This document shows positions 1-64,000 of a stretch of 64,000 bases of DNA, piece after piece. Numbering within the stretch: position 1 is the first letter of the stretch; each line of letters begins with the position of its first letter. Below the pieces are notes generated by a model, which worked only from the letters and a program-made list of their open reading frames with translations, searched no databases and was not told where the DNA came from. Both the position numbers and the translations under genes were made by a program. Source of the stretch: a virus (Duplodnaviria; Caudoviricetes); IMG/VR virus record IMGVR_UViG_3300031992_000051, positions 31,688-95,687 of that record. One strand, given 5' to 3'.

Positions 1-1
1 C

Positions 2-3000
2 CGTCCCGTTCCTGCGGTTCCGCTCGATGAGCGTGGCGTTCAGCCCGGCACCGCCGAACATCCTGTCCGCGACGGCGACGAACGCCTGGAACGACGGAAG
101 GTTGCGGACGGCCTTGGCGATCTCCTTGCACGCGGGCCCGTAGTCGCCGAGCACGGACTTTATGTTTCCCGGCTGTTCCGTCTGGTAGAGGGCGAACGCG
201 CGGATGAGGAGCGACATCGTCGCGGGCGACGGACGGCGCACCGTCCCCTGCTCGTGGTCCACCGTCGCGGCGCGGAAGTCCGCGATGTTGCGCGCGAGCG
301 CGGGGCCGCTGGCGGATTCCTGCGCGGCCTTCGCCACGCGGTTCACGCCGTCCATGAACTCGCGCACCGGCGCGTCGAACACGTCGGCGAGGAGCCTCCT
401 GTTCCTCGCGTACGCGTCGAGCGTGATGGCGGCGAGAAGGGACTGCTTGTAGTTCTGCGCGATGCCGTGGTCGATCGAGACGTACACGGCCCCCGCCTGG
501 TGGCGGGCGCGGAACGCGGCGAGCGAGATCGAGTACTTGCCCCGCAGGTCGGAGTTGAGCATCCCCACGGAGATGCCGGTGTCGGCGAACGGGACGCTCA
601 CGCCGCTCCTGCGGAGGAGGTCGTCGGCGAGCTTCGCGTAGCCGCGGGTCTCGTCGTTGCGCCTGTAGTACGCGGCCTGCGCCCGCTCCATGAGCGCGCG
701 GGCGCGGGCCATCGCCGCCGCGTCGTCGGCGCGCTCGCCCTCCTTCAGGTAGAGCTTCACGGCGTTGTCGCCGCTCTGGCGGGAGTTCCTCTCGAAGAGG
801 TCGGACAGCGCCTTCTCCTCGGCGCGCACGCGGTCGGCGGCGTCGGGGTTGTTGTACGTCGCCGCGCCCTCGCGGAAGAGCGGGTCCTTGTAGTTCACGT
901 CCTCGCCGGCGGCGCGCTCCATCATGCCCTTGTACTGGCGCATGAGGCCGAGCGAGCGGAGCATCGTCTGCGCGCTGTCGGACTGGAGGACCTTGGCGTG
1001 GGTGAAGACGACGCGGGGCGTCACGGGGGACCAGTCCATCGCGGCCATCTTCGCGTCGAGGTCCGCCTCGTCGGTGGCGACCTGGCTCCTGCCCTCGGCG
1101 TCGCGGTACGTCCACCTCCCGTCGGCGCGCCTGCGCGCGGACACGTAGTCCGTCCACGGCGAGGCGGCCGGGTCGCCCTCGGCGAGCGCGCCCTCCCTGG
1201 AGTACGTGCGGACGTTGGGGTCCCCGAGCGCCTTCGACAGGACGGCGAGCTCGACGATCTCGCGGTTGCGGCGGTCGAGGTCCTCCTCGGTGCCGTCGTA
1301 CTGGAAGTTGAGGTCGCGGGCGATGTTCTCGAGCGTGACCGGGTCGGCGCTCGCGACGTTGGCCTGCGCGGCGGCCACGGAGTCCGCGGTGATCTGGCCG
1401 TCCGGGAGGGTGGCGGCGACGAGCTCGTCGAGCCACTCCTGCCTCGTGCCGGGGCCGCCGAGCTGGTCCTCGACCGGCTTGTCGCCGTCGAGCTCCTGCG
1501 CCTCGAGGACGCCCCTCATGCCGGGGATGCGCCGCATGACGGCGGCGACGACGGCCTGCTCCTCCGTCGGGAGGTTCTTCGGGATGTCGATGACGTCCAC
1601 GACCGGGTTCGCGTCGTCGCGGGTGCGGTTGAACACGATGCGCCCGCTCTCCAGGCTCCCGCTCGCGAGGGTCTCGTACAGGCTCACGGCCATGCGGTTG
1701 CGCAGGCTCGTCACGGCGGGGCGGTTCGCCTCGAGGAACGAGTCGAGGGACTGCCGCGCCCCGTTCGCGTCGACGAACTCGCGGGTGCGCTCGTCGAACT
1801 TGAGCCCGCGCGAGCGGGCGACCTCGGCGGTCGCCGCGTCCATCAGCTCCTCGTTGGAGAACATGCGGGCCTGGTGCGCGGCGAGCGACTCGGCCATGAG
1901 CCTCCGGGCGACCGGGTCGAACCGGGCGAGGGCGCGCTCGTGCGCCGCGTCCATGTCGGCCTGGAACGTGTGGCCCTGCTCTGACGTCTCGTACCCGGCG
2001 CGGGCCGACCTCGCCTGCTGGTCGCGCCGCAGCTCCTCCTTGAAGATCCTCTCGTACCCCTGGCGGAGCGCGGTCTGGATTCCCTGCGGGAGCCCGCGGT
2101 CCACGCCCGTCCACTCCGCCGGGTTCGCGGAGAGTATGCTGGCGTCACCCGTCGCGAGCGCCGCGCCGACCTTGACGGCCCAGTGGGCGATCTTGCGGAA
2201 CGCGCCGCTCGTCTCGTCCTTCGTGCGGCTGTCGAGCTTGTAGAGCACCTGCCCCATCTTGGCGGCGCGGGACGTGAGCACCTTGCCCGCCGAGAGCGCC
2301 TGCCGGGCCTGCTGGTTCGTCGCGGCGATCTTGCGGTTGTACTCCTCGTCCGGCAGCTCCGCGTCCTCCGCCGTGAGCGGCGCGACGTTCACGAGGTGGC
2401 TGTAGCCGGTCTTCTCCTCGGCGGTGAGCGACGACAGGTACCGCTCGTGCCGCTCGTTCATGCGGCGGACGGCCTTCTCCGTGCGGGCGATCTCCTCGTC
2501 GATGGGCGCGAGGTTCTCCGCGTCCCACTGGTCGGAGGCGTCCGCCGGGCGCTGCGCCGCGACCTCGGCCCTGCGCTGCACGGCGGCGTCGTGCTTCGCC
2601 TGCTCCGCCCTCACGGCCTTCGCGTGGCCGACGAGGTAGTCGCCGTAGCGCCACTGGCCGACCGCGCCGTGGCGCGTGCCGTCGAGGTACAGCGCGGCGG
2701 TGTCGCGGAACTCCGTGTACTCGTTCCCGCCGCCGATGGCGCGCAGGGCGCGCATCGCGCCGGCGCGGGCGACCATCGGGAACGCGAAGCCCGCCGCCTC
2801 GGCGGTGAGCTGGCCCCAGTCCGTGAACGTCTTGCGGATGCGCCCGAGCTTCGCCCCGAGGCTCTGGTCCTTCTCGCCGTTGAGCCCGAACAGCTCGGTC
2901 GCGACGTCGCTGTAGCGCTCCTCGAGCATCTCGCCTATGACGCCGTCGTAGCCCATCCTCTCGAAGAGGCGGGAGGCCGTCTCCGGGCCGACCTTGTGGC

Positions 3001-4912
3001 GGGACATGAAGTCGGCCGCCACGTACTGCGCGTACGAGCGCAGCTTCATGTTCTCGACCCCCGTGTCGTACGCCTCGCGGACCGCGCCCTTCACGAACTT
3101 GCCCACGTCGCCGCCGATGGCCTCGGCGACCTCGCGGGACAGCCCCGGCTGCACCGCGCCCTCGCGGATCGTCGCCTGGAGCGCCGCCGTATTCCTCGCG
3201 TCGAGCCCGAAGTCCTTCTTCAGCTTGGCGAGGACCGCGGTCGTCTGGGTCTCCAGCGTGTTGGCGCGGACGTCGTCGGGGCTGCCCATCACCTTGCGGA
3301 CGAACCGATTGATGATTCCGCCGGCTTCGGCCCCCCGGCCCTCTTCCATGATCCCGTCGAGGACGGTGCCGGTGATCTCCCCGGCCTCGTTCTTCGTGAG
3401 CTTCGCCGTGGCGACCCTCATGCCGCCCGCGACGCGGGACGTGGGCGCGGCGAGCTTCGGCGCGAACTTCAGGACGCCCGCGCGCCCGAGGCTCTTGAAG
3501 CCCCGGCCCGTGTTCTCGGAGACGTACTCGAGGAAGTCGAGGCCCATGGAGATCGCGTGCGCCTTCTCCATGAGGTCCCGGTCCCCGTTGAGCGCGGCGG
3601 CCGACGTGAGCGAGAGCTCGGCCTGGCTCGCCGTGCCGCCCATCAGCCTGTCCACCGGGTACATCACGCCCTGCCGGGCGAGGTACATCTCGGCGCCCCG
3701 CAGCGGGGCCTCGACGAAGAACGTGGTGAGCGCGTCGTTGAGCGCCCGGCCCGCCGTCGACCTGTCAGTGAAGAGGACGGTGGACGCCTCCGTGCCCCAC
3801 GACCCCGCGTCGAGGAGGCCCCTGGACGCGCCGTCGCCGAGCGACTTGCCGAGGGCGCGGAAGGCGTTCCCGACCCTGCCGCCGGCGCTCCGCTTCAACG
3901 CGGCGGACACGGCCTGCTCGGCGCGGGCCTCCGCCGTCTTGCGGACGAGCCCGGCGCCCCACCGCTCCGACCCAGTGAGGAGCGCGTTCTCCTCGGACAG
4001 CATGGACTTCTCGATCGTGTCGGCGACGGACTTCACCATGTCCCGGCGGAGCGCGGAGCTCCCGCGCACGGTGGACGCGGCGGCGCGGAGCCCCGCCCGC
4101 GTGCCGGCCGTCTCCGCCGCCTCCGACGCCACGGTCTTCACGACCGCCTTCACGACGTCGTCGGCGGTCTCGTCGGCGAGTATCTTGGTCGTGCGGGCGA
4201 GCCCGACGTGCGACAGCGCCCTCGCCGCCCCCGTCTTCGACAGGAGGTTCACGGCGCCCTTGCGCGCCGCGCCGAGCGCCTTGCCCGTGATGCCGAACTC
4301 GAACATGAACGACGGGGCGTCCGCGACGATCTCGCCGACGGTGTGCCCCCACGTGGCGTTCTCCTGGCGCTGCTGCTCGGCGAGGTACAGGCGGGCGGCG
4401 ATGGCCTCGTCGTCCGACACGGCCTCGCCCCTGCCGATCTTCCTGAACGTGTCCAGCGCGGTCTTGCCGGCCTGCCACTCCCCGCCCACCTTGGCGACCG
4501 TCGTCATGTACGGGACGAAGTTCCTCCACGACATGTCGCCGATGGCGCTCCAGAAGTCCTCGCGCTCCCCGCGCCGGTTCGCCTCCATCGTCCTGATGAG
4601 CTGGCGGCCCTGCTCGGTCTTCTCGAGCTGCTCGCGGGACATGGTCTTGCCGAACACGTTGGCGGACTTCACGTAGTAGAAGTCGTACCCGCAGTTGTTC
4701 ATCTTGCCCCATTCCACGGTGTGCGCGCCGGTGGGGTCGGTGTCGAGCTGCATGAAGCTCTCGGCCTTCCCTATCTTCACCGCCGTGGGGTCGGCGGGGT
4801 CGGAGAACTTCACGGGGCCGGAAGCCTTCGGCTCCGGGTCCTCCATGGTGGCCGGGGGCGCCGCCACGGGGGTGCGCTGTGCCGTCGGGTCGTAGGGAGT
4901 GAAAGATGCCAT
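2..4912 (-). CDS. Giant putative internal virion/ejection protein (>1630 aa, truncated at window edge)
   Basis: Open frame from ATG at 4912 (MASFTPYDPTAQRTP...) to the window edge with no stop seen, so absent from the ORF track. AAAGGAG SD and own promoter upstream. Ala-rich helical composition; last gene of the structural arm. Confidence 0.75.
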   Translation of the reverse strand, partial: MASFTPYDPTAQRTPVAAPPATMEDPEPKASGPVKFSDPADPTAVKIGKAESFMQLDTDPTGAHTVEWGKMNNCGYDFYYVKSANVFGKTMSREQLEKTEQGRQLIRTMEANRRGEREDFWSAIGDMSWRNFVPYMTTVAKVGGEWQAGKTALDTFRKIGRGEAVSDDEAIAARLYLAEQQRQENATWGHTVGEIVADAPSFMFEFGITGKALGAARKGAVNLLSKTGAARALSHVGLARTTKILADETADDVVKAVVKTVASEAAETAGTRAGLRAAASTVRGSSALRRDMVKSVADTIEKSMLSEENALLTGSERWGAGLVRKTAEARAEQAVSAALKRSAGGRVGNAFRALGKSLGDGASRGLLDAGSWGTEASTVLFTDRSTAGRALNDALTTFFVEAPLRGAEMYLARQGVMYPVDRLMGGTASQAELSLTSAAALNGDRDLMEKAHAISMGLDFLEYVSENTGRGFKSLGRAGVLKFAPKLAAPTSRVAGGMRVATAKLTKNEAGEITGTVLDGIMEEGRGAEAGGIINRFVRKVMGSPDDVRANTLETQTTAVLAKLKKDFGLDARNTAALQATIREGAVQPGLSREVAEAIGGDVGKFVKGAVREAYDTGVENMKLRSYAQYVAADFMSRHKVGPETASRLFERMGYDGVIGEMLEERYSDVATELFGLNGEKDQSLGAKLGRIRKTFTDWGQLTAEAAGFAFPMVARAGAMRALRAIGGGNEYTEFRDTAALYLDGTRHGAVGQWRYGDYLVGHAKAVRAEQAKHDAAVQRRAEVAAQRPADASDQWDAENLAPIDEEIARTEKAVRRMNERHERYLSSLTAEEKTGYSHLVNVAPLTAEDAELPDEEYNRKIAATNQQARQALSAGKVLTSRAAKMGQVLYKLDSRTKDETSGAFRKIAHWAVKVGAALATGDASILSANPAEWTGVDRGLPQGIQTALRQGYERIFKEELRRDQQARSARAGYETSEQGHTFQADMDAAHERALARFDPVARRLMAESLAAHQARMFSNEELMDAATAEVARSRGLKFDERTREFVDANGARQSLDSFLEANRPAVTSLRNRMAVSLYETLASGSLESGRIVFNRTRDDANPVVDVIDIPKNLPTEEQAVVAAVMRRIPGMRGVLEAQELDGDKPVEDQLGGPGTRQEWLDELVAATLPDGQITADSVAAAQANVASADPVTLENIARDLNFQYDGTEEDLDRRNREIVELAVLSKALGDPNVRTYSREGALAEGDPAASPWTDYVSARRRADGRWTYRDAEGRSQVATDEADLDAKMAAMDWSPVTPRVVFTHAKVLQSDSAQTMLRSLGLMRQYKGMMERAAGEDVNYKDPLFREGAATYNNPDAADRVRAEEKALSDLFERNSRQSGDNAVKLYLKEGERADDAAAMARARALMERAQAAYYRRNDETRGYAKLADDLLRRSGVSVPFADTGISVGMLNSDLRGKYSISLAAFRARHQAGAVYVSIDHGIAQNYKQSLLAAITLDAYARNRRLLADVFDAPVREFMDGVNRVAKAAQESASGPALARNIADFRAATVDHEQGTVRRPSPATMSLLIRAFALYQTEQPGNIKSVLGDYGPACKEIAKAVRNLPSFQAFVAVADRMFGGAGLNATLIERNRRNGT

Positions 4913-4938
4913 CGGGTGCTCCTTTGAGAACGCCCGAT

Positions 4939-4967
4939 ATTATACCACACCGAAGCTGTCGCGGCAA
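4939..4967 (-). promoter_or_regulatory. sigma70-type promoter (TTGCCG-17-TATAAT, extended -10)
   Basis: Minus strand reads TTGCCG cgacagcttcggtgtgg TATAAT, 26 nt upstream of ATG 4912. Confidence 0.75.
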
Positions 4968-4972
4968 GGCGG

Positions 4973-7084
4973 TTAGTCGAGCTGGCTCTCCGGCTCCTTG
5001 CCCGCGTTCTTTATCCGCTGCCGGGCGGCGTAGTCCGCCTTGGCGGCCTCGCGCTTCAGGCGGGCCGTGAGCATCTGCTGGACCTGGGTCCACAGGGCGC
5101 GGTTCGAGAGGAACGTGCCCTCCGGGAGGACGTCCTTGCCTTCGTCGTCGAGGGGGATCGACGCCTTGTCGCGGTTCCCCTGGGCGTAGCCGACGACCTT
5201 GGCGGGCTTGCCCTCCGCGTCGGTCCCGTCCTTGAGCGTGAGGTACACGCCCTGCGACTCCGCGTTGTCGAACACGAACGACGGGTCGATCCCGCGGGAG
5301 AGGTTCTGCGCGGCGAGGCTCGACGCGGACGAGACGATCATGCGGGCCTGCGCGTCCGGGATGCCGTCGGACAGGAGGCTGTCGCGGAGCTTCGCCCGGC
5401 GCTCGCCGAACTGGAGGTCCATCGCGACGTTGCCGCTGTACCACGAGCGGAGCGAGGCTATCGTCGGATCGTTCGCGTCGGAGCCCGGCGAGAAGGCGAG
5501 GGTCGCTATCAGCTCCTCGACGTTCACCTGGCCACCGTTCATGAAGCCCTGCGAGAGGACGTCGCCGTTCGGGGCGGTCGCCCCGAAGAGCGCGGCCTGC
5601 GCGACCGCCTGCGCGGCGAGCTCGCGGCCCGGGCCATAGAACGAGCGGGAGAGCTTCCTCGCGAGGCCGTCCACCAGCTTCGCCGGGTCGGCCATGGCGG
5701 CGTCGGGGTAGAGCTGGCCCTTCGCCATCGCGGGCGTGAGCTCGCGGAGGAGGTAGCCGTGGATCGTGTCGGCCATCCCGTCGGCCTCGGGGCAGAGGGA
5801 CCTCGCGCCGGTGCGGCGGTCGACGCCCTTCATGTAGTCCTCGGCCCGGCCGGAGAGCTGCGCGTCGATGCGCTGGGGGCTGCGCCCGCCGGTGATCCGC
5901 CCGAGCATGTCAGAGCGGAGGCGCCGCACGCCCTCCACGATGTTGTCGGAGGGCTGCTCCATGTCGAGGAGCGCGTTGCGGACGAACCCGCCGAGCGCGG
6001 CGTTCACGTCGTAGCCCGCGTTGCGGCAGTCGGAGAGGATGTCGGAGCCCTGCGCCTTCGAGTACGCGACGACGTCCATGACGTCGAGGAGCGAGCGCTT
6101 GAGGCGCGGGTCGCGGAGGTCGACGGGCGTGCGGTCGTCGAGCCCCTCGAGCGTCATCTTGAGCGCGGGGAGGAGCGTCGCGTCGAACATGCGCCGCTGG
6201 TCGTCGGTGATCTCGGCGGGGCGGCGGACGCCGTCCCTGCCGACCTGCGGGTCGCCCTGGAAGGTCGAGGCGACGAGGTCGTTGTACCCGCCCACCACGT
6301 CGGAGGCGAGCTGCTTGCCCGTGACCCCCGTCTTGCCGGAGTAGTCCTCGGCGAAGTCGAGGAGCGTGCGGAAGGTGTGCGCGGCGCACCCGGACGTCTG
6401 GTGCGTGTCGCGGATGTAGTCCATGAACCGCTGCGCGCCGTCGCCGAACGCGCCGTCCACGCGCTCCTTGTTGTTCGCGTAGTCCTCGGCGAGCTCGATG
6501 AGCTGGAGCCGGTTCGCGACCGGCACGCCGCTGTGCGAGCTGCGCAGGAGCGGGTCCATGACGGACTTGATGACCTTGTCGTTCTTGAGGTAGAGGTCGG
6601 TCGCGTTCGAGCCGAAGCCGAAGCTCGAGAGCTCCTCGGACTTGCCCGCGAGGAACGGGCTGCCATCGGCGAGCGCCTGGCCGATCGTCGTCTTCGTTCC
6701 GTCGGACAGGACGACCTCGCGCTGGTTGAACGCCCCGCCGAGGATGGCCCTCGCCCTCGCACCGATCTGGTTGGACATCGGGCCGTAGCCGTCGCCCTGC
6801 ATCTGCGCCATCGTGCTCAGGCCGTCCCAGTTGAGGCGGATGCTCTCGCGCAGCTTGTCGTAGTCCTCCTTCGCGGCGGCGAAGTCGCCGTTGGCGAGGA
6901 GGTTCGCGACCTTGTCGACGTGGGTCTGCTCGAAGTTCCACGCGAGGCCGGCCACGGACTCGCCCGGCTTCTCGAACACGTCGCGGGTGAGGTCGGACTC
7001 CGCCTGGCGCCACGAATAGCGCCCCGGCTCCATCTGCTCGCTGTATCGGGACGTCACGTCCCCGTTGAAGATGTCGTTGGCCAT
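4973..7084 (-). CDS. Putative internal virion protein (703 aa)
   Basis: Long ORF with AAGGAG SD and GC3-biased codons, in the cluster after capsid/adaptor. No recognisable motif. Confidence 0.7.
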   Translation of the reverse strand: MANDIFNGDVTSRYSEQMEPGRYSWRQAESDLTRDVFEKPGESVAGLAWNFEQTHVDKVANLLANGDFAAAKEDYDKLRESIRLNWDGLSTMAQMQGDGYGPMSNQIGARARAILGGAFNQREVVLSDGTKTTIGQALADGSPFLAGKSEELSSFGFGSNATDLYLKNDKVIKSVMDPLLRSSHSGVPVANRLQLIELAEDYANNKERVDGAFGDGAQRFMDYIRDTHQTSGCAAHTFRTLLDFAEDYSGKTGVTGKQLASDVVGGYNDLVASTFQGDPQVGRDGVRRPAEITDDQRRMFDATLLPALKMTLEGLDDRTPVDLRDPRLKRSLLDVMDVVAYSKAQGSDILSDCRNAGYDVNAALGGFVRNALLDMEQPSDNIVEGVRRLRSDMLGRITGGRSPQRIDAQLSGRAEDYMKGVDRRTGARSLCPEADGMADTIHGYLLRELTPAMAKGQLYPDAAMADPAKLVDGLARKLSRSFYGPGRELAAQAVAQAALFGATAPNGDVLSQGFMNGGQVNVEELIATLAFSPGSDANDPTIASLRSWYSGNVAMDLQFGERRAKLRDSLLSDGIPDAQARMIVSSASSLAAQNLSRGIDPSFVFDNAESQGVYLTLKDGTDAEGKPAKVVGYAQGNRDKASIPLDDEGKDVLPEGTFLSNRALWTQVQQMLTARLKREAAKADYAARQRIKNAGKEPESQLD

Positions 7085-7093
7085 GTCGTCTCC

Positions 7094-7528
7094 TTATCCG
7101 AGGTAGAACCGCTCCTCGAGGGCGAGCATGGGGGACGTGTCGCCCTGCTCCGCGTCGAACTCCATGCGGCCCAGCTCCTCCGGGCTGACCCGCGACCACG
7201 CCTCCTTCGAGGCCCTGCGGTAGCGCTCGCGGCGCGTCTCCTCCTCCTGCACCTCGAGGCGCGCGGCCTCGTGCTCCATCGCCATCGCGGCGTCGGAGTG
7301 GTCGTCCATCATCTGCATGACGATGGCCTCGGGCGGCAGCATCGCTATCGCCCCGTCCCCGTCGTCCATCATCGCCCCGAGTATGCCGGGGCGGGACGCG
7401 GCGGCGGTCGCCATGTCGAACATGTCCTCGAACGAGTACTGCCCGAGCGTCCCGTCGGACATGCCGCCGAGGTACGCGCCGGCACCGGCGGTCGCGAGCA
7501 CGTCTTCCTGCGTCGGCTCTGCCGTCAT
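7094..7528 (-). CDS. Hypothetical acidic virion-associated protein (144 aa)
   Basis: ATGA overlap with the upstream gene; GAGGTG SD. Confidence 0.7.
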   Translation of the reverse strand: MTAEPTQEDVLATAGAGAYLGGMSDGTLGQYSFEDMFDMATAAASRPGILGAMMDDGDGAIAMLPPEAIVMQMMDDHSDAAMAMEHEAARLEVQEEETRRERYRRASKEAWSRVSPEELGRMEFDAEQGDTSPMLALEERFYLG

Positions 7529-9120
7529 GCGACACCTCTCATTCTCTTCTGGTTCTGCGCAACAGCCGCGTCAAAGGTCTTCTGGTCGCCGAACACAATC
7601 GTCCCGCCGCCGGCGTAGCGTCCGCCCGCGGACTTGCGGGACTCCTCGCGCTTCATGCCCGTGACGAGCTCGAACGATCCGGCGTCGAGGCTTCCGGCGT
7701 TCCTCATCACCTCGTCGGTCCTCCCGGCCGCCGCAAGCTGGGCGTCCTGCTGCCGCCTGGCCACGTTCATCTCCGTTCCACCCACGCGGTCGCCGACCTG
7801 CGGGCCCCGCTTCACGGGAGAGGTGCGGTCGACGATGGCGCCGTGTCCGTACAGCTCCAGTCCGTGCTTCGACGTCAGGAACTGCTGGGCGTTCGCGTCG
7901 TTCCTCGTGACCCACGTCGTAGAGCGTCCGTTCGAGCCGCCGACCGCGGCGATGGCGTTCTTGCCGGAGCCGATGACGATCCTCGCCTCGACGCCAGTGC
8001 GAGCCGCGGAGTTGCGGACCGCCTCGGCGGCAGCCTGCTCGAGCTCCCGGTTGGTGAGCGACGAGTTTTCAGGCCGGGCGTCCCGGTCATAACCCCCGGC
8101 GGACCGCGCGTCAATACGGCGCTGCATACTCGCATCGGCCTTCTTCTTCTGCTCGTCGGCCTGCTTCTGGCGCGCCTCCTCCTGCTGCTTCAGCATCGTC
8201 TCGCGGCGCTGCTGGAAGTCGAGACGGGACTGCTCGCGGAGCTTCTCCTGGCCGAACTGCTGCCACTGGCGGTCGTACTGCTTGACGGCCTGGCCCCACG
8301 CTCCCTCCGCCTTGCGGCGCATGGCGTCGTAGCCCGCGTCGCCGGGGTTGAGCCCTTCCATGCGGGAGTTGATGAAGTTCTCGCGGAACTCGGCGGACAG
8401 GTAGCCGCCGGCGTACCGGGACGAGCGCCCACGGTTGTCGCGGCCGAAGAAGTCGGACGCGCCGAAGCGCTGCTTGGCGTCCTTGCTCGTGTCCTGGGGC
8501 ATCCAGTCCAGCGCGACGTTCCCCTCGCGCGAAGTGGACGACGCCCCGCCGCGTCCGCCGGGCGCGCCGTCTCCGTTGAGGAGACGGTCGATCTCGGCCG
8601 CATACGGCGAGCGCGTCGTCTCCGACGTGCTCCTGCTCTGCCACGAGCCGACCGTCCTCGCCCTGCGCCCGTTGAAGGTGGTCGTGAACCGCGCCTTGCC
8701 GAAGCCGCTCTTCGACTGCTGCCTGCGCCAGTCGCGGTCGAGTTCCTCGAGGCGCTGGATCTTCTTCTGCCGGTTCCACTCGTCGCGGTCGCGCACGAAG
8801 CGGCGCTCGTCCTTCTCCTCGATCCTGTCCTGCGTGACGACGCGCGTCCCGCCGACGCGCTGCGGGTCGGCGACGCGGGGGCTCTCGGGAAGCCTCGCGG
8901 TGGCGTCGGCGTCGTTCTGGGCGAGGACCTTCTGCTTGCCGTCCTTGTCGGCGGAAGCCTGCCGCGCCGCGGGCTTGGTGGCCTTCTTCGCCGCCTCCGC
9001 GTCGTCCTGGGCCTTCTTGTCCGCGGCGAGCTGCTTGCCCCTCTGCTGGGCGAGCCTGTCGATCGCGCGGCCCTCGGGCTTCTCCTCGTCTTTACGCCGC
9101 TGGTTCTGCCGCGTCGCCAT
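7525..9120 (-). CDS. Putative internal virion protein (531 aa, charged/coiled-coil)
   Basis: ORF with GGAGG SD; R/Q/E-rich; position typical of ejection proteins. Confidence 0.65.
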   Translation of the reverse strand: MATRQNQRRKDEEKPEGRAIDRLAQQRGKQLAADKKAQDDAEAAKKATKPAARQASADKDGKQKVLAQNDADATARLPESPRVADPQRVGGTRVVTQDRIEEKDERRFVRDRDEWNRQKKIQRLEELDRDWRRQQSKSGFGKARFTTTFNGRRARTVGSWQSRSTSETTRSPYAAEIDRLLNGDGAPGGRGGASSTSREGNVALDWMPQDTSKDAKQRFGASDFFGRDNRGRSSRYAGGYLSAEFRENFINSRMEGLNPGDAGYDAMRRKAEGAWGQAVKQYDRQWQQFGQEKLREQSRLDFQQRRETMLKQQEEARQKQADEQKKKADASMQRRIDARSAGGYDRDARPENSSLTNRELEQAAAEAVRNSAARTGVEARIVIGSGKNAIAAVGGSNGRSTTWVTRNDANAQQFLTSKHGLELYGHGAIVDRTSPVKRGPQVGDRVGGTEMNVARRQQDAQLAAAGRTDEVMRNAGSLDAGSFELVTGMKREESRKSAGGRYAGGGTIVFGDQKTFDAAVAQNQKRMRGVA

Positions 9121-11380
9121 CGGGCACCTCCTCTTCCTTCGTTCCGGTCAGCGCCTTGTACTCGCTGGTGGCGGAGTCCGCTATCGACTTGCCGAACGCC
9201 TCGCGGTCGAACAGCACGCGGTCCCTGTCGGACATCTCGCCCCACGCGGCGTTGAAGTCGGCATAGCCCTGCTTCGCGCCCGCGGCGAGGTCGGACTTCG
9301 TGTCCACGTCGTAGTCGCGCCCGGTGAGCGCGAGGTACGCGTAGTTCCTGTTCATGTTGGAAGCCTTCGCGGCGGCGTCGGACTTGAGCATCATGCCGAG
9401 GCGCTTCTCGTACTCCCTGTCCTGGCTCCTGCTGACCTCCTGCATGTAAGCCTCGACCGCCTGCTCGCGCGTCATGCCCGACTCCTGGAGCCGCAACAGG
9501 CGCTTGTCCACGTGACGGTTCTGCCCGCCTTGCACGGCCATCTGCCGCACGGCCTCTATCTTCTGGTCCTTCAGCTCGCCGAGGTGCTTCACGGCGGTGA
9601 TGAACCCGACCGCGTCCGTCTGGGCGTTCGCGGCGAAGCCGAGGGCGTCCCTGCCGAGAGCCGCATTGCCTATGCTCTTCACCTTATCCTTGTTCGCGGG
9701 GTCGAAGGACATGAAGTACGCGGCGATGCCCTGCGCGCGGTTGATCTGCATCTGTGTGGCCATGCGCTGCTTCGCGAGGATGTGGGAGATGTCGTTGCCG
9801 TTCCTGTCGCGGATGACCTCGCCGGTGTCCGGGTTGAGCCCCGCGAGATAGCGCTCGTTCCACTGCTTCGAGCGCTCCTCGTGCGAGCGCCCGTCCTGCT
9901 CCCAGCCGTACTTGTCCTGGCCGAAGATGCCGAACGTGAGGTTGCGGACCGTTCCACGAGTCACCTCGCCCCAGTACTCCTTCGACGTGACGACGCTGCC
10001 GAGCGTGGGGTTGCGGTAGTCGACCACGTGCTCGACGCCCTTGTCGTCCCGCACGGTCTCGGTGCGGTTGACCCTGCCGAGGTCCTCCCACATGCCGCCC
10101 TTGCCGAAAAACCCGGTGTAGCCCATCTTCTTGGCGTCAGCGCTCGCCTCCGCCCAGTTGAGCCCCGCGTCGATCCACGCGCCCATCGCGAACCCGCTGG
10201 CGAGGCCGGTCGCGTTCGTGAGGCCGGTGACGATCTTGCCCATCTTCCCGGACCCGGCGACGAGCTTGCCCGCCGCCTCAATCTTGTTGAGCCCGCCCGC
10301 GATCATCTTGCCGGGAAGCCGAAATCCGCCCCAGTTGGTGACGGCCCTCTTCACGGTCCCGGTCACGAGCCCCCCGCCCTTCTTGACCGCGCCTTCGGCG
10401 ATGAGCCCGGCACGGCGGATCGCGGCGGCGGTCTTCGGGGAAGTCTTGGCGAGCTCGCCCACGCGCGCCGCGATCTCGGCACGAGATGCAAAAAGTCCAA
10501 GGCCCTTCTTGGCCGCCGTTTCGGCGGTCGTGGCGGCGACGTTCTCGACGGCGGAGCCCGCGAGGGGCTTTCCGACCGACGACATCTTCGCCATGGCGCG
10601 CTGGAAGAAGGTGGCCTTCGGCCCGGCCTGCTCCATGGTCCTCGCCGCGCCTTCGGCGAACCTGCGGGAAATCTCATCGATGGCCTTGCGCGCGGCGCGG
10701 ATGACGTTCTGCTCCGCCGCCCTCGTCGAGGCCACGGCCCTGTTGGCGTTGGCCTCGATCGCCCGCGCCGTCCTGCTGGCAGCAGACATGGCCTCCTTCG
10801 CCTCGCGGGCGGGCGCCTGCACGCGAAGACGCTTCAGCTCGTTCAGCGAGCGGCCCTGCGCGATCCTCGCGTTGTTCTCGGCGATCTCCGCCGCCCGCAC
10901 GGGGTTCAGCTGCGGGTTCTGCGGGATGCCCGGAGCCCGCGAACGGGAGAAGATTCCGTTCCGGGAAGCGGCCGTCCTCGCGTCGGCGGCGCGCTGCCCC
11001 GCGGCGCGGGCGTCCATCGCCCGGCGCTGGACGGCGCTTTCCATCTGGGACGTGCGGTTCCTCGCGGCGCGCAGCTCGTTCTCGTACGCGTTGCGCATGG
11101 CCTGGTCGGCTCGGCCCGTGATGCGCTCGACGCGCTGGTGCCCACGGCGGCGGATGGCGTCAAGGCGATTGTTCTGCCACTGCACCATCTGGCCGCCCTC
11201 GGCGACGGCGGCCTCGCGCGCGGCGACGACGTCCCTCATGGCGCGCTCGTGCGCGGCCATGCGCTTGAGGCCCTGCTCGGCGGCGTTCCTGACGCCGCGC
11301 CGGGCGGCCTGCGCCCCCGTGTTCCCCACGGCCTGCGCGACCACCTGCCTCGTCTTGTAATGGTTCTCGTTCTTCGCCAC
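9092..11380 (-). CDS. Putative internal virion/ejection protein (762 aa, Ala/Arg-rich, central Gly-rich hydrophobic stretch)
   Basis: GTG start with GGGAG SD; helical low-complexity N-half. Confidence 0.65.
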   Translation of the reverse strand: MAKNENHYKTRQVVAQAVGNTGAQAARRGVRNAAEQGLKRMAAHERAMRDVVAAREAAVAEGGQMVQWQNNRLDAIRRRGHQRVERITGRADQAMRNAYENELRAARNRTSQMESAVQRRAMDARAAGQRAADARTAASRNGIFSRSRAPGIPQNPQLNPVRAAEIAENNARIAQGRSLNELKRLRVQAPAREAKEAMSAASRTARAIEANANRAVASTRAAEQNVIRAARKAIDEISRRFAEGAARTMEQAGPKATFFQRAMAKMSSVGKPLAGSAVENVAATTAETAAKKGLGLFASRAEIAARVGELAKTSPKTAAAIRRAGLIAEGAVKKGGGLVTGTVKRAVTNWGGFRLPGKMIAGGLNKIEAAGKLVAGSGKMGKIVTGLTNATGLASGFAMGAWIDAGLNWAEASADAKKMGYTGFFGKGGMWEDLGRVNRTETVRDDKGVEHVVDYRNPTLGSVVTSKEYWGEVTRGTVRNLTFGIFGQDKYGWEQDGRSHEERSKQWNERYLAGLNPDTGEVIRDRNGNDISHILAKQRMATQMQINRAQGIAAYFMSFDPANKDKVKSIGNAALGRDALGFAANAQTDAVGFITAVKHLGELKDQKIEAVRQMAVQGGQNRHVDKRLLRLQESGMTREQAVEAYMQEVSRSQDREYEKRLGMMLKSDAAAKASNMNRNYAYLALTGRDYDVDTKSDLAAGAKQGYADFNAAWGEMSDRDRVLFDREAFGKSIADSATSEYKALTGTKEEEVPDGDAAEPAA

Positions 11381-11390
11381 GGCAAGCTCC

Positions 11391-12359
11391 CTAGATGTTC
11401 ACGGCCTCCATGGAGACCTCGCCGGGCGAACCCGGGAAAAGGCTGTTCACTATGACCGGGGTCTGCACGGTCGCCTCGGTCGTCTCGCGGGCCTTGAGCC
11501 AGTTCATCGCGAGGGAGTGCATCTTCTGCGCCGCCTCGATCTCGCCCGACTTCGTGTACCACGCGGCCTGCATCATCCACTCGATCGGCTCGAGCGAGTC
11601 GAACGGGAGGATGTCGGTGTCGTGGATGAGCGGAAGCGGGTCGAGCCTCACCTCGACGAGGAGGTCGACGCCGACGCGCGGCATCATGTTCTGGATCTCG
11701 TAGCGGTGGAAGCGCGGCGCCGCCACCGCCGGGTGGTACTGGGCGACCTTCACGCGGTTCCCGTCCGCGTCCAGCGCGTAGAGGTTCGTGTAGTCGCTCG
11801 CGCAGGCGTCGTCCACCGCCACGCCCACGACGTCCTGGAACTCGTCGTCGCCCGCCTCCGCGGACGCGACGTCCGTGGCGGACGTGGCCACGGGGACCGA
11901 AACGGTCTTCAGCTCGCCGTTCGCGAGCAGCCCGGTCACGGACAGCTCCGGCGCGTCCTCCGCGCCCGACGAGACGGCGAAGAGCCTGAACGGGCCCTTC
12001 GGTGAAATCATGAGGGGATGGTAGCCCCTGTCTACGATGTTGGCGTTCGGTATGCGCGAGAACCCGGGCGGGGGCGTCCTTATGTCGCCCGGCCCCGAGT
12101 GCAGGAACTCGAAGTCCTGCCCGCGGACCGACACCGGCCTCCCTCCGACGCACGCCCGCACGAGGCCGGCGCAGCCCTGCGGGAGAGCGAACGAGGGCTG
12201 CGCCGAGAAAATGCGCAGGACCTTCCGCAGGCACTCCCACCCCGTCAGCCCCGCAAGCGCCTGGATGGCGTCGTTGATGCCGTCCGCCACGTTGTCCGCG
12301 CCGTAGGCATGGGACGTGGTGGAGAGCTTGCGTATGGCCTGGCCGAGGGTGTACTGCAT
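11391..12359 (-). CDS. Probable head-tail adaptor / tail tubular protein (322 aa)
   Basis: True start judged to be ATG 12359 (MQYTLGQAIRKL...INDAIQAL...FALPQGC). Lies directly after the capsid gene; function inferred from position and N-terminal pattern. Confidence 0.55.
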   Translation of the reverse strand: MQYTLGQAIRKLSTTSHAYGADNVADGINDAIQALAGLTGWECLRKVLRIFSAQPSFALPQGCAGLVRACVGGRPVSVRGQDFEFLHSGPGDIRTPPPGFSRIPNANIVDRGYHPLMISPKGPFRLFAVSSGAEDAPELSVTGLLANGELKTVSVPVATSATDVASAEAGDDEFQDVVGVAVDDACASDYTNLYALDADGNRVKVAQYHPAVAAPRFHRYEIQNMMPRVGVDLLVEVRLDPLPLIHDTDILPFDSLEPIEWMMQAAWYTKSGEIEAAQKMHSLAMNWLKARETTEATVQTPVIVNSLFPGSPGEVSMEAVNI

Positions 12360-12376
12360 CTGCGGAAAGTCCTTGT

Positions 12377-12410
12377 GGGCGGCAGGACCCCGTACGGGGC
12401 CCCGCCGCCC
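12377..12410 (-). terminator. GC-rich hairpin after the major capsid gene
   Basis: GGGCGGC...CCCCGTACGGGG...GCCGCCC inverted repeat just downstream of the capsid stop; no clear U-tract. Confidence 0.45.
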
Positions 12411-12415
12411 GCTCC

Positions 12416-14398
12416 TTACGACACGGACACCGCCGCGCCCGCGCCGACCTGCTTGCCGGCCGTGGCGGAGGCGTTGCTCGTGAGCTGGATCGTCGCGGTC
12501 TTGCCGGACGGACGCGCGAGGACGACGCCCTTGAAGGTCACGCCCACGCTCGCCGTGGAGTCCGCGATGGTCAGCACGTCGCCGACGTCCGCGAGGAGGT
12601 TGTCGACGAACTTTACGCCGAGCACGTCGCCCACGCTCGGCACCGAGGAGTCGGTCGTGGCGAGGATGCCCTCGGCGAGGGTCGTCGTGGTCTTCGCGGC
12701 CGTGTTCACGTTCGTGTTCTGCGCCGGGCAGAGCGAAGGCAGCGCCTGGATGCAGCGGCGGTACAGGAACGAGATCGTGTGGAACACGTGCGGCTCGGGC
12801 TTCGGGACGATCTCGAAGAGACCGTAGAAGTTGCCGATGTTGCCCAGCGGGTTCACCTCGCGGTCGATGATGTTCATCCAGCCCCACGAGCCGTTCAGTC
12901 CCGGGACGGGGCCGAACTTCGTGCCGGAGCCGAGCGACGCGACCGAGGGCACGAACTGGTTCGTGAACACCTGGTTCATGAAGATCGGCGCGATGGCGAG
13001 CTCGGCCTTGTAGTACTCGGGGTTGTCCTCGGGGATCGGGGAGCCGTCGACGCCCACGCGGGTCGGCGAGGCGATGAGCGGGTCGACCGCGACGGCGATG
13101 TACGCCTGCTTGCCGACGAGTTCCGGCGCGAGCCCGCCGAGCTGCGTGTTCGTGTCGGACGAATACGTGATCTTGGCGATGATCTTGAACCGGAGCTGGT
13201 TGCCGTCGTTCGTGATGAGCCACTTGCGGAACGTCGAGGGCGCGAAGTCGTAGCCCTTGATGAGCGCCTGCGGGTTGCCCTCGATCCAGTACTTGCGCTC
13301 CTCCTCGTTGCCGCGGATGTAGCGCTCCACGTCGTCGTGGCTGACCGCCAGCGCGAAGATCGGGTCTCCGCCGGCGTTCGTGACGGCCGCGCGGGGGCAG
13401 CGGATCTTGAGGGACTCGCGGACCTGGTCGAGCACGTCGAAGTTCAGCGGCTCGATGTCCACCGACGCGTCGATCACGATGAACGCCTTGCCGCCGATCT
13501 CCGCCTTGATCGCGGCGGTGATGTTGCCGGACGTCGTGTCGATGGCCGAGGAGTCGATGAACGGGTTGTACCAGTAGCGGGCGGACCCGGTGCCGTCGAA
13601 CTCGGAGCTCATGACGTACGAGCGGCCGAACGCGACGGACTGGTAGATGAACATGTCGCGGTTCCACACTTCCTGCATCTGGATGCCGTACTCGGAGCCG
13701 GTCGTCAGGATCCAGGAGAGCTGCTGCATCGCCTGGGTGAAGAACTTGAACATGTCGAGGCAGATGGGGTCGGAGCCCCACGCGGCCTTCTTGCCCGACC
13801 AGGAGAGGGCCTCCCAGCCGTACTTGTACGTCTCGTACGGGAGCGCCGCGCACGGGTTGTTCGTGGTGCTCGGGACGGGGTTGATGTCCCTCCACTGCGA
13901 GAGGCCCGCGTACTTCATCAGGCCGCCGCGGTAGATGCGCGTCTCGTGCGTGACGCCGTTGAACAGCGTGTACGCGCCGCGCGGGATGCGGTCGTGCCAC
14001 CAGCGGGGCTGGTCGAGGACCGAGATCTGGATCATCGGGTCGAAGTGCTGCGCCAGCTCCATCATCAGCTGGTTGTAGCCCGCGTTGTTCGCGGTGCCCG
14101 GGGCGATGTTCGCGTTGCGCGGAGTCGCGACGGGACCGGGGTACGCGGAGCCGCGGCCGGCGTTGTTGACGTTGAACGGGCGGAGCATGTCCGTGCTCGG
14201 GATCGCGTTGTTGGAACGGATGAGCGTGGGATCGCCCTTGAACGAACCGATGCCCGCGTTGAGCAGGTTCGTGGTGATCGTGGTGCCCGCCGTGAGGGCC
14301 GAGCCCGCGGCGTTCTGCGTGCCGGCGGGGATGACCGTGACGGGGGCGGCGTTTCCGCCGGGGGCGGAGAGGCCAGCAGGTACAAATTCGTTTGCCAT
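12416..14398 (-). CDS. Probable major capsid protein (660 aa)
   Basis: Start ATG 14398 (MANEFVPAG) after GAGGAAAAG. Follows portal and scaffold, has its own promoter and a downstream hairpin, and shows very strong codon bias. Confidence 0.7.
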   Translation of the reverse strand: MANEFVPAGLSAPGGNAAPVTVIPAGTQNAAGSALTAGTTITTNLLNAGIGSFKGDPTLIRSNNAIPSTDMLRPFNVNNAGRGSAYPGPVATPRNANIAPGTANNAGYNQLMMELAQHFDPMIQISVLDQPRWWHDRIPRGAYTLFNGVTHETRIYRGGLMKYAGLSQWRDINPVPSTTNNPCAALPYETYKYGWEALSWSGKKAAWGSDPICLDMFKFFTQAMQQLSWILTTGSEYGIQMQEVWNRDMFIYQSVAFGRSYVMSSEFDGTGSARYWYNPFIDSSAIDTTSGNITAAIKAEIGGKAFIVIDASVDIEPLNFDVLDQVRESLKIRCPRAAVTNAGGDPIFALAVSHDDVERYIRGNEEERKYWIEGNPQALIKGYDFAPSTFRKWLITNDGNQLRFKIIAKITYSSDTNTQLGGLAPELVGKQAYIAVAVDPLIASPTRVGVDGSPIPEDNPEYYKAELAIAPIFMNQVFTNQFVPSVASLGSGTKFGPVPGLNGSWGWMNIIDREVNPLGNIGNFYGLFEIVPKPEPHVFHTISFLYRRCIQALPSLCPAQNTNVNTAAKTTTTLAEGILATTDSSVPSVGDVLGVKFVDNLLADVGDVLTIADSTASVGVTFKGVVLARPSGKTATIQLTSNASATAGKQVGAGAAVSVS

Positions 14399-14539
14399 TG
14401 TCTTTTCCTCTTGGTTAGGAGACTTGGGGGTGAACTTTGGTTGGCCGCGCACCATGCGCGCCTACCGCGCCGACCGGGCTGCCGGAATAGACCCGAAAAG
14501 CCTCTCCACGGGAAAAGAGAGTTTTACGCCGTTGCCCAT

Positions 14540-14569
14540 ATTATACCACAACCCGCCTGCGGGGCGCAA
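14540..14569 (-). promoter_or_regulatory. sigma70-type promoter for the capsid gene (TTGCGC-18-TATAAT, extended -10)
   Basis: Minus strand TTGCGC cccgcaggcgggttgtgg TATAAT. Confidence 0.7.
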
Positions 14570-14587
14570 GCGGGTTGCGGCGGGGCC

Positions 14588-15961
14588 TCACTGGAGGCCG
14601 TACTTCGCGGCCGTTTCGGAGACGAGGCGCCCCGCGGCCTCGAGCGGATTGGCGTCCTGCGGCTGCTCCTGCTTCGGGGGAGCCGGCGGAGGCGGCGGGG
14701 GCTGCGCGCCGGAGAAGTACGGGGCGACCGGCGGGGAGGCTAGGCGCGTGTGGCCCTGGAGCTTCCCCTGCAACTCGATGACGAGGTTCTGAAGGGCCTC
14801 GATCTGGGCGTACGCGAACGGCGCGACGAGCGCGCCCTCCACCGCGGCGGCGGCGAGCTGGTCGTCCGACGCCTGCGAATACCACGCCTTCACGTTGGCC
14901 TCCTGGGCCTGCCTGTACTTGTCGAACGCGGGGTCGTTCCAGAACGTGACGACCTTCGACACGCGGTCGAAGCCGGTGTCGCACAGCTCCTGGCGGCGCT
15001 GCGCGGTCATCACGGCGGTCTCCTTCCCCGTGACCTGCTCCAGCCCCGCCTGGGTCTGGCGCCACTCGCTGAGGGCCTGGTCGCGCTGGTTGAAGAGGCC
15101 GGTGGCCTCCTGCCACTTGTAGATGGCCATGCCCTGCACGGCGTTCGGCAGCTGCGCGAGCAGCGTCGGCACGTCGTCCACGGAGTTCGCGTTCAGCACG
15201 TCGTTCGCGAGGGCCGCCGCGTCCTCCGGCTTGAGGCCGTTGCGCTCGAACTCCTGCGCGAGCTGGTCGCGTATCTCGAGGACGGGGCGGTCGTACTTCT
15301 CGCGGAACGCCGGGGAGCGCTCGAGGTCGAGCTTCCCGATCTGGTCCTCGAGGTCCTTGGCCCTCGTCTCCCCGTCGAGGAGCTGCTTCTCGAACGCCGC
15401 CTTCTCCTCGAGGAACTTCGCCTTCTCGGCCGCCGCGGCCTCGAGCCGCTGCTTCAGCTGCTCGGCGAGCTGGCGGTACTGGCGGGCCTCCGCCCTCGAC
15501 GCGGCGAACGCGTGCCCGATGCCGGACTTGTCGTTGTCGTCCTGCGGGAGCTGGATCTGCTGCTCCTGCGGGATGTCGGGAATGGGGGCGTCCTGCTGGA
15601 CGGGCTGCTGCCCGGAGTACCGGTCGGCGAGCGACTGCGGCTGGGGCGGGGGAGGCGGGGGAGGCTGCGCCGCCGGAGCCGGGGCCGGAGCCGGGGCCGG
15701 GGCGGGCGGCTGCGCCACCGGAGCCGGGGCCGGAGCCGGGGCCGGAGCCGGGGCCGGAGCCGGGGCCAGCGGCTGCGGCGGAGGGGCGACGGGAGCCGGG
15801 GGCTGGGCCACCTGGGGCTCGTCGACCCCGCCGGTCGCGGGGTTCGCGTACTTGCCGAGCAGCCCCGCGACGATGTCCTGCGCGGCATTGCCCGACCTGG
15901 CGGCAGCGGCGACCTCCGGGGAGGGCGTGTGCTGGCCGGGTTCGTTTATCTGTTCTGCCAT
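14588..15961 (-). CDS. Probable capsid scaffolding protein (457 aa)
   Basis: Pro/Ala/Gln-rich N-terminus followed by coiled coil; lies between portal and capsid genes. Confidence 0.65.
   Translation of the reverse strand: MAEQINEPGQHTPSPEVAAAARSGNAAQDIVAGLLGKYANPATGGVDEPQVAQPPAPVAPPPQPLAPAPAPAPAPAPAPAPVAQPPAPAPAPAPAPAAQPPPPPPPQPQSLADRYSGQQPVQQDAPIPDIPQEQQIQLPQDDNDKSGIGHAFAASRAEARQYRQLAEQLKQRLEAAAAEKAKFLEEKAAFEKQLLDGETRAKDLEDQIGKLDLERSPAFREKYDRPVLEIRDQLAQEFERNGLKPEDAAALANDVLNANSVDDVPTLLAQLPNAVQGMAIYKWQEATGLFNQRDQALSEWRQTQAGLEQVTGKETAVMTAQRRQELCDTGFDRVSKVVTFWNDPAFDKYRQAQEANVKAWYSQASDDQLAAAAVEGALVAPFAYAQIEALQNLVIELQGKLQGHTRLASPPVAPYFSGAQPPPPPPAPPKQEQPQDANPLEAAGRLVSETAAKYGLQ
15672..15768. repeat. 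12-bp tandem repeats (CCGGAGCCGGGG) encoding PAPAPA linkers
   Basis: Two visible runs inside the scaffold gene. Confidence 0.85.
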
Positions 15962-15975
15962 GTCAAATCCTCATT

Positions 15976-16362
15976 TCACGTGTGGTCCCCGGCGAGCATG
16001 TCCTGCACCGAGGTCTCGTAATTTTCTTCCGGGAGGCTTCTCGAAGATGAATCAATTCCCGTGAACAGCTCCGGGAAGACGACCGACGGGTCGTCCATGA
16101 GCTGCGCCGCGAGGTTCAGCCCCGAGGTCACTCCGTACTGCACCGCCGTCTCCTTCACGTCGAGCGAGAGGGGCCCGTTCACCGCGAGGTCGCGGACGGC
16201 CGAGAGGACGAGCTTCGTCATCGGGTCGTCCGCCCACTTGCGGAACGTGTCCAGCATCTCGGCGCGCGAGAGGTGGCGGCGCAGCGCGAGGACGCCGGAC
16301 GCGGGGGCGGCGAGGCCCTCGTGCCCGGACATCGGGACCCGGATCGCTCCGGGTGCCGTCAT
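15976..16362 (-). CDS. Hypothetical protein (128 aa)
   Basis: ORF coupled by ATGA overlap; GGAGAGG SD. Confidence 0.7.
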   Translation of the reverse strand: MTAPGAIRVPMSGHEGLAAPASGVLALRRHLSRAEMLDTFRKWADDPMTKLVLSAVRDLAVNGPLSLDVKETAVQYGVTSGLNLAAQLMDDPSVVFPELFTGIDSSSRSLPEENYETSVQDMLAGDHT

Positions 16363-16757
16363 GCCTCTCCCCCCTCGGACGGGCTGCCGTCGGGCGGGCT
16401 GCCGGCCGGGACGCCGCCGTCGGGCAGCGTGTTGCCCGCGTCGGCGGGCTTCTCGGGCACGGTGAGGCGGTACGCGATCTCCGCGCGCTTCATCTGGACG
16501 GCCGCGAGCTCGCCGTCGATCTGCGACAGCTGGCCCATGATGCTGTGCCTCGCGAGGTTCAGCTGCGCCTCGCGCAGGCCCACCTCGGCGAAGGCGCGGC
16601 GCGCCTCGTCCTCGGTCATCGGAGTCTCCAGCCTCTTGCGGAACTCCTCCTCCGCGGCCTTGAGTCGCTGCTGCTCCTCGAACCGCGCCTTCATCTCCTC
16701 GGCCGCCTTCGCCTTGATTCCGGCTATCTCGGCCTCCCTGTTCTTCGCTTCGCCCAT
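16359..16757 (-). CDS. Hypothetical coiled-coil protein (132 aa)
   Basis: AGGAGAG SD; follows the portal gene. Confidence 0.7.
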   Translation of the reverse strand: MGEAKNREAEIAGIKAKAAEEMKARFEEQQRLKAAEEEFRKRLETPMTEDEARRAFAEVGLREAQLNLARHSIMGQLSQIDGELAAVQMKRAEIAYRLTVPEKPADAGNTLPDGGVPAGSPPDGSPSEGGEA

Positions 16758-16773
16758 TTTCGCTCTCCTTGCT

Positions 16774-19296
16774 TTACAGGCTCATGAACTCGCCAGCGTC
16801 CGGTTCTTCGCCAGCGATGTCGGCGGGGGACGTCTGGCTGAAGCCCGTCGCCTGCTGGACCGCGTTCATCCGCTGGACGGCGGAGGCGGCGTTCGCCTTC
16901 GCCTGCACCATGCGGTCTTGCGCGGAAATCTTCGCGTCCGTCTCGCGGTTGCGGCGCTCCTCGTCGCCGGCCGCCTTCCGGTCCTCGATCTCGGCCTGGC
17001 GGCCGCGCGTCTCGGACTCGAGGCCGAGCTTGTGCATGTCCACCTCGTGCTGGAGGTCGGCCTTGTACTTGTCGATCTCGGCCTTCTTGTCGGCCTTGTA
17101 CGCCTCCTTGCGGAAGTCGTTCTCGTCGGCGCGGCGCTGGAGCTCCTCCATCTCCCGCTCCTGCTTCTCGCGCTCGGCCTGCTCGACGCGCTCCTGCGTG
17201 GCGACGGCGAGGTTGAGGGACTTGACGGTCGGGCGCAGGTCGCGGAGCATCTTCTGCACCTGCTTGGTCTGCCCCTGCATACCGATCTGCATCCCGCCGA
17301 TGGCGAGGTGCTCCTGGATGTGCTGCGAGCAGGCGACGAGCGTCTGCAACAGGCCGCGGGGGTCCTCGATCTGCTTCGCCTCCTCCTCGGAAGGCTGGCT
17401 GTCGGGGCGCGCGCCGACCGCGTCCACGATCTCCTGGAGGAGCCTCGCGTGGACGGGGATGTGGCTCCAGTGCAGCTGGTCCTGGCCGACCATCGTCTCC
17501 TTGCCTTCGCGGAACATGTTGTTCTCGAGGACGGCGAGGGACGCCGCGTCGGACGGCTGCTGGTCGCGGCTGTTCTCCGGGATGTAGCGGTCCGCGGCCT
17601 GCTGGCCCATCCGGAGCTGCACGATGTCCCGGGTGGCGTTGCGGCGGCCGGTCTCGTCGAGGTTCCCGCCGAAGGCGCCGAGGACCTCCGAGAGGACGCC
17701 GACCTTGCCCTCGCTGCCGAGGACGAGGTCGCGGCACGTGACGACCGTGAACGACTGGGGGATCTCCGCGATCACCTCCTGGGTGACGCCGCGGCGGGCG
17801 CACCTCTCGAGGAACACGCCGATCTCCGGGAAGTCCGCGGTGAGGACGGGGTCGTTCGACACGGCGAGCCGGACGAACCGCTTGAACGTCTCGCGGAACA
17901 CCTTGTCGAGCACCGCGAGCTTCTGCACGAACAGGGCCTCCTCCTTGTGCGAGCGGAGGCGCTGCTGAAGCTCGACCTCGGCCTTCGTCTGCCGGTCGGA
18001 GCCCTGGAAGGTCTTGACGCCCGTGGTGCCGACGGGGCCCTTGTCCGCGCCCGTCACGGAGTTGATCCCGATGTTGTCGAGGAGCTGCTTGACCTGCGCG
18101 AGCTGCTGGAAGTTCGGGGACACCTGGCTCTGCGCCGGGGTGAACTCCTGCGGGATGAAGGTGTACGGCCCCTGCTCGTTGATGGTGAGGTTCGACTGCG
18201 TGCCGGCCGTCTTCTGCGTGAGGACGAACGTGGACGCGCGGAACGCGACGTCGACCATCTGGCAGGTGAAGCGGTTGTTGAGCGCCTCGATCGGGAAGAG
18301 GAACGACGCGAGGCCCCGGACGGCGCGGGCGTACTTGCAGTTCACGCTGTACGGGAACCACAGGAGGCACTCGTCCATCGTGGCGTACGCGCCCGTCTTG
18401 CGGAAGAGGAAGTCCTTCTGCTCCGACGCCGGCATCATGATGTGGGTGATGGAGCGCGGGAAGGACATCTCGCGGACGAACGCGTGGATGACCTTCAGCT
18501 CGTCGAACTGGTGCTCCTCCTGGTAGCGGTTCTGCCGCCAGAGCGAGAGGCCCTGCTCCGCGACGGACGTGCCGTTCTCGACCCCGGGCTGGGCCGCGGT
18601 CTCCTGGCTGTTCGCGAACACGTCCACGAGCCAGCGCTCGAGCGCCTTCACGTCCCACCCCTCCTGCTCGGCGACCTCGCGGTTGTCGAGGAGGTAGAAG
18701 ATGTACGACGCCTGGAGCGTGGACTCGAACATGAAGAGGTCGTGGTTCGACGATATGACGGATCCGTTCCCGACGAAGCGCAGCTGCCCGCGCTCGAGCG
18801 CGATGGGATTGTAGTCGATGGAGTCCGGCCACGTGATCGGCCCGAGCCCGTACAGGTCCGCCTCCGTGTGCATCATGGAGAGCGCGGGGATCACCTTCCC
18901 CGTCTCGCGGATCGTGTTCGAGAACTCCTCCGCGACGACGCGGGCGATGCGCTCGGCGTCGGGGCCCGCGAGCTCGCGCGCGAGCGGGCGGAGCTCCACG
19001 AGGTTCGCCGTGTCGGACGAGAGGCGGAGGAGCGCGTCGGCGCGGTTGTCGATGACGCCCTTCAGCCCGAGGAAGTTGACGTTCGCGATGTTCTTGAGGC
19101 CGCAGTTCCGGAGCTGCTCCGGGTTGTACGGGAGGTTGCCCTCGTACATGTTCCGGAGCGTGACCCGGCGCTTCGCCTCGGGCAGGTCCTCCTCCGTCAG
19201 CTTGTCGTACACGGCGCGGAGCGCGACCGGGTCGCTGAAGCGGCTCTTCGCGGGCTTCGGCGTCTGCTTCTCGACGACGTTGAATCCCTGTATCAT
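16774..19296 (-). CDS. Probable portal protein (840 aa, long C-terminal coiled coil)
   Basis: True start ATG 19296 (MIQGFNVVEK) after GGAGG. Size, helical content, C-terminal barrel-like coiled coil and position upstream of scaffold/capsid fit a podovirus-type portal. Confidence 0.65.
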   Translation of the reverse strand: MIQGFNVVEKQTPKPAKSRFSDPVALRAVYDKLTEEDLPEAKRRVTLRNMYEGNLPYNPEQLRNCGLKNIANVNFLGLKGVIDNRADALLRLSSDTANLVELRPLARELAGPDAERIARVVAEEFSNTIRETGKVIPALSMMHTEADLYGLGPITWPDSIDYNPIALERGQLRFVGNGSVISSNHDLFMFESTLQASYIFYLLDNREVAEQEGWDVKALERWLVDVFANSQETAAQPGVENGTSVAEQGLSLWRQNRYQEEHQFDELKVIHAFVREMSFPRSITHIMMPASEQKDFLFRKTGAYATMDECLLWFPYSVNCKYARAVRGLASFLFPIEALNNRFTCQMVDVAFRASTFVLTQKTAGTQSNLTINEQGPYTFIPQEFTPAQSQVSPNFQQLAQVKQLLDNIGINSVTGADKGPVGTTGVKTFQGSDRQTKAEVELQQRLRSHKEEALFVQKLAVLDKVFRETFKRFVRLAVSNDPVLTADFPEIGVFLERCARRGVTQEVIAEIPQSFTVVTCRDLVLGSEGKVGVLSEVLGAFGGNLDETGRRNATRDIVQLRMGQQAADRYIPENSRDQQPSDAASLAVLENNMFREGKETMVGQDQLHWSHIPVHARLLQEIVDAVGARPDSQPSEEEAKQIEDPRGLLQTLVACSQHIQEHLAIGGMQIGMQGQTKQVQKMLRDLRPTVKSLNLAVATQERVEQAEREKQEREMEELQRRADENDFRKEAYKADKKAEIDKYKADLQHEVDMHKLGLESETRGRQAEIEDRKAAGDEERRNRETDAKISAQDRMVQAKANAASAVQRMNAVQQATGFSQTSPADIAGEEPDAGEFMSL

Positions 19297-19835
19297 TGCT
19301 TTTTCCTCCAGCAGCCGTCGGGGACGCCGCTCCACTCGGGGAGCTCGGACGCCTCGACGGCGGTGACTACGGACTCGAAGGTGGCGGCGGCCCGGCAGAT
19401 GCCGGACAGGTCGTCGTCCGGGATGCGGCGCCTGCGGCCCTGGAACCGCTCGGCGATCCACTGGAGGTTCCCCGTGCAGGTGAGGCACACGTTCCGGTCG
19501 TGCTGCCTGCACTGGCGGCACACCGCGAGCCGGCGGACCATCTCGTCGTACGGGACGATGTTCTTCTGGAAGTACGGGACCGCGTTGGTCCGGGCCTCCT
19601 TCATCGTGAACGTCTTGCGCCCGCCCTCCGTGCAGTACCAGTCCGGCATGTCGGGGCACATGTACACGGCGACGGCGTCCTCGGGGACGGCCCTCACGCC
19701 GTGCCTCTCGAAAAGCGCCGTGACGAGGCCACGCATCGTGAACCAGTCGCGGGCCTCCACCCTCTCGCCGTTCAGCTCGAAGTAGAACTTGCCGCCGGGC
19801 GGCGGGCACATGACGGACTTGAACCTCGCGCTCAC
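19293..19835 (-). CDS. Cys-rich hypothetical protein (180 aa; CxxC-x6-CxxC)
   Basis: GTG start 19835 overlapping the upstream stop; contains VCRQCRQHDRNVCLTC. Confidence 0.7.
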   Translation of the reverse strand: MSARFKSVMCPPPGGKFYFELNGERVEARDWFTMRGLVTALFERHGVRAVPEDAVAVYMCPDMPDWYCTEGGRKTFTMKEARTNAVPYFQKNIVPYDEMVRRLAVCRQCRQHDRNVCLTCTGNLQWIAERFQGRRRRIPDDDLSGICRAAATFESVVTAVEASELPEWSGVPDGCWRKKQ

Positions 19836-20332
19836 CTCTTCCCCACCTTCCTCGAAACCGTGACCGCGGTCTTCTTCTGCGTCTGGAACCCCGACTTCTT
19901 CAGGATGTCCTCGGCCGCCTTGACGGCCTCCTCCCGCACGGGCGTCTCGTGGCCCAGCGGCATCGGGGCCTCCTCGCGGACGGGTTCGACCCTCGCGTCG
20001 GACGGCGGAGGGAGCGGCGACACCCCGTTGCGCATGTGCATGAAATAGAGGTACTCCTCGCGGGACGTCGGGACGTGCGGGTTGAATCCCCCCATCGCCC
20101 AGACCTTGCCGTTCTCGTCCGTCACGTGCTTCAGCACCTTCCCCGTCCAGAAGCACATCGTCGGGGCCGTGCCGGGCGCGTGCGGCGACACGGGCGAGTA
20201 CGTCTCCGGCGCGAAGAACTGCGGGGGCTTCCCCGACCTCACGCGCATGAACGTCTCCACGGGCTCGTCCGTGTAGGGGTTGACGATCCCCTGGAACGCC
20301 TTGCCGTTGCACTTGTACGTCTGCTGGAACAT
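19832..20332 (-). CDS. Hypothetical protein (166 aa)
   Basis: AGGAG SD; coupled to its neighbours. Confidence 0.7.
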   Translation of the reverse strand: MFQQTYKCNGKAFQGIVNPYTDEPVETFMRVRSGKPPQFFAPETYSPVSPHAPGTAPTMCFWTGKVLKHVTDENGKVWAMGGFNPHVPTSREEYLYFMHMRNGVSPLPPPSDARVEPVREEAPMPLGHETPVREEAVKAAEDILKKSGFQTQKKTAVTVSRKVGKR

Positions 20333-20341
20333 TCCGCTCTC

Positions 20342-20758
20342 CTAGTTGTACAGGGGGATGGTCGGCGCGAGCCGCCCGTCCCACTTCAGTTTTCCGTTCT
20401 CGAACTCGTAGAGGACGATCGAGGCCGCGGCGGTGTTGTCCGCGTTCTTCGACACCTCGGCGGTGAACCCGCCCTCGCCGTCCGCCTTCACGTGGACGTA
20501 CACCGTGGCGGAGCCGCTGATCGCCCCGAGCGTCGTGGCCTCCACGTCGACCTTCACGAGACCGCAGTACACCCAGCCCTCGCCGACCTTCCATCCATCG
20601 GTCTTGCTCTTCGAGAGGGCGAACAGCGCGGCGTGGCTCCCGGCCACGTCCGCGTCGAACTTCACTCCGGTGTCTCCGGCCGAGAAGGACGGAGTCATCA
20701 TCGTGGGGGTCGAGCCGAAGCCCGGCGTCACTGGCGATACCATCAGACCGTCGGCCAC
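20342..20758 (-). CDS. Hypothetical virion protein (138 aa, beta-rich)
   Basis: GTG start after GGAGGTG. Confidence 0.65.
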   Translation of the reverse strand: MADGLMVSPVTPGFGSTPTMMTPSFSAGDTGVKFDADVAGSHAALFALSKSKTDGWKVGEGWVYCGLVKVDVEATTLGAISGSATVYVHVKADGEGGFTAEVSKNADNTAAASIVLYEFENGKLKWDGRLAPTIPLYN

Positions 20759-20759
20759 G

Positions 20760-23700
20760 TCACACCTCCCACTCTATGTCCTCGGCCTGGTTGCCGGTCA
20801 CCTCGACGTACTCGATGCTCGTCTTCGCACGCTGCACGAGGCGGAGGTGGACGGAGCCGGACGAGGGGATGACCTGGCACGACGTGCCCTCGATGAGCTT
20901 CTTATTCTGGATATACGCGAGGACGGCGCTGTGCCAACCGCGCCCCATGATCTCCTTTATGTCGCGGGACACCGTCACCTGGCGGTAGCCCGTCACGGCG
21001 CCGGTCTCGTTGTCGAACACCGGGGTCATGTTGCACGACACGAGCGTGTAATCCCACTCGGCCTGCAAGGTCCAGTCATTAGCCTTGTCGACGTCCTTGC
21101 CGCCACTCGACACGTCCCAGTGGAACATCGCGGAGTACTGGCCGTCATAGAGGCCGTACTGGTTCAGGACACACGATGGGGTGAACGACGCGGCGGAGGG
21201 CGCGTTGGTCGCGAGCCCGATGAGCCCAGTAGACTGGCACTTGGCGTCGAAGTACTGCTGCGCCGCGTCGCGGACGGCGTTGCGCTCCGTGATCGTCGCG
21301 TTCCTGAAATAGAACGTCTTGCCCTCGACGAACTGCGTGCTGACCTCGTCGTCCCACGCCCGGTGGATCGGCGTGACCTTCGTCACCACCTCGTCGGCGG
21401 AACCGCCACGGTTGTAGTTGATCTGCTTGCCCATCGTGAGCAGGCCGTGCGATCCGCCCGTGAGCTCATCGAGCGCCGTCACGTCAGGCGACGACTTGTT
21501 GGCATCGGTCCGCACCTCCGTCTTGCGGAAGTGGTCGGCCTCGAAGTTGATCCTCGCGTCGGGGACATTCTTCTCCGTCGTCGTGCGCGTCACCGTCTTC
21601 GCGAAGCCGTAGTCGTCGAGCTCCGAGGTCTTGGTGTGGTAGTAGCCCGTGCCCTTGGAGACGACGCCGGGATCGGTCTTGTCGACCTCGCCCTCGCTCA
21701 TCTCCACCTCGTCGTTCACGGTCGAGTAGAGGTCCTGCGACCAGTAGGCGGAGTCCTCCTTCGCGGAGGCCTGTAGCTCCACCTTCGTGAAGTCGGTCGT
21801 GCCGCCGGGGTTGTACGAGTGGCTCTGGCTGCACCCGACGTTCGACTCGCCGGGGTCCTGCGCGGTCGTGGTGACGTTGCGGTCGACGGTCGTCGTGATG
21901 AGCCCGCGCCTCGTGCGGCGGTACTCGACGCGCGCCTGCTGCACGGCCTTCTCGGTCGTGGTGCGCGTCACCGTCTTCACGAAGCCGTAGTCGTCGAGCG
22001 TCGAGTCCTTGATGACGGTCGTGCCGTCGGCGCGCGTCGGGGCGTTGTCGTCCACCTCGCCCGTCGACATGACGACCGCGTCGTCCACGTCCTCGAACTT
22101 CGTGCGCGCGTGGTGCGCGGCGTCCTTCTTCGAGGAGGCGGTGGGCTCCGTCACGGTGAGGTTGTAGCGCCCGCCCGGCGTCATCTCGTCGGACTGCGTG
22201 CAGCCGACGGCGGTCTCGCCGGGGTCGGCGGCGGTCGTCGCGGTGTTGCGCGTCACGGTCGTCTTGATGAGGCCGCGCGCCGTGCGGCGGTACGTGTGGC
22301 TCGCCACCTGCTCGGTCTCGGTCGTCGTGCGCTTCACCTTGCGGACGAAACCGTACTCGTCCATCTGCTCGTCGACCGTGCCGTAGCTGCCGTTCCCGGC
22401 CTCGGCGTGCTCGCTCGAGAGGGACGTCGCCATCGACACCACGTCGTCCGTGTGCTCGAACACGGTCTTCGCGCAGCGGCGGGAGTCGGGGTTGGAGCTC
22501 GCGGTGACGGTGACGGTCGTGAGGTTGTACCTCCCGCTCGGCGTCTTCTCGTGGGACTTCGACTCGCCGGGGTGCCCCGTGCCGGGGTCGGTCGCGGCGG
22601 TCGTGACGTTGCGGTCGACGCGCGTCGTGACGAGCCCGCGCGTGGTGCGGCGGTACGAGAGCTGCGCCTCCGTCACCGGCTTCTCGGTCGTGGTGCGCTC
22701 GACGATCTTCGTGAAGCCGTACTCGTCGGTGTCGGCGGTCTTCGTCTGGTACGTGCCCGCGCCCGCGTCGGGGGCGGCCGCGTGGAAGCTGCTCGGTATT
22801 CCCTCGTCCGTCATCGTGACGGCGTCGTCCACCTCCTCGAAGATGGTCTTCGCGCACCTCGCGGAGTCGGGCGTCGCGGAGGCCTCGACCTCCGTGACGG
22901 TGAGGTTGTAGAGCCCGCCAGGCGTCACCTCGTGCGCCTGCGTCTCGCCGATGCGCACGGGCTTCACGGCGGCAGTGGACGTGTTGCGGGTGACGGTCGT
23001 CGTGATCGTCCCGCGCAGGGTCTTGCGGTAGGTCTTCCCCGCCTCGTGCTCGTTCTCCTTCGTGGTCGTCTCGGTTCGCGTGACAGAGCCGTTCCTGTTC
23101 AGCTCGGAGGACTTCTCGTAGACGTAGCCGCCGCCCGCCGCCCTGACGTGCGCGGTCGGGTCGACCGTGCCTGCCGGGTCGGTCGTCGACTTCGAGTCGA
23201 CGTGCGAGAACACGTCGGAGCGGCACGTGGCGCGGATGTCGAGCGCGCCCGTCGTGCGGTCCACCTCGACCACCGTGACGTCGTAGAGCCCGCCGGGCGT
23301 CCGCTTGTTGACTATGGTCTTGCCGATGTTGGCGATCGCGAACGCGGGCGCGGAGCCCGCGGCCGACGCTGGCTGGTTGCGGTCGGTCTTCGTGTGGGTC
23401 ACGCCGTCGAGCGAGACCTCCCACCGCTCCTCCGCCTTCTCGACGCCCTTCTCCTGCTCGACGGTGAGGGTCTGCGTGACCGCGCCCTCCTCGTCCATGT
23501 CGGTGTCACGGGAGACGATCTTGCCGCCGACCCCGCCGCCCTCGACGTGGTCGTCGTCCTCCGGCATCGTCGCGCCGCCCGTCGTCTTCGAGTCGACGTG
23601 GGAGAAGAGGTCCTCCTTGCAGCGGTCGCCCGCGACGACCGGATCGGTCCTGTCGAACGTGGTGACGGTGTTGTTGTAGAGCCCGCCCGGCGTCTTCTCG

Positions 23701-24809
23701 TACCGGGCCGCGCCCCCGACCTCCACGTCGGTCGTGCTGACGGGCGCGGACTGGTTGGTGTTGACGACGGTGGTGCGCTTGCCCTTGCGGCCCACGCGCA
23801 CCTCGACGGAAGACTGGCTCACCGGGCGCTCGACCTTCACCTTGCGCTGCACGGTGAAGGTGCCGTCCGGCTGGAGCTGCGAATCATAGTCGCGAATGAC
23901 ACCGCCGGAGGCGTCGGGCGCGATGCCGAGCGGCACGACCGCGCCGGTCGCCGCCTCCTCGTGCTGGCCCTCGTACTGCGTGTGGGTGGACGAGTCGCGG
24001 ACGGTCGCGGCCTTGTTGGACTCCCTCACGACCTGGAACTTGAGCGTGCAGTCGGCGTTCTCGAGGAGGCCCTCGATCCGCACCGACGTGCCGCCGGACG
24101 TGCCGGCCGCGGGGATGTCGAGGAGCGCTCCCGTCTGGTCGACGTACCGTCCCGACGAGTCGGTGTACACGTTGTCCCACAGCTCGTGCGTGACGATCTT
24201 CGTCGCGTCGTCCTGCACGGTTGTCTCGGGGACGTGCTGCGTGAGCGCGACGCGCTTCACGACCTGGTAGTCGAACGTCCCGTCCTCCTTGCGGTTGACG
24301 GCGGCGATCGCGTAAGTGACGCCCTGCCCGCCTTCGGGGATGTCCTCGATGTCGCCCGCGTCCCACACGTAGTCGGTCTCGACCGTCTCCGAGCAGGAGC
24401 TCGACGACCCGAGCTTGTACGCGTCCTTGTTGTCGAACTCGACGAGGTCCTGGATGAGGGTGTACGTCGCGTCCGGCCTCACCGCGCCGACGGCGGCGGC
24501 CTGCGCGTCGCGCTGCCACAGGGTGAGGGTCGGGCGGTACGCGGTCTCGAAGTCGACGCCGTTCGCGATGACGCCGGTGTACGGGGCCTGCTCGAGGAGG
24601 AAGTCGATGGCGGGCTTCACGAACGCCCACGGCACGCCCTCGAGGAACCGGCGTATGCGCGTCGGTATCTCCTTGCGCGTCCCGTCCTTCCTCAGCCGCA
24701 GGCGCTTCGAGAGCACCTGCAAGCGCCACCTGTCCTTGGCGGAGGTGATCCAGGCCCTGGCCTGTTCGAGCTTTATGGAATCACGAGACTTCATGGGGGA
24801 AAACGCCAT
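20760..24809 (-). CDS. Large Thr-rich putative tail protein with ~120-130 aa internal repeats (~1345 aa)
   Basis: Real start is ATG 24809 or 24794, not 25961. Six full repeats plus a partial one (YRRTxRGL..TPGGxYNLT..C..F..DxYGF..RTTTEK). Confidence 0.7.
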   Translation of the reverse strand: MAFSPMKSRDSIKLEQARAWITSAKDRWRLQVLSKRLRLRKDGTRKEIPTRIRRFLEGVPWAFVKPAIDFLLEQAPYTGVIANGVDFETAYRPTLTLWQRDAQAAAVGAVRPDATYTLIQDLVEFDNKDAYKLGSSSSCSETVETDYVWDAGDIEDIPEGGQGVTYAIAAVNRKEDGTFDYQVVKRVALTQHVPETTVQDDATKIVTHELWDNVYTDSSGRYVDQTGALLDIPAAGTSGGTSVRIEGLLENADCTLKFQVVRESNKAATVRDSSTHTQYEGQHEEAATGAVVPLGIAPDASGGVIRDYDSQLQPDGTFTVQRKVKVERPVSQSSVEVRVGRKGKRTTVVNTNQSAPVSTTDVEVGGAARYEKTPGGLYNNTVTTFDRTDPVVAGDRCKEDLFSHVDSKTTGGATMPEDDDHVEGGGVGGKIVSRDTDMDEEGAVTQTLTVEQEKGVEKAEERWEVSLDGVTHTKTDRNQPASAAGSAPAFAIANIGKTIVNKRTPGGLYDVTVVEVDRTTGALDIRATCRSDVFSHVDSKSTTDPAGTVDPTAHVRAAGGGYVYEKSSELNRNGSVTRTETTTKENEHEAGKTYRKTLRGTITTTVTRNTSTAAVKPVRIGETQAHEVTPGGLYNLTVTEVEASATPDSARCAKTIFEEVDDAVTMTDEGIPSSFHAAAPDAGAGTYQTKTADTDEYGFTKIVERTTTEKPVTEAQLSYRRTTRGLVTTRVDRNVTTAATDPGTGHPGESKSHEKTPSGRYNLTTVTVTASSNPDSRRCAKTVFEHTDDVVSMATSLSSEHAEAGNGSYGTVDEQMDEYGFVRKVKRTTTETEQVASHTYRRTARGLIKTTVTRNTATTAADPGETAVGCTQSDEMTPGGRYNLTVTEPTASSKKDAAHHARTKFEDVDDAVVMSTGEVDDNAPTRADGTTVIKDSTLDDYGFVKTVTRTTTEKAVQQARVEYRRTRRGLITTTVDRNVTTTAQDPGESNVGCSQSHSYNPGGTTDFTKVELQASAKEDSAYWSQDLYSTVNDEVEMSEGEVDKTDPGVVSKGTGYYHTKTSELDDYGFAKTVTRTTTEKNVPDARINFEADHFRKTEVRTDANKSSPDVTALDELTGGSHGLLTMGKQINYNRGGSADEVVTKVTPIHRAWDDEVSTQFVEGKTFYFRNATITERNAVRDAAQQYFDAKCQSTGLIGLATNAPSAASFTPSCVLNQYGLYDGQYSAMFHWDVSSGGKDVDKANDWTLQAEWDYTLVSCNMTPVFDNETGAVTGYRQVTVSRDIKEIMGRGWHSAVLAYIQNKKLIEGTSCQVIPSSGSVHLRLVQRAKTSIEYVEVTGNQAEDIEWEV

Positions 24810-24810
24810 A

Positions 24811-24839
24811 ATTATACCATATCGAGACGTGCGGGTCAA
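24811..24839 (-). promoter_or_regulatory. sigma70-type promoter (TTGACC-17-TATAAT, extended -10)
   Basis: Near-consensus; the -35 overlaps the terminase stop codon. Confidence 0.7.
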
Positions 24840-26665
24840 TCGCGGCAGGCGTAGCCCTCGTCCTCGGGGAACCCGCCCGCCCACGTCTCCTCGGCCGGCA
24901 CGGAGATCAGGGGCTTCACGGGCTGGACGGAGACGAGGGCCTGCGGCTCCATGACGGGCATCGAGCCGAACGGGGAGACGCCGAGGCGCTCCTTGACGAT
25001 GAGCGCCGCGAGCGCGCACGCGTCGCACTCGTCCGGAGACTTCTTGAACCGGACCTTGAATACCTTCTTCTCCTCGAGCCGGAGCGGGGAGACGACCGCG
25101 CCCGTCGCGCCCCTCGTCGCGAACCGCCGGGTCGTGAGCGCCCGCAGCGCCTCGAGCGGGAGCCCGCGCACCATCCCCGCCTTGCAGAAGTCGGCGAGGA
25201 CGCACCACGCCTCCGTGCCCCTGTCGTACACGACGTCCTTCGCGGGGCGCGGGTCGTTGGCCCGCATCGGGGTGTCGGACGCCCTCACCGAGTTGTTCAC
25301 GCCGAGGCAGTCGGCGCCCGCGTAGATGAGGAGGTCGTCGGCGAGGCCCTGGTTCGCGGACGAGTCGACGGCCGTGTTGTAGAACGACGCCTCGTAGGGC
25401 TTGCGCATGATGTCGATCACCTGGTCGCGCATCTGCTGGACGGGCGGGCGCGGGTCGGTCGCGTGGATCTGTAGCCGCTGGAGCCCGTTCGTGAAGTCGA
25501 GGTAGGGGCGCCCCACCACGTCCCGGCGGAGGAAGCACCTCGCGCGGACGGCCCCGTCGCCTCCCTCCGACCACGCGGGGTCGATGCCGGCCGCGACCGC
25601 GACGATCGGGTCGGGCGAGTAGAGGTCGACCGTGTCGGTCACGTGGTTCTGGGCGGCGGTGCGGACGTCGAGCACCGTCGGGACGTTCGAGCCGGACGGG
25701 ACGGGGAAGCCCCGCACCATCTGCCAGTAGACGGGCGCGTCCTCGTTCCCGTCGCAGTCGGCGAGGTTCGCGTCCACGACCTCCTTCGTTATGAGGAACG
25801 GGAACTCCTTCGAGGTCTCCGGCTTCACCACCGTTATGCACTTGAGGCCGTCGTGGTGCCGGACCAGGAACCCGCGCGTCGACGTCCAGAGCCCGGTGTT
25901 CACGTCCACCGACGCGGCGCCGCCAGGCGGCACGCAGTACTGGCACGACTCGTCCTCCCACGACGCCGGGTTCGCGAGGGCGAAGAACCGGAAGTCCTCC
26001 GCGCCCACGCGGAGGTTCTGCATCGCCTTCTTAATGTTGTCGTGGTGGGTGATGGTCGCGAGCTCGTCGATGACAAGGCGGACGTACCGCGCGTGCGCGC
26101 CCTGCAACTTGCCGGAGTCCTCGCTGTCGTTCACGGCGACGCCGACGATCCCGGCCTTCTCGCCGATCGACTCGGGCGAGTCGTCCGCGTCGTCGTTCAG
26201 GATCGCGTAGCCGGACTTGGAGAACTTGCCCGGGACGGCGAGCCCGAGCTTGTTGCGGCGGAGCGCCGCGAAGTACGTGACGACCGCGTTCCACGACCGG
26301 GACTTGAGGGACTGCTTGTCCGTCGAGCCGAGGCGGATCACCGTGTCGAACGGGTCGGTGATCCAGTCGAGGAGCATCAGGAGGCCGTAGTCGTTCGACT
26401 TGCCGCACGAGGCGCACCCCCACGTGATGCAGCCCTTCTCGGCCATCACCCAGTCGTGGAAGTGCTCCTCCGTCCAGGGCGGGACCTTGAAGTACTGCTC
26501 GGGTATGAGGGCCTTCGCGGCGTCGAGCATGGGGACCCAGGGGTCCTTGAACTCGACGCCGTACTGCGCCTTGAACTGCCGCCACTTCTTCGCGACCGTG
26601 AGGTCGATGAAGGCGTCGTGCATCTCGGCGGGCCAGTCGACCCCGTGTCTCCACTTGTACGTCAC
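24836..26665 (-). CDS. terL: Terminase large subunit (609 aa)
   Basis: Walker A GCASCGKS, Walker B LVIDE, coupling motif ALANP, nuclease motifs GIDPAW and KSPDECDA. GTG start 26665 overlaps the upstream TGA. Confidence 0.9.
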   Translation of the reverse strand: MTYKWRHGVDWPAEMHDAFIDLTVAKKWRQFKAQYGVEFKDPWVPMLDAAKALIPEQYFKVPPWTEEHFHDWVMAEKGCITWGCASCGKSNDYGLLMLLDWITDPFDTVIRLGSTDKQSLKSRSWNAVVTYFAALRRNKLGLAVPGKFSKSGYAILNDDADDSPESIGEKAGIVGVAVNDSEDSGKLQGAHARYVRLVIDELATITHHDNIKKAMQNLRVGAEDFRFFALANPASWEDESCQYCVPPGGAASVDVNTGLWTSTRGFLVRHHDGLKCITVVKPETSKEFPFLITKEVVDANLADCDGNEDAPVYWQMVRGFPVPSGSNVPTVLDVRTAAQNHVTDTVDLYSPDPIVAVAAGIDPAWSEGGDGAVRARCFLRRDVVGRPYLDFTNGLQRLQIHATDPRPPVQQMRDQVIDIMRKPYEASFYNTAVDSSANQGLADDLLIYAGADCLGVNNSVRASDTPMRANDPRPAKDVVYDRGTEAWCVLADFCKAGMVRGLPLEALRALTTRRFATRGATGAVVSPLRLEEKKVFKVRFKKSPDECDACALAALIVKERLGVSPFGSMPVMEPQALVSVQPVKPLISVPAEETWAGGFPEDEGYACRD

Positions 26666-27003
26666 GGGACCTTCTTGAGCCCCCTGATGATCGCCTCCGC
26701 GATCTCGCCCGCGGCCTCGCCGCCCGCCACGATGATCTGCGTGTGGTTCGTGGAGACGTCGGAGTTGAGGTCGTTGAGCGCGAGGGAGACGACGTTCGTG
26801 CCGATGGTGACGCCGAGCGACCCGAACGACGTCCATACGCCGTACGAGTAGTAGCTCGCGTCCCACCCGCCCTCGACGATGCAGACGACGTTCGTCTGCC
26901 CCGGCGGGACGTACACGACGGGGTCGTGCTTGTGGACCGAGATGGAGCGGCAGCCAAGCGCGAGCAGGGCCGCCGCCACGCACCCGAACACGACGCGCTT
27001 CAT
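26662..27003 (-). CDS. Predicted lipoprotein (113 aa)
   Basis: Start ATG 27003: MKRVVFGCVAAALLALG-C, a signal peptide with lipobox. Confidence 0.7.
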   Translation of the reverse strand: MKRVVFGCVAAALLALGCRSISVHKHDPVVYVPPGQTNVVCIVEGGWDASYYSYGVWTSFGSLGVTIGTNVVSLALNDLNSDVSTNHTQIIVAGGEAAGEIAEAIIRGLKKVP

Positions 27004-27341
27004 CAGTCGAGCTCCAGGTCGAACCACTTCTCGAGGTAGTGCTTGAGGCCCTTCCAGCCGATGCCGAAGAGCGAGAAGCCGTTCCAGAGGAGGCTCACGC
27101 CCACCCCGCTCTGCTTCGGGACCCACTTGTCGACGGTCGCCCCGAACACGGCGTTGAGGTTCTGCTCCTCCGTCGCGTCGACGTTCCCGTCCTTGAACGA
27201 AGCGATCCACGTCTGGCCGATGGCCGCGACGTCGCCTCCGACTTCGAGGGCCACCTTAGTGTTCTTGTCCTCGAAGCTCTTCTTCGCCGCCTTCTTGACG
27301 AGGGCCGCGTAGATCTTCTTGATGATGTCGTTGCTGTTCAT
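27003..27341 (-). CDS. Small protein with C-terminal hydrophobic/amphipathic segment (112 aa)
   Basis: AAAGGAG SD; VGVSLLWNGFSLFGIGW segment. Confidence 0.7.
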   Translation of the reverse strand: MNSNDIIKKIYAALVKKAAKKSFEDKNTKVALEVGGDVAAIGQTWIASFKDGNVDATEEQNLNAVFGATVDKWVPKQSGVGVSLLWNGFSLFGIGWKGLKHYLEKWFDLELD

Positions 27342-27362
27342 AGGATTCTCCTTTGCGCGTCT

Positions 27363-27371
27363 ATTATACCA
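27363..27371 (-). promoter_or_regulatory. Extended -10 promoter (TGGTATAAT), weak -35
   Basis: TGGTATAAT 21 nt upstream of ATG 27341. Confidence 0.55.
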
Positions 27372-27374
27372 AAA

Positions 27375-30300
27375 TCACGGGGCCACGTACACCACGCCGC
27401 CCATCGTCGAGCAGATGGCGCACCCGGACGGGACGCCCCACGGGTAGTTCGGCATGTCCCGGATGTCCTTCGGGGACTTGTCGATGTAGAGGGCCTCCAG
27501 CTTCTCCTGCGCGTCCTCGAAGCCCTTGAAGGTGAAGCAGTCCTTGCCGATGGAGTACACCCACGGCGGCACGGCGACGGAGTTCGCCTTCACGGCGACG
27601 GGCAGGGCCTTCACATTCGCGAAGGCATACATCACACGGCTGGGAGCATCGGCCGTGTCTCCGGCGAGCTGGGGTACGGTCGCCTGAAACCAGAACCGCT
27701 GCTGCGCCTCCTGGTCCATGCGCCTCTCCGCGGTCAGCCAACTCCAGATGCTGAACTCACATTCGGGCGCGTTCGCGGCGGAGGAGACGGGGACATCGAA
27801 CATCTGGTACGTGGCGGTCCACGTCCCTGTATTGCGGTCGAACGCAAGCCGCAGCGCCTCGGCGCCGAGCACCATGTCGTACCAGACGTCAGACACGAAC
27901 GCCGTCGTCGACGCTTGCAGCTGCTGGAACGCGTACTTCATGGCGTCGTACGGCGGGCACGACACGTAGCCCCGAGTGTAATGCAGACTCACGTACGACG
28001 AGTCCGCAGCCAAGTTCGTCACGGTGAACGTCATCGTGAGCGCGCCGACCTTCAGCGTCGCGACGTTGCCCTGCACGCCCAGAACCTCAACCGGGCCGGA
28101 GAGCCCGGACGTGCTCCCGAACGACGGGGCGTCGGCCCCGTAGGGGAAATCGTAGCCGGACGTGGAGATCGTCACGTCTCCATTCAGGCTCGCCGTGGCC
28201 GCATGGTCGGAGTCGAGCGCCAGCGACGGGACGAGGACGCCGTTCACCGTCGTGTACGTCACGTTGAGGAGGATGTAGTCGGTATCGTCCCAGTTCACGT
28301 ACAGCTTGAGGGATTCGGGGATGTAGTCATTGTCCCCGTCGATCTCCTGCACGTAGAACTTCGACGAGCCGCACAGGTCGTCTATCGCGTCCCTGTACGC
28401 GTCCACGGTGGGCGACGACCACCCGGCGAGCCCCGGAACAGGGACCGTGTACTGAAGCGAGTGCGTGAACGGTACGCCCGCGAAGCACCGGACCGGGAAC
28501 TGCGTGACGCCGAACGGGATCCAGTCGAGGGAACCCAGCCCGGTGCAGCCCTCGAAGCACGACGCGCCGACCGAATTGAGGAGCGGGACGGCGGAGTACT
28601 TCGTCGTCGCCTCGGCGACGGGGTAGCCAGGCCACACGCTGCCGAGGTCGGTCACGGCTACACCGGTGATCATCGCCGTGGCCCCGGTGACAGTATTGCC
28701 GCTCACCGCGCGGTCGACCTTCACGCTCACGAGCGTCTCGAACCTCCGGCCCTCCGTCTCGAGGACGAGTCTCACGTACCCGTCTGTGGATATGGACACA
28801 GGGGAGAAGCCTGTCTCATCCGGCCGGCTTCTCGCGGGAGCGACGGCCTCCGGGTCCCAGGACTCCGAAGGCGCGTACTCGTCGGGATCGTACGAACGCA
28901 ACGCCACAAGCGTACTGTCCGACGTCCCGTCGTACGAGTAGATATACCCACCTGTCCTGGACTGTTCACAGGACACGCTCGCCAGCGCCGCAGCATAGTC
29001 GGAAGCCGAAGACGGAGTGACCGGCACCCCATGCGCGTCCAGCTTGGGAGGCCCAGACGTGCTTGGGTCGTCCTTGACCCGCACAATAAAATCGAGATCA
29101 TCGGCAAGATGGAACGCTATGGTGAAATCCATGCCGGACGAACGCGGGTAGGAGCTAGTATAGACATCATAGTCGGACAGCGCGTCCCGTACCCTCTGCA
29201 CAGCCGTCGCAGACGACGAAGCCTCCAGCTCTGCCGTAAACGCAGAGTCCGACAGACTCGTGTCTCCCTCAAAGCACGACGCCCCAAAGTGCGTGACGGC
29301 GCGAGCGGATGTGAAAGCGGCGAGAGGCGGATAGCTCGTCACCAGATCTTCCGCCGACCGTTCGCCTGACGCCCTCCACAGCTCCTTGCACAATATGGGT
29401 GCCGCGGAGTACAGCTCGGGCCACTTGTCCTCCACCGCGCACTTCACGTCGGCAAGCGCCACCGCGCCGGCGAACGCGTACGAGCCGAAGGAAGAGACTC
29501 CGCGCGGCACGCCGCCGGCCGTCGCCAGGCTCTCGCATCCGCGGAAAGCCTGTGACGAGACGAACGGAACCTTCGACGGAAACCCCGTCAGCGCCGTAAG
29601 CGGTGTGTTCATGAACGCTCCCGCCCCGACGGTGCGCACGTGGCTGAACGGAGAAAGCGATGCCACGGCGGTATTGGCGAAGCAGAACGGCGGGACGTCC
29701 TCGATAAGAAACGGGTAAGCGGTCGGGGCCAGGTACGAACACCCGTCAAAGCAGTGCGCGGACAGCATCGAGGCCGGCGTCACCATGTTCAGGTCGTGCA
29801 GCGCCGACAGCGCGGCGCCGCCGTCGGTCAGCTTCGACAGCACGTACGTCTCCAGCGAGGAGATGTCCATGTCGTCGCAGAAATACGGCGTTATGCTCCC
29901 GCCGTTCACCTTGGACACCAGCGCGGCGGCCACGTAGACCATGAACCGCATGAAGTTGATCGCCTGCCCCTCCTTCGTCGGCGAAGGCTGGTACTGCCGC
30001 CGGTCGAGGCTCGCGTTCACGACTATGTGCCCGTTGCGCTGCACCTCTGCCGAGACCGCCTTCATCTTCGCGTCCTCGATCCTTATGGTGTACACGATCT
30101 TGAGGGTGGTCGAGCCGCCATTGGCAGTCTTGGTCACCTCCTTGACCACATTGCCGTCCACGTTCAACGGGATGTCATAGAACACCACGTCGTCGTTCAC
30201 GCCAGGACAGCACATCCAGAGATTGCACAGCGTAGACGTTTGGCCCGGCAGCTGAATACCGACGACCGTGTGCCTAGCACCGTTGCTGGCATAAGGATGC

Positions 30301-32432
30301 GACGCGTCAAGAACCTCGGTCAGTTCGCCGGTGAACACGACGAACCCGTCGGGGGCCATCTTCGACGCCGTCTCCACGACGCCCGCCATGACCATCAGCT
30401 CCGCGCTGTAGTAGAAGAAGCCGTCACCGGTGGAGCGAAGCTCCCACATCCCGCCTTCGTCCTGGCAGAACTGCGTGTACACGTCGTAGCCCACGATCGA
30501 ATCCATGTCAGCGACGGTGACGTCATACAGGAAGCCGAGCAGATTGTGCATCACCCCGCTGGACGAGGACGACATGCGCGACAGCCCCTCAAGCTCCAGC
30601 CTGTCGCATAGCGCGACCAGGCCCCCGATGTCCTGGAGGTGGCCGATCGCCGGGGGGTTGGCTCGATTGTTGAAAAACACCCACTGCTGCTGGGAAACTT
30701 CCGTCCCGCACCCGGCAAAACACCACTCGCCGAACTTCGGGTACTCCGCCACGACCGGGTCGCCGTCGTTGAAGTGCGTGGACGCATCGACCACATGGAC
30801 GTCTAGGTCGGGCAGGCTGTCGAGATTCTTCATTCCCGTGCAGTACGCGAAGCAATAGTCTCCCATCTCCATCAGCTTCGGCGGAAGCGGCGGGAGCTCG
30901 GCGAGCGCGCCGCACCCCTGGAAGCACCGCGCCGGGAGCTTCGTCACGGTGTCTGCCCATCCCGACATGTCGACGTCGTAGAGACCGCACCACCTCGTCC
31001 TCCTCACGATGATCGGCGGCGTCTCCGTCTCGTCCAGCTCGAACCAGTCGTGCGGCGCGCGGAAGCAGTCCATGAACGCGCCCTCCTTCAGCTCGACGTT
31101 GGCAGGGAGCCCGGCGAGCGAGTCGAGGCCGGAGCACCCGGAGAACGCATAGGGCTCGACATGCAGCGTGTCCGTCAGGCCGGTGAGGTCCGGGAGCGCG
31201 CGTATCATCCTGTCCCCCGTGAAGCACCCTCCCGGAATCTCCAGGCGCGTCATCCCGGGAACCACGTCCTCGAATCGCGAGATGTCGTGAAGGCCCCACT
31301 CTGTCGAAACCTTCTCCGGCGGGGTCTCCGCCGGGTGATCCTCGCCGTAGCTGCCTCTGAAGCACCGCTCGCCGATAGAGGTGAGAGACGTCGGAAGACC
31401 CGCAAGCGACGGCAAAAGGTCACACGCGTCGTAGCACTCCTTCCCCATGTATTCCAGCGTGGACGGAAGCCCGGAAAGGGACGCGACGGGCGTCCTCGCG
31501 AAACACCTGTCGTCCGCCCGTTCCAGTCCGGCGGGCGTCCCCGCCATGGAGACGAGCGACGAGCAGTCCTCGAAGCACGACTCGCCGAACACGGTGATCC
31601 CGCTCCCGGCCCCACAGTTCGGCGAAGCGAGGGACGCGCACCTGTAGAAGCACCCCTTCGGCAACTCCGTGACCGCCGTCGACGCGAGGGCCGTGATGTC
31701 CGAGAGCGACGTGCATCTCGCGAAGCAGTACGGGAGGAGCTCCTCCAGCGTGGACGGGACGCCCGACAGCGTCCGGAGGGACGAACACCCGTCGAAGCAC
31801 TTCTCGCCGAACGTCGTCGCGGCGGAGAACCCGCCCTGTAGCGAGAGGAGCGACGCGCACCGGTAGAAGCTCCTCTCGGCGCACGGGTCGAAGGCGGACA
31901 TGCCGTCTATCGTGCGGAGCGACGTGCAGCGGGCGAACGCCGCGACGCCGGACGACGTCACCTTCGCGAGGAACCTCGGGGCGAACTCGCGGATGCCGTA
32001 GCACCCCTCGAAGCAGCTCTCGCCGAGCGAGAGCCCGGATCCGTAGTAGAGCGGCTCGAACCTCGGGCCGAGCCTCCCGCAGTCGAGGAACGCCCGCGCG
32101 CCCAGCGCGGCCGCCGTCGAGTTGATCGCCTTCACCTCGAGGAGCTTCGACGCGATGTCGTTCGAGTCGTCGGGGTTCGCGAGCGCGACGGCCGTGAACA
32201 CGTCGTCGGCGACGACGTCCACGGTCCCGGCGAGGTTCGTCTGGAAGTAGTACTTCGTGGACGAGCCGGGGAGCGACGTGCGCGGCCCGCCCCCGTACGT
32301 GGCGTACGGCTGCTGCGACGCCGCGGACCTGGACGACTGGAACGGCGCCGTCGCGCGGAACCACAGGTTCAGCGCCGGCAGCGGCGCGGAGCCGTCCTCC
32401 GAGAACCCGGCGAATCGCATGGCGTGGAACAT
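27375..32432 (-). CDS. BspA/TpLRR-type leucine-rich-repeat protein, putative receptor-binding/adhesion protein (1685 aa)
   Basis: Many ~22-23 aa repeats of the form LPxxLxxIGxxCFxxCxxLxxL, in blocks separated by non-repeat domains. Confidence 0.75.
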   Translation of the reverse strand: MFHAMRFAGFSEDGSAPLPALNLWFRATAPFQSSRSAASQQPYATYGGGPRTSLPGSSTKYYFQTNLAGTVDVVADDVFTAVALANPDDSNDIASKLLEVKAINSTAAALGARAFLDCGRLGPRFEPLYYGSGLSLGESCFEGCYGIREFAPRFLAKVTSSGVAAFARCTSLRTIDGMSAFDPCAERSFYRCASLLSLQGGFSAATTFGEKCFDGCSSLRTLSGVPSTLEELLPYCFARCTSLSDITALASTAVTELPKGCFYRCASLASPNCGAGSGITVFGESCFEDCSSLVSMAGTPAGLERADDRCFARTPVASLSGLPSTLEYMGKECYDACDLLPSLAGLPTSLTSIGERCFRGSYGEDHPAETPPEKVSTEWGLHDISRFEDVVPGMTRLEIPGGCFTGDRMIRALPDLTGLTDTLHVEPYAFSGCSGLDSLAGLPANVELKEGAFMDCFRAPHDWFELDETETPPIIVRRTRWCGLYDVDMSGWADTVTKLPARCFQGCGALAELPPLPPKLMEMGDYCFAYCTGMKNLDSLPDLDVHVVDASTHFNDGDPVVAEYPKFGEWCFAGCGTEVSQQQWVFFNNRANPPAIGHLQDIGGLVALCDRLELEGLSRMSSSSSGVMHNLLGFLYDVTVADMDSIVGYDVYTQFCQDEGGMWELRSTGDGFFYYSAELMVMAGVVETASKMAPDGFVVFTGELTEVLDASHPYASNGARHTVVGIQLPGQTSTLCNLWMCCPGVNDDVVFYDIPLNVDGNVVKEVTKTANGGSTTLKIVYTIRIEDAKMKAVSAEVQRNGHIVVNASLDRRQYQPSPTKEGQAINFMRFMVYVAAALVSKVNGGSITPYFCDDMDISSLETYVLSKLTDGGAALSALHDLNMVTPASMLSAHCFDGCSYLAPTAYPFLIEDVPPFCFANTAVASLSPFSHVRTVGAGAFMNTPLTALTGFPSKVPFVSSQAFRGCESLATAGGVPRGVSSFGSYAFAGAVALADVKCAVEDKWPELYSAAPILCKELWRASGERSAEDLVTSYPPLAAFTSARAVTHFGASCFEGDTSLSDSAFTAELEASSSATAVQRVRDALSDYDVYTSSYPRSSGMDFTIAFHLADDLDFIVRVKDDPSTSGPPKLDAHGVPVTPSSASDYAAALASVSCEQSRTGGYIYSYDGTSDSTLVALRSYDPDEYAPSESWDPEAVAPARSRPDETGFSPVSISTDGYVRLVLETEGRRFETLVSVKVDRAVSGNTVTGATAMITGVAVTDLGSVWPGYPVAEATTKYSAVPLLNSVGASCFEGCTGLGSLDWIPFGVTQFPVRCFAGVPFTHSLQYTVPVPGLAGWSSPTVDAYRDAIDDLCGSSKFYVQEIDGDNDYIPESLKLYVNWDDTDYILLNVTYTTVNGVLVPSLALDSDHAATASLNGDVTISTSGYDFPYGADAPSFGSTSGLSGPVEVLGVQGNVATLKVGALTMTFTVTNLAADSSYVSLHYTRGYVSCPPYDAMKYAFQQLQASTTAFVSDVWYDMVLGAEALRLAFDRNTGTWTATYQMFDVPVSSAANAPECEFSIWSWLTAERRMDQEAQQRFWFQATVPQLAGDTADAPSRVMYAFANVKALPVAVKANSVAVPPWVYSIGKDCFTFKGFEDAQEKLEALYIDKSPKDIRDMPNYPWGVPSGCAICSTMGGVVYVAP

Positions 32433-32435
32433 CGG

Positions 32436-34280
32436 CTACACCTCGTACAGGTTCTTGCGGGTGACGGCGAACACTCCGGGCCGGAGCTCCGTGAGCGCGT
32501 AGACGACCTTCATGCCGTACGCGATCCCGGACATCGAGAAGAGCCCCGTCGCCGTGTAGGAGAACTTCGACACGGCGGCCCCGGCCCTCGTGACGAACCC
32601 GGCGAACGTGACGGGGACCTGGCCCGACCCCGCGTCGGACGGGAAGTCGAGGACGACGAGGAAGTCGCGCGCGACCGTCCCGTTCTGGTACGCGTCGGGA
32701 ACGGCGACGGTGAGGACGTTCGAGACGCGCGCCAGCCACGCGCCCGACATGACGATCGTGTTCACGGCCTTGTCGTCGACGGGGATGAGGCCCGTGTTCG
32801 ACGGCAGCCCCGCCGGCTCCGTGATGACGTTGATGACGGCGGACTGCCCGCCCGTCACGGACAGGTTGTTCACCTGCGTCTGCAACGCCGCTACCGTCGC
32901 GTCCCTCTGCGCGAGCGCGGCGAACACGGCGCTTGCGGCCGGGGGCTTCGCCTCCGTCGCCGTGATCGACCGCGCGGGCCACGAGGCGAGGACCGTGTCG
33001 AGGTTCAGCTCCGCGCCCGCCGTCGTCCGGTACACGAACGTGTTGCCGTCGCCCGAGCGGAGGTAGCCGTTCGACGCGAGGTACGCGGGGGTCACGTACG
33101 TGGACGCCGCGCCGGTCTTCGTGAGGTACGGCGAGAGCGCCGTCGAGAGCGCCGCCGAGTCTATGTACGACGCGAGGGCAGCCGAAAGCGCGGAGCCCGT
33201 GACGTAGCCGAGCCCCGACAGGTACGTCCGCGTCACGTAGGTCGACGCCGCCTCGGACTTCGCGAGGTAGCCCTGGAGCACGACGTCGAGATTCCGCTCC
33301 GGGTACACGCCGGGCGACGTCGGGGACCGGAACACCGCGCCCATGATCCCGGTCGGGAGGTCGGCGGGGCCAGGGTAGTTCTCGAGCTTCAGGTAGCGCG
33401 CGTCCCCCGCCGTCTGCGTGAGGTACGTCGAGAGCGCGGCCGAGAGCGCGGAACCCGTGACGTAGGACGCGAGCGCGGACGCGAGCGCCTCCGAGTTGAC
33501 ATAACCATTGGTCAGCAGCCACGCCGGGGTCACGTACCCGGACAGCTCCGACCTCTGGACGTACGGTTGGAGAATCGTGTCGAGGTTCAGGACGGGCCAC
33601 TCGCCGCCCCCGCTCCTCGTGCGGAACACGCAGCCCTCGAGGACGCCGGAGACCTCCGAGCGCGGGAGGTACGCCGACAGCTCCTCCTTCGTCGCGTACG
33701 TGGTCGCCGCCGACGTCCGCGTGAGGTACGACGTCGAGAGGAGCGCCGTGAGCGAGGTCCGCGTCACGTAGGAGGCGAGCGCCGCCGAGAGCGCCGCCGA
33801 GTCGACGAACCCGTAGTCGGAGATGCGGCTCACCTGCACGTAGCCCTGCAAGGCCGTCTGCATCGCCGAGAGCGTGGCGTACGCGGCGAGGTCGGACGTC
33901 CTCGCGTAGCCGGAGAGCCCCGTCGTCGGGACGTACCCGGCTAGCCTCGCGTCGAGCGACGCGTTCGACACGTACCCCGCGAGGACGGACGTCAGCTGGA
34001 CGGGCGTGACGCCTGCGGCCGGCGTGGCCGGCGCCCACACCATCGACTCCCCGGAGCCGTTCGCGACGTACACGCGCTGCGCGGCGAGGTCGATGTAGAG
34101 GTCGGTCCTCCTGTGGCCCTGCGCGGACGACGGCGCGCCGATCCCGAGCTCGATGGTCGGCACCAGCGCCAGCGTCCTGTGCGGGTCGTTGTGGTCGAGT
34201 ATGTGCTGCGCGAGCGCCGTCCCCTCCCCGCCGAGCGAGGCGAGCGGCGATCCGCACACGTTGCAGTTTTCGTCGGACAT
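32436..34280 (-). CDS. Tail fibre-like protein (614 aa) with YVTxxxLSxALxxY repeats
   Basis: N-terminal CxxCGSPL..HxxDxNDPHRTL; repeated helical shaft; C-terminal ARDF...LTE module. Paralog of 37627-39135. Confidence 0.7.
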   Translation of the reverse strand: MSDENCNVCGSPLASLGGEGTALAQHILDHNDPHRTLALVPTIELGIGAPSSAQGHRRTDLYIDLAAQRVYVANGSGESMVWAPATPAAGVTPVQLTSVLAGYVSNASLDARLAGYVPTTGLSGYARTSDLAAYATLSAMQTALQGYVQVSRISDYGFVDSAALSAALASYVTRTSLTALLSTSYLTRTSAATTYATKEELSAYLPRSEVSGVLEGCVFRTRSGGGEWPVLNLDTILQPYVQRSELSGYVTPAWLLTNGYVNSEALASALASYVTGSALSAALSTYLTQTAGDARYLKLENYPGPADLPTGIMGAVFRSPTSPGVYPERNLDVVLQGYLAKSEAASTYVTRTYLSGLGYVTGSALSAALASYIDSAALSTALSPYLTKTGAASTYVTPAYLASNGYLRSGDGNTFVYRTTAGAELNLDTVLASWPARSITATEAKPPAASAVFAALAQRDATVAALQTQVNNLSVTGGQSAVINVITEPAGLPSNTGLIPVDDKAVNTIVMSGAWLARVSNVLTVAVPDAYQNGTVARDFLVVLDFPSDAGSGQVPVTFAGFVTRAGAAVSKFSYTATGLFSMSGIAYGMKVVYALTELRPGVFAVTRKNLYEV

Positions 34281-34284
34281 GTCC

Positions 34285-35943
34285 CTAGTCCTCCTTCACG
34301 CTTGCCCTGAACTTCACCTTCGCGACGACGCCGAGGACGGCGACGATGCCAGCCGCGTCCTCGTCCATCTTGTCGGAACCCCACTCCGCCACGTCGCCGG
34401 ACGGTTCCGTCGGCTCCTGATACAGATCGAGCCCCGGAACGTCCACCTGCGTCCCGCCCGAAGGCTGCGGCACGTCGGGTATCTCGGACACCGTGAGGTA
34501 ATGCCCGTCGTATTCCGCGGGCACCGCGGCGACATACAGTGCGGAGTCCAGCTCCCCCTTCAGCGTCTTGAAGTCCGTAAGGGCCCCCGTCGTGGGGTTC
34601 GTGAGAATCTTCTTGCGTGACAGTTCGTTCTTCAGCCTCCGCGACGACGCGACCATCACGACATGCACATCGTCGGCCTCGATCCACTCCGGCAGCTCAC
34701 ACGGCCACGTCATCCCAGTCGGCGTCCCCTCGTACGAGATGCTCCTGTCCTTGCTGGTCCGGCTGCCCCAGAACTCCTCGACGGCGTGCGTGTAGATCGG
34801 GCAGGGGCTCGTCGCATGGTGGCACGAGTTGATGCGATGTGCCTCGTATTCCGTCACGCAGCTAAAGGAGTACCTGGTCGGGAATGGTCCGACGGGACCA
34901 ATCACGGCGGGCACGCGGTCCGGCGGGCAAGCCCAGCCACCTGGGACAGACGCGGTCACGGTGGTGTCCGCTGTGCTGTCCAGCGAACTGGAAGACCCGG
35001 GACCGGAATGGATCGTCCCGCACCCGTCGGAACAGTCGTCGTGGGTCTTGTGCCGTCCGTTCGTCTCGGTCTGTCCTGTTGTTCGATCCAGCTTGTCGAC
35101 AGCGTCGAGCTCCTGCGCCGTCGCGCCGAGAGGCACAAAGAGCACGGTCGCCTTCTCGCAGTCGGAGTGCGGGGCAAGGAGCTGTCGCGACAGATACTTG
35201 ACGCTCACGCCGCTCTTGTCATCTCCGTCCTCGAACTGGTCGTCCGTCTCCTGCCAGGCGAACTCCGGCATGTCCAAGTCGTCATCCGGCATCTCGCGGT
35301 CAAACAACCTGATCGAAAGGAAATCGCGCACCGCGGCCTTCGCCATGAGCCGCTTGTACCCTGCAAGCGGGTCCAAGTCGCTGCTCGGAACCTCGTAGCT
35401 GTCCGCCCCGTAAGGGAGCCCAAGCCCGTCGTTGTCCTCGAATCTCGGCGTGAACAGCGACGTGTTGCTGGTCTCCCACTCCATTCTGATCGCGCCGATC
35501 GACGTCCACTCCGTAGGGACCGCATCCTCCTCGACCACCACCCCGACGGGGCATGAGTCTCCCTCCCACGCCGTCGCCCACCCCCGTATGGTCGTCCTCG
35601 CTTCCTCCAAAAAATCCTTCAGCACGACCGGCGGCTGCTTTGTGCCGGCCACATTGGTAGACACCACCTGGTCCGGTCCGGGATTAGACAGCCAAGAGGA
35701 CGCACTGTATCTCCCCCCGAACCCGTTACGCCTGAACCACTCCACCTCGCGCACGATCTCCGTGAGCCACGCGGGATCGAGGCACTTGAGCGGGGGGTCG
35801 AGGAGACCCTCGAGGTCGGAAAGGGAATCGTAGGGCATCCCGTCCGCGGCGTCGGCGCGGGCAGGGTACGACTCGAACTCGTCGAAGAACGCCTTGAACG
35901 GGTTCACGTTCACGAGGGCGAAGTCTGATTCGGACTCGATCAT
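34285..35943 (-). CDS. Hypothetical tail-associated acidic protein (552 aa)
   Basis: True start ATG 35943 (MIESESDFAL) overlapping the upstream stop; GGGGAGG SD. Confidence 0.65.
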   Translation of the reverse strand: MIESESDFALVNVNPFKAFFDEFESYPARADAADGMPYDSLSDLEGLLDPPLKCLDPAWLTEIVREVEWFRRNGFGGRYSASSWLSNPGPDQVVSTNVAGTKQPPVVLKDFLEEARTTIRGWATAWEGDSCPVGVVVEEDAVPTEWTSIGAIRMEWETSNTSLFTPRFEDNDGLGLPYGADSYEVPSSDLDPLAGYKRLMAKAAVRDFLSIRLFDREMPDDDLDMPEFAWQETDDQFEDGDDKSGVSVKYLSRQLLAPHSDCEKATVLFVPLGATAQELDAVDKLDRTTGQTETNGRHKTHDDCSDGCGTIHSGPGSSSSLDSTADTTVTASVPGGWACPPDRVPAVIGPVGPFPTRYSFSCVTEYEAHRINSCHHATSPCPIYTHAVEEFWGSRTSKDRSISYEGTPTGMTWPCELPEWIEADDVHVVMVASSRRLKNELSRKKILTNPTTGALTDFKTLKGELDSALYVAAVPAEYDGHYLTVSEIPDVPQPSGGTQVDVPGLDLYQEPTEPSGDVAEWGSDKMDEDAAGIVAVLGVVAKVKFRASVKED

Positions 35944-37625
35944 CCGCCCTCCCCGCTCGAGTAGAGCTCCAGGTGCCACCCCCTGCCACCGTCGTACACG
36001 ACGGAGTACACCGCGCCCCCGTCCTCGTAGCTGCGCTCGCGGGCGCGGAGGAAGCCCTTCGCGTCGTAGTAGTCGATGTAGCCGTCCTCCGTGAGTACGT
36101 TCTCGTACCACATGTCGGCCCTCGGGTCGCCGGACTCGTACAGGCCGTTGCCGAGATTCACGTTTCCGCGCGCCGCCACCTTTCCGCCGAGCCTGTCGAC
36201 GACGTACTGCCAATACGGACCGTACTCCGCGACCGTGACGTTCCTGTAGTCGCCCGGCTCGCCGTAGTTGTCGTCCGCGTACCAGGCGGACTGCATGGAG
36301 TCGTCGACGCTGCCGGGGTTCCAGTACCTGTAGGCGACGAGGTTGCCGAGCGTGTCGCACTTCCTGCCGTGCGTGTCGCACACGTGCCCCTCGCGGTCGA
36401 CCCAGAACCCCGTCACGGGGTCTATCGGGAGGTCGTCATCGTCCACGTAGAAGCCGTGCTCGTCGCACGTGATCCACCTCGCGAGGTCCTCGTGGTACTT
36501 GATCAGGTGACCGGCCTCGTCCACGAAGCGGCCCTGGTCGTCCACCAGCCTGCCCTGCGAGTCGACGCGCCTCCCGTCGGAGTTCCGCCAGAACCTCCCC
36601 TCGTTGTCGAACGTGACGTCGGTGCAGTGGCACTTGAGGTACGAGGCCCCGAACGGGAACCCCATGTTCAGGACCTCCTGCCTCTCGTTCCCGCAGAAGA
36701 GCTCGGCCTTGCAGTGCCCCGCCGTGACGAACGTCGGCATGTGCGACGAGTTGTCGGACCCGAACGCCTCGGCATGCACGGACGTGAGCCGCCCGACGTA
36801 TATCTTCACGCCCTCCGCGGCGGCGGAGACGAACATCCGCGTCGCGATGCTCGTGAGCGACGGGAGGTACAGGAGCTTCAGGTTGTCGCAGAACCCGAAC
36901 GGCGTGGTCGTGGTGTACCCCGCCGCGTGCGCCACGTCGCCGAACCCCCTGACGCTCGGGGCCCAGAACTCCTCCAGCATGTACAGGGCGACCGTCGGCC
37001 AGTAGAACATGGGGATGCTGTCGAACGGTCTCGCGTCGCGGAGGTTCCGCATCACGAGCTTGCGCGGGCCGGACACGCCGTACATCTCGGTGACGGAGCT
37101 CCCGCTGTACTCGAACCACGGCAGCTGCCACGTCAGCCTGTCGGAGTCGACCACCGCCGTGTCCACCGACCACCAGCCGATCATGTCGAACTTCTCCGGC
37201 TTCTGCGGCATGTGCAGTATCTCGTGCAGGGCCGCGGTCTCGTCGACGACGGAGTGCGCGGTCGAGTACGTGTTCGCGCTCCCGGACGGGCGGTGCTTGC
37301 CCGTGAGGCCGATGCTCGTGAGGTCGCCGGTGACGCGGATCTCGTACACGCCGTCCGCCGCGTACTCGTGCCGGAAGAGCGGGGTCGAGCGGTCGTCCAC
37401 CACCTCGCCGTCGAGCTTCGTCGTGCCGGAGGGGAACGTCACCGTATGCGTCTCGCCGTCGCCGAAGTCGAACACGACGTCGCCGCTGCCCGATACGCTG
37501 AACACCTCGAAGGAGTACCTGCCGTCCGCGGCCGACACGACGGCGCGGCCGGCGAACGCGACCCCGTCCCACGCGGCTGCGCCCTCGTCGGGCAGCGTCG
37601 TGCTGTACGCGGCGGCGGAGTCCAC
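35940..37625 (-). CDS. Tail-associated protein with short LRR block and VDxxG repeats (561 aa)
   Basis: PKD-like DFGDG...HEY motif, FGFCDNLKLLYLPSLTSI LRR, tandem VDSQGRL/VDDQGRF repeats. Confidence 0.65.
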   Translation of the reverse strand: MDSAAAYSTTLPDEGAAAWDGVAFAGRAVVSAADGRYSFEVFSVSGSGDVVFDFGDGETHTVTFPSGTTKLDGEVVDDRSTPLFRHEYAADGVYEIRVTGDLTSIGLTGKHRPSGSANTYSTAHSVVDETAALHEILHMPQKPEKFDMIGWWSVDTAVVDSDRLTWQLPWFEYSGSSVTEMYGVSGPRKLVMRNLRDARPFDSIPMFYWPTVALYMLEEFWAPSVRGFGDVAHAAGYTTTTPFGFCDNLKLLYLPSLTSIATRMFVSAAAEGVKIYVGRLTSVHAEAFGSDNSSHMPTFVTAGHCKAELFCGNERQEVLNMGFPFGASYLKCHCTDVTFDNEGRFWRNSDGRRVDSQGRLVDDQGRFVDEAGHLIKYHEDLARWITCDEHGFYVDDDDLPIDPVTGFWVDREGHVCDTHGRKCDTLGNLVAYRYWNPGSVDDSMQSAWYADDNYGEPGDYRNVTVAEYGPYWQYVVDRLGGKVAARGNVNLGNGLYESGDPRADMWYENVLTEDGYIDYYDAKGFLRARERSYEDGGAVYSVVYDGGRGWHLELYSSGEGG

Positions 37626-37626
37626 G

Positions 37627-39135
37627 CTACGCCCCCTGTTCCGTCACTACCTTCCTCGAGACGAGGAACCTCCCGTCGGCCACCTCGGTGAACCCGAAGA
37701 CGACCATCTGGCCGTCGAGGTCGAAGAGCGACGCGTCCACCTCGAACACGCCGTCGGTCGCGGAGTAGAACCTGCACTGCACGGTCTCGGACTGCCTCGT
37801 CTCGGGCAGCACCTCGAACGACGTCCCGGCCCACATCGAGGTCCCGCGGTCGAACGCCACGGTCAGTATGAAGTCGCGGGCCGCGCCCTCCGAGCGGACG
37901 GGCATGAGGAGCGGGATCTCGTCCGTGCTCCCCGTGAGGACGACGAGGTTGTTGGACCGCGCGGTCGGCTTGAACTTCCCGCCGTCCAGCTCGAGGACGG
38001 CGAGCGCCGTCCCGTTCCCCTTCTCGACCGCGATGCTCGAGGCGAGGTCGGCGAGGTCCTCCGCCGTCGCGAAGTTCTCGGCCACCGCCGCCACCTTCGC
38101 GTTCACTACGGACTCGACGTTCGCCTGCGTCACGTACGCGGCGAGCGCGGACGAGAGGGCGGAGGCGGTGACGAGCCCCGCCGCGGACGCCGCCGTCGCG
38201 AAGTCCGTCTTCCTGACGAAGCCGCCCGGCGCGTCCGCGGCGGACACGGTCAGGTAGCCGGAGAGGCCCAGCGACGACGGCGCGTCGACCGTCCGCAGGT
38301 ACGACGCGAGGGCCGCGTTGAGGGCGCCCACGGTCACGACGGCGCCCGTCCCCGTCCCCGCCTGCACGTACCTCGCGTCGGCCGCCGTCTGGGTGACGAA
38401 CCCGGAGAGCGACGTCGTGAGGGCGTAGCCCGCGAGCGCGGCCGAGAGCTGCACCGGGGTGACGTAGGGGAGGGCCGCGTTCTTGCGCAGGAACCCGTCC
38501 GGCGCGTCGGCGGCGGCCGCCGTCAGGTACGTGGACGCGGCCGCGGACGCCGAGAGGTAGCCCGCGAGCGCCTCCGAGAGCTGCGTCCGCGTGACGTACT
38601 CGTACTCCGCCGCGTCGCCGGCGAGCACGTACCTCGCGTCGGCCGCGGCCTGCGTGAGGAAGCCGCCCGCCGAGATCGCGGTCGCGACGTACGTCTTCGA
38701 GGCGAGCGGCGAGACCGCGGACGCGAGGGCGGACTGCGTGACGAAGTTGTAGCCGGAGAGGTCGGACGGGCGCAGGTAGCCGGAGAGCGAGGCAGTGGTC
38801 GCGTAGTCCGCGAGCATCGCCTTCGTCGCGTACGCGGAGAGGTCCTGCGCGGACGGGGACTTGTCGGCGACCTTCGTCCACGCGAGCGACCCGCCCTGCT
38901 GCGTGAGGCATAGCCACAGCGTCCCCGCCGTCAGGTCCACGAACCAGTCGCCGGACTTGGCGCCGTCCGTGGAGCTCGGCGCGGCGGAGCCGAAGGAGAC
39001 CCCCGGGAGGACCGCCCTCACGAGCTCGAGCGTGCGGTGCGGGTCGTTGAAGTCGGCGACGTGGCTCTGCCACGACCCGGCCCCTCCGCCCGCGCCCGCC
39101 GAAAGCGGGGAACCGCATACGTCGCAGTCGGTCAT
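37627..39135 (-). CDS. Tail fibre-like protein (502 aa), paralog of 32436-34280
   Basis: Same N-terminal CDVCGSPL..NDPHRTL, same shaft repeats and same ARDF...FTE C-terminal module. Confidence 0.7.
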   Translation of the reverse strand: MTDCDVCGSPLSAGAGGGAGSWQSHVADFNDPHRTLELVRAVLPGVSFGSAAPSSTDGAKSGDWFVDLTAGTLWLCLTQQGGSLAWTKVADKSPSAQDLSAYATKAMLADYATTASLSGYLRPSDLSGYNFVTQSALASAVSPLASKTYVATAISAGGFLTQAAADARYVLAGDAAEYEYVTRTQLSEALAGYLSASAAASTYLTAAAADAPDGFLRKNAALPYVTPVQLSAALAGYALTTSLSGFVTQTAADARYVQAGTGTGAVVTVGALNAALASYLRTVDAPSSLGLSGYLTVSAADAPGGFVRKTDFATAASAAGLVTASALSSALAAYVTQANVESVVNAKVAAVAENFATAEDLADLASSIAVEKGNGTALAVLELDGGKFKPTARSNNLVVLTGSTDEIPLLMPVRSEGAARDFILTVAFDRGTSMWAGTSFEVLPETRQSETVQCRFYSATDGVFEVDASLFDLDGQMVVFGFTEVADGRFLVSRKVVTEQGA

Positions 39136-39136
39136 C

Positions 39137-39832
39137 CTACTCCGCCCCGTCGAAGACGCGGGTCAGCACCGCGCCGTACATAAACTGCCGCTCGAACGCC
39201 CTGTTCGAGACGTAGACCTTGCCGTCCCTGCCGTACGCCTTCCCCCACGAGTTCATGATGAGGAACCCGCCCTCGTCGTACCCGCAGACGAGGACGGCGT
39301 GCCCGCCCTGCATCTCGAATCCGGGGCCGCCCTTTATGACGGCGTTCTTAGGGGCGAACCACTCGTCCGTGATGTTGAACCCGGCGAGGCAGCACCCGTA
39401 GCGGTGGACGGCGTACTTGGTCTCGTCGAGGCCCTCGGAGTCGCCGAACCCGAACCACGAGTTGCCGAACGTCTTGACGAGGCACTCCCGCCCGAAGACG
39501 TTGGTCGCGATGAGCCCCTTGAGGGCGCACTCGAGGTACGTGCCGTCGCCCGTCGGGTCGCCGTCGATCGTCTTCGCGTGCCGGTAGACCGGCGCGGGGT
39601 CGATCTCCTGGCGGAACCCCTTCATGCGCCAGAGGACGCTCTCGGCGAAGTTCGACGCGGCGTACGCGGCGCACCACGGCTTCGAGCCCTGGTCCTCGGC
39701 CGGCGTGCAGTAGCCGTCCAGGAGGAGCTCCTTCGGGGCCTCGAACCTGGCCGATACCTTGAGGGCCCTCTTGCCTGCGAGCCTGACGGGTATCTTCAGG
39801 CCGGCCGGGTTGTAGGACTTGCGGAAGTTCAT
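39137..39832 (-). CDS. Papain-family (C1A) cysteine peptidase (231 aa)
   Basis: Oxyanion Gln/catalytic Cys in DQGSKPWCAAYA, catalytic His in GGHAVLVCGYD, Asn in MNSWG..YG.DG. Start ATG 39832. Confidence 0.88.
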   Translation of the reverse strand: MNFRKSYNPAGLKIPVRLAGKRALKVSARFEAPKELLLDGYCTPAEDQGSKPWCAAYAASNFAESVLWRMKGFRQEIDPAPVYRHAKTIDGDPTGDGTYLECALKGLIATNVFGRECLVKTFGNSWFGFGDSEGLDETKYAVHRYGCCLAGFNITDEWFAPKNAVIKGGPGFEMQGGHAVLVCGYDEGGFLIMNSWGKAYGRDGKVYVSNRAFERQFMYGAVLTRVFDGAE

Positions 39833-39945
39833 TTCCACCACCTTTCGTGCTGCGGGTACGTGTCGCCGCTCGGGACGTCCGTGCGGCTCTTGCAGCCTGC
39901 GACCGCGGCCAGCAGCATGGCCGCAACTACCAACGCCTTCGTCAT
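39829..39945 (-). CDS. Tiny lipoprotein (38 aa)
   Basis: MTKALVVAAMLLAAVAG-C lipobox, GGAGG SD, ATGA overlaps on both sides. Confidence 0.6.
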   Translation of the reverse strand: MTKALVVAAMLLAAVAGCKSRTDVPSGDTYPQHERWWK

Positions 39946-40346
39946 TTCGCGCCTCCGGTCACCGTGGACGTGGCGGCGCCGCGGATCGCGTTCACGCCCT
40001 CCGCCCCGGTCTTGATGTATATGACCGCCCACACGAGGACGAGTATTAGCACGAAGTACCGCAGGGACTCGGAGGAGAGCAGGAGCGTGAGCCAGCCCCC
40101 CTCCTTCTTCTGCGGCGTCCGAAGGACGCACTTCGAGCACAGGTTCTCGTGCCTCCTGTCGACGAGGGCCTCGAGCTTGTCGAGCGTCCACAGGTTGTCC
40201 TGTATCTTCCCGAGCTCGTCCAGCACCTTCGTCTGCGACCTGAGAAGCGCGGCGGAGACCTTGTCGCGGGTCTTGTCGTCCGCCTCCCCGCGGTCGAGCA
40301 TGGAGAGCACCGCCTCCGTCTGGTTGTCTGCCATTATGTCGGCCAT
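39942..40346 (-). CDS. Putative holin-like membrane protein (134 aa)
   Basis: Hydrophobic YFVLILVLVWAVIYI segment, GGAGG SD, adjacent to the peptidase. Confidence 0.55.
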   Translation of the reverse strand: MADIMADNQTEAVLSMLDRGEADDKTRDKVSAALLRSQTKVLDELGKIQDNLWTLDKLEALVDRRHENLCSKCVLRTPQKKEGGWLTLLLSSESLRYFVLILVLVWAVIYIKTGAEGVNAIRGAATSTVTGGAK

Positions 40347-40412
40347 CTCCGATGTCCTCCAGGGAAAACGTCGCGTCCGGGCTCTCCTCCGGGCGCGACA
40401 AACCGGTTTCAG

Positions 40413-40757
40413 CTATTGCGCTCCGGTCTCGACGTAGCCGATCATCTTGGACAGGTCGTCGGCCGAAAGCCATATCCCGAGCTTCTTCACGAAAAGCTCG
40501 CCTCCCGCCGCGGCGATGCCGCCGTCGACGCCCTTGCGCACGAGGTCCATGTCGATGTTCCCCTCGGCGTCGACGAGCCCTAGCTCCTTCGCGTCCGCGA
40601 ACTGCTCGTCGGTGATGCGGAGCATCCCCATCGCGTGCGCCCACCCGATCTTGAACCGGGCGGCGTTGTCCTCCTTGCCGCGGTTCAGCTTGGGCATGAG
40701 GACCTTCACCATGTACTCGTCGATGCGCTGGCTCGCGAGCTCTCTTGATACCTTCAT
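40413..40757 (-). CDS. Hypothetical protein (114 aa)
   Basis: AAGGAG SD. Confidence 0.7.
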   Translation of the reverse strand: MKVSRELASQRIDEYMVKVLMPKLNRGKEDNAARFKIGWAHAMGMLRITDEQFADAKELGLVDAEGNIDMDLVRKGVDGGIAAAGGELFVKKLGIWLSADDLSKMIGYVETGAQ

Positions 40758-40790
40758 CTCTTTTCTCCTTCGTTAGGCCGGGCCGGAATT

Positions 40791-40840
40791 GGCCGTCGCC
40801 GGCGGGAGGAAGCCCGGGCTGCCTCCCGCCGACGGCGGTC
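40791..40840 (-). terminator. Long intergenic hairpin
   Basis: GGCGGGAGG...CCTCCCGCC inverted repeat right after the 40847 stop. Confidence 0.45.
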
Positions 40841-40846
40841 ACGGGA

Positions 40847-41317
40847 CTAGCCCTGGCCCTGCTGCGTCGTCTTCGGCATCGCCGCGACGATGGCATTCGC
40901 GAGGGTGGTCACGTCAGGCGCGGGGGCCGGGACGGGAACGACCTGCACGGGGCCGACGCCGGGGGCGAGGTTCGAGTTGGGGAGCATCAGGCGGAACGCG
41001 GAACGAAGCTCCGCGACCTGCTCCTTCAGGCAGTCGATGCGGCCTTCCTGCTTGGCGTTCCAGGCGACCTGGGCCGTGTTCAGCTCGTTCGCGTAGAGCT
41101 TCGCCTTCAGCTCCTGGTTCTCGGCCGTGAGGTCGAGGGTCTTCTGCGTGACCGGCTCCATGCCGGGCGGTGGCGGGGGCGGGTTGCCGCCGAGCAGGTT
41201 GCCCAGGATGCCGCCCGGGCCCTTGACCGCAGACGCGGTGGCGGCGGCCGCGAGCCAGTACAGCGGGCCCTTCAGCCCGCCGCCCTCGTAGACGCCGTCT
41301 TCGTTGTCGGATCTCAT
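40847..41317 (-). CDS. Hypothetical protein (156 aa; Gly-rich hydrophobic N-region plus coiled coil)
   Basis: True start ATG 41317 after AAGGAG. Resembles, from memory, a conserved hypothetical family found near lysis genes of gut phages. Confidence 0.65.
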   Translation of the reverse strand: MRSDNEDGVYEGGGLKGPLYWLAAAATASAVKGPGGILGNLLGGNPPPPPPGMEPVTQKTLDLTAENQELKAKLYANELNTAQVAWNAKQEGRIDCLKEQVAELRSAFRLMLPNSNLAPGVGPVQVVPVPAPAPDVTTLANAIVAAMPKTTQQGQG

Positions 41318-41379
41318 GTGATGATTCTCCTTGTTTGGATGTTGCGTTGACTTCTCCCCGCCCACCCGGGCAGGGAAAA

Positions 41380-41736
41380 TCACTTGCCCGCCTGCGGGTC
41401 GGCCGGGGCCTTCGCGGGATCCTCCTTCTCGGGCTCCGCGCCGTCCCCGCCCATCTCGGACTCGACGACCTTCGCGGCGGCCTCGAGGGCGGCGTACGTC
41501 GCGCACTCCTCGTTGTAATGGATCCACTTCCCGAACGCTCCGATCGCGGCGGACCTCTTTTCGCCCGACTTCGTGTGGTCGAAGACGTCGGCGACCATCG
41601 TCATCATGCCCTCCCACGAGCACGGGTCCATGCCTTCGGGGAGCTCGGCTCCCATGGCGCGGAGGCACGTGGCGGCCTCCTTCTTGCTCTTCTCGAAATG
41701 GGCCTTCATCACGGCCATCTCTGTCTCTGGCTTCAT
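41380..41736 (-). CDS. Hypothetical protein (118 aa)
   Basis: AGGAG SD; downstream of the promoter at 41767-41795. Confidence 0.7.
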   Translation of the reverse strand: MKPETEMAVMKAHFEKSKKEAATCLRAMGAELPEGMDPCSWEGMMTMVADVFDHTKSGEKRSAAIGAFGKWIHYNEECATYAALEAAAKVVESEMGGDGAEPEKEDPAKAPADPQAGK

Positions 41737-41766
41737 GGTTTTCTCCTGTTGGTGGCTTTCGGCTCA

Positions 41767-41795
41767 AGTATACAAAATCCCGGTCCGGCGGGCAA
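41767..41795 (-). promoter_or_regulatory. sigma70-type promoter (TTGCCC-17-TATACT)
   Basis: Minus strand TTGCCC gccggaccgggattttg TATACT. Confidence 0.6.
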
Positions 41796-41880
41796 GCGGA
41801 AAAAGAGGAAATTTTCGGGCACCGTCTTCTGTCGCCCCACAGCGTGCCAAACGCGCGGCCTCTCCGTCGGCTCGTCGCGC

Positions 41881-41936
41881 CGCCTCCCCGCGAGAGGGGC
41901 GAGCCGTTTCCAGTTAGCCCCTCTCGCGGCGGGGCG
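41881..41936. terminator. Strong inverted repeat closing the fibre operon
   Basis: CGCGAGAGGGGC...GCCCCTCTCGCG perfect 12-bp arms with further flanking pairing. Confidence 0.5.
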
Positions 41937-41993
41937 AAATCCCTAGTCCTTCACGCACCGCTCAAGCGCGGTCTGCATTTCAAGCGTCATCTT

Positions 41994-42098
41994 CTAGTTC
42001 CTCCTAAAAATCTCTGTCGCGTTTTCGCCCATTCGTGCCTCATACGCCGATTTCTCCGCCCATGTATTGAGTTTTTCGTACCGTTCATCTTCAGTCAT
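41994..42098 (-). CDS. Possible 34-aa ORF (MTEDERYEKLNTWAEK...)
   Basis: GAGGTG SD, inside the low-GC patch; followed in frame by a 15-aa ORF (41943-41990) with AGGAGG SD. May be gene remnants. Confidence 0.3.
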   Translation of the reverse strand: MTEDERYEKLNTWAEKSAYEARMGENATEIFRRN

Positions 42099-42106
42099 GT
42101 CGCACC

Positions 42107-42763
42107 TCAATTCCAATGGCCGCCGGTGAAGTTGCCGGTCTTAGTCAAAAATGTTTTCGTGACTTGGTTGTAAAACGTGTAGACTCCTTCGAAGGTTATA
42201 CACGGTACCAAGTCATAAAGCAATTCTCCGTTTATTTTCAAGGTAGTGCGGCCCATTCTGAGAATTGCAGAACAGAGGAAATTAGTCCGGTTGAATAGAC
42301 GAATGTATGATTGGAATGAATATCCAGAATATGCGGGATATGTCGTGTTCGTCACTAGTTGCTCAGTTCCCCCGCTTGTGAGATTCTGGACCCATCCCCG
42401 TTGGATGCCATCGCCCATAATTGACTTAACCCGAAAACGCTGATTATTTATGAAAGCAACACTTCCCGAATCGTCTGTGCCTTGCGTGCCATAGTTAAGG
42501 TCAAGTTTGGCATTGAAAGTCTGTGCGATAAAAAACCAGACCATCGGGGAAGAGTCAATGGCTCCGCAAATGATCTTGTTTTGGTAATTCGTATCGTATA
42601 CAATGGTCTCAAATTCGTAGATCGCGGAGAAGTCAGGTTTGATACCTAGGTCGAAATACTTGTTTTGTGCCGCTGCAGAGTCAAGATAATCTAGTTCCTC
42701 GGCATACGGCAGCTTCGGCTTGCGCCGCGCCGCGAGAAAGATGCCTGCTGCCGCGTTCATCAT
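42107..42763 (-). CDS. Low-GC putative receptor-binding beta-sandwich (ConA/LamG-like) protein (218 aa)
   Basis: LDYLDS...YFDLG...LLYDLVPC...FYNQVTKTF matches the VEYVEATGTQWIDTG...LVRDFRPC...LYDAVSGSVF domain of 43269-45926. Visibly AT-rich DNA. Confidence 0.65.
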   Translation of the reverse strand: MMNAAAGIFLAARRKPKLPYAEELDYLDSAAAQNKYFDLGIKPDFSAIYEFETIVYDTNYQNKIICGAIDSSPMVWFFIAQTFNAKLDLNYGTQGTDDSGSVAFINNQRFRVKSIMGDGIQRGWVQNLTSGGTEQLVTNTTYPAYSGYSFQSYIRLFNRTNFLCSAILRMGRTTLKINGELLYDLVPCITFEGVYTFYNQVTKTFLTKTGNFTGGHWN

Positions 42764-43269
42764 AGCGCGGCCTCCGTTGGAATGGTGGCGAGGAACGCGT
42801 CAATCTCCGCGCGGGTCTTGCCCAGCGCGTCCGCCGCGCCGTCGAGAAGCGCGTTCCAGCGCGTAGCGTCGGGGTAGCCTTCCTCGATGTAGTCGCAGTC
42901 CGTGAGCGCCTCCCACGCGGTATATCCCGTCGCGATTTCAGAGGACGAAAGGAACGTGCGCGCGGCGGCGAGCATCCTCGCGTTGGCGAGGGCGGTCTTG
43001 ATGGACAGGCGCGTCCACCTGCGCGGGGGCGGGGACGGGTTCTCACGCACCTCGTACTCACGCTCGATATGGTCTGGCAGGTCGCGCCAGCCAGTCGGCG
43101 CGGCATAGTGCGCCTCGTCGGTCTCAGGCGGCACGTCCACGACGGGCTTGTAGCCGGCGGCCAGGTAGTCCGCCGCTAACGGGCGGACGACCATAACCCC
43201 TCCCGGGAAGACGAGGACAGACGGGGCCGCCTCGAACGCCCCGTCCCTGATTCTGCCGTACTCTGCCAT
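42760..43269 (-). CDS. Putative tail fibre assembly/chaperone-like protein (169 aa)
   Basis: True start ATG 43269 (MAEYGRIRDG) overlapping the fibre stop; directly downstream of the fibre gene. Confidence 0.55.
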   Translation of the reverse strand: MAEYGRIRDGAFEAAPSVLVFPGGVMVVRPLAADYLAAGYKPVVDVPPETDEAHYAAPTGWRDLPDHIEREYEVRENPSPPPRRWTRLSIKTALANARMLAAARTFLSSSEIATGYTAWEALTDCDYIEEGYPDATRWNALLDGAADALGKTRAEIDAFLATIPTEAAL

Positions 43270-45926
43270 CACTGCACCTCCTTGAAATGGTCCACCCGGC
43301 AGAACAGCACGCCGGAGCGGACCTCTGTGAACGAATAGATCGCGGACTCCCCGGAAACCGCCGGGCCTGCGGAAAGAGGATCCGTCTTCGACTTGAAGAC
43401 CGACCCGGAGACGGCGTCGTAGAGCGCCCCGCCCCCGTCCACGGCGCACGGGCGGAAGTCGCGGACGAGGATTCCGTCCTGCCATATCTTCAGCCAGTAC
43501 AGCCTGTCCCGCGAGAAGTCCAACGGGCCGTAGTCCGTGTTGTCGGCGAATACCCCCATCGTAAGCCCGGTGTTGACGAGCCCGTATGACGACACGTCGA
43601 CCGTCTTTGACCTGATCACGGACCCGTCGGCGGCGTAGCTCGCCGCGTTCCATACGCCCGCCGCCGTGATGCCGCTGTCGACCGAGTAAGTCCCGCCGAA
43701 AGGCACATACCCCCATTCGTCGATTGCGAACCCGTACTTGTCCGCGTACTGCATGTCGAGCGCCTGGTTATAGAAGCCGACCAGGTTGAACCGCCCTATG
43801 TTGCTGCGGAACGCGCCGACCAGGACCGGAAACGACGTCATGCCGGCGTTGTGCGTGAACTTGGCCGTGACGTGCGTCCCGACCCTGCCGACCACGCCCG
43901 TGTCGATCCACTGGGTCCCGGTCGCCTCGACGTACTCGACGAACTGGGGCGTCGCGGAGCCGGACCTGCCGACGACGGCCCCCGGCCCGGCGAACTCGAC
44001 ACGCGGCGACCCGGGGATCAGCACCTTGAAGTCGCGCGCCCGGCCTTCGACGGCCGGCGGGAAGACGAGGCGGACGGACGAAACGCCATCTGGAATCGCG
44101 GTGATTGCGCGGTCGGCGAGGGCGTAGGGGACAAGGAGATTGGGGATGGTCTGCAGCTCGTCGCCGTTGGCGTCGTAGAACTTGTAGGTTCCACTCGACC
44201 CGTCTGCTCCGTTTGTTCCATTTTCTTTCCATGAGAAAACCACAGCCCCTGCAATAACCATCCTCCAGTACACCATATCGGTTGGCGGTAGAGAAAAGCG
44301 CTCAATTTCGTAGCTAACCACTTCGCCGTTCTCCCTAACCGTCGCACCTTCCGGCAGTCTCGCGCCCGTCGTCGCGTACCCCGCCTCCGCGATGCGGTAG
44401 CGGAGGTCGGCGGCGTCCGCCTTGCCCGGCACGGCGGCGATGTTGGCGAGCTGCGATGCGGAGAGCGCGTCTTGCTTGGTCGCAACCATGCTAGTCTTCG
44501 CAAGCGAGTCCCCCTCCACGCGCTGCGTCACGGACGACGCGCGCGCCACGACGGTGACGTTGTCCGCGCCACTCACAAACACCACCTCCGTCGCGTCCTG
44601 CGGCACATCGCGCGCCATGGCTTCTATACCCCCCGCAGAGGGCGCGGATGAAAGCCGCCAGACGGTCTGGCCAAGCCTCATCATGACGTAAGTCGCCGTA
44701 GACGCGACGCCTGTGTCCGTCCATGTCTCGGTCGGGAACCCGTCCGTCAACACCAGCGGTATCGACTCGGAGACCCCTTCAAGGGTAAGCACCCATGCGT
44801 CGCCATAAACCGCAAGGTCTTTGAGCCCGCGCTTCCCCGCGAGCGTGTTGCCCGTCGCCTCGACCCGGTCGTAGAGCGTGCTGCCGTCCCCGGCCCAAGT
44901 CGAATTGTCGGGACCCGGCTCGTCGTCAGGAGTGGCGTAGTTCAAGGCGACCCACGCTCTCCCCGCGTGCCAGACGACGGCGCCTTCGGCATACGACTCC
45001 GCTCTCCACGCGGGGTACGCCGCCGCGCCGTCCAGCTTGCCGCTTATGTCCTGATGCTCGACGAGGACGGTCTGGGAGAGCCCGCTCTTCAGCTGGACGA
45101 CCTTCTTCGTCGCGTCGGCGCCGGCCGTGACGGTCATCTCCGACTTCTCCGCCTTGCCGGACACGTCCTGGTGCGCGACGAGCACCTCCTGCGAGAGCCC
45201 GCTCTTCAGCTGGATCGTCTTCTTTGTCGCGTCGGCGCCGGCCGTGACGGACATCTCCGACTTCTCCGCCTTGCCGGAGACGTCGACCTCCCGCGTCATC
45301 GAGGACCCGTCGGCGTTCACGGCGGTCACGCGCACGTTGCCGGTCGCCGGGTTCACGTCCACGACGACGGTCGGGGAGACGCCGGGCGGCCCGTCCTCGC
45401 CGTCGTTCACGGTCTCCGTGTGGGTCCCGTTCACGTCGGTGACGGAGATCGCGAGGACGTGCCCGGACTTCGTGAGGGTGACGGTCGGCGAGATCCCGTC
45501 CGCCCCCTGGACGACGTTCGTGTCCATGGCGCGGAGGATGAGGGGGACCTGGCAGGCCGCCCAGGTCTTCACGGAATCCGATATGACGAGCCAGGCGTTG
45601 ACGAGCGCGGAGGGCATCCCGTTCGTGTCGGTCGCGGTCGCGTCGTTCACGATGGACTCGTACCAGTCCTTGAGGGCCTGGGTCGCGAGGGTCATGGCGC
45701 CCCTGCGCTCGGAGGGGTGCCCGGGGACCTCCGCGAAGGACGAGCACTGCGCGAGGACCGTGGACGCAGAGGAGTCCTTGAAGAGCTTGAGCTGGAGGGC
45801 GGCCGTCTGCGCGCCCGTGACGCCCGACAGCGTGACGGAGGAGTACGCGTCGCCCGCGGCGAGCGCGTGTACCTCGCGGAACCTGACGGTCCGCTCCGTG
45901 GGGTTCACCTTTATTGTCAGTTCCAT
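43269..45926 (-). CDS. Tail fibre protein (885 aa)
   Basis: N-terminal attachment region, GADGISP/GEDGPPG linkers, 39-aa tandem repeat, short aromatic carbohydrate-binding-like motif (YPAW..Y..G.VVWHAG..W), C-terminal beta-sandwich. Confidence 0.75.
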   Translation of the reverse strand: MELTIKVNPTERTVRFREVHALAAGDAYSSVTLSGVTGAQTAALQLKLFKDSSASTVLAQCSSFAEVPGHPSERRGAMTLATQALKDWYESIVNDATATDTNGMPSALVNAWLVISDSVKTWAACQVPLILRAMDTNVVQGADGISPTVTLTKSGHVLAISVTDVNGTHTETVNDGEDGPPGVSPTVVVDVNPATGNVRVTAVNADGSSMTREVDVSGKAEKSEMSVTAGADATKKTIQLKSGLSQEVLVAHQDVSGKAEKSEMTVTAGADATKKVVQLKSGLSQTVLVEHQDISGKLDGAAAYPAWRAESYAEGAVVWHAGRAWVALNYATPDDEPGPDNSTWAGDGSTLYDRVEATGNTLAGKRGLKDLAVYGDAWVLTLEGVSESIPLVLTDGFPTETWTDTGVASTATYVMMRLGQTVWRLSSAPSAGGIEAMARDVPQDATEVVFVSGADNVTVVARASSVTQRVEGDSLAKTSMVATKQDALSASQLANIAAVPGKADAADLRYRIAEAGYATTGARLPEGATVRENGEVVSYEIERFSLPPTDMVYWRMVIAGAVVFSWKENGTNGADGSSGTYKFYDANGDELQTIPNLLVPYALADRAITAIPDGVSSVRLVFPPAVEGRARDFKVLIPGSPRVEFAGPGAVVGRSGSATPQFVEYVEATGTQWIDTGVVGRVGTHVTAKFTHNAGMTSFPVLVGAFRSNIGRFNLVGFYNQALDMQYADKYGFAIDEWGYVPFGGTYSVDSGITAAGVWNAASYAADGSVIRSKTVDVSSYGLVNTGLTMGVFADNTDYGPLDFSRDRLYWLKIWQDGILVRDFRPCAVDGGGALYDAVSGSVFKSKTDPLSAGPAVSGESAIYSFTEVRSGVLFCRVDHFKEVQ
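45036..45284 (-). repeat. 117-bp (39-aa) tandem repeat, ~2.1 copies
   Basis: DVSGKAEKSEM.VTAGADATKK..QLKSGLSQ.VLV.HQ twice, then DISGK. Confidence 0.85.
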
Positions 45927-45970
45927 CGAAACGTCTCCGTGCGCGGGGCTCTCCTTCCCGGACGGCGCAT

Positions 45971-45999
45971 ATTATAGCACATTCCCCGGCGTGGTTCAA
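45971..45999 (-). promoter_or_regulatory. sigma70-type promoter at the head of the structural arm (TTGAAC-17-TATAAT, extended -10)
   Basis: Minus strand TTGAAC cacgccggggaatgtgc TATAAT. Confidence 0.75.
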
Positions 46000-46190
46000 G
46001 AGGGGGAGGGGCGGATTCCATACCGGTATATGTGGTCAATCCCCCTATGCTCGTGGGCTTCTGCCAAAAGGCGCTATCGTCAGTACATCTGCTGCGCACA
46101 GGTAATCGCCACCCCTGCCGCTGCTGCGCAGGCGTCGCGGGCGCTCCGCTGCGCAGTCCCTCCCCACCCCGCCCAAGCGTCCCAAGCCAG

Positions 46191-46328
46191 CCGTCCAAAT
46201 CATCAGACCCTGCGGAAGGGTCTGCCGCACGGTGCGCCACGCGTGCCGTCCAAATCATCAGACCCTGCGGAAGGGTCTGCCGCACGGTGCGCCACGCGTG
46301 CCGTCCAAATCATCAGACCCTGCGGAAG
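46191..46328. repeat. Perfect 55-bp tandem repeat, 2.5 copies, each full copy with a hairpin
   Basis: CCGTCCAAATCATCAGACCCTGCGGAAGGGTCTGCCGCACGGTGCGCCACGCGTG at 46191 and 46246, partial at 46301. Internal CAGACCCT/AGGGTCTG stem. Confidence 0.92.
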
Positions 46329-46383
46329 CCAACGGCACTAGGCGACCGCACATCATCAACCCCGTGCCACAGGAGGACTCCCC

Positions 46384-46800
46384 ATGGAGACCATCGAAAC
46401 CTTCGTCACGCTCTCGGTACACGAGGGCGTCAACGCCGACGGCAAGCCCGTCCGCTTCATCCGCGCCCGCTTCCAGGTCGACGCGGACACCTACCTCACG
46501 GCCTTCAACCCGAAGGGCGTGGCCAAGCTGGAGCTCGTGAAGCGCGTCTCGCGCACCACGGGCAAGGTGCGCACGCAGACGCGCTGGCCGGTGCTCGTGC
46601 GCTACCAGCGCGACACCGTGGTCGGCTCGGACGTCGTGGCCCGCTGCGAGCTGGAGCCGCGCGCCTTCGTGGCCACCGCGATGCAGTCCGCGGACGCGGC
46701 CGACCTCGCGGCCCTCGACGCGGCCGCCGCCAAGCCCGCCCCGGACGCCGCCAAGCCCTCCCAGGCCCCCTCGGAGCCCGCGGAGGAGCCCCTCGCCTAG
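46384..46800 (+). CDS. Hypothetical protein (138 aa), first gene of the plus arm
   Basis: AGGAGG SD, strong codon bias, downstream hairpin. Confidence 0.75.
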   Translation: METIETFVTLSVHEGVNADGKPVRFIRARFQVDADTYLTAFNPKGVAKLELVKRVSRTTGKVRTQTRWPVLVRYQRDTVVGSDVVARCELEPRAFVATAMQSADAADLAALDAAAAKPAPDAAKPSQAPSEPAEEPLA

Positions 46801-46818
46801 CCGCCCCAGGCCGCCCTG

Positions 46819-46847
46819 CGACCCTCGCCCACCACGGGCGGGGGTCG
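46819..46847 (+). terminator. Hairpin after 46384-46800
   Basis: CGACCCTCGCCC accac GGGCGGGGGTCG. Confidence 0.55.
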
Positions 46848-47069
46848 TTGGAGCGTTTACCCTGACTTCGATTATCTGGGGTGACCGGCAAAGGGGTACC
46901 AAGGCCCATAATTGCAAAAATGGGGTATTTTGGGGGCCTTGGGGAGGGTCGGCGCGGAATTGTGCCAAATTGCCAACGGTATGTTTTCTATTTGTGCCTA
47001 CTTTGTAGCGGAGTACCGAGCGCGGAGCGCCCTGCATTGGCTTTGCTTCCCTTGGTTTCCGAGATGTCC

Positions 47070-47200
47070 CATTTTACTCTATAATATAATTATCTTTAAG
47101 AGTGAAAAAATAATAATATAATAAGGGGGAAAAAGAATAGAATAGCCTATAGGGAAAAGAAAAATTATTTTTCGTAGAATTGCAGAGCAAGTCATATCTT
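47070..47200. other. Extremely AT-rich patch (possible origin unwinding element or promoter/UP region)
   Basis: A/T runs and ATAAT repeats in an otherwise very GC-rich sequence. Confidence 0.5.
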
Positions 47201-47320
47201 GCAAAACGAAGGCATCCAAGATGTACTTCGCTGCGCTATGGCGTCAGTCGAGCACCATTCAAGTGGCGCATAAAGAATTGATGCCGTTGGCGGTTTCGCC
47301 AGACAGTTTTAGCACTTATA

Positions 47321-47662
47321 CGTCCCGTGATGCAAAACGGAAGACATCCCCGGCCGACAGGTCACAGGGGTGGAGCCGATGCAAAACCGGGTTGAGCCGT
47401 GCGCAACAAATGCCGATGCCTAACAGGTGGCACGGTCGGGTAGGGCGGGAGATATAGCGGTCGGCATGACGAGTACCACATTCGATAGCGAGGACTTTGG
47501 CCAATGGCATTTCGCCTTCGCCGTGACTCGAATGAAGAGGAAAGCATGCGGCTGGACCGTGAATTGTACCGTTCCGCTCCGTGAGACTCGGAGTACACGC
47601 GCCCCGACGGTGCGCCTGGAAGTAGTGGCGGCGTGCGGGTTCGATCCCCGCCGGGACGACCA
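47321..47662 (+). ncRNA. 342-nt tRNA-scaffolded RNA (tmRNA-like architecture, Leu-type identity)
   Basis: Perfect 7-bp acceptor CGTCCCG (47321-27)/CGGGACG (47652-58), A73, encoded CCA. Leu-type D-arm ATG-CAAAACGGAAGA-CAT; T-arm GCGGG-TTCGATC-CCCGC; ~280 nt between D- and T-arms. Confidence 0.7.
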
Positions 47663-47821
47663 CTTGGGCTCGACGTTCGTTCGAGGCTTCATGAGCCCAT
47701 TGACAAATAAAGGAGAGACTCGACACGCGGGGATTCGCCGCGCGCAACAAATGAAGGGAGATCGGCGCGCGTGCCGTCCAGACGCAGCCCGGGCCAGCCG
47801 GGCGAGCACGCATTGTCCTTT

Positions 47822-47966
47822 AGGGCACGGCATGAGTCCGCCGAGGTCGCAGGTTCGAGTCCTGCCCGGTGGCTGATGGTGGTAGCCGAGGCGAGGGAAC
47901 CCACTTACCCGACCCGAGACCGGCCGGTGGCGCAGCGGTCGGCGCGCGTGCGGCATGCCGTGTCCT
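47822..47966 (+). ncRNA. Circularly permuted tRNA-like element
   Basis: The 3' half (AGGTC, GCAGG-TTCGAGT-CCTGC, CCGGTGG) precedes the 5' half (CGGCCGG, TG, GCGC-AGCGGTCG-GCGC). The ends pair through AGGGCACGGCATG/CATGCCGTGTCCT. Confidence 0.6.
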
Positions 47967-48118
47967 TTTCATCTTCGCCGCACCCGCGACACGCGTGCGG
48001 ACGCTCGGGGAGCCGACGTGCGGTGGCGCTACGTCGGCCCGGAAAGTCGTCACCGAAAGAAGACGCCGGGGCCAGCAGGACCCCGTGAAAGACCTGCGCA
48101 AGGCGGTGGGAGCCCGCT

Positions 48119-48175
48119 TGCACCTCTCAGGGAAAGCCCGGCGCCGGGCAGGCGGTCCGAGTCCGCGGGGGTGCA
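48119..48175 (+). ncRNA. Mini tRNA-like element
   Basis: 9-bp closing stem TGCACCTCT/GGGGGTGCA stacked on a T-arm-like GCGG-TCCGAGT-CCGC, plus a GCCCGG/CCGGGC hairpin. Confidence 0.35.
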
Positions 48176-48539
48176 TCTTCGATTTCTCGGCCCGCGAGGG
48201 CCTTGGCAACCAACTGGAGGATTCCAAGCGACCCGAGTGCAAACGGGGAGCGCGGCGCCCTCCGATGCTCCACGCCGCGGATATAGCGATGAGGACGGAT
48301 GCCCTTTGCACGGGCACAGGGGCCGCTCCGGCTCCGCGTCTAAGTAGCGGCGAGTCAGCCACGGACGACGGAGCCGTCCCGTGCAACTCTTGTCTCGGCC
48401 CATTCGAGCCGGCAACCTCCACGCTAACAAATGATTCACCGCCTGCGGCCCTTGCAAGGGCGAAGCTGACGTCCCGTGTGGGGCCGATGGGCGGAGGGGG
48501 CGGGCCGGTGGCCGAGACGTTCAACAAAGGAGACCAGCT

Positions 48540-48710
48540 ATGGAAACAACGTACACGCGCAGCTACGAGATCATCCCTCCGATGTTCGACTTCGAGCTGC
48601 CGAGACCGGGCAAGCCGATGAACACCAGGACGCGCAAGACGGCCTGGAGGGAGCGCGTGCGCAGGGCCAACCTGCCCCGCTCCATGCAGAAGCGCCTTGC
48701 CCGCGCGTAA
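48540..48710 (+). CDS. Small basic protein (56 aa, METTYTRSYEIIPPMF...)
   Basis: AAAGGAG SD, ATG 48540, TAA 48708; Arg/Lys-rich C-half. Not in the ORF track. Confidence 0.6.
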   Translation: METTYTRSYEIIPPMFDFELPRPGKPMNTRTRKTAWRERVRRANLPRSMQKRLARA

Positions 48711-49106
48711 GATGCACCCCGAGCGTCCCCGGGGCCCCGGCATGCGGGGGACGCGGACGCTGACCCACTGTGAGGAAGTGGACTGCCGGGAGCTGACCAG
48801 GATAGAGCCAGGCATATCCCATGAGTCCGCTCGATAAACATGGACGCGGGACGCCGATGGAGGCAACGACAGTAGTCTCCGGGCGGCGGGTCTTCGGGCC
48901 CGCCGTCCTCATCCTCTTTGCAAGCCGCGAGCCTCTGGCGGGACCTGCGTACGGGGTCGACACGAGGCAAACCCGGTTCCCCGCGCCATCAATGCGGGCG
49001 TGCGGAGCTCCCCATCTCCAAGAGAATAAACTGTGGGCGGTTGCCCGGCGACCGAGAGCCCCGTCGGGGGTGCGCCGGGAGCTATTTCACCATAAGGAGA
49101 CAAACC

Positions 49107-49181
49107 ATGCCATACGACATTCTGACCGCCTTGACAGTTCTCGTGGCCGCCGCGTGCGTGCTGCGGACGGTGCGGGCGTAG
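49107..49181 (+). CDS. 24-aa hydrophobic peptide (MPYDILTALTVLVAAACVLRTVRA)
   Basis: TAAGGAG SD; single-TM composition. Confidence 0.5.
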   Translation: MPYDILTALTVLVAAACVLRTVRA

Positions 49182-49359
49182 AGCGTCAGGAGAACCCGCG
49201 ACATGTCGACGCGGGGAAGGGCACCGGGGATTGCTTGACTCCCTCCGCCGCCCACGTCATCCGTGCGGAGAACAAGCCGACCTGCCCCCGTAAGGGGCCT
49301 TCGATTTCCGAGACGGTGCGGGTGCATCGTTTCAAGACACAACCGGAAAGGAACAGACA

Positions 49360-49701
49360 ATGAAGAACAAGAGAACAGTGAAGATCGGCGCCGTGTGGGC
49401 GCTGACCGCGTTCGCGACCGCCGCCGCGGTGCATTACGCCGACGCCCCGGAGCGGGGCCAGGCATGGTTCGACGCCATCGAGAGGGTGAAGCCGCTCGTG
49501 GAGAAGTCCGACCGCGCCGTCACGCTCAAGGAGCTGAAGAAACTCCCGACGTGGGCGCTCCAGGAGGTCGCGAAGGCCGCGGCCGAGAGGCCGTTCCAGA
49601 CGCGCCGCTACAAGGTCATCGCCGCCGGGCTGATGACCGAGTTCGAGCGTCGCCGCGCCGACCGCGCCGCAAAGGAGGAGGCCGAGCATGCGTCTGTATG
49701 A
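49360..49701 (+). CDS. Hypothetical protein with N-terminal signal/TM (113 aa)
   Basis: AAAGGAA SD; hydrophobic N-terminus. Confidence 0.65.
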   Translation: MKNKRTVKIGAVWALTAFATAAAVHYADAPERGQAWFDAIERVKPLVEKSDRAVTLKELKKLPTWALQEVAKAAAERPFQTRRYKVIAAGLMTEFERRRADRAAKEEAEHASV

Positions 49702-50116
49702 CGCGCTGAACCTCGGCCGGGGCGGGAACTCCGCCGACGCGGGGGCGAAGATGGTCCACGCGGCCTTCGAGCGCTACCGCCAGTGGACGCGGGGCACGAA
49801 CTCCGAGACCGACGAGGTGAGGTTCCTCCTCGCCCCGGCCGAGAAGTACGCGGCGTTCACGTGGGAGCTCAAGACCGTCGTGAAGGTCAGGCCCGGCCAG
49901 CAGCACGAGGGCAAGCTCGGCGTCGTGGTCGGGTACTGCCACGCGATGGGCTGCGACACGTGGGTGCGGGTCAAGCTCTCCGACCGCGAGGAGAGCTTCC
50001 GCTGGGACGCCATCGAGGACGCGGAGATCCCGAGCGACCTCATCGAGATCGCGATCGGGTGCCGCGACCAGATCAAGGACAAGGTGCATGCGAAAATCGA
50101 AGAAGCGTTCGCGTAG
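49688..50116 (+). CDS. Hypothetical protein (142 aa, KOW/SH3-like segment)
   Basis: AGGAGG SD; VKVRPGQQHEGKLGVVVG. Confidence 0.65.
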   Translation: MRLYDALNLGRGGNSADAGAKMVHAAFERYRQWTRGTNSETDEVRFLLAPAEKYAAFTWELKTVVKVRPGQQHEGKLGVVVGYCHAMGCDTWVRVKLSDREESFRWDAIEDAEIPSDLIEIAIGCRDQIKDKVHAKIEEAFA

Positions 50117-50315
50117 CAAGCTGGAGCACCGCCGCAAGGTCGCCGAGAAGCGGCGTGCGCGGGCGTTCTGGAAGCTGCGCGAGCAGTACAGCATGGAGGC
50201 GGGGCGCGAGTTCGCCCCGCCGCCCATGCCCAAATGGATGCGCCGCGGGTACGTGGCGGCGGCCGGCGTCCTCGCCGGCCTCGCCATGTATCTCGCGGTG
50301 AAACTTTTTACCTGA
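50088..50315 (+). CDS. Small membrane protein (75 aa)
   Basis: Basic N-terminus and C-terminal TM. Confidence 0.55.
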   Translation: MRKSKKRSRSKLEHRRKVAEKRRARAFWKLREQYSMEAGREFAPPPMPKWMRRGYVAAAGVLAGLAMYLAVKLFT

Positions 50316-50338
50316 AACAACCCAAGGAGATGAATCAA

Positions 50339-50827
50339 ATGGCTACTGCCAGATTCGAGAGCTATGTCCGCGAGACGCTCGCGGACGGCGTGAAGGAGCG
50401 TCGGGCCGCCCTCAAGAAGGCGTTCGACGACGAGAGGGCGAAGATCGAGGCGAAGCTCGCCGCGCTCAAGGAGACCGCGGACGCGGCCGTCGAGGCGGCC
50501 AACGCGAAGATCGACGCGATGGCGAGGAAGTGGGGGTGGACGGTCTGCGAGGACTCCGGCCCCGCGCTCAAGCTCGAACGCTGCTTCGAGAGCTCGTGCT
50601 CGAACCGCTTCGACGAGGCGAGGACGGAGTACGAGTGCGGCGGGAACTGGAGCGAGTACTCCTACGTGTGCGGCAAGGCGCGCGAGGCGCAGCTCGCCCT
50701 CCGGGAGTTCGACGCCGCCGTCGAGAAGGCCGCGAGGCGCCTCGTGGTGTGCAAGATGGACCTGCACATGAAGCCCGAGGCGTTCGACAGGATGATGGCG
50801 GACGCCATCGCGAAACTGCTCAAGTGA
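50339..50827 (+). CDS. Hypothetical coiled-coil protein (162 aa)
   Basis: AAGGAG SD, start MATARFES. Confidence 0.7.
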   Translation: MATARFESYVRETLADGVKERRAALKKAFDDERAKIEAKLAALKETADAAVEAANAKIDAMARKWGWTVCEDSGPALKLERCFESSCSNRFDEARTEYECGGNWSEYSYVCGKAREAQLALREFDAAVEKAARRLVVCKMDLHMKPEAFDRMMADAIAKLLK

Positions 50828-50840
50828 AGGAGACCGGACA

Positions 50841-51416
50841 ATGCAGAAGATCATAGACGGACACCTGTACGACACCGACCTCGCGAGGGAGGTGGCGGAC
50901 AACTCGGAGTGGCTCGAGCCCATGAAGTCGCCCACGGGCGGCCGGTGCAAGGTCACGGAGACGCTCTACCGGGAGATCGCCCTCAAGCCGGGCGTCAGCC
51001 TCTCGGAGGCGCGCAAGAAGACGTCGTGGGGAGGGTTCACGTGGGACGACGACAAGATCGACTACGGGAACGGCGCCTTCTTCCTCGTCGCCGGCTTCGG
51101 CTGGAGCGGGAACGACGGCTCCACCGTCCACCCGCTCACGGAGGAGCAGGCGCGCCGCTGGTTCGAGCGCTACCACGGGGACGACGTGGAGAAGTACCGC
51201 AGGGTCTTCGGCGCCCCGACGACGTGCCTTCCCGAGTACCGGGAGGAGACGGAGCGGGAGCACGAGCTGCGCGAGCGCGAGAACGAGCTCCAGAAGCTCC
51301 GCAAGGAGCTGGCCGCGGCGAACCAGGCGAAGGAGGAGGCGGAGGGCAAACTCTCCAGGATCTCCGGGTGCCCCGTGACGCAGACGCAGCAGCCGGGCGC
51401 GGAGGAGCCGTTCTGA
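50841..51416 (+). CDS. Hypothetical protein (191 aa)
   Basis: AAGGAG SD; MQKIIDGHLYDTD...ETLYR...FFL...PLTEEQARRWFE pattern seen in phage early proteins. Confidence 0.7.
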   Translation: MQKIIDGHLYDTDLAREVADNSEWLEPMKSPTGGRCKVTETLYREIALKPGVSLSEARKKTSWGGFTWDDDKIDYGNGAFFLVAGFGWSGNDGSTVHPLTEEQARRWFERYHGDDVEKYRRVFGAPTTCLPEYREETEREHELRERENELQKLRKELAAANQAKEEAEGKLSRISGCPVTQTQQPGAEEPF

Positions 51417-52156
51417 TGGCGAGGCACATCCGCAACTACGCGCGGGTGCTGGCGCAGATCAGGCGCCACTACCGCAAGGAGCGGAAGGAGGCGGAGGCGA
51501 TGCTCGAGGGCCTCGTCTCCGAGTCCTGGCGCTCCGACGAGCACCCGCTCGGCCTCGTGAGGTGGGACAGGGAGTCCGGGGAGGACTTCGAGAAGCGTCT
51601 CATGGCCGAGAAGGCCAAGCGCGTCGCCAACGTGACGGAACTCATCAGGAAAAGCCTGCCGAAGTGGGAGCGCGAGGAGCTCGAGCGGCTCGAGCGGGCC
51701 GACAAGGCCGGCGAGCTGTGGGAGATCTCGATCCGCATGGACTGGCGCAAGTCGAGGACCTGGGGCAACTGCCCGAGGGTCGAGGCTTGGGTCAGGACGA
51801 GGGACAGGGACGGCAACTGGGACAACGACGGGATGCGCAAGGGCTACGCCTCGGGCTGCGGGTACGACAAGTCGTCCGCCGCCATCTGCGAGGCGATCGG
51901 CTCCGCGCCCGCCCTGGACCGGTACTGCATCGAGCATCCTTCGCTCTGGCACCTCTACGCCGTCGAGGGCAAGACGTGCCTCCCCCACTTCTCGTTCGGC
52001 GGGAAGGGCGTCTCGACGTTCGAGGCCATCTTCCGGGGCGAATGCAGGAAGGAGAACGGCTACGAGCTCTCTCCCTACAAGGGCTGCCCGAGGTGGCACA
52101 TCACGTACATGGAGGGCAAGACCTTCGACGGATGGGAGATAACCCGTGGACGCTGA
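51416..52156 (+). CDS. Hypothetical protein (246 aa; ASGCGYDK motif)
   Basis: Start ATG 51416 overlapping the upstream stop. Confidence 0.7.
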   Translation: MARHIRNYARVLAQIRRHYRKERKEAEAMLEGLVSESWRSDEHPLGLVRWDRESGEDFEKRLMAEKAKRVANVTELIRKSLPKWEREELERLERADKAGELWEISIRMDWRKSRTWGNCPRVEAWVRTRDRDGNWDNDGMRKGYASGCGYDKSSAAICEAIGSAPALDRYCIEHPSLWHLYAVEGKTCLPHFSFGGKGVSTFEAIFRGECRKENGYELSPYKGCPRWHITYMEGKTFDGWEITRGR

Positions 52157-52313
52157 CTACGCGATATTCGTGCCGTGGCTGGCCGTCGTCTGCTGGCTCT
52201 TCTACCGACTCGTGCGGGAGGACTGCCGTGGATGACGTATTGGCGGCGTCGTGGCTGCTTCTTCCGGCGGCCGCGCACGTCTGGTACGTGTGGAAGACGA
52301 GGAAGGACGACTG

Positions 52314-52574
52314 ATGGACCTGGAGGAGTTCAGGGAGAACGGAGGCCACGCCTACGTGGTCGGGCTCTCCTTCTGCTTCCCGCCGAGGTACGCGTGCTTC
52401 AAGGAGACCGCGCCCTCGGGCTGGATGTGGACGAGCGAGCTGACGGAGGCGGAGACCTTCAGGACGAAGGAGCAGGCCGAGGCGCACATGAGAGGAGACA
52501 TGGCCGGGCTCGTGGACGGAAACGAGGACGTGAAGGTCCTCAAGGTGGAGACGAAGGTAGGAGAGGCGAGATGA
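52314..52574 (+). CDS. Hypothetical protein (86 aa)
   Basis: AAGGA SD, start MDLEEFREN. Confidence 0.6.
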   Translation: MDLEEFRENGGHAYVVGLSFCFPPRYACFKETAPSGWMWTSELTEAETFRTKEQAEAHMRGDMAGLVDGNEDVKVLKVETKVGEAR

Positions 52575-52631
52575 AGAGGTAGGACGAGAAGAGGTTGTGG
52601 GTGAACCGATAAAACCCTCACCACCATATAC

Positions 52632-52696
52632 CGGAACGCCGCGAAGTGGCGTGGTGGCCGAGTAATGCGCCGGGTGGCGCGTGAAACCAAGTTCCG
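52632..52696 (+). ncRNA. Candidate structured intergenic/leader RNA
   Basis: CGGAAC/GTTCCG closing stem, two internal hairpins, AGTA/GAA internal loop. Confidence 0.35.
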
Positions 52697-52719
52697 AGGC
52701 AAACCGAAAGGAGTGCTAA

Positions 52720-53025
52720 ATGCTATCGAGAAAAGGAATGGCCGAAGCGCTTTGCGCGATGGACATCCTCGCCGCCAAGTTGGACGGCGGAATCCGCCTG
52801 GAGGACTGGGAGAAGGAAACGGGCCTCGAAGGCCCCTCCGAGTGCGCCCGCCCGACGGATTCGCAGATCGCCCTGTACGAGGGCTGGCTGATCGCGAAGG
52901 GCAAGGGCGCCGAAGAGGCGTTCCGCGACGCCGTGTCGACGTTCGTCTTCCTGCTGTGCCGGGAGGCGTTCGGCAGGGTCGAGGCGCTCGACGAGCTCGT
53001 GTGCGCGGAGGACGTGTTCCTATGA
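52720..53025 (+). CDS. Hypothetical protein (101 aa)
   Basis: AAAGGAG SD. Confidence 0.65.
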   Translation: MLSRKGMAEALCAMDILAAKLDGGIRLEDWEKETGLEGPSECARPTDSQIALYEGWLIAKGKGAEEAFRDAVSTFVFLLCREAFGRVEALDELVCAEDVFL

Positions 53026-53299
53026 GCGCGGAGCTCAACGAGAGGCAAGTCGAGAGCCGCGCCGAAGTCCTCCTCGCGATGGACGTGCTGATGAAGCACC
53101 TCAACGACGAGGACGACCAGACGGACTGGCTGGTGAACGGGGTGCCGGACGGCGCCCCGCCCACCTGCGGATGACGCAGGAGCAGCTCGAGTATTATTCA
53201 CAGTTCGCCGACGACTTCGAGAGCATCACAAGGGTGTTCGCGTGGACCGTCAGGCGAGTCTGCTTCAAGACGAGATACGAACAGAAAGGATTCTGCTGA
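53022..53299 (+). pseudogene. Hypothetical gene apparently split by a 1-nt frameshift
   Basis: One frame stops at 53174; a protein-like continuation (HLRMTQEQLEYYSQFADDF...) runs in another frame to TGA 53299. Total span 278 nt. Confidence 0.45.
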
Positions 53300-53658
53300 T
53301 GAACGTAGTTGACATAACATGCGAGTACAAGGACTCCGAGGAGTCCCACCAGCTCTTCGATTCCGTGTGCGCGGCCGCGGTGTGGTTCGCGCACGAGGTG
53401 CGCCGGAACCTTCCGGCGCGCATGGAGGCGGAGGAGGCGTTCGACAGGGTGGCCGAGCAGGTCGCGCTGCTGTTCGCCGACTACGAGCTGAAGACCCCGA
53501 ACGACCCGGACGAGACGGACGGGGGAGACGTCGACTGCCGCTACGGCGCGTCGGCCGAGAGCGTCACGAGCCTCATGGAGGCGAAGGCCAACGCGAGGAA
53601 GGTCGACGAGAACGCCGGCGTCGTGAAGCGCAAGGCGAAGAAGGAGGCAAAGTCATGA
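53299..53658 (+). CDS. Hypothetical protein (119 aa)
   Basis: AAAGGA SD, start MNVVDITCEY. Confidence 0.65.
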   Translation: MNVVDITCEYKDSEESHQLFDSVCAAAVWFAHEVRRNLPARMEAEEAFDRVAEQVALLFADYELKTPNDPDETDGGDVDCRYGASAESVTSLMEAKANARKVDENAGVVKRKAKKEAKS

Positions 53659-54290
53659 CGGTCTACACCGTGACATCGGTCGACGACCTCGTCTGCGAGC
53701 CATTGAGCCGCTGCGTCATCGGGTCGTACACGACCCGGGGGCGGGCACTCGACGAGTGCGTGAAGTACATCATGGAGCGCATCGGGCTGCGCAACGACCT
53801 CGCATGGTCGATGGCGCACGACGAGAACCATCCCGAGGTTTCCGGGTTCTTCTGCGAAGGCCGCAAGGACGGCGCGTGGAAGATCCGGCGCGGGTGCGTC
53901 TCGAAGCTCGAGGAGTTCCTGCGCGACGAGCTCGGGGGCCAGTGCTACTACGTCTACGACGGCGCGAGCAGCTGGCACTTCGACGTGGACGAGAACGACG
54001 TCGAGGGCGAGCTGTGGCACACGGTGACGTGGGGCGACAGCGACTGCGAGGACCCCGAGTTCACGACTCCGTACCCGGAGGCGTTCACGAGCGAGGAGAC
54101 TGCGGTGCAGACCTTCCTCGACTACGTGAAGGATCTGTTCCGCGGGCACCACATGAAGTGGTCGGACGAGCTTGTCCGCACCATAAAGTCGTCCCTCAAG
54201 GACGACGGCAAGGTGCAGGTCGACCTGAACGACGGATGCTGCGTCTCGTGCGTCCTGTACCACGACGACGCCAAAAACATCAAGGAGTGA
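53655..54290 (+). CDS. Hypothetical acidic protein (211 aa)
   Basis: AGGAGG SD, ATGA overlap. Confidence 0.7.
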   Translation: MTVYTVTSVDDLVCEPLSRCVIGSYTTRGRALDECVKYIMERIGLRNDLAWSMAHDENHPEVSGFFCEGRKDGAWKIRRGCVSKLEEFLRDELGGQCYYVYDGASSWHFDVDENDVEGELWHTVTWGDSDCEDPEFTTPYPEAFTSEETAVQTFLDYVKDLFRGHHMKWSDELVRTIKSSLKDDGKVQVDLNDGCCVSCVLYHDDAKNIKE

Positions 54291-54292
54291 AC

Positions 54293-55324
54293 ATGACGTT
54301 CAACACAAGTACGCGCATCGCGCCGATAGTCGACGTCAGCACCTATGAGGGGCCATTCAGCTACGACTCCCTCTGGCAGTCCGACGAGGACTCGGAGCGC
54401 GAGGAGGGGCGGTTCGTCTGCGACGACTACGACTTCTCCAAGATGGGCGACCGCATCGTCGAGGAGGCCAACAAGGTCTTCGCGGCGGAGAAGCCCCTCT
54501 CGCAGTACGGAGTCGTCTCCATCAAGGCGACGAAGTTCGGCTCTCCCCGTGAATACAACTTCATGTCGGACTGGCTGGACCTCGAGGTCGTGGTGGACGA
54601 CTCGTTCTGGCAGCTCGCGAAGGAGGCGATCTTCAAGCCCGAGAACCGGGCGAAGATCGTCGGGTACGCGGGCGACCACTGGGTTAGCTACGACGGGTTC
54701 TCGAGCGCGATGCTGAACCGCATCTGCACGCTCTCCCGCGACCGCTGGAGGCACGAGCACTACGGGACGCACATGGCGACCGACAAGGAGGTGGAGGACG
54801 CGCTCCTCGCCGACCTGGAGGACGCCTTCGCCGGACTCTCAAGCGAGTCCAGCGAGGACGAGTTCCGCGAGTTCGGGGCGATCCTCGCGCTTCTCTGGCT
54901 CATCGAGTACCCGGGCGACTTCGAGCGCTGCGACGAGTCGCCGATCTGGGGAAGCTGGGTCACGGACGAGATGGTCGAGTCCATCCGCGGCAACAGCAGC
55001 CTGTCCGACTTCTGCACCGTTCTCGAGCCCGACGAGCTGAAGGAGAAGGTGGGGGACTCCCTCATCGCCTTCGACGCCTTCGTCAAGGAGCTGGAGAGGT
55101 CGTACGAGAAGTACGCCAGGTCCGGTGTCGGCGAGGCGTCGCAGGCGCGGGCGAAGGCGTGGCTCGAGACCGTCCGCAAGGACGTGAAGGAGTTCGAGGA
55201 CAAGCAGCGGAGGTGCGTCGAGCTCTACGCCCCGAAGTGGGACAAGGTGCGCGACGAGCTCGCCGAGCTCCGCAAGGAGTGGGACTCCAAGCTCGAGGTC
55301 GGGTGGCCGGGTGCGTGGAAATGA
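54293..55324 (+). CDS. Hypothetical protein (343 aa; SPREYNF motif)
   Basis: AAGGAG SD, start MTFNTSTRI. Confidence 0.7.
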   Translation: MTFNTSTRIAPIVDVSTYEGPFSYDSLWQSDEDSEREEGRFVCDDYDFSKMGDRIVEEANKVFAAEKPLSQYGVVSIKATKFGSPREYNFMSDWLDLEVVVDDSFWQLAKEAIFKPENRAKIVGYAGDHWVSYDGFSSAMLNRICTLSRDRWRHEHYGTHMATDKEVEDALLADLEDAFAGLSSESSEDEFREFGAILALLWLIEYPGDFERCDESPIWGSWVTDEMVESIRGNSSLSDFCTVLEPDELKEKVGDSLIAFDAFVKELERSYEKYARSGVGEASQARAKAWLETVRKDVKEFEDKQRRCVELYAPKWDKVRDELAELRKEWDSKLEVGWPGAWK

Positions 55325-55641
55325 TACAGATAGTGATGAAGCCCACGCCGGGCGCGGGCGTCGTGGACAGGGAGACCCTGTACACGGCGCTCTTCAACGG
55401 CGAGGACGTCGGCCTGCGCGTCCGGGGACTCCGGGCGTCGCACGCCGAGGAGAAGATGATGGTCATCTTCCGCGAACAGCTGAAGGGCAAGACCGTCAGC
55501 TACAATCTCGAGCAGTACCTCAAGGAGAAGGCAGATGCCAAAGCTGAAGAATCCGCCCCCGAAGAGGGTGCGGCTATCCAAGAACCTGGGCAACGAGACC
55601 AGGAAGTTCCTCAACTACCTCGACCTGATGCTTCTGCATGA
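55321..55641 (+). CDS. Hypothetical protein (106 aa)
   Basis: ATGA overlap, start MIQIVMKP. Confidence 0.55.
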   Translation: MIQIVMKPTPGAGVVDRETLYTALFNGEDVGLRVRGLRASHAEEKMMVIFREQLKGKTVSYNLEQYLKEKADAKAEESAPEEGAAIQEPGQRDQEVPQLPRPDASA

Positions 55642-55759
55642 GGCGCCGAGGCAGCTGCGGGACACGATCATGGACAACGGCCTGACGACGCTTCGGGCCA
55701 ACTGGAACACCTGGTGGGACCAGGAGAAACGGAGGAAGCATGACGCTTGCAAGCGGTGA
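55535..55759 (+). CDS. Hypothetical protein (74 aa)
   Basis: AAGGAGAAGG SD; overlaps the upstream ORF by 107 nt. Confidence 0.55.
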   Translation: MPKLKNPPPKRVRLSKNLGNETRKFLNYLDLMLLHEAPRQLRDTIMDNGLTTLRANWNTWWDQEKRRKHDACKR

Positions 55760-56162
55760 CAGGCTCTTCGTCAACGTGGACGCGAACTGCATGAAGATGC
55801 GGCTCATCGGATATGTCGAGGGACAGACCGGCAACGAGCCGTACGGGTGGAGCGACGGCGACGTCGTCTTCCTGAACGGCCGGCAGGTCGCCATGCTCCT
55901 ACACGTAGCGACGCTGCCCCACTTCGACGGGTTCGTCGTGGAGCAGGGCAGGCCGGGAACTTCCGGCCTCGCCGTCTCCACCGGCTGCGACGATCGCGGC
56001 GGGATCAAGATGGCTCTCGTCGGAGACACGTGTTCGGCCACTCTCAACGCCCCCGAGCGCGTGATGCTCGTGGAGGCGATCAAGTCACAGGTATGGAGGC
56101 TATTCCAATCAGGTGTGGCGGCGACTCGCGGACTTCACCCCATACGAGAGGTACAGGAATGA
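55740..56162 (+). CDS. Hypothetical protein (140 aa)
   Basis: GGAGG SD. Confidence 0.65.
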   Translation: MTLASGDRLFVNVDANCMKMRLIGYVEGQTGNEPYGWSDGDVVFLNGRQVAMLLHVATLPHFDGFVVEQGRPGTSGLAVSTGCDDRGGIKMALVGDTCSATLNAPERVMLVEAIKSQVWRLFQSGVAATRGLHPIREVQE

Positions 56163-56602
56163 GCTTTGACGAACTGAACGACGAGCAGAAGCTCGAGCTC
56201 AAGCAGCGCATCCTCACGGAGCGCAACGAGCAGAAGGGCGAAGGCACTTCCTACGGGGAGCTTGCTGACGCCGACGACCTTGTCTCGGACGAGGACGCGA
56301 AGGACTGGGCGGAGGGCATGGAGTTCTCCCCCGACGACTTCACGTGCTCGGCGTCCGAGCCGAACGTGAGGGTGAGGAACGTCCCGCAGTGGGCGGTCAA
56401 CTACCTCGTGAACGCGGACTCGAGCGGCCTGTCGGACGAAGACAGGCAGATGGTCGACAAGTGGATCCTGAAACTGGCGGGCGAGGGCCTCGAGCTCCTC
56501 TGCCCGATAGACGGAAGCGAAAACGAGTTCTGCTCCGCGCCGGCCTTCGGGCTCGCGTGCGGGACGGTGGACTTCGTGGCCGCGAAATCCAAGGAGGACT
56601 GA
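56159..56602 (+). CDS. Hypothetical protein (147 aa)
   Basis: Start MSFDELND; C-terminal VPQWAVNYLVNADSSGL...PAFGL domain seen in mobile elements. Confidence 0.65.
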   Translation: MSFDELNDEQKLELKQRILTERNEQKGEGTSYGELADADDLVSDEDAKDWAEGMEFSPDDFTCSASEPNVRVRNVPQWAVNYLVNADSSGLSDEDRQMVDKWILKLAGEGLELLCPIDGSENEFCSAPAFGLACGTVDFVAAKSKED

Positions 56603-56603
56603 C

Positions 56604-57278
56604 ATGAGAAAGGCCAAGGTTGACGTGTTCGCGTTCGACGAGCTCTCCGAGGAGGCCAAGGAGCGCGCGCACCGCGACTGGGTCTCGAAGGGCATGCCCT
56701 ACTGCTGGGGCGCCGAGGCCCGCGACACGATAAAGGCGTTCGAGAGGGAGTTCGGCGTCGAGGTGAGGAACTGGCAGTACAGCTCGTACGACTACAGCTT
56801 TGACCTCCGCACCGGCTCGATCGAGGACGACGTGCTCGCCCTGAAGGGCAACCGCGCGAGGGCGTGGTTCTGGAACAACCACGAGAGGTGCCTGCTCACG
56901 GGCAGGTACTACTCGAAGTTCCACGGCACGAAGCACGCGCACTCGAAGTTCTTCTTCGACCGCGTGTACGACGGCACGTGCCCCTGGACGGGGTACTGCA
57001 TAGACTGCGCGGCGCTCGACCCGATCGCCCACTTCTGCTTCGGCGTGGAGTGGGACGAGAAGGAGAAGAAGCGCGTGCCGTCTTCGCGGAGGATCGCCGT
57101 CGACGACTCGAACACCGTCGAGAGCCTGCTGCGCGACGGCCTGCACTCGCTCTTCCAGGCGCTGCGGGACGACTGCGAGTACCAGGAGTCGATGGAGGCG
57201 TTCAAGGACGCCTGCGAGACCAACGAGTACGAGTTCACCGAGGACGGGGCCATGTGGTCCCGGAAGGAGTCCGCATGA
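56604..57278 (+). CDS. Conserved phage hypothetical protein (224 aa)
   Basis: AGGAGG SD; VFAFDELSEEAKERA...NEYEFTEDG pattern. Confidence 0.75.
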   Translation: MRKAKVDVFAFDELSEEAKERAHRDWVSKGMPYCWGAEARDTIKAFEREFGVEVRNWQYSSYDYSFDLRTGSIEDDVLALKGNRARAWFWNNHERCLLTGRYYSKFHGTKHAHSKFFFDRVYDGTCPWTGYCIDCAALDPIAHFCFGVEWDEKEKKRVPSSRRIAVDDSNTVESLLRDGLHSLFQALRDDCEYQESMEAFKDACETNEYEFTEDGAMWSRKESA

Positions 57279-57454
57279 CGCTCGCCGAGCTGCTGCGCGC
57301 CGCGAACCACGACGAGTGGTGGAACGACGGCAAGCAGGTCTACTGCGAGGTGGACGGAAAACTCTACCCGCTGACGGGGATCTGCGGAGGCCGGCCCGAG
57401 AAGAAGGGCCAAGGCAAGGACATCGTGGTGCTGCTGACGGAGGAAAGGAAATGA
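57275..57454 (+). CDS. Hypothetical protein (59 aa)
   Basis: AAGGAG SD, ATGA overlap. Confidence 0.55.
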   Translation: MTLAELLRAANHDEWWNDGKQVYCEVDGKLYPLTGICGGRPEKKGQGKDIVVLLTEERK

Positions 57455-57588
57455 AGATAACATTCGTGCAGGACGAGCGTGAGCTCAAGGCCGCGTTCGA
57501 GGTGTGCGAGGCCGGGGAGGGCAACAGCCTTCCCCGGGAGGTGTGGATAATACCGCCCACGTACAACGAAAAGGAGAGCGAAACATGA
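57451..57588 (+). CDS. Hypothetical protein (45 aa)
   Basis: GGAGGAAAGG SD, ATGA overlap. Confidence 0.5.
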   Translation: MKITFVQDERELKAAFEVCEAGEGNSLPREVWIIPPTYNEKESET

Positions 57589-57899
57589 TTCCGAGAGAGT
57601 GGATCAGCGACGTCAAGATCGAGCGCCGGGGCGAGAACGGAGGGATGAACATCACCCTCTTCGTCGAGCCCCCGGCGAAGGCGAACTACAAGACGCCGAC
57701 GTACGCGTGGCTCGTGGCGCTCGCCGAGAATGTCTTCCGCGACGCGGTGGACAAGGAGGCGACGCGCTTCGCGATCACGCACGCCGACGTTATGGCGTGG
57801 TCGAGCGAGGGCTCGAGGGGCATATCGGTGGCGGACCGCTACCGCGTGACCGCCGACTTCTGCCCGCCGGACCAGCTGGAGGACGACGATGGTCTATAA
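57585..57899 (+). CDS. Hypothetical protein (104 aa)
   Basis: AAGGAG SD, start MIPREWIS. Confidence 0.6.
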   Translation: MIPREWISDVKIERRGENGGMNITLFVEPPAKANYKTPTYAWLVALAENVFRDAVDKEATRFAITHADVMAWSSEGSRGISVADRYRVTADFCPPDQLEDDDGL

Positions 57900-58368
57900 G
57901 GACTTGCGCAAGCTGACCGGCAAGATGGTCAGGGAGTGGTACGCGTGGCTGATGAAGGAGCAGATGGGGTGCTGCTCCATCTGGTACGAGTCGACCGACA
58001 AGTACCGCTACTGCGTCTGCATGGGCTGGCACAACCTCGGCGACGGTCCGAAGGAGAAGAACTACGACCACTGGGTCGTGGCCTGGAAGATCGGACGCCA
58101 GACGCACAACAACATCATGCAGTGCGACCTCGACGTGGACTTCGAGATGCCCTACGTCACCGGGGAGATGGCGAAGGCCGACGAGTCCCTGTGCGAGGGA
58201 GACGTCGACGACACCGAAGAGGTGGTCGAGTGCCTCACCCGCCCGGACCGGCACGGGAACTTCCCGTACTCCTCGCCGCGAGGCTACAGGAGCTGGGATC
58301 GCCTTGCGGCGTGCATGAGGAAGACCGCCCGTCGCGTGTTCAAGGACTGGAAGGACCACGATGACTAA
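57889..58368 (+). CDS. Hypothetical protein (159 aa)
   Basis: GGAGG SD. Confidence 0.65.
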   Translation: MVYKDLRKLTGKMVREWYAWLMKEQMGCCSIWYESTDKYRYCVCMGWHNLGDGPKEKNYDHWVVAWKIGRQTHNNIMQCDLDVDFEMPYVTGEMAKADESLCEGDVDDTEEVVECLTRPDRHGNFPYSSPRGYRSWDRLAACMRKTARRVFKDWKDHDD

Positions 58369-58657
58369 ACGCGAGAAGTACGACAAGTACGAGGGCTACC
58401 TCAAGGTGCCCCGTCTCCAGCGCATGAACGCGGAGGACGGCATCGCCAAGATGATCGCCGCGTTCAAGGACGCGGGGGTCGTCCTGCACGAGGGCAAGCC
58501 CCCGATGTCGGACGTCAACGAGATCGTCCTCTACTTCAAGGGCGACGGAAACTTCAAGCTCACGAAAGTGGTGATGACAGGCGAGACGCTCGGCTGCTAC
58601 ACGGGCATCTGCCTCGAGCCATATCCAAACGAGGAGAACGAACAGGATGAGACGTAA
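58361..58657 (+). CDS. Hypothetical protein (98 aa)
   Basis: AAGGA SD; coupled to neighbours. Confidence 0.6.
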   Translation: MTKREKYDKYEGYLKVPRLQRMNAEDGIAKMIAAFKDAGVVLHEGKPPMSDVNEIVLYFKGDGNFKLTKVVMTGETLGCYTGICLEPYPNEENEQDET

Positions 58658-58898
58658 ATGGTTTTATGTCGACGTCACCACGACCTGCCACGAGCGGGTC
58701 GCGGTGAAGGCGGAGGACGAGGAGGCGACGAAGGACATCGCCGGCGCCCTCGTTGACGCCGGGACGATCGACTTCTCGGCGGCGGGCGAGTCCGCCTACG
58801 GGTCGATCAACGATTCGATAACGGTGGCGGAGCGCGAGTTCAAGCGCCCGCCGAGGGCCATGCGGAAGTTCGACGGCCTGCGAGGGGAGGTCAAGTGA
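58647..58898 (+). CDS. Hypothetical protein (83 aa; DpnD/PcfM-like pattern)
   Basis: FYVDVTTTCHERVAVKAEDEEA resembles the beta-beta-alpha DpnD/PcfM pattern. Confidence 0.55.
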   Translation: MRRKWFYVDVTTTCHERVAVKAEDEEATKDIAGALVDAGTIDFSAAGESAYGSINDSITVAEREFKRPPRAMRKFDGLRGEVK

Positions 58899-59209
58899 AC
58901 ATCTGCGTGCCGACGACATTGAAGGAGTGGCAGGCCGCCGACGAGGCGGCCGGACCGTTCCTGCTCGTCTCGCTCACGGAGGAGAAGACCCCGCGCTGGG
59001 TCTCCACCAATTCGCAGGGCGAGTGCGAGAGCTTCAACACGCTCGACGGGGCCCTGCTGTGGTCCCTCGGGCTGATCGACGTGAGACACGAACACGAGGG
59101 CGAGAGGCACCGCTACCTGTACGACAGGCACGGCGCGGCGATCGCCTTCCTCGAGAACATACGGAGGAAACTCGATGCAGAAGCCGAAGTCGCGGAGACC
59201 GAGGGTTAG
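58895..59209 (+). CDS. Hypothetical protein (104 aa)
   Basis: GGAGGT SD, GTG start. Confidence 0.6.
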   Translation: MNICVPTTLKEWQAADEAAGPFLLVSLTEEKTPRWVSTNSQGECESFNTLDGALLWSLGLIDVRHEHEGERHRYLYDRHGAAIAFLENIRRKLDAEAEVAETEG

Positions 59210-59447
59210 GCGCAAGCTCGTGGACGGCGAGTGGTATCACGTGTACCGCGTCGTCGTGGAGCAGGTGCGCCACCAGTCGATCGTCATCGAGGCGAGGACG
59301 CGGGACGAGGCCGAGCGGCAGTCGTGCGAGATCGCCGACCACAACCCCGAGAACTGGCGCGAGGAGGACATAACCCCGCGCGACTGCACGTCGACCGAGA
59401 TGACCGACGGGTCGTGGGAGTCCTGCGACGCGCGGAAGGAGAAGTGA
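59175..59447 (+). CDS. Hypothetical protein (90 aa; DpnD/PcfM-like pattern)
   Basis: GGAGG SD; YRVVVEQVRHQSIVIEARTRDEA. Confidence 0.55.
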   Translation: MQKPKSRRPRVRRKLVDGEWYHVYRVVVEQVRHQSIVIEARTRDEAERQSCEIADHNPENWREEDITPRDCTSTEMTDGSWESCDARKEK

Positions 59448-59824
59448 TGGCGAGGAAGATCGACCCGAAGCCGGGCGACAAGTACAACATGCTGACGTAC
59501 GTCGGCGACGAGGGCCGAGAGCCCTCCGCCGTCATGTGCGGCAAGCAGCTGTACACGCGCCTCGGCCGCTGGAAGTGCGACTGCGGGAAGGAGATCGTCT
59601 GCCGCAACAGGTACGTCGTCAACGGCATGAAGAAGTCGTGCGGCTGCCTGCTGCGGGCGAAGGGCGAGGCGTGGCACCGGGGCAAGCGGAGACGGACGGA
59701 GGCGAAGCCGAAGACCATCCGGCTCCTCGTCACGATCCAGGTGCTTGACTCCGACCCCGGTGATATGGTACAATATGCGCCCGAAAGCCCGAGTCGGGCA
59801 GGAAAGGAAACCGAAGTGAAATGA
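59447..59824 (+). CDS. Protein with only the N-terminal Cys-rich domain of HNH-type homing endonucleases (125 aa)
   Basis: GDKYNMLT...WKCDCG...NG.KKSCGC with no HNH nuclease part. Confidence 0.65.
   Translation: MARKIDPKPGDKYNMLTYVGDEGREPSAVMCGKQLYTRLGRWKCDCGKEIVCRNRYVVNGMKKSCGCLLRAKGEAWHRGKRRRTEAKPKTIRLLVTIQVLDSDPGDMVQYAPESPSRAGKETEVK
59745..59774 (+). promoter_or_regulatory. sigma70-type promoter (TTGACT-18-TACAAT, extended -10)
   Basis: TTGACT ccgaccccggtgatatgg TACAAT, upstream of the replication genes. Confidence 0.6.
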
Positions 59825-59845
59825 GGAAAATGTTTGAGACTGGCG

Positions 59846-59874
59846 TTGACTTCTGCGATGAGATTCAGTATAAT
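59846..59874 (+). promoter_or_regulatory. sigma70-type promoter of the HNH gene (TTGACT-17-TATAAT)
   Basis: Near-perfect consensus followed by TAAGGAG SD and ATG 59899. Confidence 0.75.
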
Positions 59875-59898
59875 GTATCTCGTCAATAAGGAGAAACT

Positions 59899-60540
59899 AT
59901 GCCAGCGAGAAATCCAATACCGCCAGGAACGCAGTTCGGACTGCTTACTGTAGTCCGGCACGCGGGGCGAGACCCGAAGACGCACAAGTCACTGTCGGAG
60001 TGCAAGTGCAAGTGCGGTGCCGTGGTGGTCAAGCGTGACAACGATCTCCGCACGGGCCGGATCGTCTCGTGCGGGTGCGCGAAACGCGAACGCGCCCGGA
60101 AGCAGATGTGGGAACGCGCCGAGAGCTCGAACGCCAACCACATGAGCCAGACTCGGTTGTACCACTGTTGGCATGACATGGTGCGGAGGTGTACCGACCC
60201 GAACCGTCTGGCCGCGAAAGACTACATGCTGAAGGGCATCACAGTCTGCAAGTCGTGGCGGAAGAGCTTCCGGGTATTCCGCCGCTGGGCGGAAACGCAC
60301 GGCTACAGGGACGACCTGGAGATCGACAGGATAGACTACAAGAAGGGGTACTATCCGTCGAACTGCCGGTTCGTGGACATCATTACGCAGGCCAACAACC
60401 GCAGCAACAACCGGGTGATCGAGTTCAACGGTCGCCGGCTGACTGTAGCCCAATGGTCGAGAGAACTCGGAGTCCCGTACGACAAACTCAAAAAGCACAC
60501 CCGGAAAGGAGGTTCGCTTGCAGATTATATCACCGTATGA
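59899..60540 (+). CDS. Free-standing HNH-type homing endonuclease (213 aa)
   Basis: FGLLTVV..CKCKCG..SCGC, RLYHCWHDMVRRC, ITVCKSW, IDRID..KGY.P.NCRF...QANN; lower GC than its flanks. Confidence 0.85.
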   Translation: MPARNPIPPGTQFGLLTVVRHAGRDPKTHKSLSECKCKCGAVVVKRDNDLRTGRIVSCGCAKRERARKQMWERAESSNANHMSQTRLYHCWHDMVRRCTDPNRLAAKDYMLKGITVCKSWRKSFRVFRRWAETHGYRDDLEIDRIDYKKGYYPSNCRFVDIITQANNRSNNRVIEFNGRRLTVAQWSRELGVPYDKLKKHTRKGGSLADYITV

Positions 60541-61846
60541 CTGGCAGCTGCCAATCGTCAGGCAACAGACGGAGCAGCTCCGCAAGGGGCGCGTGTTCGT
60601 CTGCTCGGCGACGACCGGGGCGGGCAAGACCGTGATGGCGCTCCAGACCGTCAAGGAGCTGGGGCTTCCCGCGCTCGTCGTCTGCCCGAAGGTCGCGCGC
60701 ACGCAGTGGCTGCGCACCGCCGAGGCGATGGCCGTGCCGAAGGAGCTGATCCTCGACGTCACGAACCCCGAGCAGATTTCCAAGCCCCGCGCCGGGAAAT
60801 GGTACTCGAGGGACGAGGGGTGGACGGGCGTGCCCGGCAACGCGCTGCTCGTCTGGGATGAAATCCACAGGGTGAGCGGACCGAAGTCGCAGGCGACGAA
60901 GGCGATCGCGAGGTTCGGGAACAAGGCCCACCCCGACACGAAGCTGCTGGCGATGACCGCGACGCTCGGGGAGTCCCCCGAGAAGCTGCGGGCGCTCGGC
61001 TGGTGGTTCGGGTGGCACCGGTTCCTCGACGCCCCGTGGTACGACTGGCTGCGCCGGCACGGCTGCGGGTACGTGGACATCGGATGGGGCGCGCGCAAGC
61101 GCCGCATCTTCAAGTTCACGACGAACCGGAAGCGGGCGACCGAGATCATGCAGGGCATCCGCCTCGACATGGGCGAGCGCTTTATATCCGTCGGGCCGGG
61201 CGAGATTCCCGGGTTCCCGGAGGAGGTGAAGGAAGTCATGCTGATCGACCTCGAGAAGGTCGACCACGACGAACTCGTCCGCTCCTACGAGGAGATGCCG
61301 CCGAAGATGCAGAGCATGTCGCAGGACGACGTGGTGAAGATGCTGCGCCTCCGGCAAAGAGCCGAATGGTGCAAGTCGAAATGTCTGGCCGACATGGCGA
61401 AGGACATCGTGGAGGACGGAGCCTCGTGCTTCATCGCCCTCAACTTCACTGAGGCGCGCCTGCGGGTGCAGGAGCGTCTCAAGGAGCTGAATGTGCCGTT
61501 CGCCTCGATCTACGGTGGACAGCGCGACGACGAGCGCCAGCACGGCATCGACGAGTTCCAGGCGAACCGCATACACGTCATGGTCGGAATGGCCGAGGCG
61601 TGCGGCGTGGCGTTGAGCCTGCACGACGAGCACCACGAGAGGCCACGTGTCTCGCTTATCAGCCCAGGGTGGTCAGCCTCTACGTTTCTCCAGACTTTAG
61701 GACGAATACGCCGGGTCGGAGGGACGACGGCAACACAGAAAATCCTGCTCTGCGCGAACAGCGTGGAGGAGAGGGTGGCCAAGGCGATCGAACGCAAGCT
61801 CTCCAACCTGGCGGCCCTGAACGACACGGACATGTTGAGAAGGTGA
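60518..61846 (+). CDS. SF2 (DExH, SNF2-like) helicase (442 aa)
   Basis: ATTGAGKT (I), WDEIH (II), MTAT (III), QTLGRIRR (VI); TTG start after AAAGGAGG. Confidence 0.88.
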   Translation: MQIISPYDWQLPIVRQQTEQLRKGRVFVCSATTGAGKTVMALQTVKELGLPALVVCPKVARTQWLRTAEAMAVPKELILDVTNPEQISKPRAGKWYSRDEGWTGVPGNALLVWDEIHRVSGPKSQATKAIARFGNKAHPDTKLLAMTATLGESPEKLRALGWWFGWHRFLDAPWYDWLRRHGCGYVDIGWGARKRRIFKFTTNRKRATEIMQGIRLDMGERFISVGPGEIPGFPEEVKEVMLIDLEKVDHDELVRSYEEMPPKMQSMSQDDVVKMLRLRQRAEWCKSKCLADMAKDIVEDGASCFIALNFTEARLRVQERLKELNVPFASIYGGQRDDERQHGIDEFQANRIHVMVGMAEACGVALSLHDEHHERPRVSLISPGWSASTFLQTLGRIRRVGGTTATQKILLCANSVEERVAKAIERKLSNLAALNDTDMLRR

Positions 61847-61850
61847 AACG

Positions 61851-62534
61851 ATGAAGGTCAAAGTCAAGTTCCGGGACACGGAGTTCGGGCTCTTCGAGCC
61901 GAGCTTCACGGTCCCCGTCCTCGGGACCGGCGAGCGGTTCCGGGGGATATACCTCGACTTCGTGGCGGACGGCGTCCCGTGGTCGCAGCTCGTTCTCGAC
62001 CAGTCGATCCAACGGTATCAGATGCTGGAGGACACGCAGAGCGAAAGCCCGGTCTTCGCGTCGGCCACCGACGGGGTGTACTGGATCATCGAGAGAATAC
62101 TGGACTCCGAGCGCGAGTGCGGCGAGGAGATCGAAATCGAATACGAAGGAGAAGTCATGGAAGAGAAGACGATAGCGGTGCCTGCGGGCACGGACAAGGT
62201 GACGCTGAACATCGAGCGGAGGAGCGAACGCCCCGAGGGGATGACGCTCCGCCAGGCGCTGCTCGCGACGCCGTCCGACAGGCCGGTCCTCGTGCGCGTG
62301 GTCGATTGCCCGATGGTGAACTCGAAGCGGCTGGCCTGGGACATGTTCCTGCCGGCGATCGGCGAGGACGACTCCGACGAGCGGCGCCGGGCCCGGACGA
62401 CACAGTTCGCGTCGTGCGAGCTCTGCGACGTCCCCGTCCTGCTGGACGAGCGCGAGGTGAAGCGCGTGGACATCCGGCAGTACAGCGCATGCGGCGCGGA
62501 ATGCGTCGTGTTCGAGGTGGAGAATGACGTCTGA
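61851..62534 (+). CDS. Hypothetical protein (227 aa; possible internal start at MEEKTI)
   Basis: AAGGTG SD; second SD GAAGGAG before ATG 62157. Confidence 0.6.
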   Translation: MKVKVKFRDTEFGLFEPSFTVPVLGTGERFRGIYLDFVADGVPWSQLVLDQSIQRYQMLEDTQSESPVFASATDGVYWIIERILDSERECGEEIEIEYEGEVMEEKTIAVPAGTDKVTLNIERRSERPEGMTLRQALLATPSDRPVLVRVVDCPMVNSKRLAWDMFLPAIGEDDSDERRRARTTQFASCELCDVPVLLDEREVKRVDIRQYSACGAECVVFEVENDV

Positions 62535-62883
62535 CTTCGTGAGGCTCACGAACCGGGAGAACGGCAGCGACCTGTTCCTGAAGAGGAGCATGGTCGCCGC
62601 CGTCGGCTCCTACTGGAACGGGAAGCAGCAGGTCACGCACGTCACGCTGATAAACGAAGACATCGACTACGAGGTGAAGGAGAGCCCGCGTGAGGTTCTC
62701 CGCCTCATAACAGGAGAAAAGGAACAGCCAAATGGCATACAAGAAGAGACGTGTGTCGCCCAGCTCGCTGGCCGCGACGGAACACTGCCCCCGGTTCCGG
62801 CCGGACGGCAAGGAGAACGATGCCGCAATCGACGGCACCATGATGCACGAGTACGCGGAGGAGATGGTATCGCTTCCGCGTGA
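62524..62883 (+). CDS. Small FlbD-like hypothetical protein
   Basis: FVRLT...L.LK..MV..V......T.VTL.....VKESPREV pattern; 3' part overlaps the next gene. Confidence 0.5.
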   Translation: MTSDFVRLTNRENGSDLFLKRSMVAAVGSYWNGKQQVTHVTLINEDIDYEVKESPREVLRLITGEKEQPNGIQEETCVAQLAGRDGTLPPVPAGRQGERCRNRRHHDARVRGGDGIASA

Positions 62884-64000
62884 CCAGTGGGACGGCTGGA
62901 TCGCCACCCGCGACGCGAGCCCGGACATGAAGGGCATGCTCGAGGAGATCGCGGCCACGTACCGCACGATCATCACGGAGGACGTCGAGGTCTTCAAGGA
63001 CTACCGCCTGCGGATGCGCGGCGGCAAGCCCCGCAAGACTCCGCTGCGCCCGGGCCTCTACCCGGAGTGCGAGCTGGACCGCGGCGACGGGGCTCACGGA
63101 TTCATAGACCTCATGTACGTCACCGCCGAGGGACTGGTCTATATCATCGACCTAAAATCGAATCGCGCGGAGAAGGACTTCTCGCTCCAGCTCGCCGCCT
63201 ATGCGTGCGACGTGAACCGGCTCTGCCCGGCGCATGTCGCGTTCATCTGCCAGATCATCGCGCCGAGGCTCGATGACGAGGCGCAGATGCGAATGGAGGT
63301 CGGCGTCGACGAGCTCGCCGCCTGGCGTAAGCGCATCGAGGAGATCGAGGACATCGCCGACCGCTCGGCGAATGACGATTCGATTCCCGGTGTGCCGTGT
63401 GACGCCTGCCAATATTGCCATTGGCGGTCTTGCGGGTGTAAGTACATGGCCGCAGCCACGCAGGCCGTCGCCGAGGTCGTGAACGAGGACCAGGTGACGG
63501 TCTCCGCCAAGACGGGCAAGACGACCATCGTGCAGGCCCTCGCGAACCTCGTCGGCCCGAACGGCCCGTACGCGGGCGAGGTGGTGACGGCGCAGACGTT
63601 CCTCAACCCGCCGACACCCTCTCAACGAGGGCTCCGCCGTGCGTGCATGAAGTTTCTCGAGACCTTCATCGAGGCGGCGAAGGAGGACGACCGCACGTGG
63701 GCCGCGCAGTTCCCGCCCGAACAGCAGGCGACGCTCGTCCCCGGCTTCTCCATCTCGACGGTCAAGGGCCGCTCGACGGTGGACACGAGCCGCACGGCCG
63801 ACATCCGCGAGGCCGTCATGTCCCGCTTCCACATGAACATCGAGGAGGTGTTCGAGGTGTCTTCGGTCGACACGAAGATGCTCGCCGAGAAGCTGGTCGT
63901 CGACGGCTGGACGAAGAAGAAGGCCGACGAGGAGATCAAGAAGTGCCTCGAGCCCTTCATGAACGTCGGCGCGCCGAGCGTCAGGTGGACGCAGAAGGCC
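62732..64000 (+). CDS. Cas4-like PD-(D/E)XK exonuclease (truncated at window edge)
   Basis: SPSSL...HCPR, GTMMHE, GFIDL...IIDLKS, QLAAY, PCDACQYC..C (4Fe-4S-type Cys layout). No stop before 64000, so absent from the ORF track. Confidence 0.8.
   Translation, partial: MAYKKRRVSPSSLAATEHCPRFRPDGKENDAAIDGTMMHEYAEEMVSLPRDQWDGWIATRDASPDMKGMLEEIAATYRTIITEDVEVFKDYRLRMRGGKPRKTPLRPGLYPECELDRGDGAHGFIDLMYVTAEGLVYIIDLKSNRAEKDFSLQLAAYACDVNRLCPAHVAFICQIIAPRLDDEAQMRMEVGVDELAAWRKRIEEIEDIADRSANDDSIPGVPCDACQYCHWRSCGCKYMAAATQAVAEVVNEDQVTVSAKTGKTTIVQALANLVGPNGPYAGEVVTAQTFLNPPTPSQRGLRRACMKFLETFIEAAKEDDRTWAAQFPPEQQATLVPGFSISTVKGRSTVDTSRTADIREAVMSRFHMNIEEVFEVSSVDTKMLAEKLVVDGWTKKKADEEIKKCLEPFMNVGAPSVRWTQKA

What the first reader, a model, noticed from the sequence alone, without database searches (positions are those of the whole stretch)
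47280..49350. ~2-kb ornate non-coding RNA locus at the head of the early arm
Seen: in a genome otherwise packed with coupled genes, 2 kb holds only two micro-ORFs, and the codon bias disappears. It has back-to-back helices, GNRA and UUCG loops (GGCCC-GCGA-GGGCC 48189, GGGTC-TTCG-GGCCC ~48890), T-loop-like TGAGA/TGAAA hairpins (~47580, ~48085), three tRNA-like units and pseudoknots. It sits just downstream of the AT-rich patch. Known: phages encode large ornate RNAs near tRNAs (GOLLD, ROOL). Inference: a polycistronic RNA cassette, possibly cut into units at tRNA-like punctuation, acting early on translation or host defence.
Basis: partly seen in the sequence, partly recalled or inferred. Interest (0 to 1): 0.75.

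Follow-up and report, generated by a model that had tools for sequence, protein, structure and literature searches.

The report
Phage island of tRNA-shaped RNAs
A sheep/cattle-gut phage gives 2 kb in front of its replication-type genes to a row of swappable, precisely folded non-coding RNAs; three are built on tRNA bodies that cannot read codons (one is a 342-base look-alike of leucine tRNA), they match no catalogued RNA family, and they most likely work by imitating tRNA towards host enzymes.

Summary
Window 47,320-49,100 (+ strand) lacks the strong GC3 periodicity of its neighbours and holds only two real micro-genes (56 aa and 24 aa). It is not one ornate RNA. It is an island of at least seven separately folded modules that are gained, lost and shuffled independently among about 25 related rumen-phage contigs. 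Covariation, not folding energy, proves structure. Unit A (342 nt) has 38 pairs with compensatory changes against about 20 in shuffles. B1, B2 and E also pass shuffle and slide controls.

Three modules are tRNA-derived. Unit A is a giant leucine-tRNA-shaped RNA with encoded CCA, no anticodon and a roughly 265-nt domain in the variable-arm position. B1 is a circularly permuted tRNA mimic with YrlA topology. The 3' end of B2 is an acceptor/T-arm mini-tRNA. The whole genome has no decoding tRNA, tmRNA, Ro60, SmpB, RtcB or CCA-adding enzyme. Rfam (GOLLD, ROOL, tmRNA, tRNA, introns) finds nothing.

Contigs from RNA libraries of four studies cover the modules. Function is inferred, not shown: the RNAs are cut out by host tRNA-processing enzymes and act as tRNA mimics. 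The scan already found homologous islands on related genomes, and my independent tests agree.

The parts
47078..47125 (+). Conserved AT-rich block (TCTAyaATATA...AGAGTGAAAAAA...ATATA); candidate promoter or other control region at the junction of the two arms
   Evidence: Nearly invariant in 10 relatives while the flanks diverge (alignment A12). GC about 0.4. Function not tested.
47261..47277 (+). Conserved box AAGTrGCGCATAAAGAA, about 45 nt upstream of unit A
   Evidence: Conserved in all 10 aligned relatives. In several relatives a 163-189-aa gene lies between this box and unit A.
47321..47662 (+). Unit A: 342-nt giant tRNA-Leu-shaped RNA. Acceptor 5' strand 47321-27, U8 G9, D-arm 47330-47, short hairpin H1 47348-70 in the anticodon-arm position, roughly 265-nt multi-helix domain 47375-47632 in the variable-arm position (includes AACAAAUG at 47405 and a UGAGA T-loop-type hairpin at 47577-93), T-arm 47635-51, acceptor 3' strand 47652-58, A73, CCA 47660-62
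   Evidence: Homologues in 16 loci. 15-sequence alignment: 65 pairs, 95.1% of cells paired, 38 pairs with changes on both sides against 19.5 +/- 2.4 in shuffles (0/500) and 9-12 when slid. All 7 acceptor pairs covary. U8, G9, A14, A15, G18, G19, U48, the T-arm and CCA are invariant, and A73 is present in 14/15.
47665..47815 (+). Post-A modules: an invariant hairpin 47665-99, an SD-like GACAAAUAAAGGAGAG box with no start codon behind it (47702-24), hairpin 47724-44, a second AACAAAUG (47746), hairpin 47769-47811
   Evidence: Alignment A8, 7 sequences, 6 pairs with compensatory changes. The first hairpin also occurs in relatives that lack unit A (L013, L017).
47822..47968 (+). Module B1: circularly permuted tRNA mimic (YrlA topology). 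13-bp closing helix, 5-bp stem, variable loop, T-arm 47849-65, acceptor 3' strand 47866-72, 47-nt linker hairpin, acceptor 5' strand 47920-27, U G, D-arm 47930-47, return strand of the closing helix. No anticodon loop and no CCA
   Evidence: 8 sequences, 97.9% paired, 6 pairs with changes on both sides (2/500 shuffles; 0-1 when slid). The T-stem and acceptor stem covary; the acceptor is CGUCCCG/CGGGACG in L027/L022.
47972..48175 (+). Module B2: 148-nt 5' domain (47972-48119) followed by a mini tRNA-like domain. Acceptor 5' strand 48120-26, small hairpin 48137-48, T-arm 48151-67 (first pair G.G; U55 is C in this copy), acceptor 3' strand 48168-74, A 48175. No D-arm, no anticodon arm, no CCA
   Evidence: 8 sequences, 99.1% paired, 7 pairs with changes on both sides against 1.4 +/- 0.9 (0/500). 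The acceptor covaries (GCGCCUC/GAGGCGC in L036, GCACCCC/GGGGUGC in L010).
48189..48388 (+). Module M1: helix-rich module starting with the GGCCC-GCGA-GGGCC hairpin
   Evidence: Only 3 near-identical copies (window, L027, L006), so there is no covariation test. GCGA is replaced by UUCG in L006. Structure is not established.
48391..48519 (+). Module M2: closed by a 10-bp helix UGUCUCGGCC/GGCCGAGACG, with the third AACAAAUG (48426) in an internal single strand and a variable inner insert
   Evidence: 5 sequences; the closing helix is kept while the interior differs by a roughly 50-nt insert in L024/L006. Few informative substitutions.
48540..48710 (+). Micro-gene, 56 aa, arginine-rich C-terminal half, RBS AAAGGAGAC at 48526
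   Evidence: GC3 0.89. The same ORF occurs in L032 with 51/56 residues identical; it is absent from all other relatives. No Pfam hit.
48716..48922 (+). Module D: helix-rich stretch ending in the GC-rich UUCG hairpin (48884-48906) followed by a pyrimidine-rich tail
   Evidence: Found whole only in L001; parts occur in L015 and L032. The MFE z-score of -1.97 is the best of all modules. No covariation test is possible.
48923..49092 (+). Module E: ultra-conserved pseudoknotted RNA directly upstream of the 24-aa gene. The hairpin loop 49010-12 pairs with 49035-37. The terminal hairpin is 49044-79
   Evidence: 10 sequences, 99.6% paired. 2 of the 3 pseudoknot pairs and 3 pairs of the terminal hairpin show compensatory changes; 6 such pairs in all against 2.9 +/- 1.0 (1/500). 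Roughly 95% identical even in L033, whose neighbouring protein is 42% identical.
49107..49181 (+). Micro-gene, 24 aa, hydrophobic (MPYDILTALTVLVAAACVLRTVRA), RBS at 49094
   Evidence: Kept in 7 relatives with synonymous substitutions and an RBS.
49182..49359 (+). Spacer before the first ordinary gene (49360), with a terminator-like hairpin at 49284-49298 followed by a T-rich tail
   Evidence: Consensus scan; conserved in several relatives. Not tested further.

Best explanation
SHOWN. Window 47,320-49,100 (+ strand) is an island of at least seven independently folding RNA genes or modules plus two micro-protein genes. It lies between a conserved AT-rich control region and the block of small same-strand genes that leads to a helicase. 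The modules are evolutionary units. Related rumen phages carry different subsets in different orders, with other tRNA-like units, a true tRNA-Gly, an HNH endonuclease gene or a MYG1-type exonuclease gene slotted in.

Three modules are rebuilt tRNAs that cannot decode. (1) Unit A is a 342-nt RNA with a complete tRNA top half, an encoded A73-CCA end and every known bacterial leucine-identity element. It has a degenerate hairpin where the anticodon arm should be and a conserved domain of about 265 nt where the variable arm should be. (2) B1 is a circularly permuted tRNA mimic with the topology of the bacterial Y RNA YrlA. (3) The 3' end of B2 is an acceptor/T-arm minihelix.

INFERRED (mechanism). 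The island is transcribed rightwards from the AT-rich region. Host RNase P and 3'-trimming enzymes recognise the tRNA-like domains, and other nucleases act at the short junctions outside each module's closing helix. This releases stable RNAs. Because the phage encodes no partner protein, the RNAs would act on host proteins that recognise tRNA shape. Unit A would act on LeuRS (probably becoming leucylated) and possibly EF-Tu, with its large domain as the working part. B1 would act on a host Ro60/Rsr-type protein or other tRNA-elbow binders. The likely purpose is to take over or protect host RNA and translation machinery during infection, for instance as decoys for tRNA-directed defences. What it is: about 0.9. 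That it works by tRNA mimicry rather than using tRNA shape only as a cutting handle: about 0.45. The confidence figure given is for the whole statement.
For: Non-coding.

Modularity: nhmmer maps over about 25 loci.

Structure, by covariation with shuffle and slide controls: unit A, B1 (47, 63), B2 (87-89), E with its pseudoknot (66, 80), post-A hairpins (55). The strand is fixed by invariant G-U pairs.

tRNA derivation: all strict T-arm hairpins on the + strand of the genome (2 of 2), and of 20 relatives (39 of 39), lie in this island. Acceptor partners were found in standard, permuted or mini arrangement.

Leucine identity: U8, A14, A15, G18, G19, U48, U54, U55, C56 and A58 are 15/15 and A73 is 14/15, while all acceptor pairs vary. 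This is the E. coli/Aquifex LeuRS determinant set. The anticodon arm and long variable arm are dispensable for leucylation (PMC9976931).

YrlA likeness of B1: the same T / acceptor-like stem-loop / D order. M. smegmatis YrlA, with a 7-bp stem, is cut by RNase P and CCA-tailed (PMC4201824). B1 has GCCGAGG (GCCGAAG in L017) where YrlA has GNCGAAN0-1G.

No phage-encoded partners and no decoding tRNA.

Presence in RNA libraries: contigs from sheep and bovine gut metatranscriptomes of four studies cover unit A, and three of them cover other modules.
Against: No direct evidence exists for transcript boundaries, processing, aminoacylation or any protein partner. RNA-library contigs may contain carried-over DNA, and they show neither ends, strand nor level.

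U8:A14, G18G19 and the T-loop are universal tRNA features. Only A15-U48 and A73 are leucine-specific, and RNase P alone could explain conservation of the top half and of the RCCA end. One homologue (L018) has G73, a LeuRS antideterminant.

B1 and the B2 mini-domain have no CCA. B1's acceptor has a conserved mismatch or bulge in 6 of 8 sequences. No Ro60 gene lies nearby, and the host, hence its Ro60 status, is unknown. The window's B2 T-loop has C at the position of U55.

The folding energies are no better than shuffles.
Confidence: 0.5

Rival explanations
1. Handles only. The tRNA-like domains serve solely as RNase P / RNase Z cutting and stabilising signals (tRNA punctuation, as with mitochondrial t-elements or MALAT1-mascRNA). 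They release and protect the other domains: unit A's 265-nt insert, the B2 5' domain, M1, M2, D and E. Those domains carry the real, unknown function, for instance protein sponges or regulators.
For: The tRNA top half (acceptor + T-arm + elbow), which RNase P grips, is exactly what is conserved. Anticodon arms are lost or replaced in all three units. The B2 mini-domain sits at the 3' end of a larger domain, like mascRNA behind MALAT1. Non-tRNA modules (E, B2 5' domain) are the most sequence-conserved parts. Other notes of this scan read similar phage elements this way (unchecked).
Against: This does not explain why unit A keeps the leucine-specific A15-U48 and A73 plus an encoded CCA. It does not explain why B1 keeps a full D-arm and a YrlA-like 5' motif. 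It does not explain why a 342-nt RNA should be enclosed by, rather than flanked by, its handle.
Confidence: 0.3
2. Unit A is a working translation RNA. It is leucine-charged and enters ribosomes, either as a tmRNA-like rescue RNA or as another non-decoding aminoacyl donor (for example for leucyl/phenylalanyl-tRNA protein transferase).
For: It has tmRNA-like size and layout: a tRNA-like domain, a long irregular helix and a multi-helix body. It has an encoded CCA and a complete leucine identity set.
Against: No G3-U70. No conserved reading frame: the UAA in the hairpin loop is present in 6 of 15 sequences, there are 2-nt indels just upstream, and the hairpin evolves by compensatory changes that ignore codons. 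ARAGORN and Rfam tmRNA models are silent. The body leaves from the variable-arm position, not the anticodon-stem position as in tmRNA. No SmpB in the phage.
Confidence: 0.12
3. One long cis-acting leader. The whole stretch is the structured 5' untranslated region of the downstream operon and controls its transcription or translation (attenuators, riboswitch-like elements). It does not yield separate stable RNAs.
For: Same strand as the downstream genes. Only weak terminator-like sites lie inside. Module E abuts the RBS of the 24-aa gene and ends in a covarying hairpin followed by a U-containing tail. Two micro-genes are embedded.
Against: Modules come and go independently, and E also occurs without the 24-aa gene (L032, L033). 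Each module has its own closing helix. An encoded CCA end and complete tRNA top halves have no role in a leader.
Confidence: 0.08
4. No function: a decaying tRNA gene cluster, integration-site remnants, or unrecognised protein genes.
For: Relatives carry a genuine tRNA-Gly(CCC) in the island. L006 holds an internally deleted unit A.
Against: Dozens of compensatory base-pair changes show selection on RNA structure. Some modules are more conserved than the neighbouring proteins. Shadow ORFs are not preserved. There is no integrase context, and acceptor 5' strands up to 330 nt away covary with the 3' strands.
Confidence: 0.02

Closest known systems
YrlA, the tRNA-like bacterial / mycobacteriophage Y RNA (Chen et al. 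2014, PMC4201824)
   Same: B1 has the same circular permutation: closing stem, variable region, T-arm, acceptor-like stem closed by a loop, D-arm. It has a 7-bp acceptor-like stem like M. smegmatis YrlA, which RNase P cuts. It has a near-match to the 5' GNCGAAN0-1G motif in the same place. It is phage-encoded, as some YrlAs are.
   Different: No Ro60/TROVE gene in this or three related phage genomes, whereas YrlA is defined by lying within 4 kb of Ro60. No Rfam hit at E up to 10. The closing helix is a near-perfect 13 + 5 bp duplex, and the linker in the acceptor loop is 47 nt.
Bacterial class II tRNA-Leu
   Same: Unit A has a 7-bp acceptor stem, U8, a 3-bp D-stem with a long D-loop carrying A14, A15 and G18G19, U48, a canonical T-arm and A73-CCA. 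This is the full LeuRS identity set listed in PMC9976931.
   Different: No anticodon stem-loop: hairpin H1 varies from tetraloops to 7-nt loops with different triplets. The variable 'arm' is a conserved domain of about 265 nt instead of 10-20 nt. Neither ARAGORN nor Rfam calls it a tRNA.
tmRNA, including the two-piece, circularly permuted forms
   Same: Unit A has tmRNA-like size (342 nt), a tRNA-like domain with CCA, and a long helix leading to a multi-helix body. B1 shares the idea of a permuted tRNA-like domain. Some phages are known to encode tmRNA (own knowledge).
   Different: No G3-U70, no conserved tag frame, a true D-stem, the body attached at the variable-arm position, no detection by tmRNA models, and no SmpB gene.
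GOLLD and ROOL large ornate RNAs
   Same: Large structured non-coding RNA in phage DNA from the rumen or gut, next to tRNA-type genes.
   Different: No match to either covariance model. This is a mosaic of 65-340-nt modules, not a single 600-800-nt RNA, and nothing suggests homo-oligomeric cages.
tRNA punctuation elements (mitochondrial t-elements; MALAT1 mascRNA) and the stable RNAs of unknown function in the phage T4 tRNA cluster (own knowledge)
   Same: These are non-decoding tRNA-shaped elements embedded among other RNAs and processed by tRNA enzymes. T4 likewise places unexplained stable RNAs among tRNA genes.
   Different: Here there are no decoding tRNAs at all in the genome. The tRNA-like domains are elaborated (giant, permuted, mini) rather than minimal, and processing has not been shown.

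Membership tests
tmRNA (unit A) | tRNA-like domain with acceptor stem, T-arm and 3' CCA | tested here: met
tmRNA (unit A) | G3-U70 alanine identity pair | tested here: not met
   Position 3:70 is U-A in 9, C-G in 5 and U-G in 1 of 15 sequences.
tmRNA (unit A) | Conserved tag reading frame with resume codon and stop | tested here: not met
   UAA in the hairpin loop in 6 of 15 sequences only. There are 2-nt indels upstream, and the hairpin changes by compensatory pairs, not synonymously.
tmRNA (unit A) | Recognised by ARAGORN / Rfam tmRNA models | tested here: not met
Class II tRNA-Leu (unit A) | Leucine identity set: A73, U8:A14, A15-U48, G18G19, T-loop elbow (PMC9976931) | tested here: met
   All invariant in 15/15 sequences except A73 (14/15) (rule).
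Class II tRNA-Leu (unit A) | 5-bp anticodon stem with a 7-nt loop carrying a leucine anticodon | tested here: not met
   H1 is GACA or GUUG tetraloops in 5 sequences. Elsewhere it is a 7-nt loop with UUU, ACA, UAA or UCU, on irregular stems.
Class II tRNA-Leu (unit A) | Actual leucylation | not testable with these tools
   Needs a LeuRS assay.
YrlA / bacterial Y RNA (B1) | Order: closing stem - (V) - T-arm - acceptor-like stem-loop - D-arm | tested here: met
   compared with PMC4201824.
YrlA / bacterial Y RNA (B1) | GNCGAAN0-1G motif near the 5' end | tested here: inconclusive
   GCCGAGG in 7 of 8 sequences (one mismatch) and GCCGAAG in L017 (exact), just 5' of the T-arm.
YrlA / bacterial Y RNA (B1) | Encoded within about 4 kb of a Ro60 (TROVE) gene on the same strand | tested here: not met
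   No TROVE match in the complete genome or in three relatives.
YrlA / bacterial Y RNA (B1) | Binding to Ro60/Rsr | not testable with these tools
   Host unknown; needs a pull-down.
GOLLD / ROOL | Match to the Rfam covariance model | tested here: not met
   No hit at gathering score in the window or in 13 related loci, nor at E up to 10 in 46,900-49,500.
Group I intron inside a tRNA gene (unit A) | Intron core recognised by RF00028, inserted in the anticodon loop | tested here: not met
   RF00028 finds true introns elsewhere in L009 and L011 but not in unit A. The insert sits after hairpin H1, in the variable-arm position.
tRNA-punctuation element | Non-decoding tRNA top half adjacent to other RNAs | tested here: met
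tRNA-punctuation element | Cleavage by RNase P / RNase Z at the element | not testable with these tools
   Only assembled contigs of RNA libraries were available.

The most novel reading that the evidence does not exclude
Unit A is a new class of aminoacylated non-decoding RNA. It is a 342-nt RNA that host LeuRS charges with leucine because it keeps the complete leucine identity set. Its 265-nt 'variable-arm' domain uses that charged tRNA body to reach EF-Tu, ribosomes or a leucyl-tRNA-dependent enzyme. The neighbouring permuted and mini tRNA mimics capture other tRNA-binding host proteins such as Ro60. Together they would form a phage toolkit of tRNA impostors used in infection.
Probability: 0.2. 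Interest if true: 0.9.

Novelty: new variant of a known kind. Interest (0 to 1): 0.7.

Why it matters
Apart from tmRNA, YrlA and a few recently solved small mimics, almost no bacterial or phage RNAs are known that reuse the tRNA body for something other than decoding. This locus gives three different re-engineerings of that body side by side: giant, circularly permuted and miniature. They sit in a phage that carries no real tRNA and no partner protein, and there is enough natural variation to define their folds.

Unit A keeps exactly the nucleotides that LeuRS reads and discards those it does not. That turns a vague 'tRNA-like' label into a directly testable biochemical prediction.

If these RNAs are decoys or hijackers of host tRNA-binding enzymes, they would be a new layer of phage-host conflict. 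The recurrence of similar arrays in other gut and rumen phages (scan notes, unchecked) suggests the strategy may be widespread and so far uncatalogued. The well-defined, highly conserved modules (A, B2, E) are also good targets for RNA structure determination.

Tried and rejected
1. Rfam: gathering score on the window and 13 related loci, and E up to 10 on the locus. Only a chance 16.9-bit hit turned up.

2. ARAGORN on the window, the locus, the whole genome and 21 loci. No tRNA or tmRNA in this genome. The 'tRNA-Val' calls in L002 and L032 are the 3' part of unit A.

3. Folding-energy z-scores: not significant. I rejected this as a useful test at this GC content; it is not evidence against structure.

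4. blastn against 50,697 phage records: no match.

5. Pattern scan of 185,579 prokaryote genomes for the unit-A core: 5 hits, none homologous by profile. No host or prophage clue came of it.

6. Viral-contig scans for the E and B2 cores found only the three IMG/VR relatives already known. My B1 pattern was mis-specified by one base and is uninformative.

7. A covariance model of unit A was not attempted because the model would exceed the calibration limit. nhmmer profiles were used instead.

8. RNAalifold's own fold of the B2 3' end (no T-arm) was rejected in favour of the acceptor/T-arm fold, because only the latter is supported by compensatory changes.

9. Antisense targets in the phage's own genome: the longest exact match is 14 nt, against 13-18 nt in shuffles.

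10. The attP / tRNA-integration remnant reading was rejected because 5' acceptor strands covary at long range.

11. Read depth in RNA libraries: contig depths were higher over the island than over flanking genes, and some runs left flanking genes uncovered. The tool states that contig depth and uncovered parts cannot rank genes, so I draw nothing from either.

12. Pfam and PHROGs on neighbouring and structural proteins gave almost nothing. The host was not identified.
Full report
WHAT IS THERE

The window is the right two-thirds of a complete 95,687-bp virus record with direct terminal repeats and about 67% GC. A long minus-strand arm of large structural-type genes ends at about 45,900. A small plus-strand gene (46,384-46,800) and an AT-rich patch (47,040-47,200, GC about 0.4) follow. 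From 49,360 a tight series of small plus-strand genes leads to a DEAD/ResIII helicase.

Real genes here have GC3 of 0.9-1.0. Between 47,200 and 49,350 that signal is absent except at two tiny ORFs. Both are genuine. The 24-aa hydrophobic peptide (49,107-49,181) is preserved in seven relatives with synonymous changes and its RBS. The 56-aa arginine-rich ORF (48,540-48,710) recurs in L032. The long ORFs that a high-GC sequence inevitably shows have no family match. In relatives they survive only as fragments in changing frames.

RELATIVES

The first ordinary gene downstream (113 aa) has 55 homologues. Through it I fetched about 25 distinct loci from IMG/VR, JGI, ENA and Logan assemblies. Profile searches show that the 2-kb stretch is a mosaic:
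- Unit A occurs in 16 loci.
- B1 occurs in 7, B2 in 7 and E in about 12.
- M1, M2 and D occur in one to five.
- The 56-aa gene occurs in one.

Relatives insert other things at the same place. These include further T-arm-bearing units (up to five per genome), a true tRNA-Gly(CCC) behind an HNH endonuclease gene (L014), a MYG1-type exonuclease gene (L011, L016), and a 163-189-aa basic protein gene just upstream of unit A.

Some modules (B2, E) are about 95% identical between phages whose flanking protein is only 42-58% identical. Each module is closed by its own terminal helix, and short pyrimidine-rich junctions separate the modules.

STRUCTURE IS PROVEN BY COVARIATION, NOT BY ENERGY

Minimum free energies are no better than dinucleotide shuffles: z = -1.7 for unit A and -2.0 to +0.7 for the others. 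Its null result does not refute structure.

Compensatory substitutions are decisive:
- Unit A (15 sequences): 65 pairs, 95.1% of cells paired, and 38 pairs changed on both sides. Shuffles give 19.5 +/- 2.4 (0 of 500 reach the observed value). Sliding the partner columns gives 9-12.
- B1 (8 sequences): 97.9% paired, 6 such pairs against 2.5 (2/500), and 0-1 when slid.
- B2 (8 sequences): 99.1% paired, 7 against 1.4 (0/500).
- E (10 sequences): 99.6% paired, 6 against 2.9 (1/500). This includes a pseudoknot in which the loop triplet CCC / CGG / CCU changes together with GGG / CCG / AGG.

Invariant G-U pairs fix the plus strand as the RNA strand. M1 and D have too few or too similar copies to test.

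THE THREE tRNA-DERIVED UNITS

A strict T-arm search (5-bp stem, G53-C61, UYCRANN loop) finds two sites on the plus strand of the whole genome, both in the island. It finds 39 on the plus strands of 20 related loci, all within 3.5 kb upstream of the anchor gene. ARAGORN accepts only one of all these as a tRNA.

Unit A (47,321-47,662) has these parts in order:
- a 7-bp acceptor stem in which every pair covaries (it is wholly rewritten, GGCGGCA/UGCCGCC, in three phages);
- U8 G9, then a 3-bp covarying D-stem with a 12-13-nt loop;
- a short variable hairpin in the anticodon-arm position;
- a long irregular helix leading into a domain of about 265 nt with nine further helices and a UGNGA T-loop-type hairpin;
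- an invariant U, an invariant T-arm, then A73 and an encoded CCA.

B1 (47,822-47,968) is the same body turned inside out. A 13-bp + 5-bp closing helix leads to the variable loop, the T-arm and the acceptor 3' strand. A 47-nt linker hairpin follows, then the acceptor 5' strand, UG and the D-arm, and the RNA returns into the closing helix.

The last 56 nt of B2 (48,120-48,175) form a 7-bp covarying acceptor stem enclosing one small hairpin and a T-arm. RNAalifold missed this.

None of the three has an anticodon loop. Neither tRNA nor tmRNA is detectable anywhere in the genome.

WHAT UNIT A IS AND IS NOT

It is not a tmRNA:
- There is no G3-U70.
- The candidate three-codon frame ends in UAA in only 6 of 15 sequences.
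- The hairpin that would hold the frame evolves by compensatory pairs, with 2-nt indels beside it.
- tmRNA models are silent, and the body leaves the tRNA-like domain at the variable-arm position.

It is not a tRNA with a group I intron. The Rfam intron model finds real introns elsewhere in two relatives but nothing here, and the insertion is not in an anticodon loop.

Its invariant positions coincide with the bacterial leucine identity set summarised in PMC9976931. That set is A73, U8:A14, the A15-U48 Levitt pair, G18G19 and the G18:U55 / G19-C56 / U54:A58 elbow. The same source states that the anticodon arm and long variable arm are dispensable for leucylation. The parts LeuRS ignores (acceptor pairs, anticodon arm) are exactly the parts that drift. 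This makes leucylation a concrete, testable inference. It is not a result. The universal tRNA features in that list would also be kept for RNase P, and one homologue has G73.

WHAT B1 RESEMBLES

The T / acceptor-like stem-loop / D order, with both RNA ends in a closing stem, is the topology of YrlA. YrlA is the tRNA-like Y RNA of bacteria and some mycobacteriophages. M. smegmatis YrlA, which like B1 has a 7-bp acceptor-like stem, is cut by RNase P and CCA-tailed (PMC4201824). B1 also carries GCCGAGG (GCCGAAG in one phage) where YrlA has its Ro60-contact motif GNCGAAN0-1G.

Membership fails on the defining context. No TROVE/Ro60 gene is present in this genome or in three related ones, and no covariance-model hit was obtained. 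B1 therefore may work like a Y RNA on a host Ro60, but I do not file it as YrlA.

EXPRESSION AND HABITAT

Two sheep-gut metatranscriptome runs hold 91% and 60% of the sampled words of the 4.2-kb stretch. Bovine-gut RNA runs hold small shares. Laid on the stretch, contigs from four different studies cover unit A. In three of them contigs also cover other modules (B1/B2, the 56-aa gene, D or E), from identical or related phages. This places the phage in ruminant guts and shows the sequences are present in RNA libraries. It does not prove transcription, and it gives no ends, strand or level.

PARTNERS AND TARGETS

The phage and two complete relatives encode no SmpB, RtcB or CCA-adding enzyme. No part of the island has more antisense complementarity to the phage's own genome than shuffles do. 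No homologue of unit A was found in 185,579 prokaryote genomes by a core pattern. In IMG/VR the modules occur only in this clade. Any partners must therefore be host proteins that recognise RNA shape.

An unexplained detail: the octamer AACAAAUG occurs three times in the whole genome (about 0.4 expected). All three copies lie in single-stranded parts of modules A, post-A and M2.

MOST LIKELY MECHANISM

The anatomy, modularity, tRNA derivation and lack of decoding capacity are shown. The rest is inferred:
- rightward transcription from the conserved AT-rich region;
- release of the modules by host RNase P and trimming enzymes at the tRNA-like domains, and by other nucleases at the junctions;
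- action as tRNA mimics on host tRNA-binding proteins (LeuRS and EF-Tu for unit A, Ro60-type proteins for B1), with the large non-tRNA domains as effectors.

The main rival is that the tRNA shapes are only cutting and stabilising handles. The two readings differ in whether the leucine-specific positions and the YrlA-like motif matter, which mutagenesis can settle.

RELATION TO EARLIER NOTES OF THIS SCAN

Follow-ups on related genomes called homologues 'a giant leucine-tRNA-shaped phage RNA, not tmRNA' and 'a phage island of tRNA-shaped RNA genes'. I reached the same reading from my own alignments. New here:
- the mini-tRNA at the end of B2 and the covarying pseudoknot of E;
- the confirmation of the two micro-genes;
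- the position-by-position leucine-identity comparison;
- the T-arm census, the partner-gene searches, and the negative antisense and energy tests.

Other notes describe arrays of anticodon-less tRNA-like RNAs in unrelated gut and rumen phages. I did not check them.

VERDICT

This is a real, conserved island of new structured RNA families, three of them non-decoding tRNA derivatives. It matches nothing catalogued, and its function is unknown but now testable. I rate it a new variant of a known kind (tRNA mimics and phage stable-RNA islands), with interest 0.7.

Noticed in passing
L011:3296-3918, L008:3674-4165, L006:3749-4240, L009:4390-4926, L016:2477-2968: Several relatives have a 163-189-aa basic protein gene (no Pfam hit) between the conserved box and unit A, with its 3' end running up to the acceptor 5' strand. 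In L011 the insertion is flanked by a repeat of TTTACGTCCCG, a duplicated start of unit A. The window lacks this gene.
   Followed up: partly
L006:4231-4372: An internally deleted form of unit A of about 140 nt. The tRNA-like ends and the UGAGA hairpin are kept, about 205 nt of the large domain are missing, and the acceptor has an A.A mismatch. It is either a decaying copy or a natural minimal version.
   Followed up: no
L011:4806-5756 and L016:3940-4890: A MYG1-family (UPF0160) exonuclease-like gene sits inside the RNA island of two relatives (Pfam E = 2.4e-9). It is a possible RNA-processing partner that this window lacks.
   Followed up: partly
L014:564-1210: An HNH endonuclease gene is followed by a genuine tRNA-Gly(CCC) directly upstream of unit A. 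This hints that homing-endonuclease-driven exchange shuffles the modules.
   Followed up: no
L024:3150-3450; also L010:982-1145, L018:4881-5040, L032:1878-2020, L033:4416-4560, L016:5173-5330: Further families of tRNA-like units are absent from the window. They are 130-150-nt units with a perfect 7-bp acceptor stem (several with CCA) that contain a second, inner T-arm. There is also a 129-nt unit with about 60 nt inserted in an extended anticodon stem, the only one Rfam scores as tRNA.
   Followed up: partly
window 47405, 47746, 48426: AACAAATG occurs exactly three times in the 95.7-kb genome on both strands (about 0.4 expected). All three are on the + strand in single-stranded parts of three different modules, each just after a GC-rich helix end (GCGC/CGCU). 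It may be a shared protein-binding or processing site.
   Followed up: partly
window 47702-47724: An invariant strong Shine-Dalgarno-like box (GACAAAUAAAGGAGAG) has no start codon behind it in any relative. Its purpose is unexplained.
   Followed up: partly
window 47920-48057: In one bovine-gut cDNA run a 164-nt contig carries Illumina adapter sequence at both ends of the stretch 47,920-48,057. Its left end coincides with the predicted RNase P site at the start of B1's acceptor 5' strand. This comes from a single study and from contig data, so it is no more than a hint.
   Followed up: no
window 48540-48710: The 56-aa micro-protein has an arginine-rich C-terminal half (TRTRKTAWRERVRRANLPRSMQKRLARA), reminiscent of arginine-rich RNA-binding peptides. 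It is present in only two of about 25 genomes.
   Followed up: partly
L009:11883-12104 and L011:10093-10369: Rfam group I introns (65 and 60 bits) lie a few kb downstream in two relatives, next to IS605-type TnpB genes.
   Followed up: no
window 46384-46800: A 138-aa plus-strand gene with no known family is conserved at the junction between the minus-strand structural arm and the AT-rich patch in most relatives. It is a candidate regulator of the switch region.
   Followed up: no

Follow-up and report, generated by a model that had tools for sequence, protein, structure and literature searches.

The tRNA-shaped stable RNAs of phages (T5 RNA1, T4 species 1 and 2) are still without a known function, and the locus described here raises the question of what is made by a gene that begins and ends as a tRNA and carries a far larger insert. 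The 342-base gene lies at 47321-47662 (+) of the window, the 64,000-nucleotide stretch of rumen phage DNA that was analysed. The original prediction had read it as a tmRNA-shaped RNA with leucine identity, charged with Leu and appending an (L)ADA tag, or else as a tRNA-armoured cargo RNA or decoy.

The RNA gene, its copies and its carriers

The phage record is complete, with 95,687 bp, direct terminal repeats and 67% G+C, and the phage sequence is present in gut runs of sheep, goat and cattle. The RNA gene stands at the head of an almost gene-free stretch of about 2 kb that precedes small rightward genes. The combination of T-arm, CCA and a matching 7-bp 5' strand had a single occurrence in the genome and none in 100 shuffles. 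Pattern scans of rumen phage contigs yielded nine distinct full-length copies of 342-354 nt with 69-99% identity, which represent only about five lineages, and three partial copies. The predicted RNA gene was therefore real: its tRNA-end architecture is above chance and is kept in nine distinct copies with mostly divergent flanks. In the more distant copies, the similarity of the flanks ends at the ends of the RNA.

Copies were found in two relatives of the window phage (G003, G005) and in G004, an unrelated phage of 163 kb; two proteins conserved in the window phage were looked for in G004 and not found. A close relative of the window phage, G002, is without the RNA, so the gene is an accessory one common to different phage types. 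It is also dispensable in some phages, as indicated by two broken copies, one with the 5' half replaced by other genes (L024:2006-2350) and one with the 5' half deleted (L030:1802-2137). No further copies were detected by pattern scans of viral contigs and 185,579 GTDB genomes, where 33 of 33 extra gap-pattern matches failed the acceptor test. Only ordinary tRNAs or short chance matches came from scanning 151 genomes with model R1 and from searching 221 genomes of a candidate host family at the DNA level, and BLAST against GenBank phages returned T-arm fragments only. A literature search found no paper describing the RNA. The RNA is thus real and conserved and apparently has not been described before.

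Weak matches to one phage protein in 7 of 401 Verrucomicrobiota genomes faintly point to a rumen Verrucomicrobiota host. Weak homologues of the phage protein at 42763-43269 were located 10-14 kb from the host tmRNA gene in two genomes (G078 contig 29; G204 contig 51), suggesting prophages integrated there.

The RNA runs were chosen with the RNA as query, and their contigs show presence, not ends, strand or expression rank. In run X4, a contig covered 47232-47761 at a depth of 82, and the cattle RNA runs covered 47341-47685. Run X2 covered the whole region, so DNA carry-over is possible.

Cloverleaf and variable-arm fold

The features of the RNA, as determined from the copies, are the following.

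47321..47327 (+): 5' strand of the acceptor stem (C1; pair U3-A70); 7 of 7 pairs in nine of nine copies, six invariant
47328..47347 (+): U8, G9, 3-bp D-stem (47330-32/47345-47) and Leu-type D-loop; D-stem with two-sided change in L033/L042, loop residues invariant
47348..47370 (+): arm in the anticodon position, made of two short stems and bulged by 2-4 nt on the 3' side; self-contained in all copies
47371..47374 (+): linker that joins position 44 and the stem of the variable arm, from the copy alignment
47375..47632 (+): ornate domain in the variable arm, whole, 258 nt; covarying fold, no Rfam family
47375..47400 (+): arm base, 5' strands of helices 47375-82/47625-32, 47387-91/47615-19 and 47396-400/47607-11; 87-98% paired, 3 compensatory pairs
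47383-86/47620-24: GAA/AGUA internal loop in the arm base, which we take to be of loop-E type
47401..47403 (+): candidate strand of a tentative 3-bp pseudoknot with 47598-600; 100% paired, no two-sided change
47412..47436 (+): bulged hairpin with 8-nt loop, holding the tag codons of the original prediction; 6 of 8 pairs compensatory
47438..47604 (+): inner domain, outer helices 47438-41/47601-04, 47443-48/47569-74, 47452-54/47565-67 and 47457-60/47557-60
47438..47604 (+): inner domain, further in: helix 47464-68/47545-49, a second AGUA/GAA internal loop (presumably also of loop-E type), helices 47479-82/47531-34 and 47488-93/47515-21, and a variable terminal hairpin
47576..47594 (+): hairpin of 6 bp, 3 compensatory, with a 7-nt loop that we assume to be T-loop-like
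47633..47634 (+): a single unpaired G followed by U48, the arrangement of class II tRNA-Leu; invariant
47635..47651 (+): T-arm, canonical, 5 bp and 7-nt loop; 5 of 5 pairs invariant
47652..47662 (+): acceptor 3' strand (G72), A73 and encoded CCA; invariant except for A70-to-G in L042

All the predicted tRNA motifs were recovered: the acceptor stem 47321-27/47652-58, A73, CCA, the T-arm, the Leu-type D-loop and U3-A70. The D-loop residues are A14, A15, G18 G19 (47339-40), A20 and A20a. Pair 3-70 is U3-A70 in eight copies and U3-G70 in L042, and G3-U70 does not occur. Across the copies, identity was 85-100% in the acceptor and D part and 96-100% in the T and acceptor part, but fell to 64% in the insert and to 43% in the anticodon-position arm, the least conserved part. 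Eleven of the 12 acceptor and T pairs are invariant, whereas the insert helices covary, which fits reading of the sequence by a protein.

The loop of the anticodon-position arm has 4 nt in the window and 7 nt in L033 and L042, with the middles ACA and TTT. No conserved anticodon was found in the copies; the loop and the middle bases vary, and none is a Leu anticodon. A 5-bp anticodon stem with a 7-nt loop and a Leu anticodon was not present, the stem being bulged. Since 47348-47370 makes its own arm, the insert, predicted to have about 280 nt and to follow the D-arm, has instead about 258 nt and lies in the variable arm. Two alternative pairings had been proposed earlier, a Leu-CAA tRNA fold and a helix hiding the resume codon of the tag. 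Both are present as sequence in the window, and both break in the divergent copies.

In the revised fold, 96% of the cells are paired and 24 of 89 pairs are compensatory; none of 500 shuffles scored as high and slid controls gave 2-6 pairs, the fold having been obtained by a conserved-helix scan of the same copy alignment that was used to score it. Cattle RNA contigs from outside the fold-building set contain variants that keep the pairs 47464-47549, 47466-47547 and 47441-47601. By comparison of the copies, the RNA folds as a full cloverleaf with an ornate arm that is under selection for structure. The predicted shape of the arm is an elongated, irregular rod, interrupted by the two loop-E-type loops and bearing two hairpins, one at the side and one with the T-loop-like loop, besides the tentative pseudoknot.

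The four nested helices of the original prediction exist at their coordinates but are not conserved as structure, being 77-86% paired with 2 of 36 pairs compensatory. The folding energy of the RNA is unremarkable (z -1.5). The unconstrained minimum-energy fold (-141.6) lies well below the covarying fold when constrained (-116.1), and the two folds that were compared, at -116.1 for the covarying one and -116.7, are not separated by energy. Energy thus does not favour the covarying fold, and its support is comparative. An alternative pairing, 47406-09/47564-67, is 97% paired with one compensatory pair and competes with helix 47452-54/47565-67.

The checks proposed for this RNA included a comparison with known families and a covariation analysis of homologues. 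ARAGORN and Rfam, the latter in gathering and E-value modes, assigned no family to the window or to the divergent copies, and there was no full-length match to a known one; the nine homologues supplied the covariation given above. Relaxed ARAGORN returned noise only. Likenesses to group I J8/7, to group II domains I and V, to the T-loops of cobalamin and FMN riboswitches, to the L1 stalk and to RNase P were considered and dropped, as there was no model match.

Leucine-type body, related RNAs and possible roles

Nine of nine copies carry A73, A15-U48, G18G19, A20a and the D/T-loop contact bases unchanged. The determinants of Leu identity in E. coli are A73, A15-U48, G18G19, A20a and the D/T contacts, and neither the anticodon nor the arm sequence (PMC9976931). 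The predicted Leu-type identity was accordingly upheld, as all the elbow and discriminator elements of Leu are invariant in the copies. Among 129 tRNAs, a comparison pool enriched in Leu (31/129), the scaffold was nearest to the short-arm tRNA-Leu(CAA) of L119, which belongs to a phage-like array and is almost identical to the RNA at the 5' end. The tRNA-Leu(CAA) of phage G004 shares the unusual C1-G72. Judged by these sequence relationships, the RNA is derived from a phage-type tRNA-Leu. Five ordinary Leu tRNAs are encoded in a separate array of G004; decoding therefore does not need the RNA, which does not serve as a tRNA for decoding.

The bacterial Pro acceptor signature also consists of C1-G72 and A73 (PMC9976931), and the Pro-identity residues G72, A73 and G49 are present in the RNA. 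Speaking against Pro identity, A15-U48 stands in place of the Levitt pair G15-C48 and there is no conserved GG (G35 G36) anticodon. Three tRNA-Leu genes with short variable loops (CAG, CAA, GAG) lie in a row in L119 / L170:511-748 (G464 contig 12), and G004 also has a short-arm Leu(CAG).

The RNA is a variant of the phage tRNA-like stable RNAs and differs from them by its size, by the position of its cargo in the variable arm and by a new ornate fold. The closest annotated analogue is T5 RNA1 (NC_005859:30501-30644, 'tRNA-like stable RNA with unknown functions'). Both are phage RNAs with a Leu-type D-loop, a T-arm and an insert that removes the anticodon, and they have in common an extra folded domain and a location in a phage RNA cluster. 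T5 RNA1, in contrast, has 144 nt, an insert in the anticodon arm, a small variable arm and no encoded CCA, whereas the RNA described here has a 258-nt insert in the variable arm, a perfect acceptor stem and CCA. Model R1 gave only 6.8 bits with T5 RNA1, and the inserts are not similar. With bacterial and phage tRNA-Leu (RF00005) the RNA shares A73, A15-U48, G18G19, A20a, the 3-bp D-stem and the T-arm, but it lacks a canonical anticodon arm and its variable arm is about 10-fold longer. The T4 species 1 and 2 RNAs (rnaC, rnaD) are stable phage RNAs of a tRNA cluster and have a T-arm as well; they are smaller (119-139 nt) and more distant, have no evident Leu D-arm and show no similarity to the insert.

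ROOL and GOLLD are larger and are not known to be framed by tRNA ends. No match to the RNA was obtained with the Rfam models of ROOL, GOLLD, OLE and raiA; shared with ROOL and GOLLD is that these are large ornate phage RNAs, ROOL coming from the rumen (PMC12286853). In YrlA Y RNAs, too, a tRNA mimic is fused to a second module, but these are circularly permuted and partner Ro60, and the RNA here is not permuted (PMC4201824). No TROVE gene was found in five phage records. The tRNA introns of Lak phages (PMC6784885) differ from the RNA as well.

Probably, the RNA is stable, mimics a leucine tRNA without taking part in decoding and bears a large domain of folded RNA on its variable arm. Of the original prediction, it was the second option, an armoured cargo RNA or decoy, that gained support. 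Host RNase P would very likely release the RNA from an early transcript, and 3' trimming would proceed to the encoded CCA, with the paired ends giving protection. As LeuRS needs neither the anticodon nor the arm sequence, charging by host LeuRS, after which EF-Tu could bind, has slightly better than an even chance. LeuRS may be hindered by the linker on the 5' side of the arm, which at 3-4 nt exceeds the length usual in tRNA-Leu. We propose tentatively, and with somewhat less than even confidence, that during infection the RNA would engage host proteins that handle tRNA, either by baiting a defence nuclease that cuts tRNA or by tethering the cargo domain to the synthetase, EF-Tu or the ribosome. 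Septu defence nucleases cut the variable loop of class II tRNAs during infection (PMC13096335); the existence of such nucleases makes the bait idea plausible, though it is no test of it. A bolder version is improbable: EF-Tu would bring the leucylated RNA to the host ribosome with neither a codon nor SmpB being involved, and the 258-nt arm, which departs where helix 2 does in tmRNA, would dock there and release, stall or redirect translation. Were this true, a large aminoacylated RNA that acts on ribosomes would have evolved a second time and independently, here out of tRNA-Leu. Should the RNA be charged, it would be a natural tRNA scaffold bearing about 260 nt on the variable arm, of relevance to phage counter-defence and tRNA-scaffold engineering. 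The RNA is unusually testable, since its acceptor end is perfect, all the Leu determinants of bacteria are present, and covariation defines its cargo, for which there is no Rfam family.

The main rival of the mimic reading holds that the tRNA body is packaging only, serving processing and stability, that charging has no purpose in it, and that the ornate domain works alone as a protein sponge, an RNA scaffold or a self-assembling RNA of the ROOL/GOLLD kind. The strongly structured insert with its two loop-E-type loops, T-loop-like hairpin and candidate pseudoknot speaks for this, as does the presence in the cluster of other tRNA-framed RNAs with different inserts, one of which (in L035) shares the GAA/AGUA module. 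Still, a near-invariant acceptor, A73 and a Leu-specific D-loop at about 70% overall identity are not obviously required for processing alone, and this explanation appears rather unlikely. A tRNA-Leu gene with a self-splicing or enzyme-spliced intron in the variable loop would account for an insert of the size of small group I introns, and some short motifs in it are reminiscent of J8/7 of group I and of domain V of group II introns. Introns of an enigmatic kind have also been reported in phage tRNAs (PMC6784885). It is nevertheless very unlikely: group I and II models did not match (E up to 5-10), 20 group II intron loci, each with about 1.5 kb surrounding domain V, gave no significant match to the insert profile, and the J8/7-like motif lacks a P7 partner that covaries with it. 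After excision, a bulged arm without a conserved anticodon, non-canonical in all copies, would remain, and hence a non-functional tRNA. No splice joint was listed in four RNA runs, the contigs of which show presence and not absence. That the gene is a decaying tRNA pseudogene with an accidental insertion would agree with the degenerate anticodon arm, the broken copies in L024 and L030 and the absence from G002; this has been largely refuted by the 24 compensatory pairs, by ends that do not vary and by the conservation of the gene in phages that are unrelated, and its probability is close to nil.

The headline of the original prediction, a Leu-charged trans-translation RNA appending (L)ADA, was not supported by the copies. 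The likeness to tmRNA (RF00023) is considerable: a length of about 350 nt (about 345 nt in the RNA), paired ends, T-arm and CCA, a large domain departing at the variable-arm position as helix 2 does in tmRNA, and GCC at nt 92 in seven of nine copies. The predicted GCC GAT GCC TAA is present at 47412-23. The tag and its stop, in contrast, are not conserved. In the tag frame, the copies read ADA*, AER* and AEH*, with unrelated peptides in L028 and L031. The stop is lost in L029, L033 and L042, where CAA replaces it; in L029, which shares 99% identity with the window, the tag frame contains no stop anywhere within the RNA. Tag readings in all three reading frames were examined and rejected, and a conserved frame of 8-35 residues with resume codon and stop, as expected of a tmRNA, was not found; the codons lie within covarying helices. 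An invariant UAG (47455-57) does close an open frame in all copies, but this frame crosses codons that are paired, and in L028 and L031 a stop already occurs upstream. As for pk1, which precedes the resume codon in tmRNA, only the long-range 3-bp candidate was found, without covariation.

In tmRNA, there is G3-U70, the D-loop is stemless, and SmpB takes the place of the missing anticodon arm (PMC3968760). The RNA has no G3-U70, its 3-bp D-stem shows the two-sided change, and the arm 47348-47370 occupies the SmpB position. Neither RF00023 nor the tmRNA mode of ARAGORN matched it; the RF00023 model detects the candidate-host tmRNAs at 120-186 bits. These are ordinary tmRNAs without similarity to the insert, and no SmpB gene was found in five phage records. 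A tmRNA, or a new trans-translation system, is hence rejected, and it is extremely improbable that a Leu-charged analogue enters stalled ribosomes and appends a short tag.

Neighbouring RNA elements

The RNA is followed by several other structured elements. A hairpin at 47667-47735 stands directly after CCA; its closing stem has two-sided changes in L025 and L033, a loop-to-tail pseudoknot is possible, and it had no Rfam match. It is reminiscent of the tRNA-trailer ribozymes. At 47820-47968 lies a circularly permuted tRNA-like element, with the T-arm first, a closed acceptor stem with a loop of about 48 nt, a D-arm and a 13-bp terminal helix. It is 93-95% identical in six loci and YrlA-like by a weak match (E 8.6), with no TROVE gene found in the phage. 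A 9-bp perfect complement, kept in L002, connects 47434-47442 of the RNA with 47906-47914 in the loop of this permuted neighbour and may be due to chance.

A conserved structured RNA of about 200 nt (47976-48176; 91-97% in L002, L029 and L035) ends in a mini tRNA-like unit (48120-48176), the T-loop of which is canonical in L002 and L035. The long hairpin with an A-rich bubble at 48385-48525 was found also in G002 (L023), L024, L027, L030 and L035. The non-coding block 48716-49100 is 94% identical in L002 and partly present in L035 and L042, and probably contains further structured RNAs. In the same cluster of L035, two more tRNA-framed RNAs with other inserts were located (5121-5266 and 5273-5400), and the latter has the same GAA/AGUA module as the base of the variable arm. 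The motif AACAAAT recurs at 47405, 47746 and 48426. On the upstream side, an HNH endonuclease gene (PF13392) directly precedes the RNA in L002 (2948-3502), with matching DNA in L029 and L036; the window has no such gene, and its positions 47199-47218 look like the remains of a D-arm copy that has decayed.
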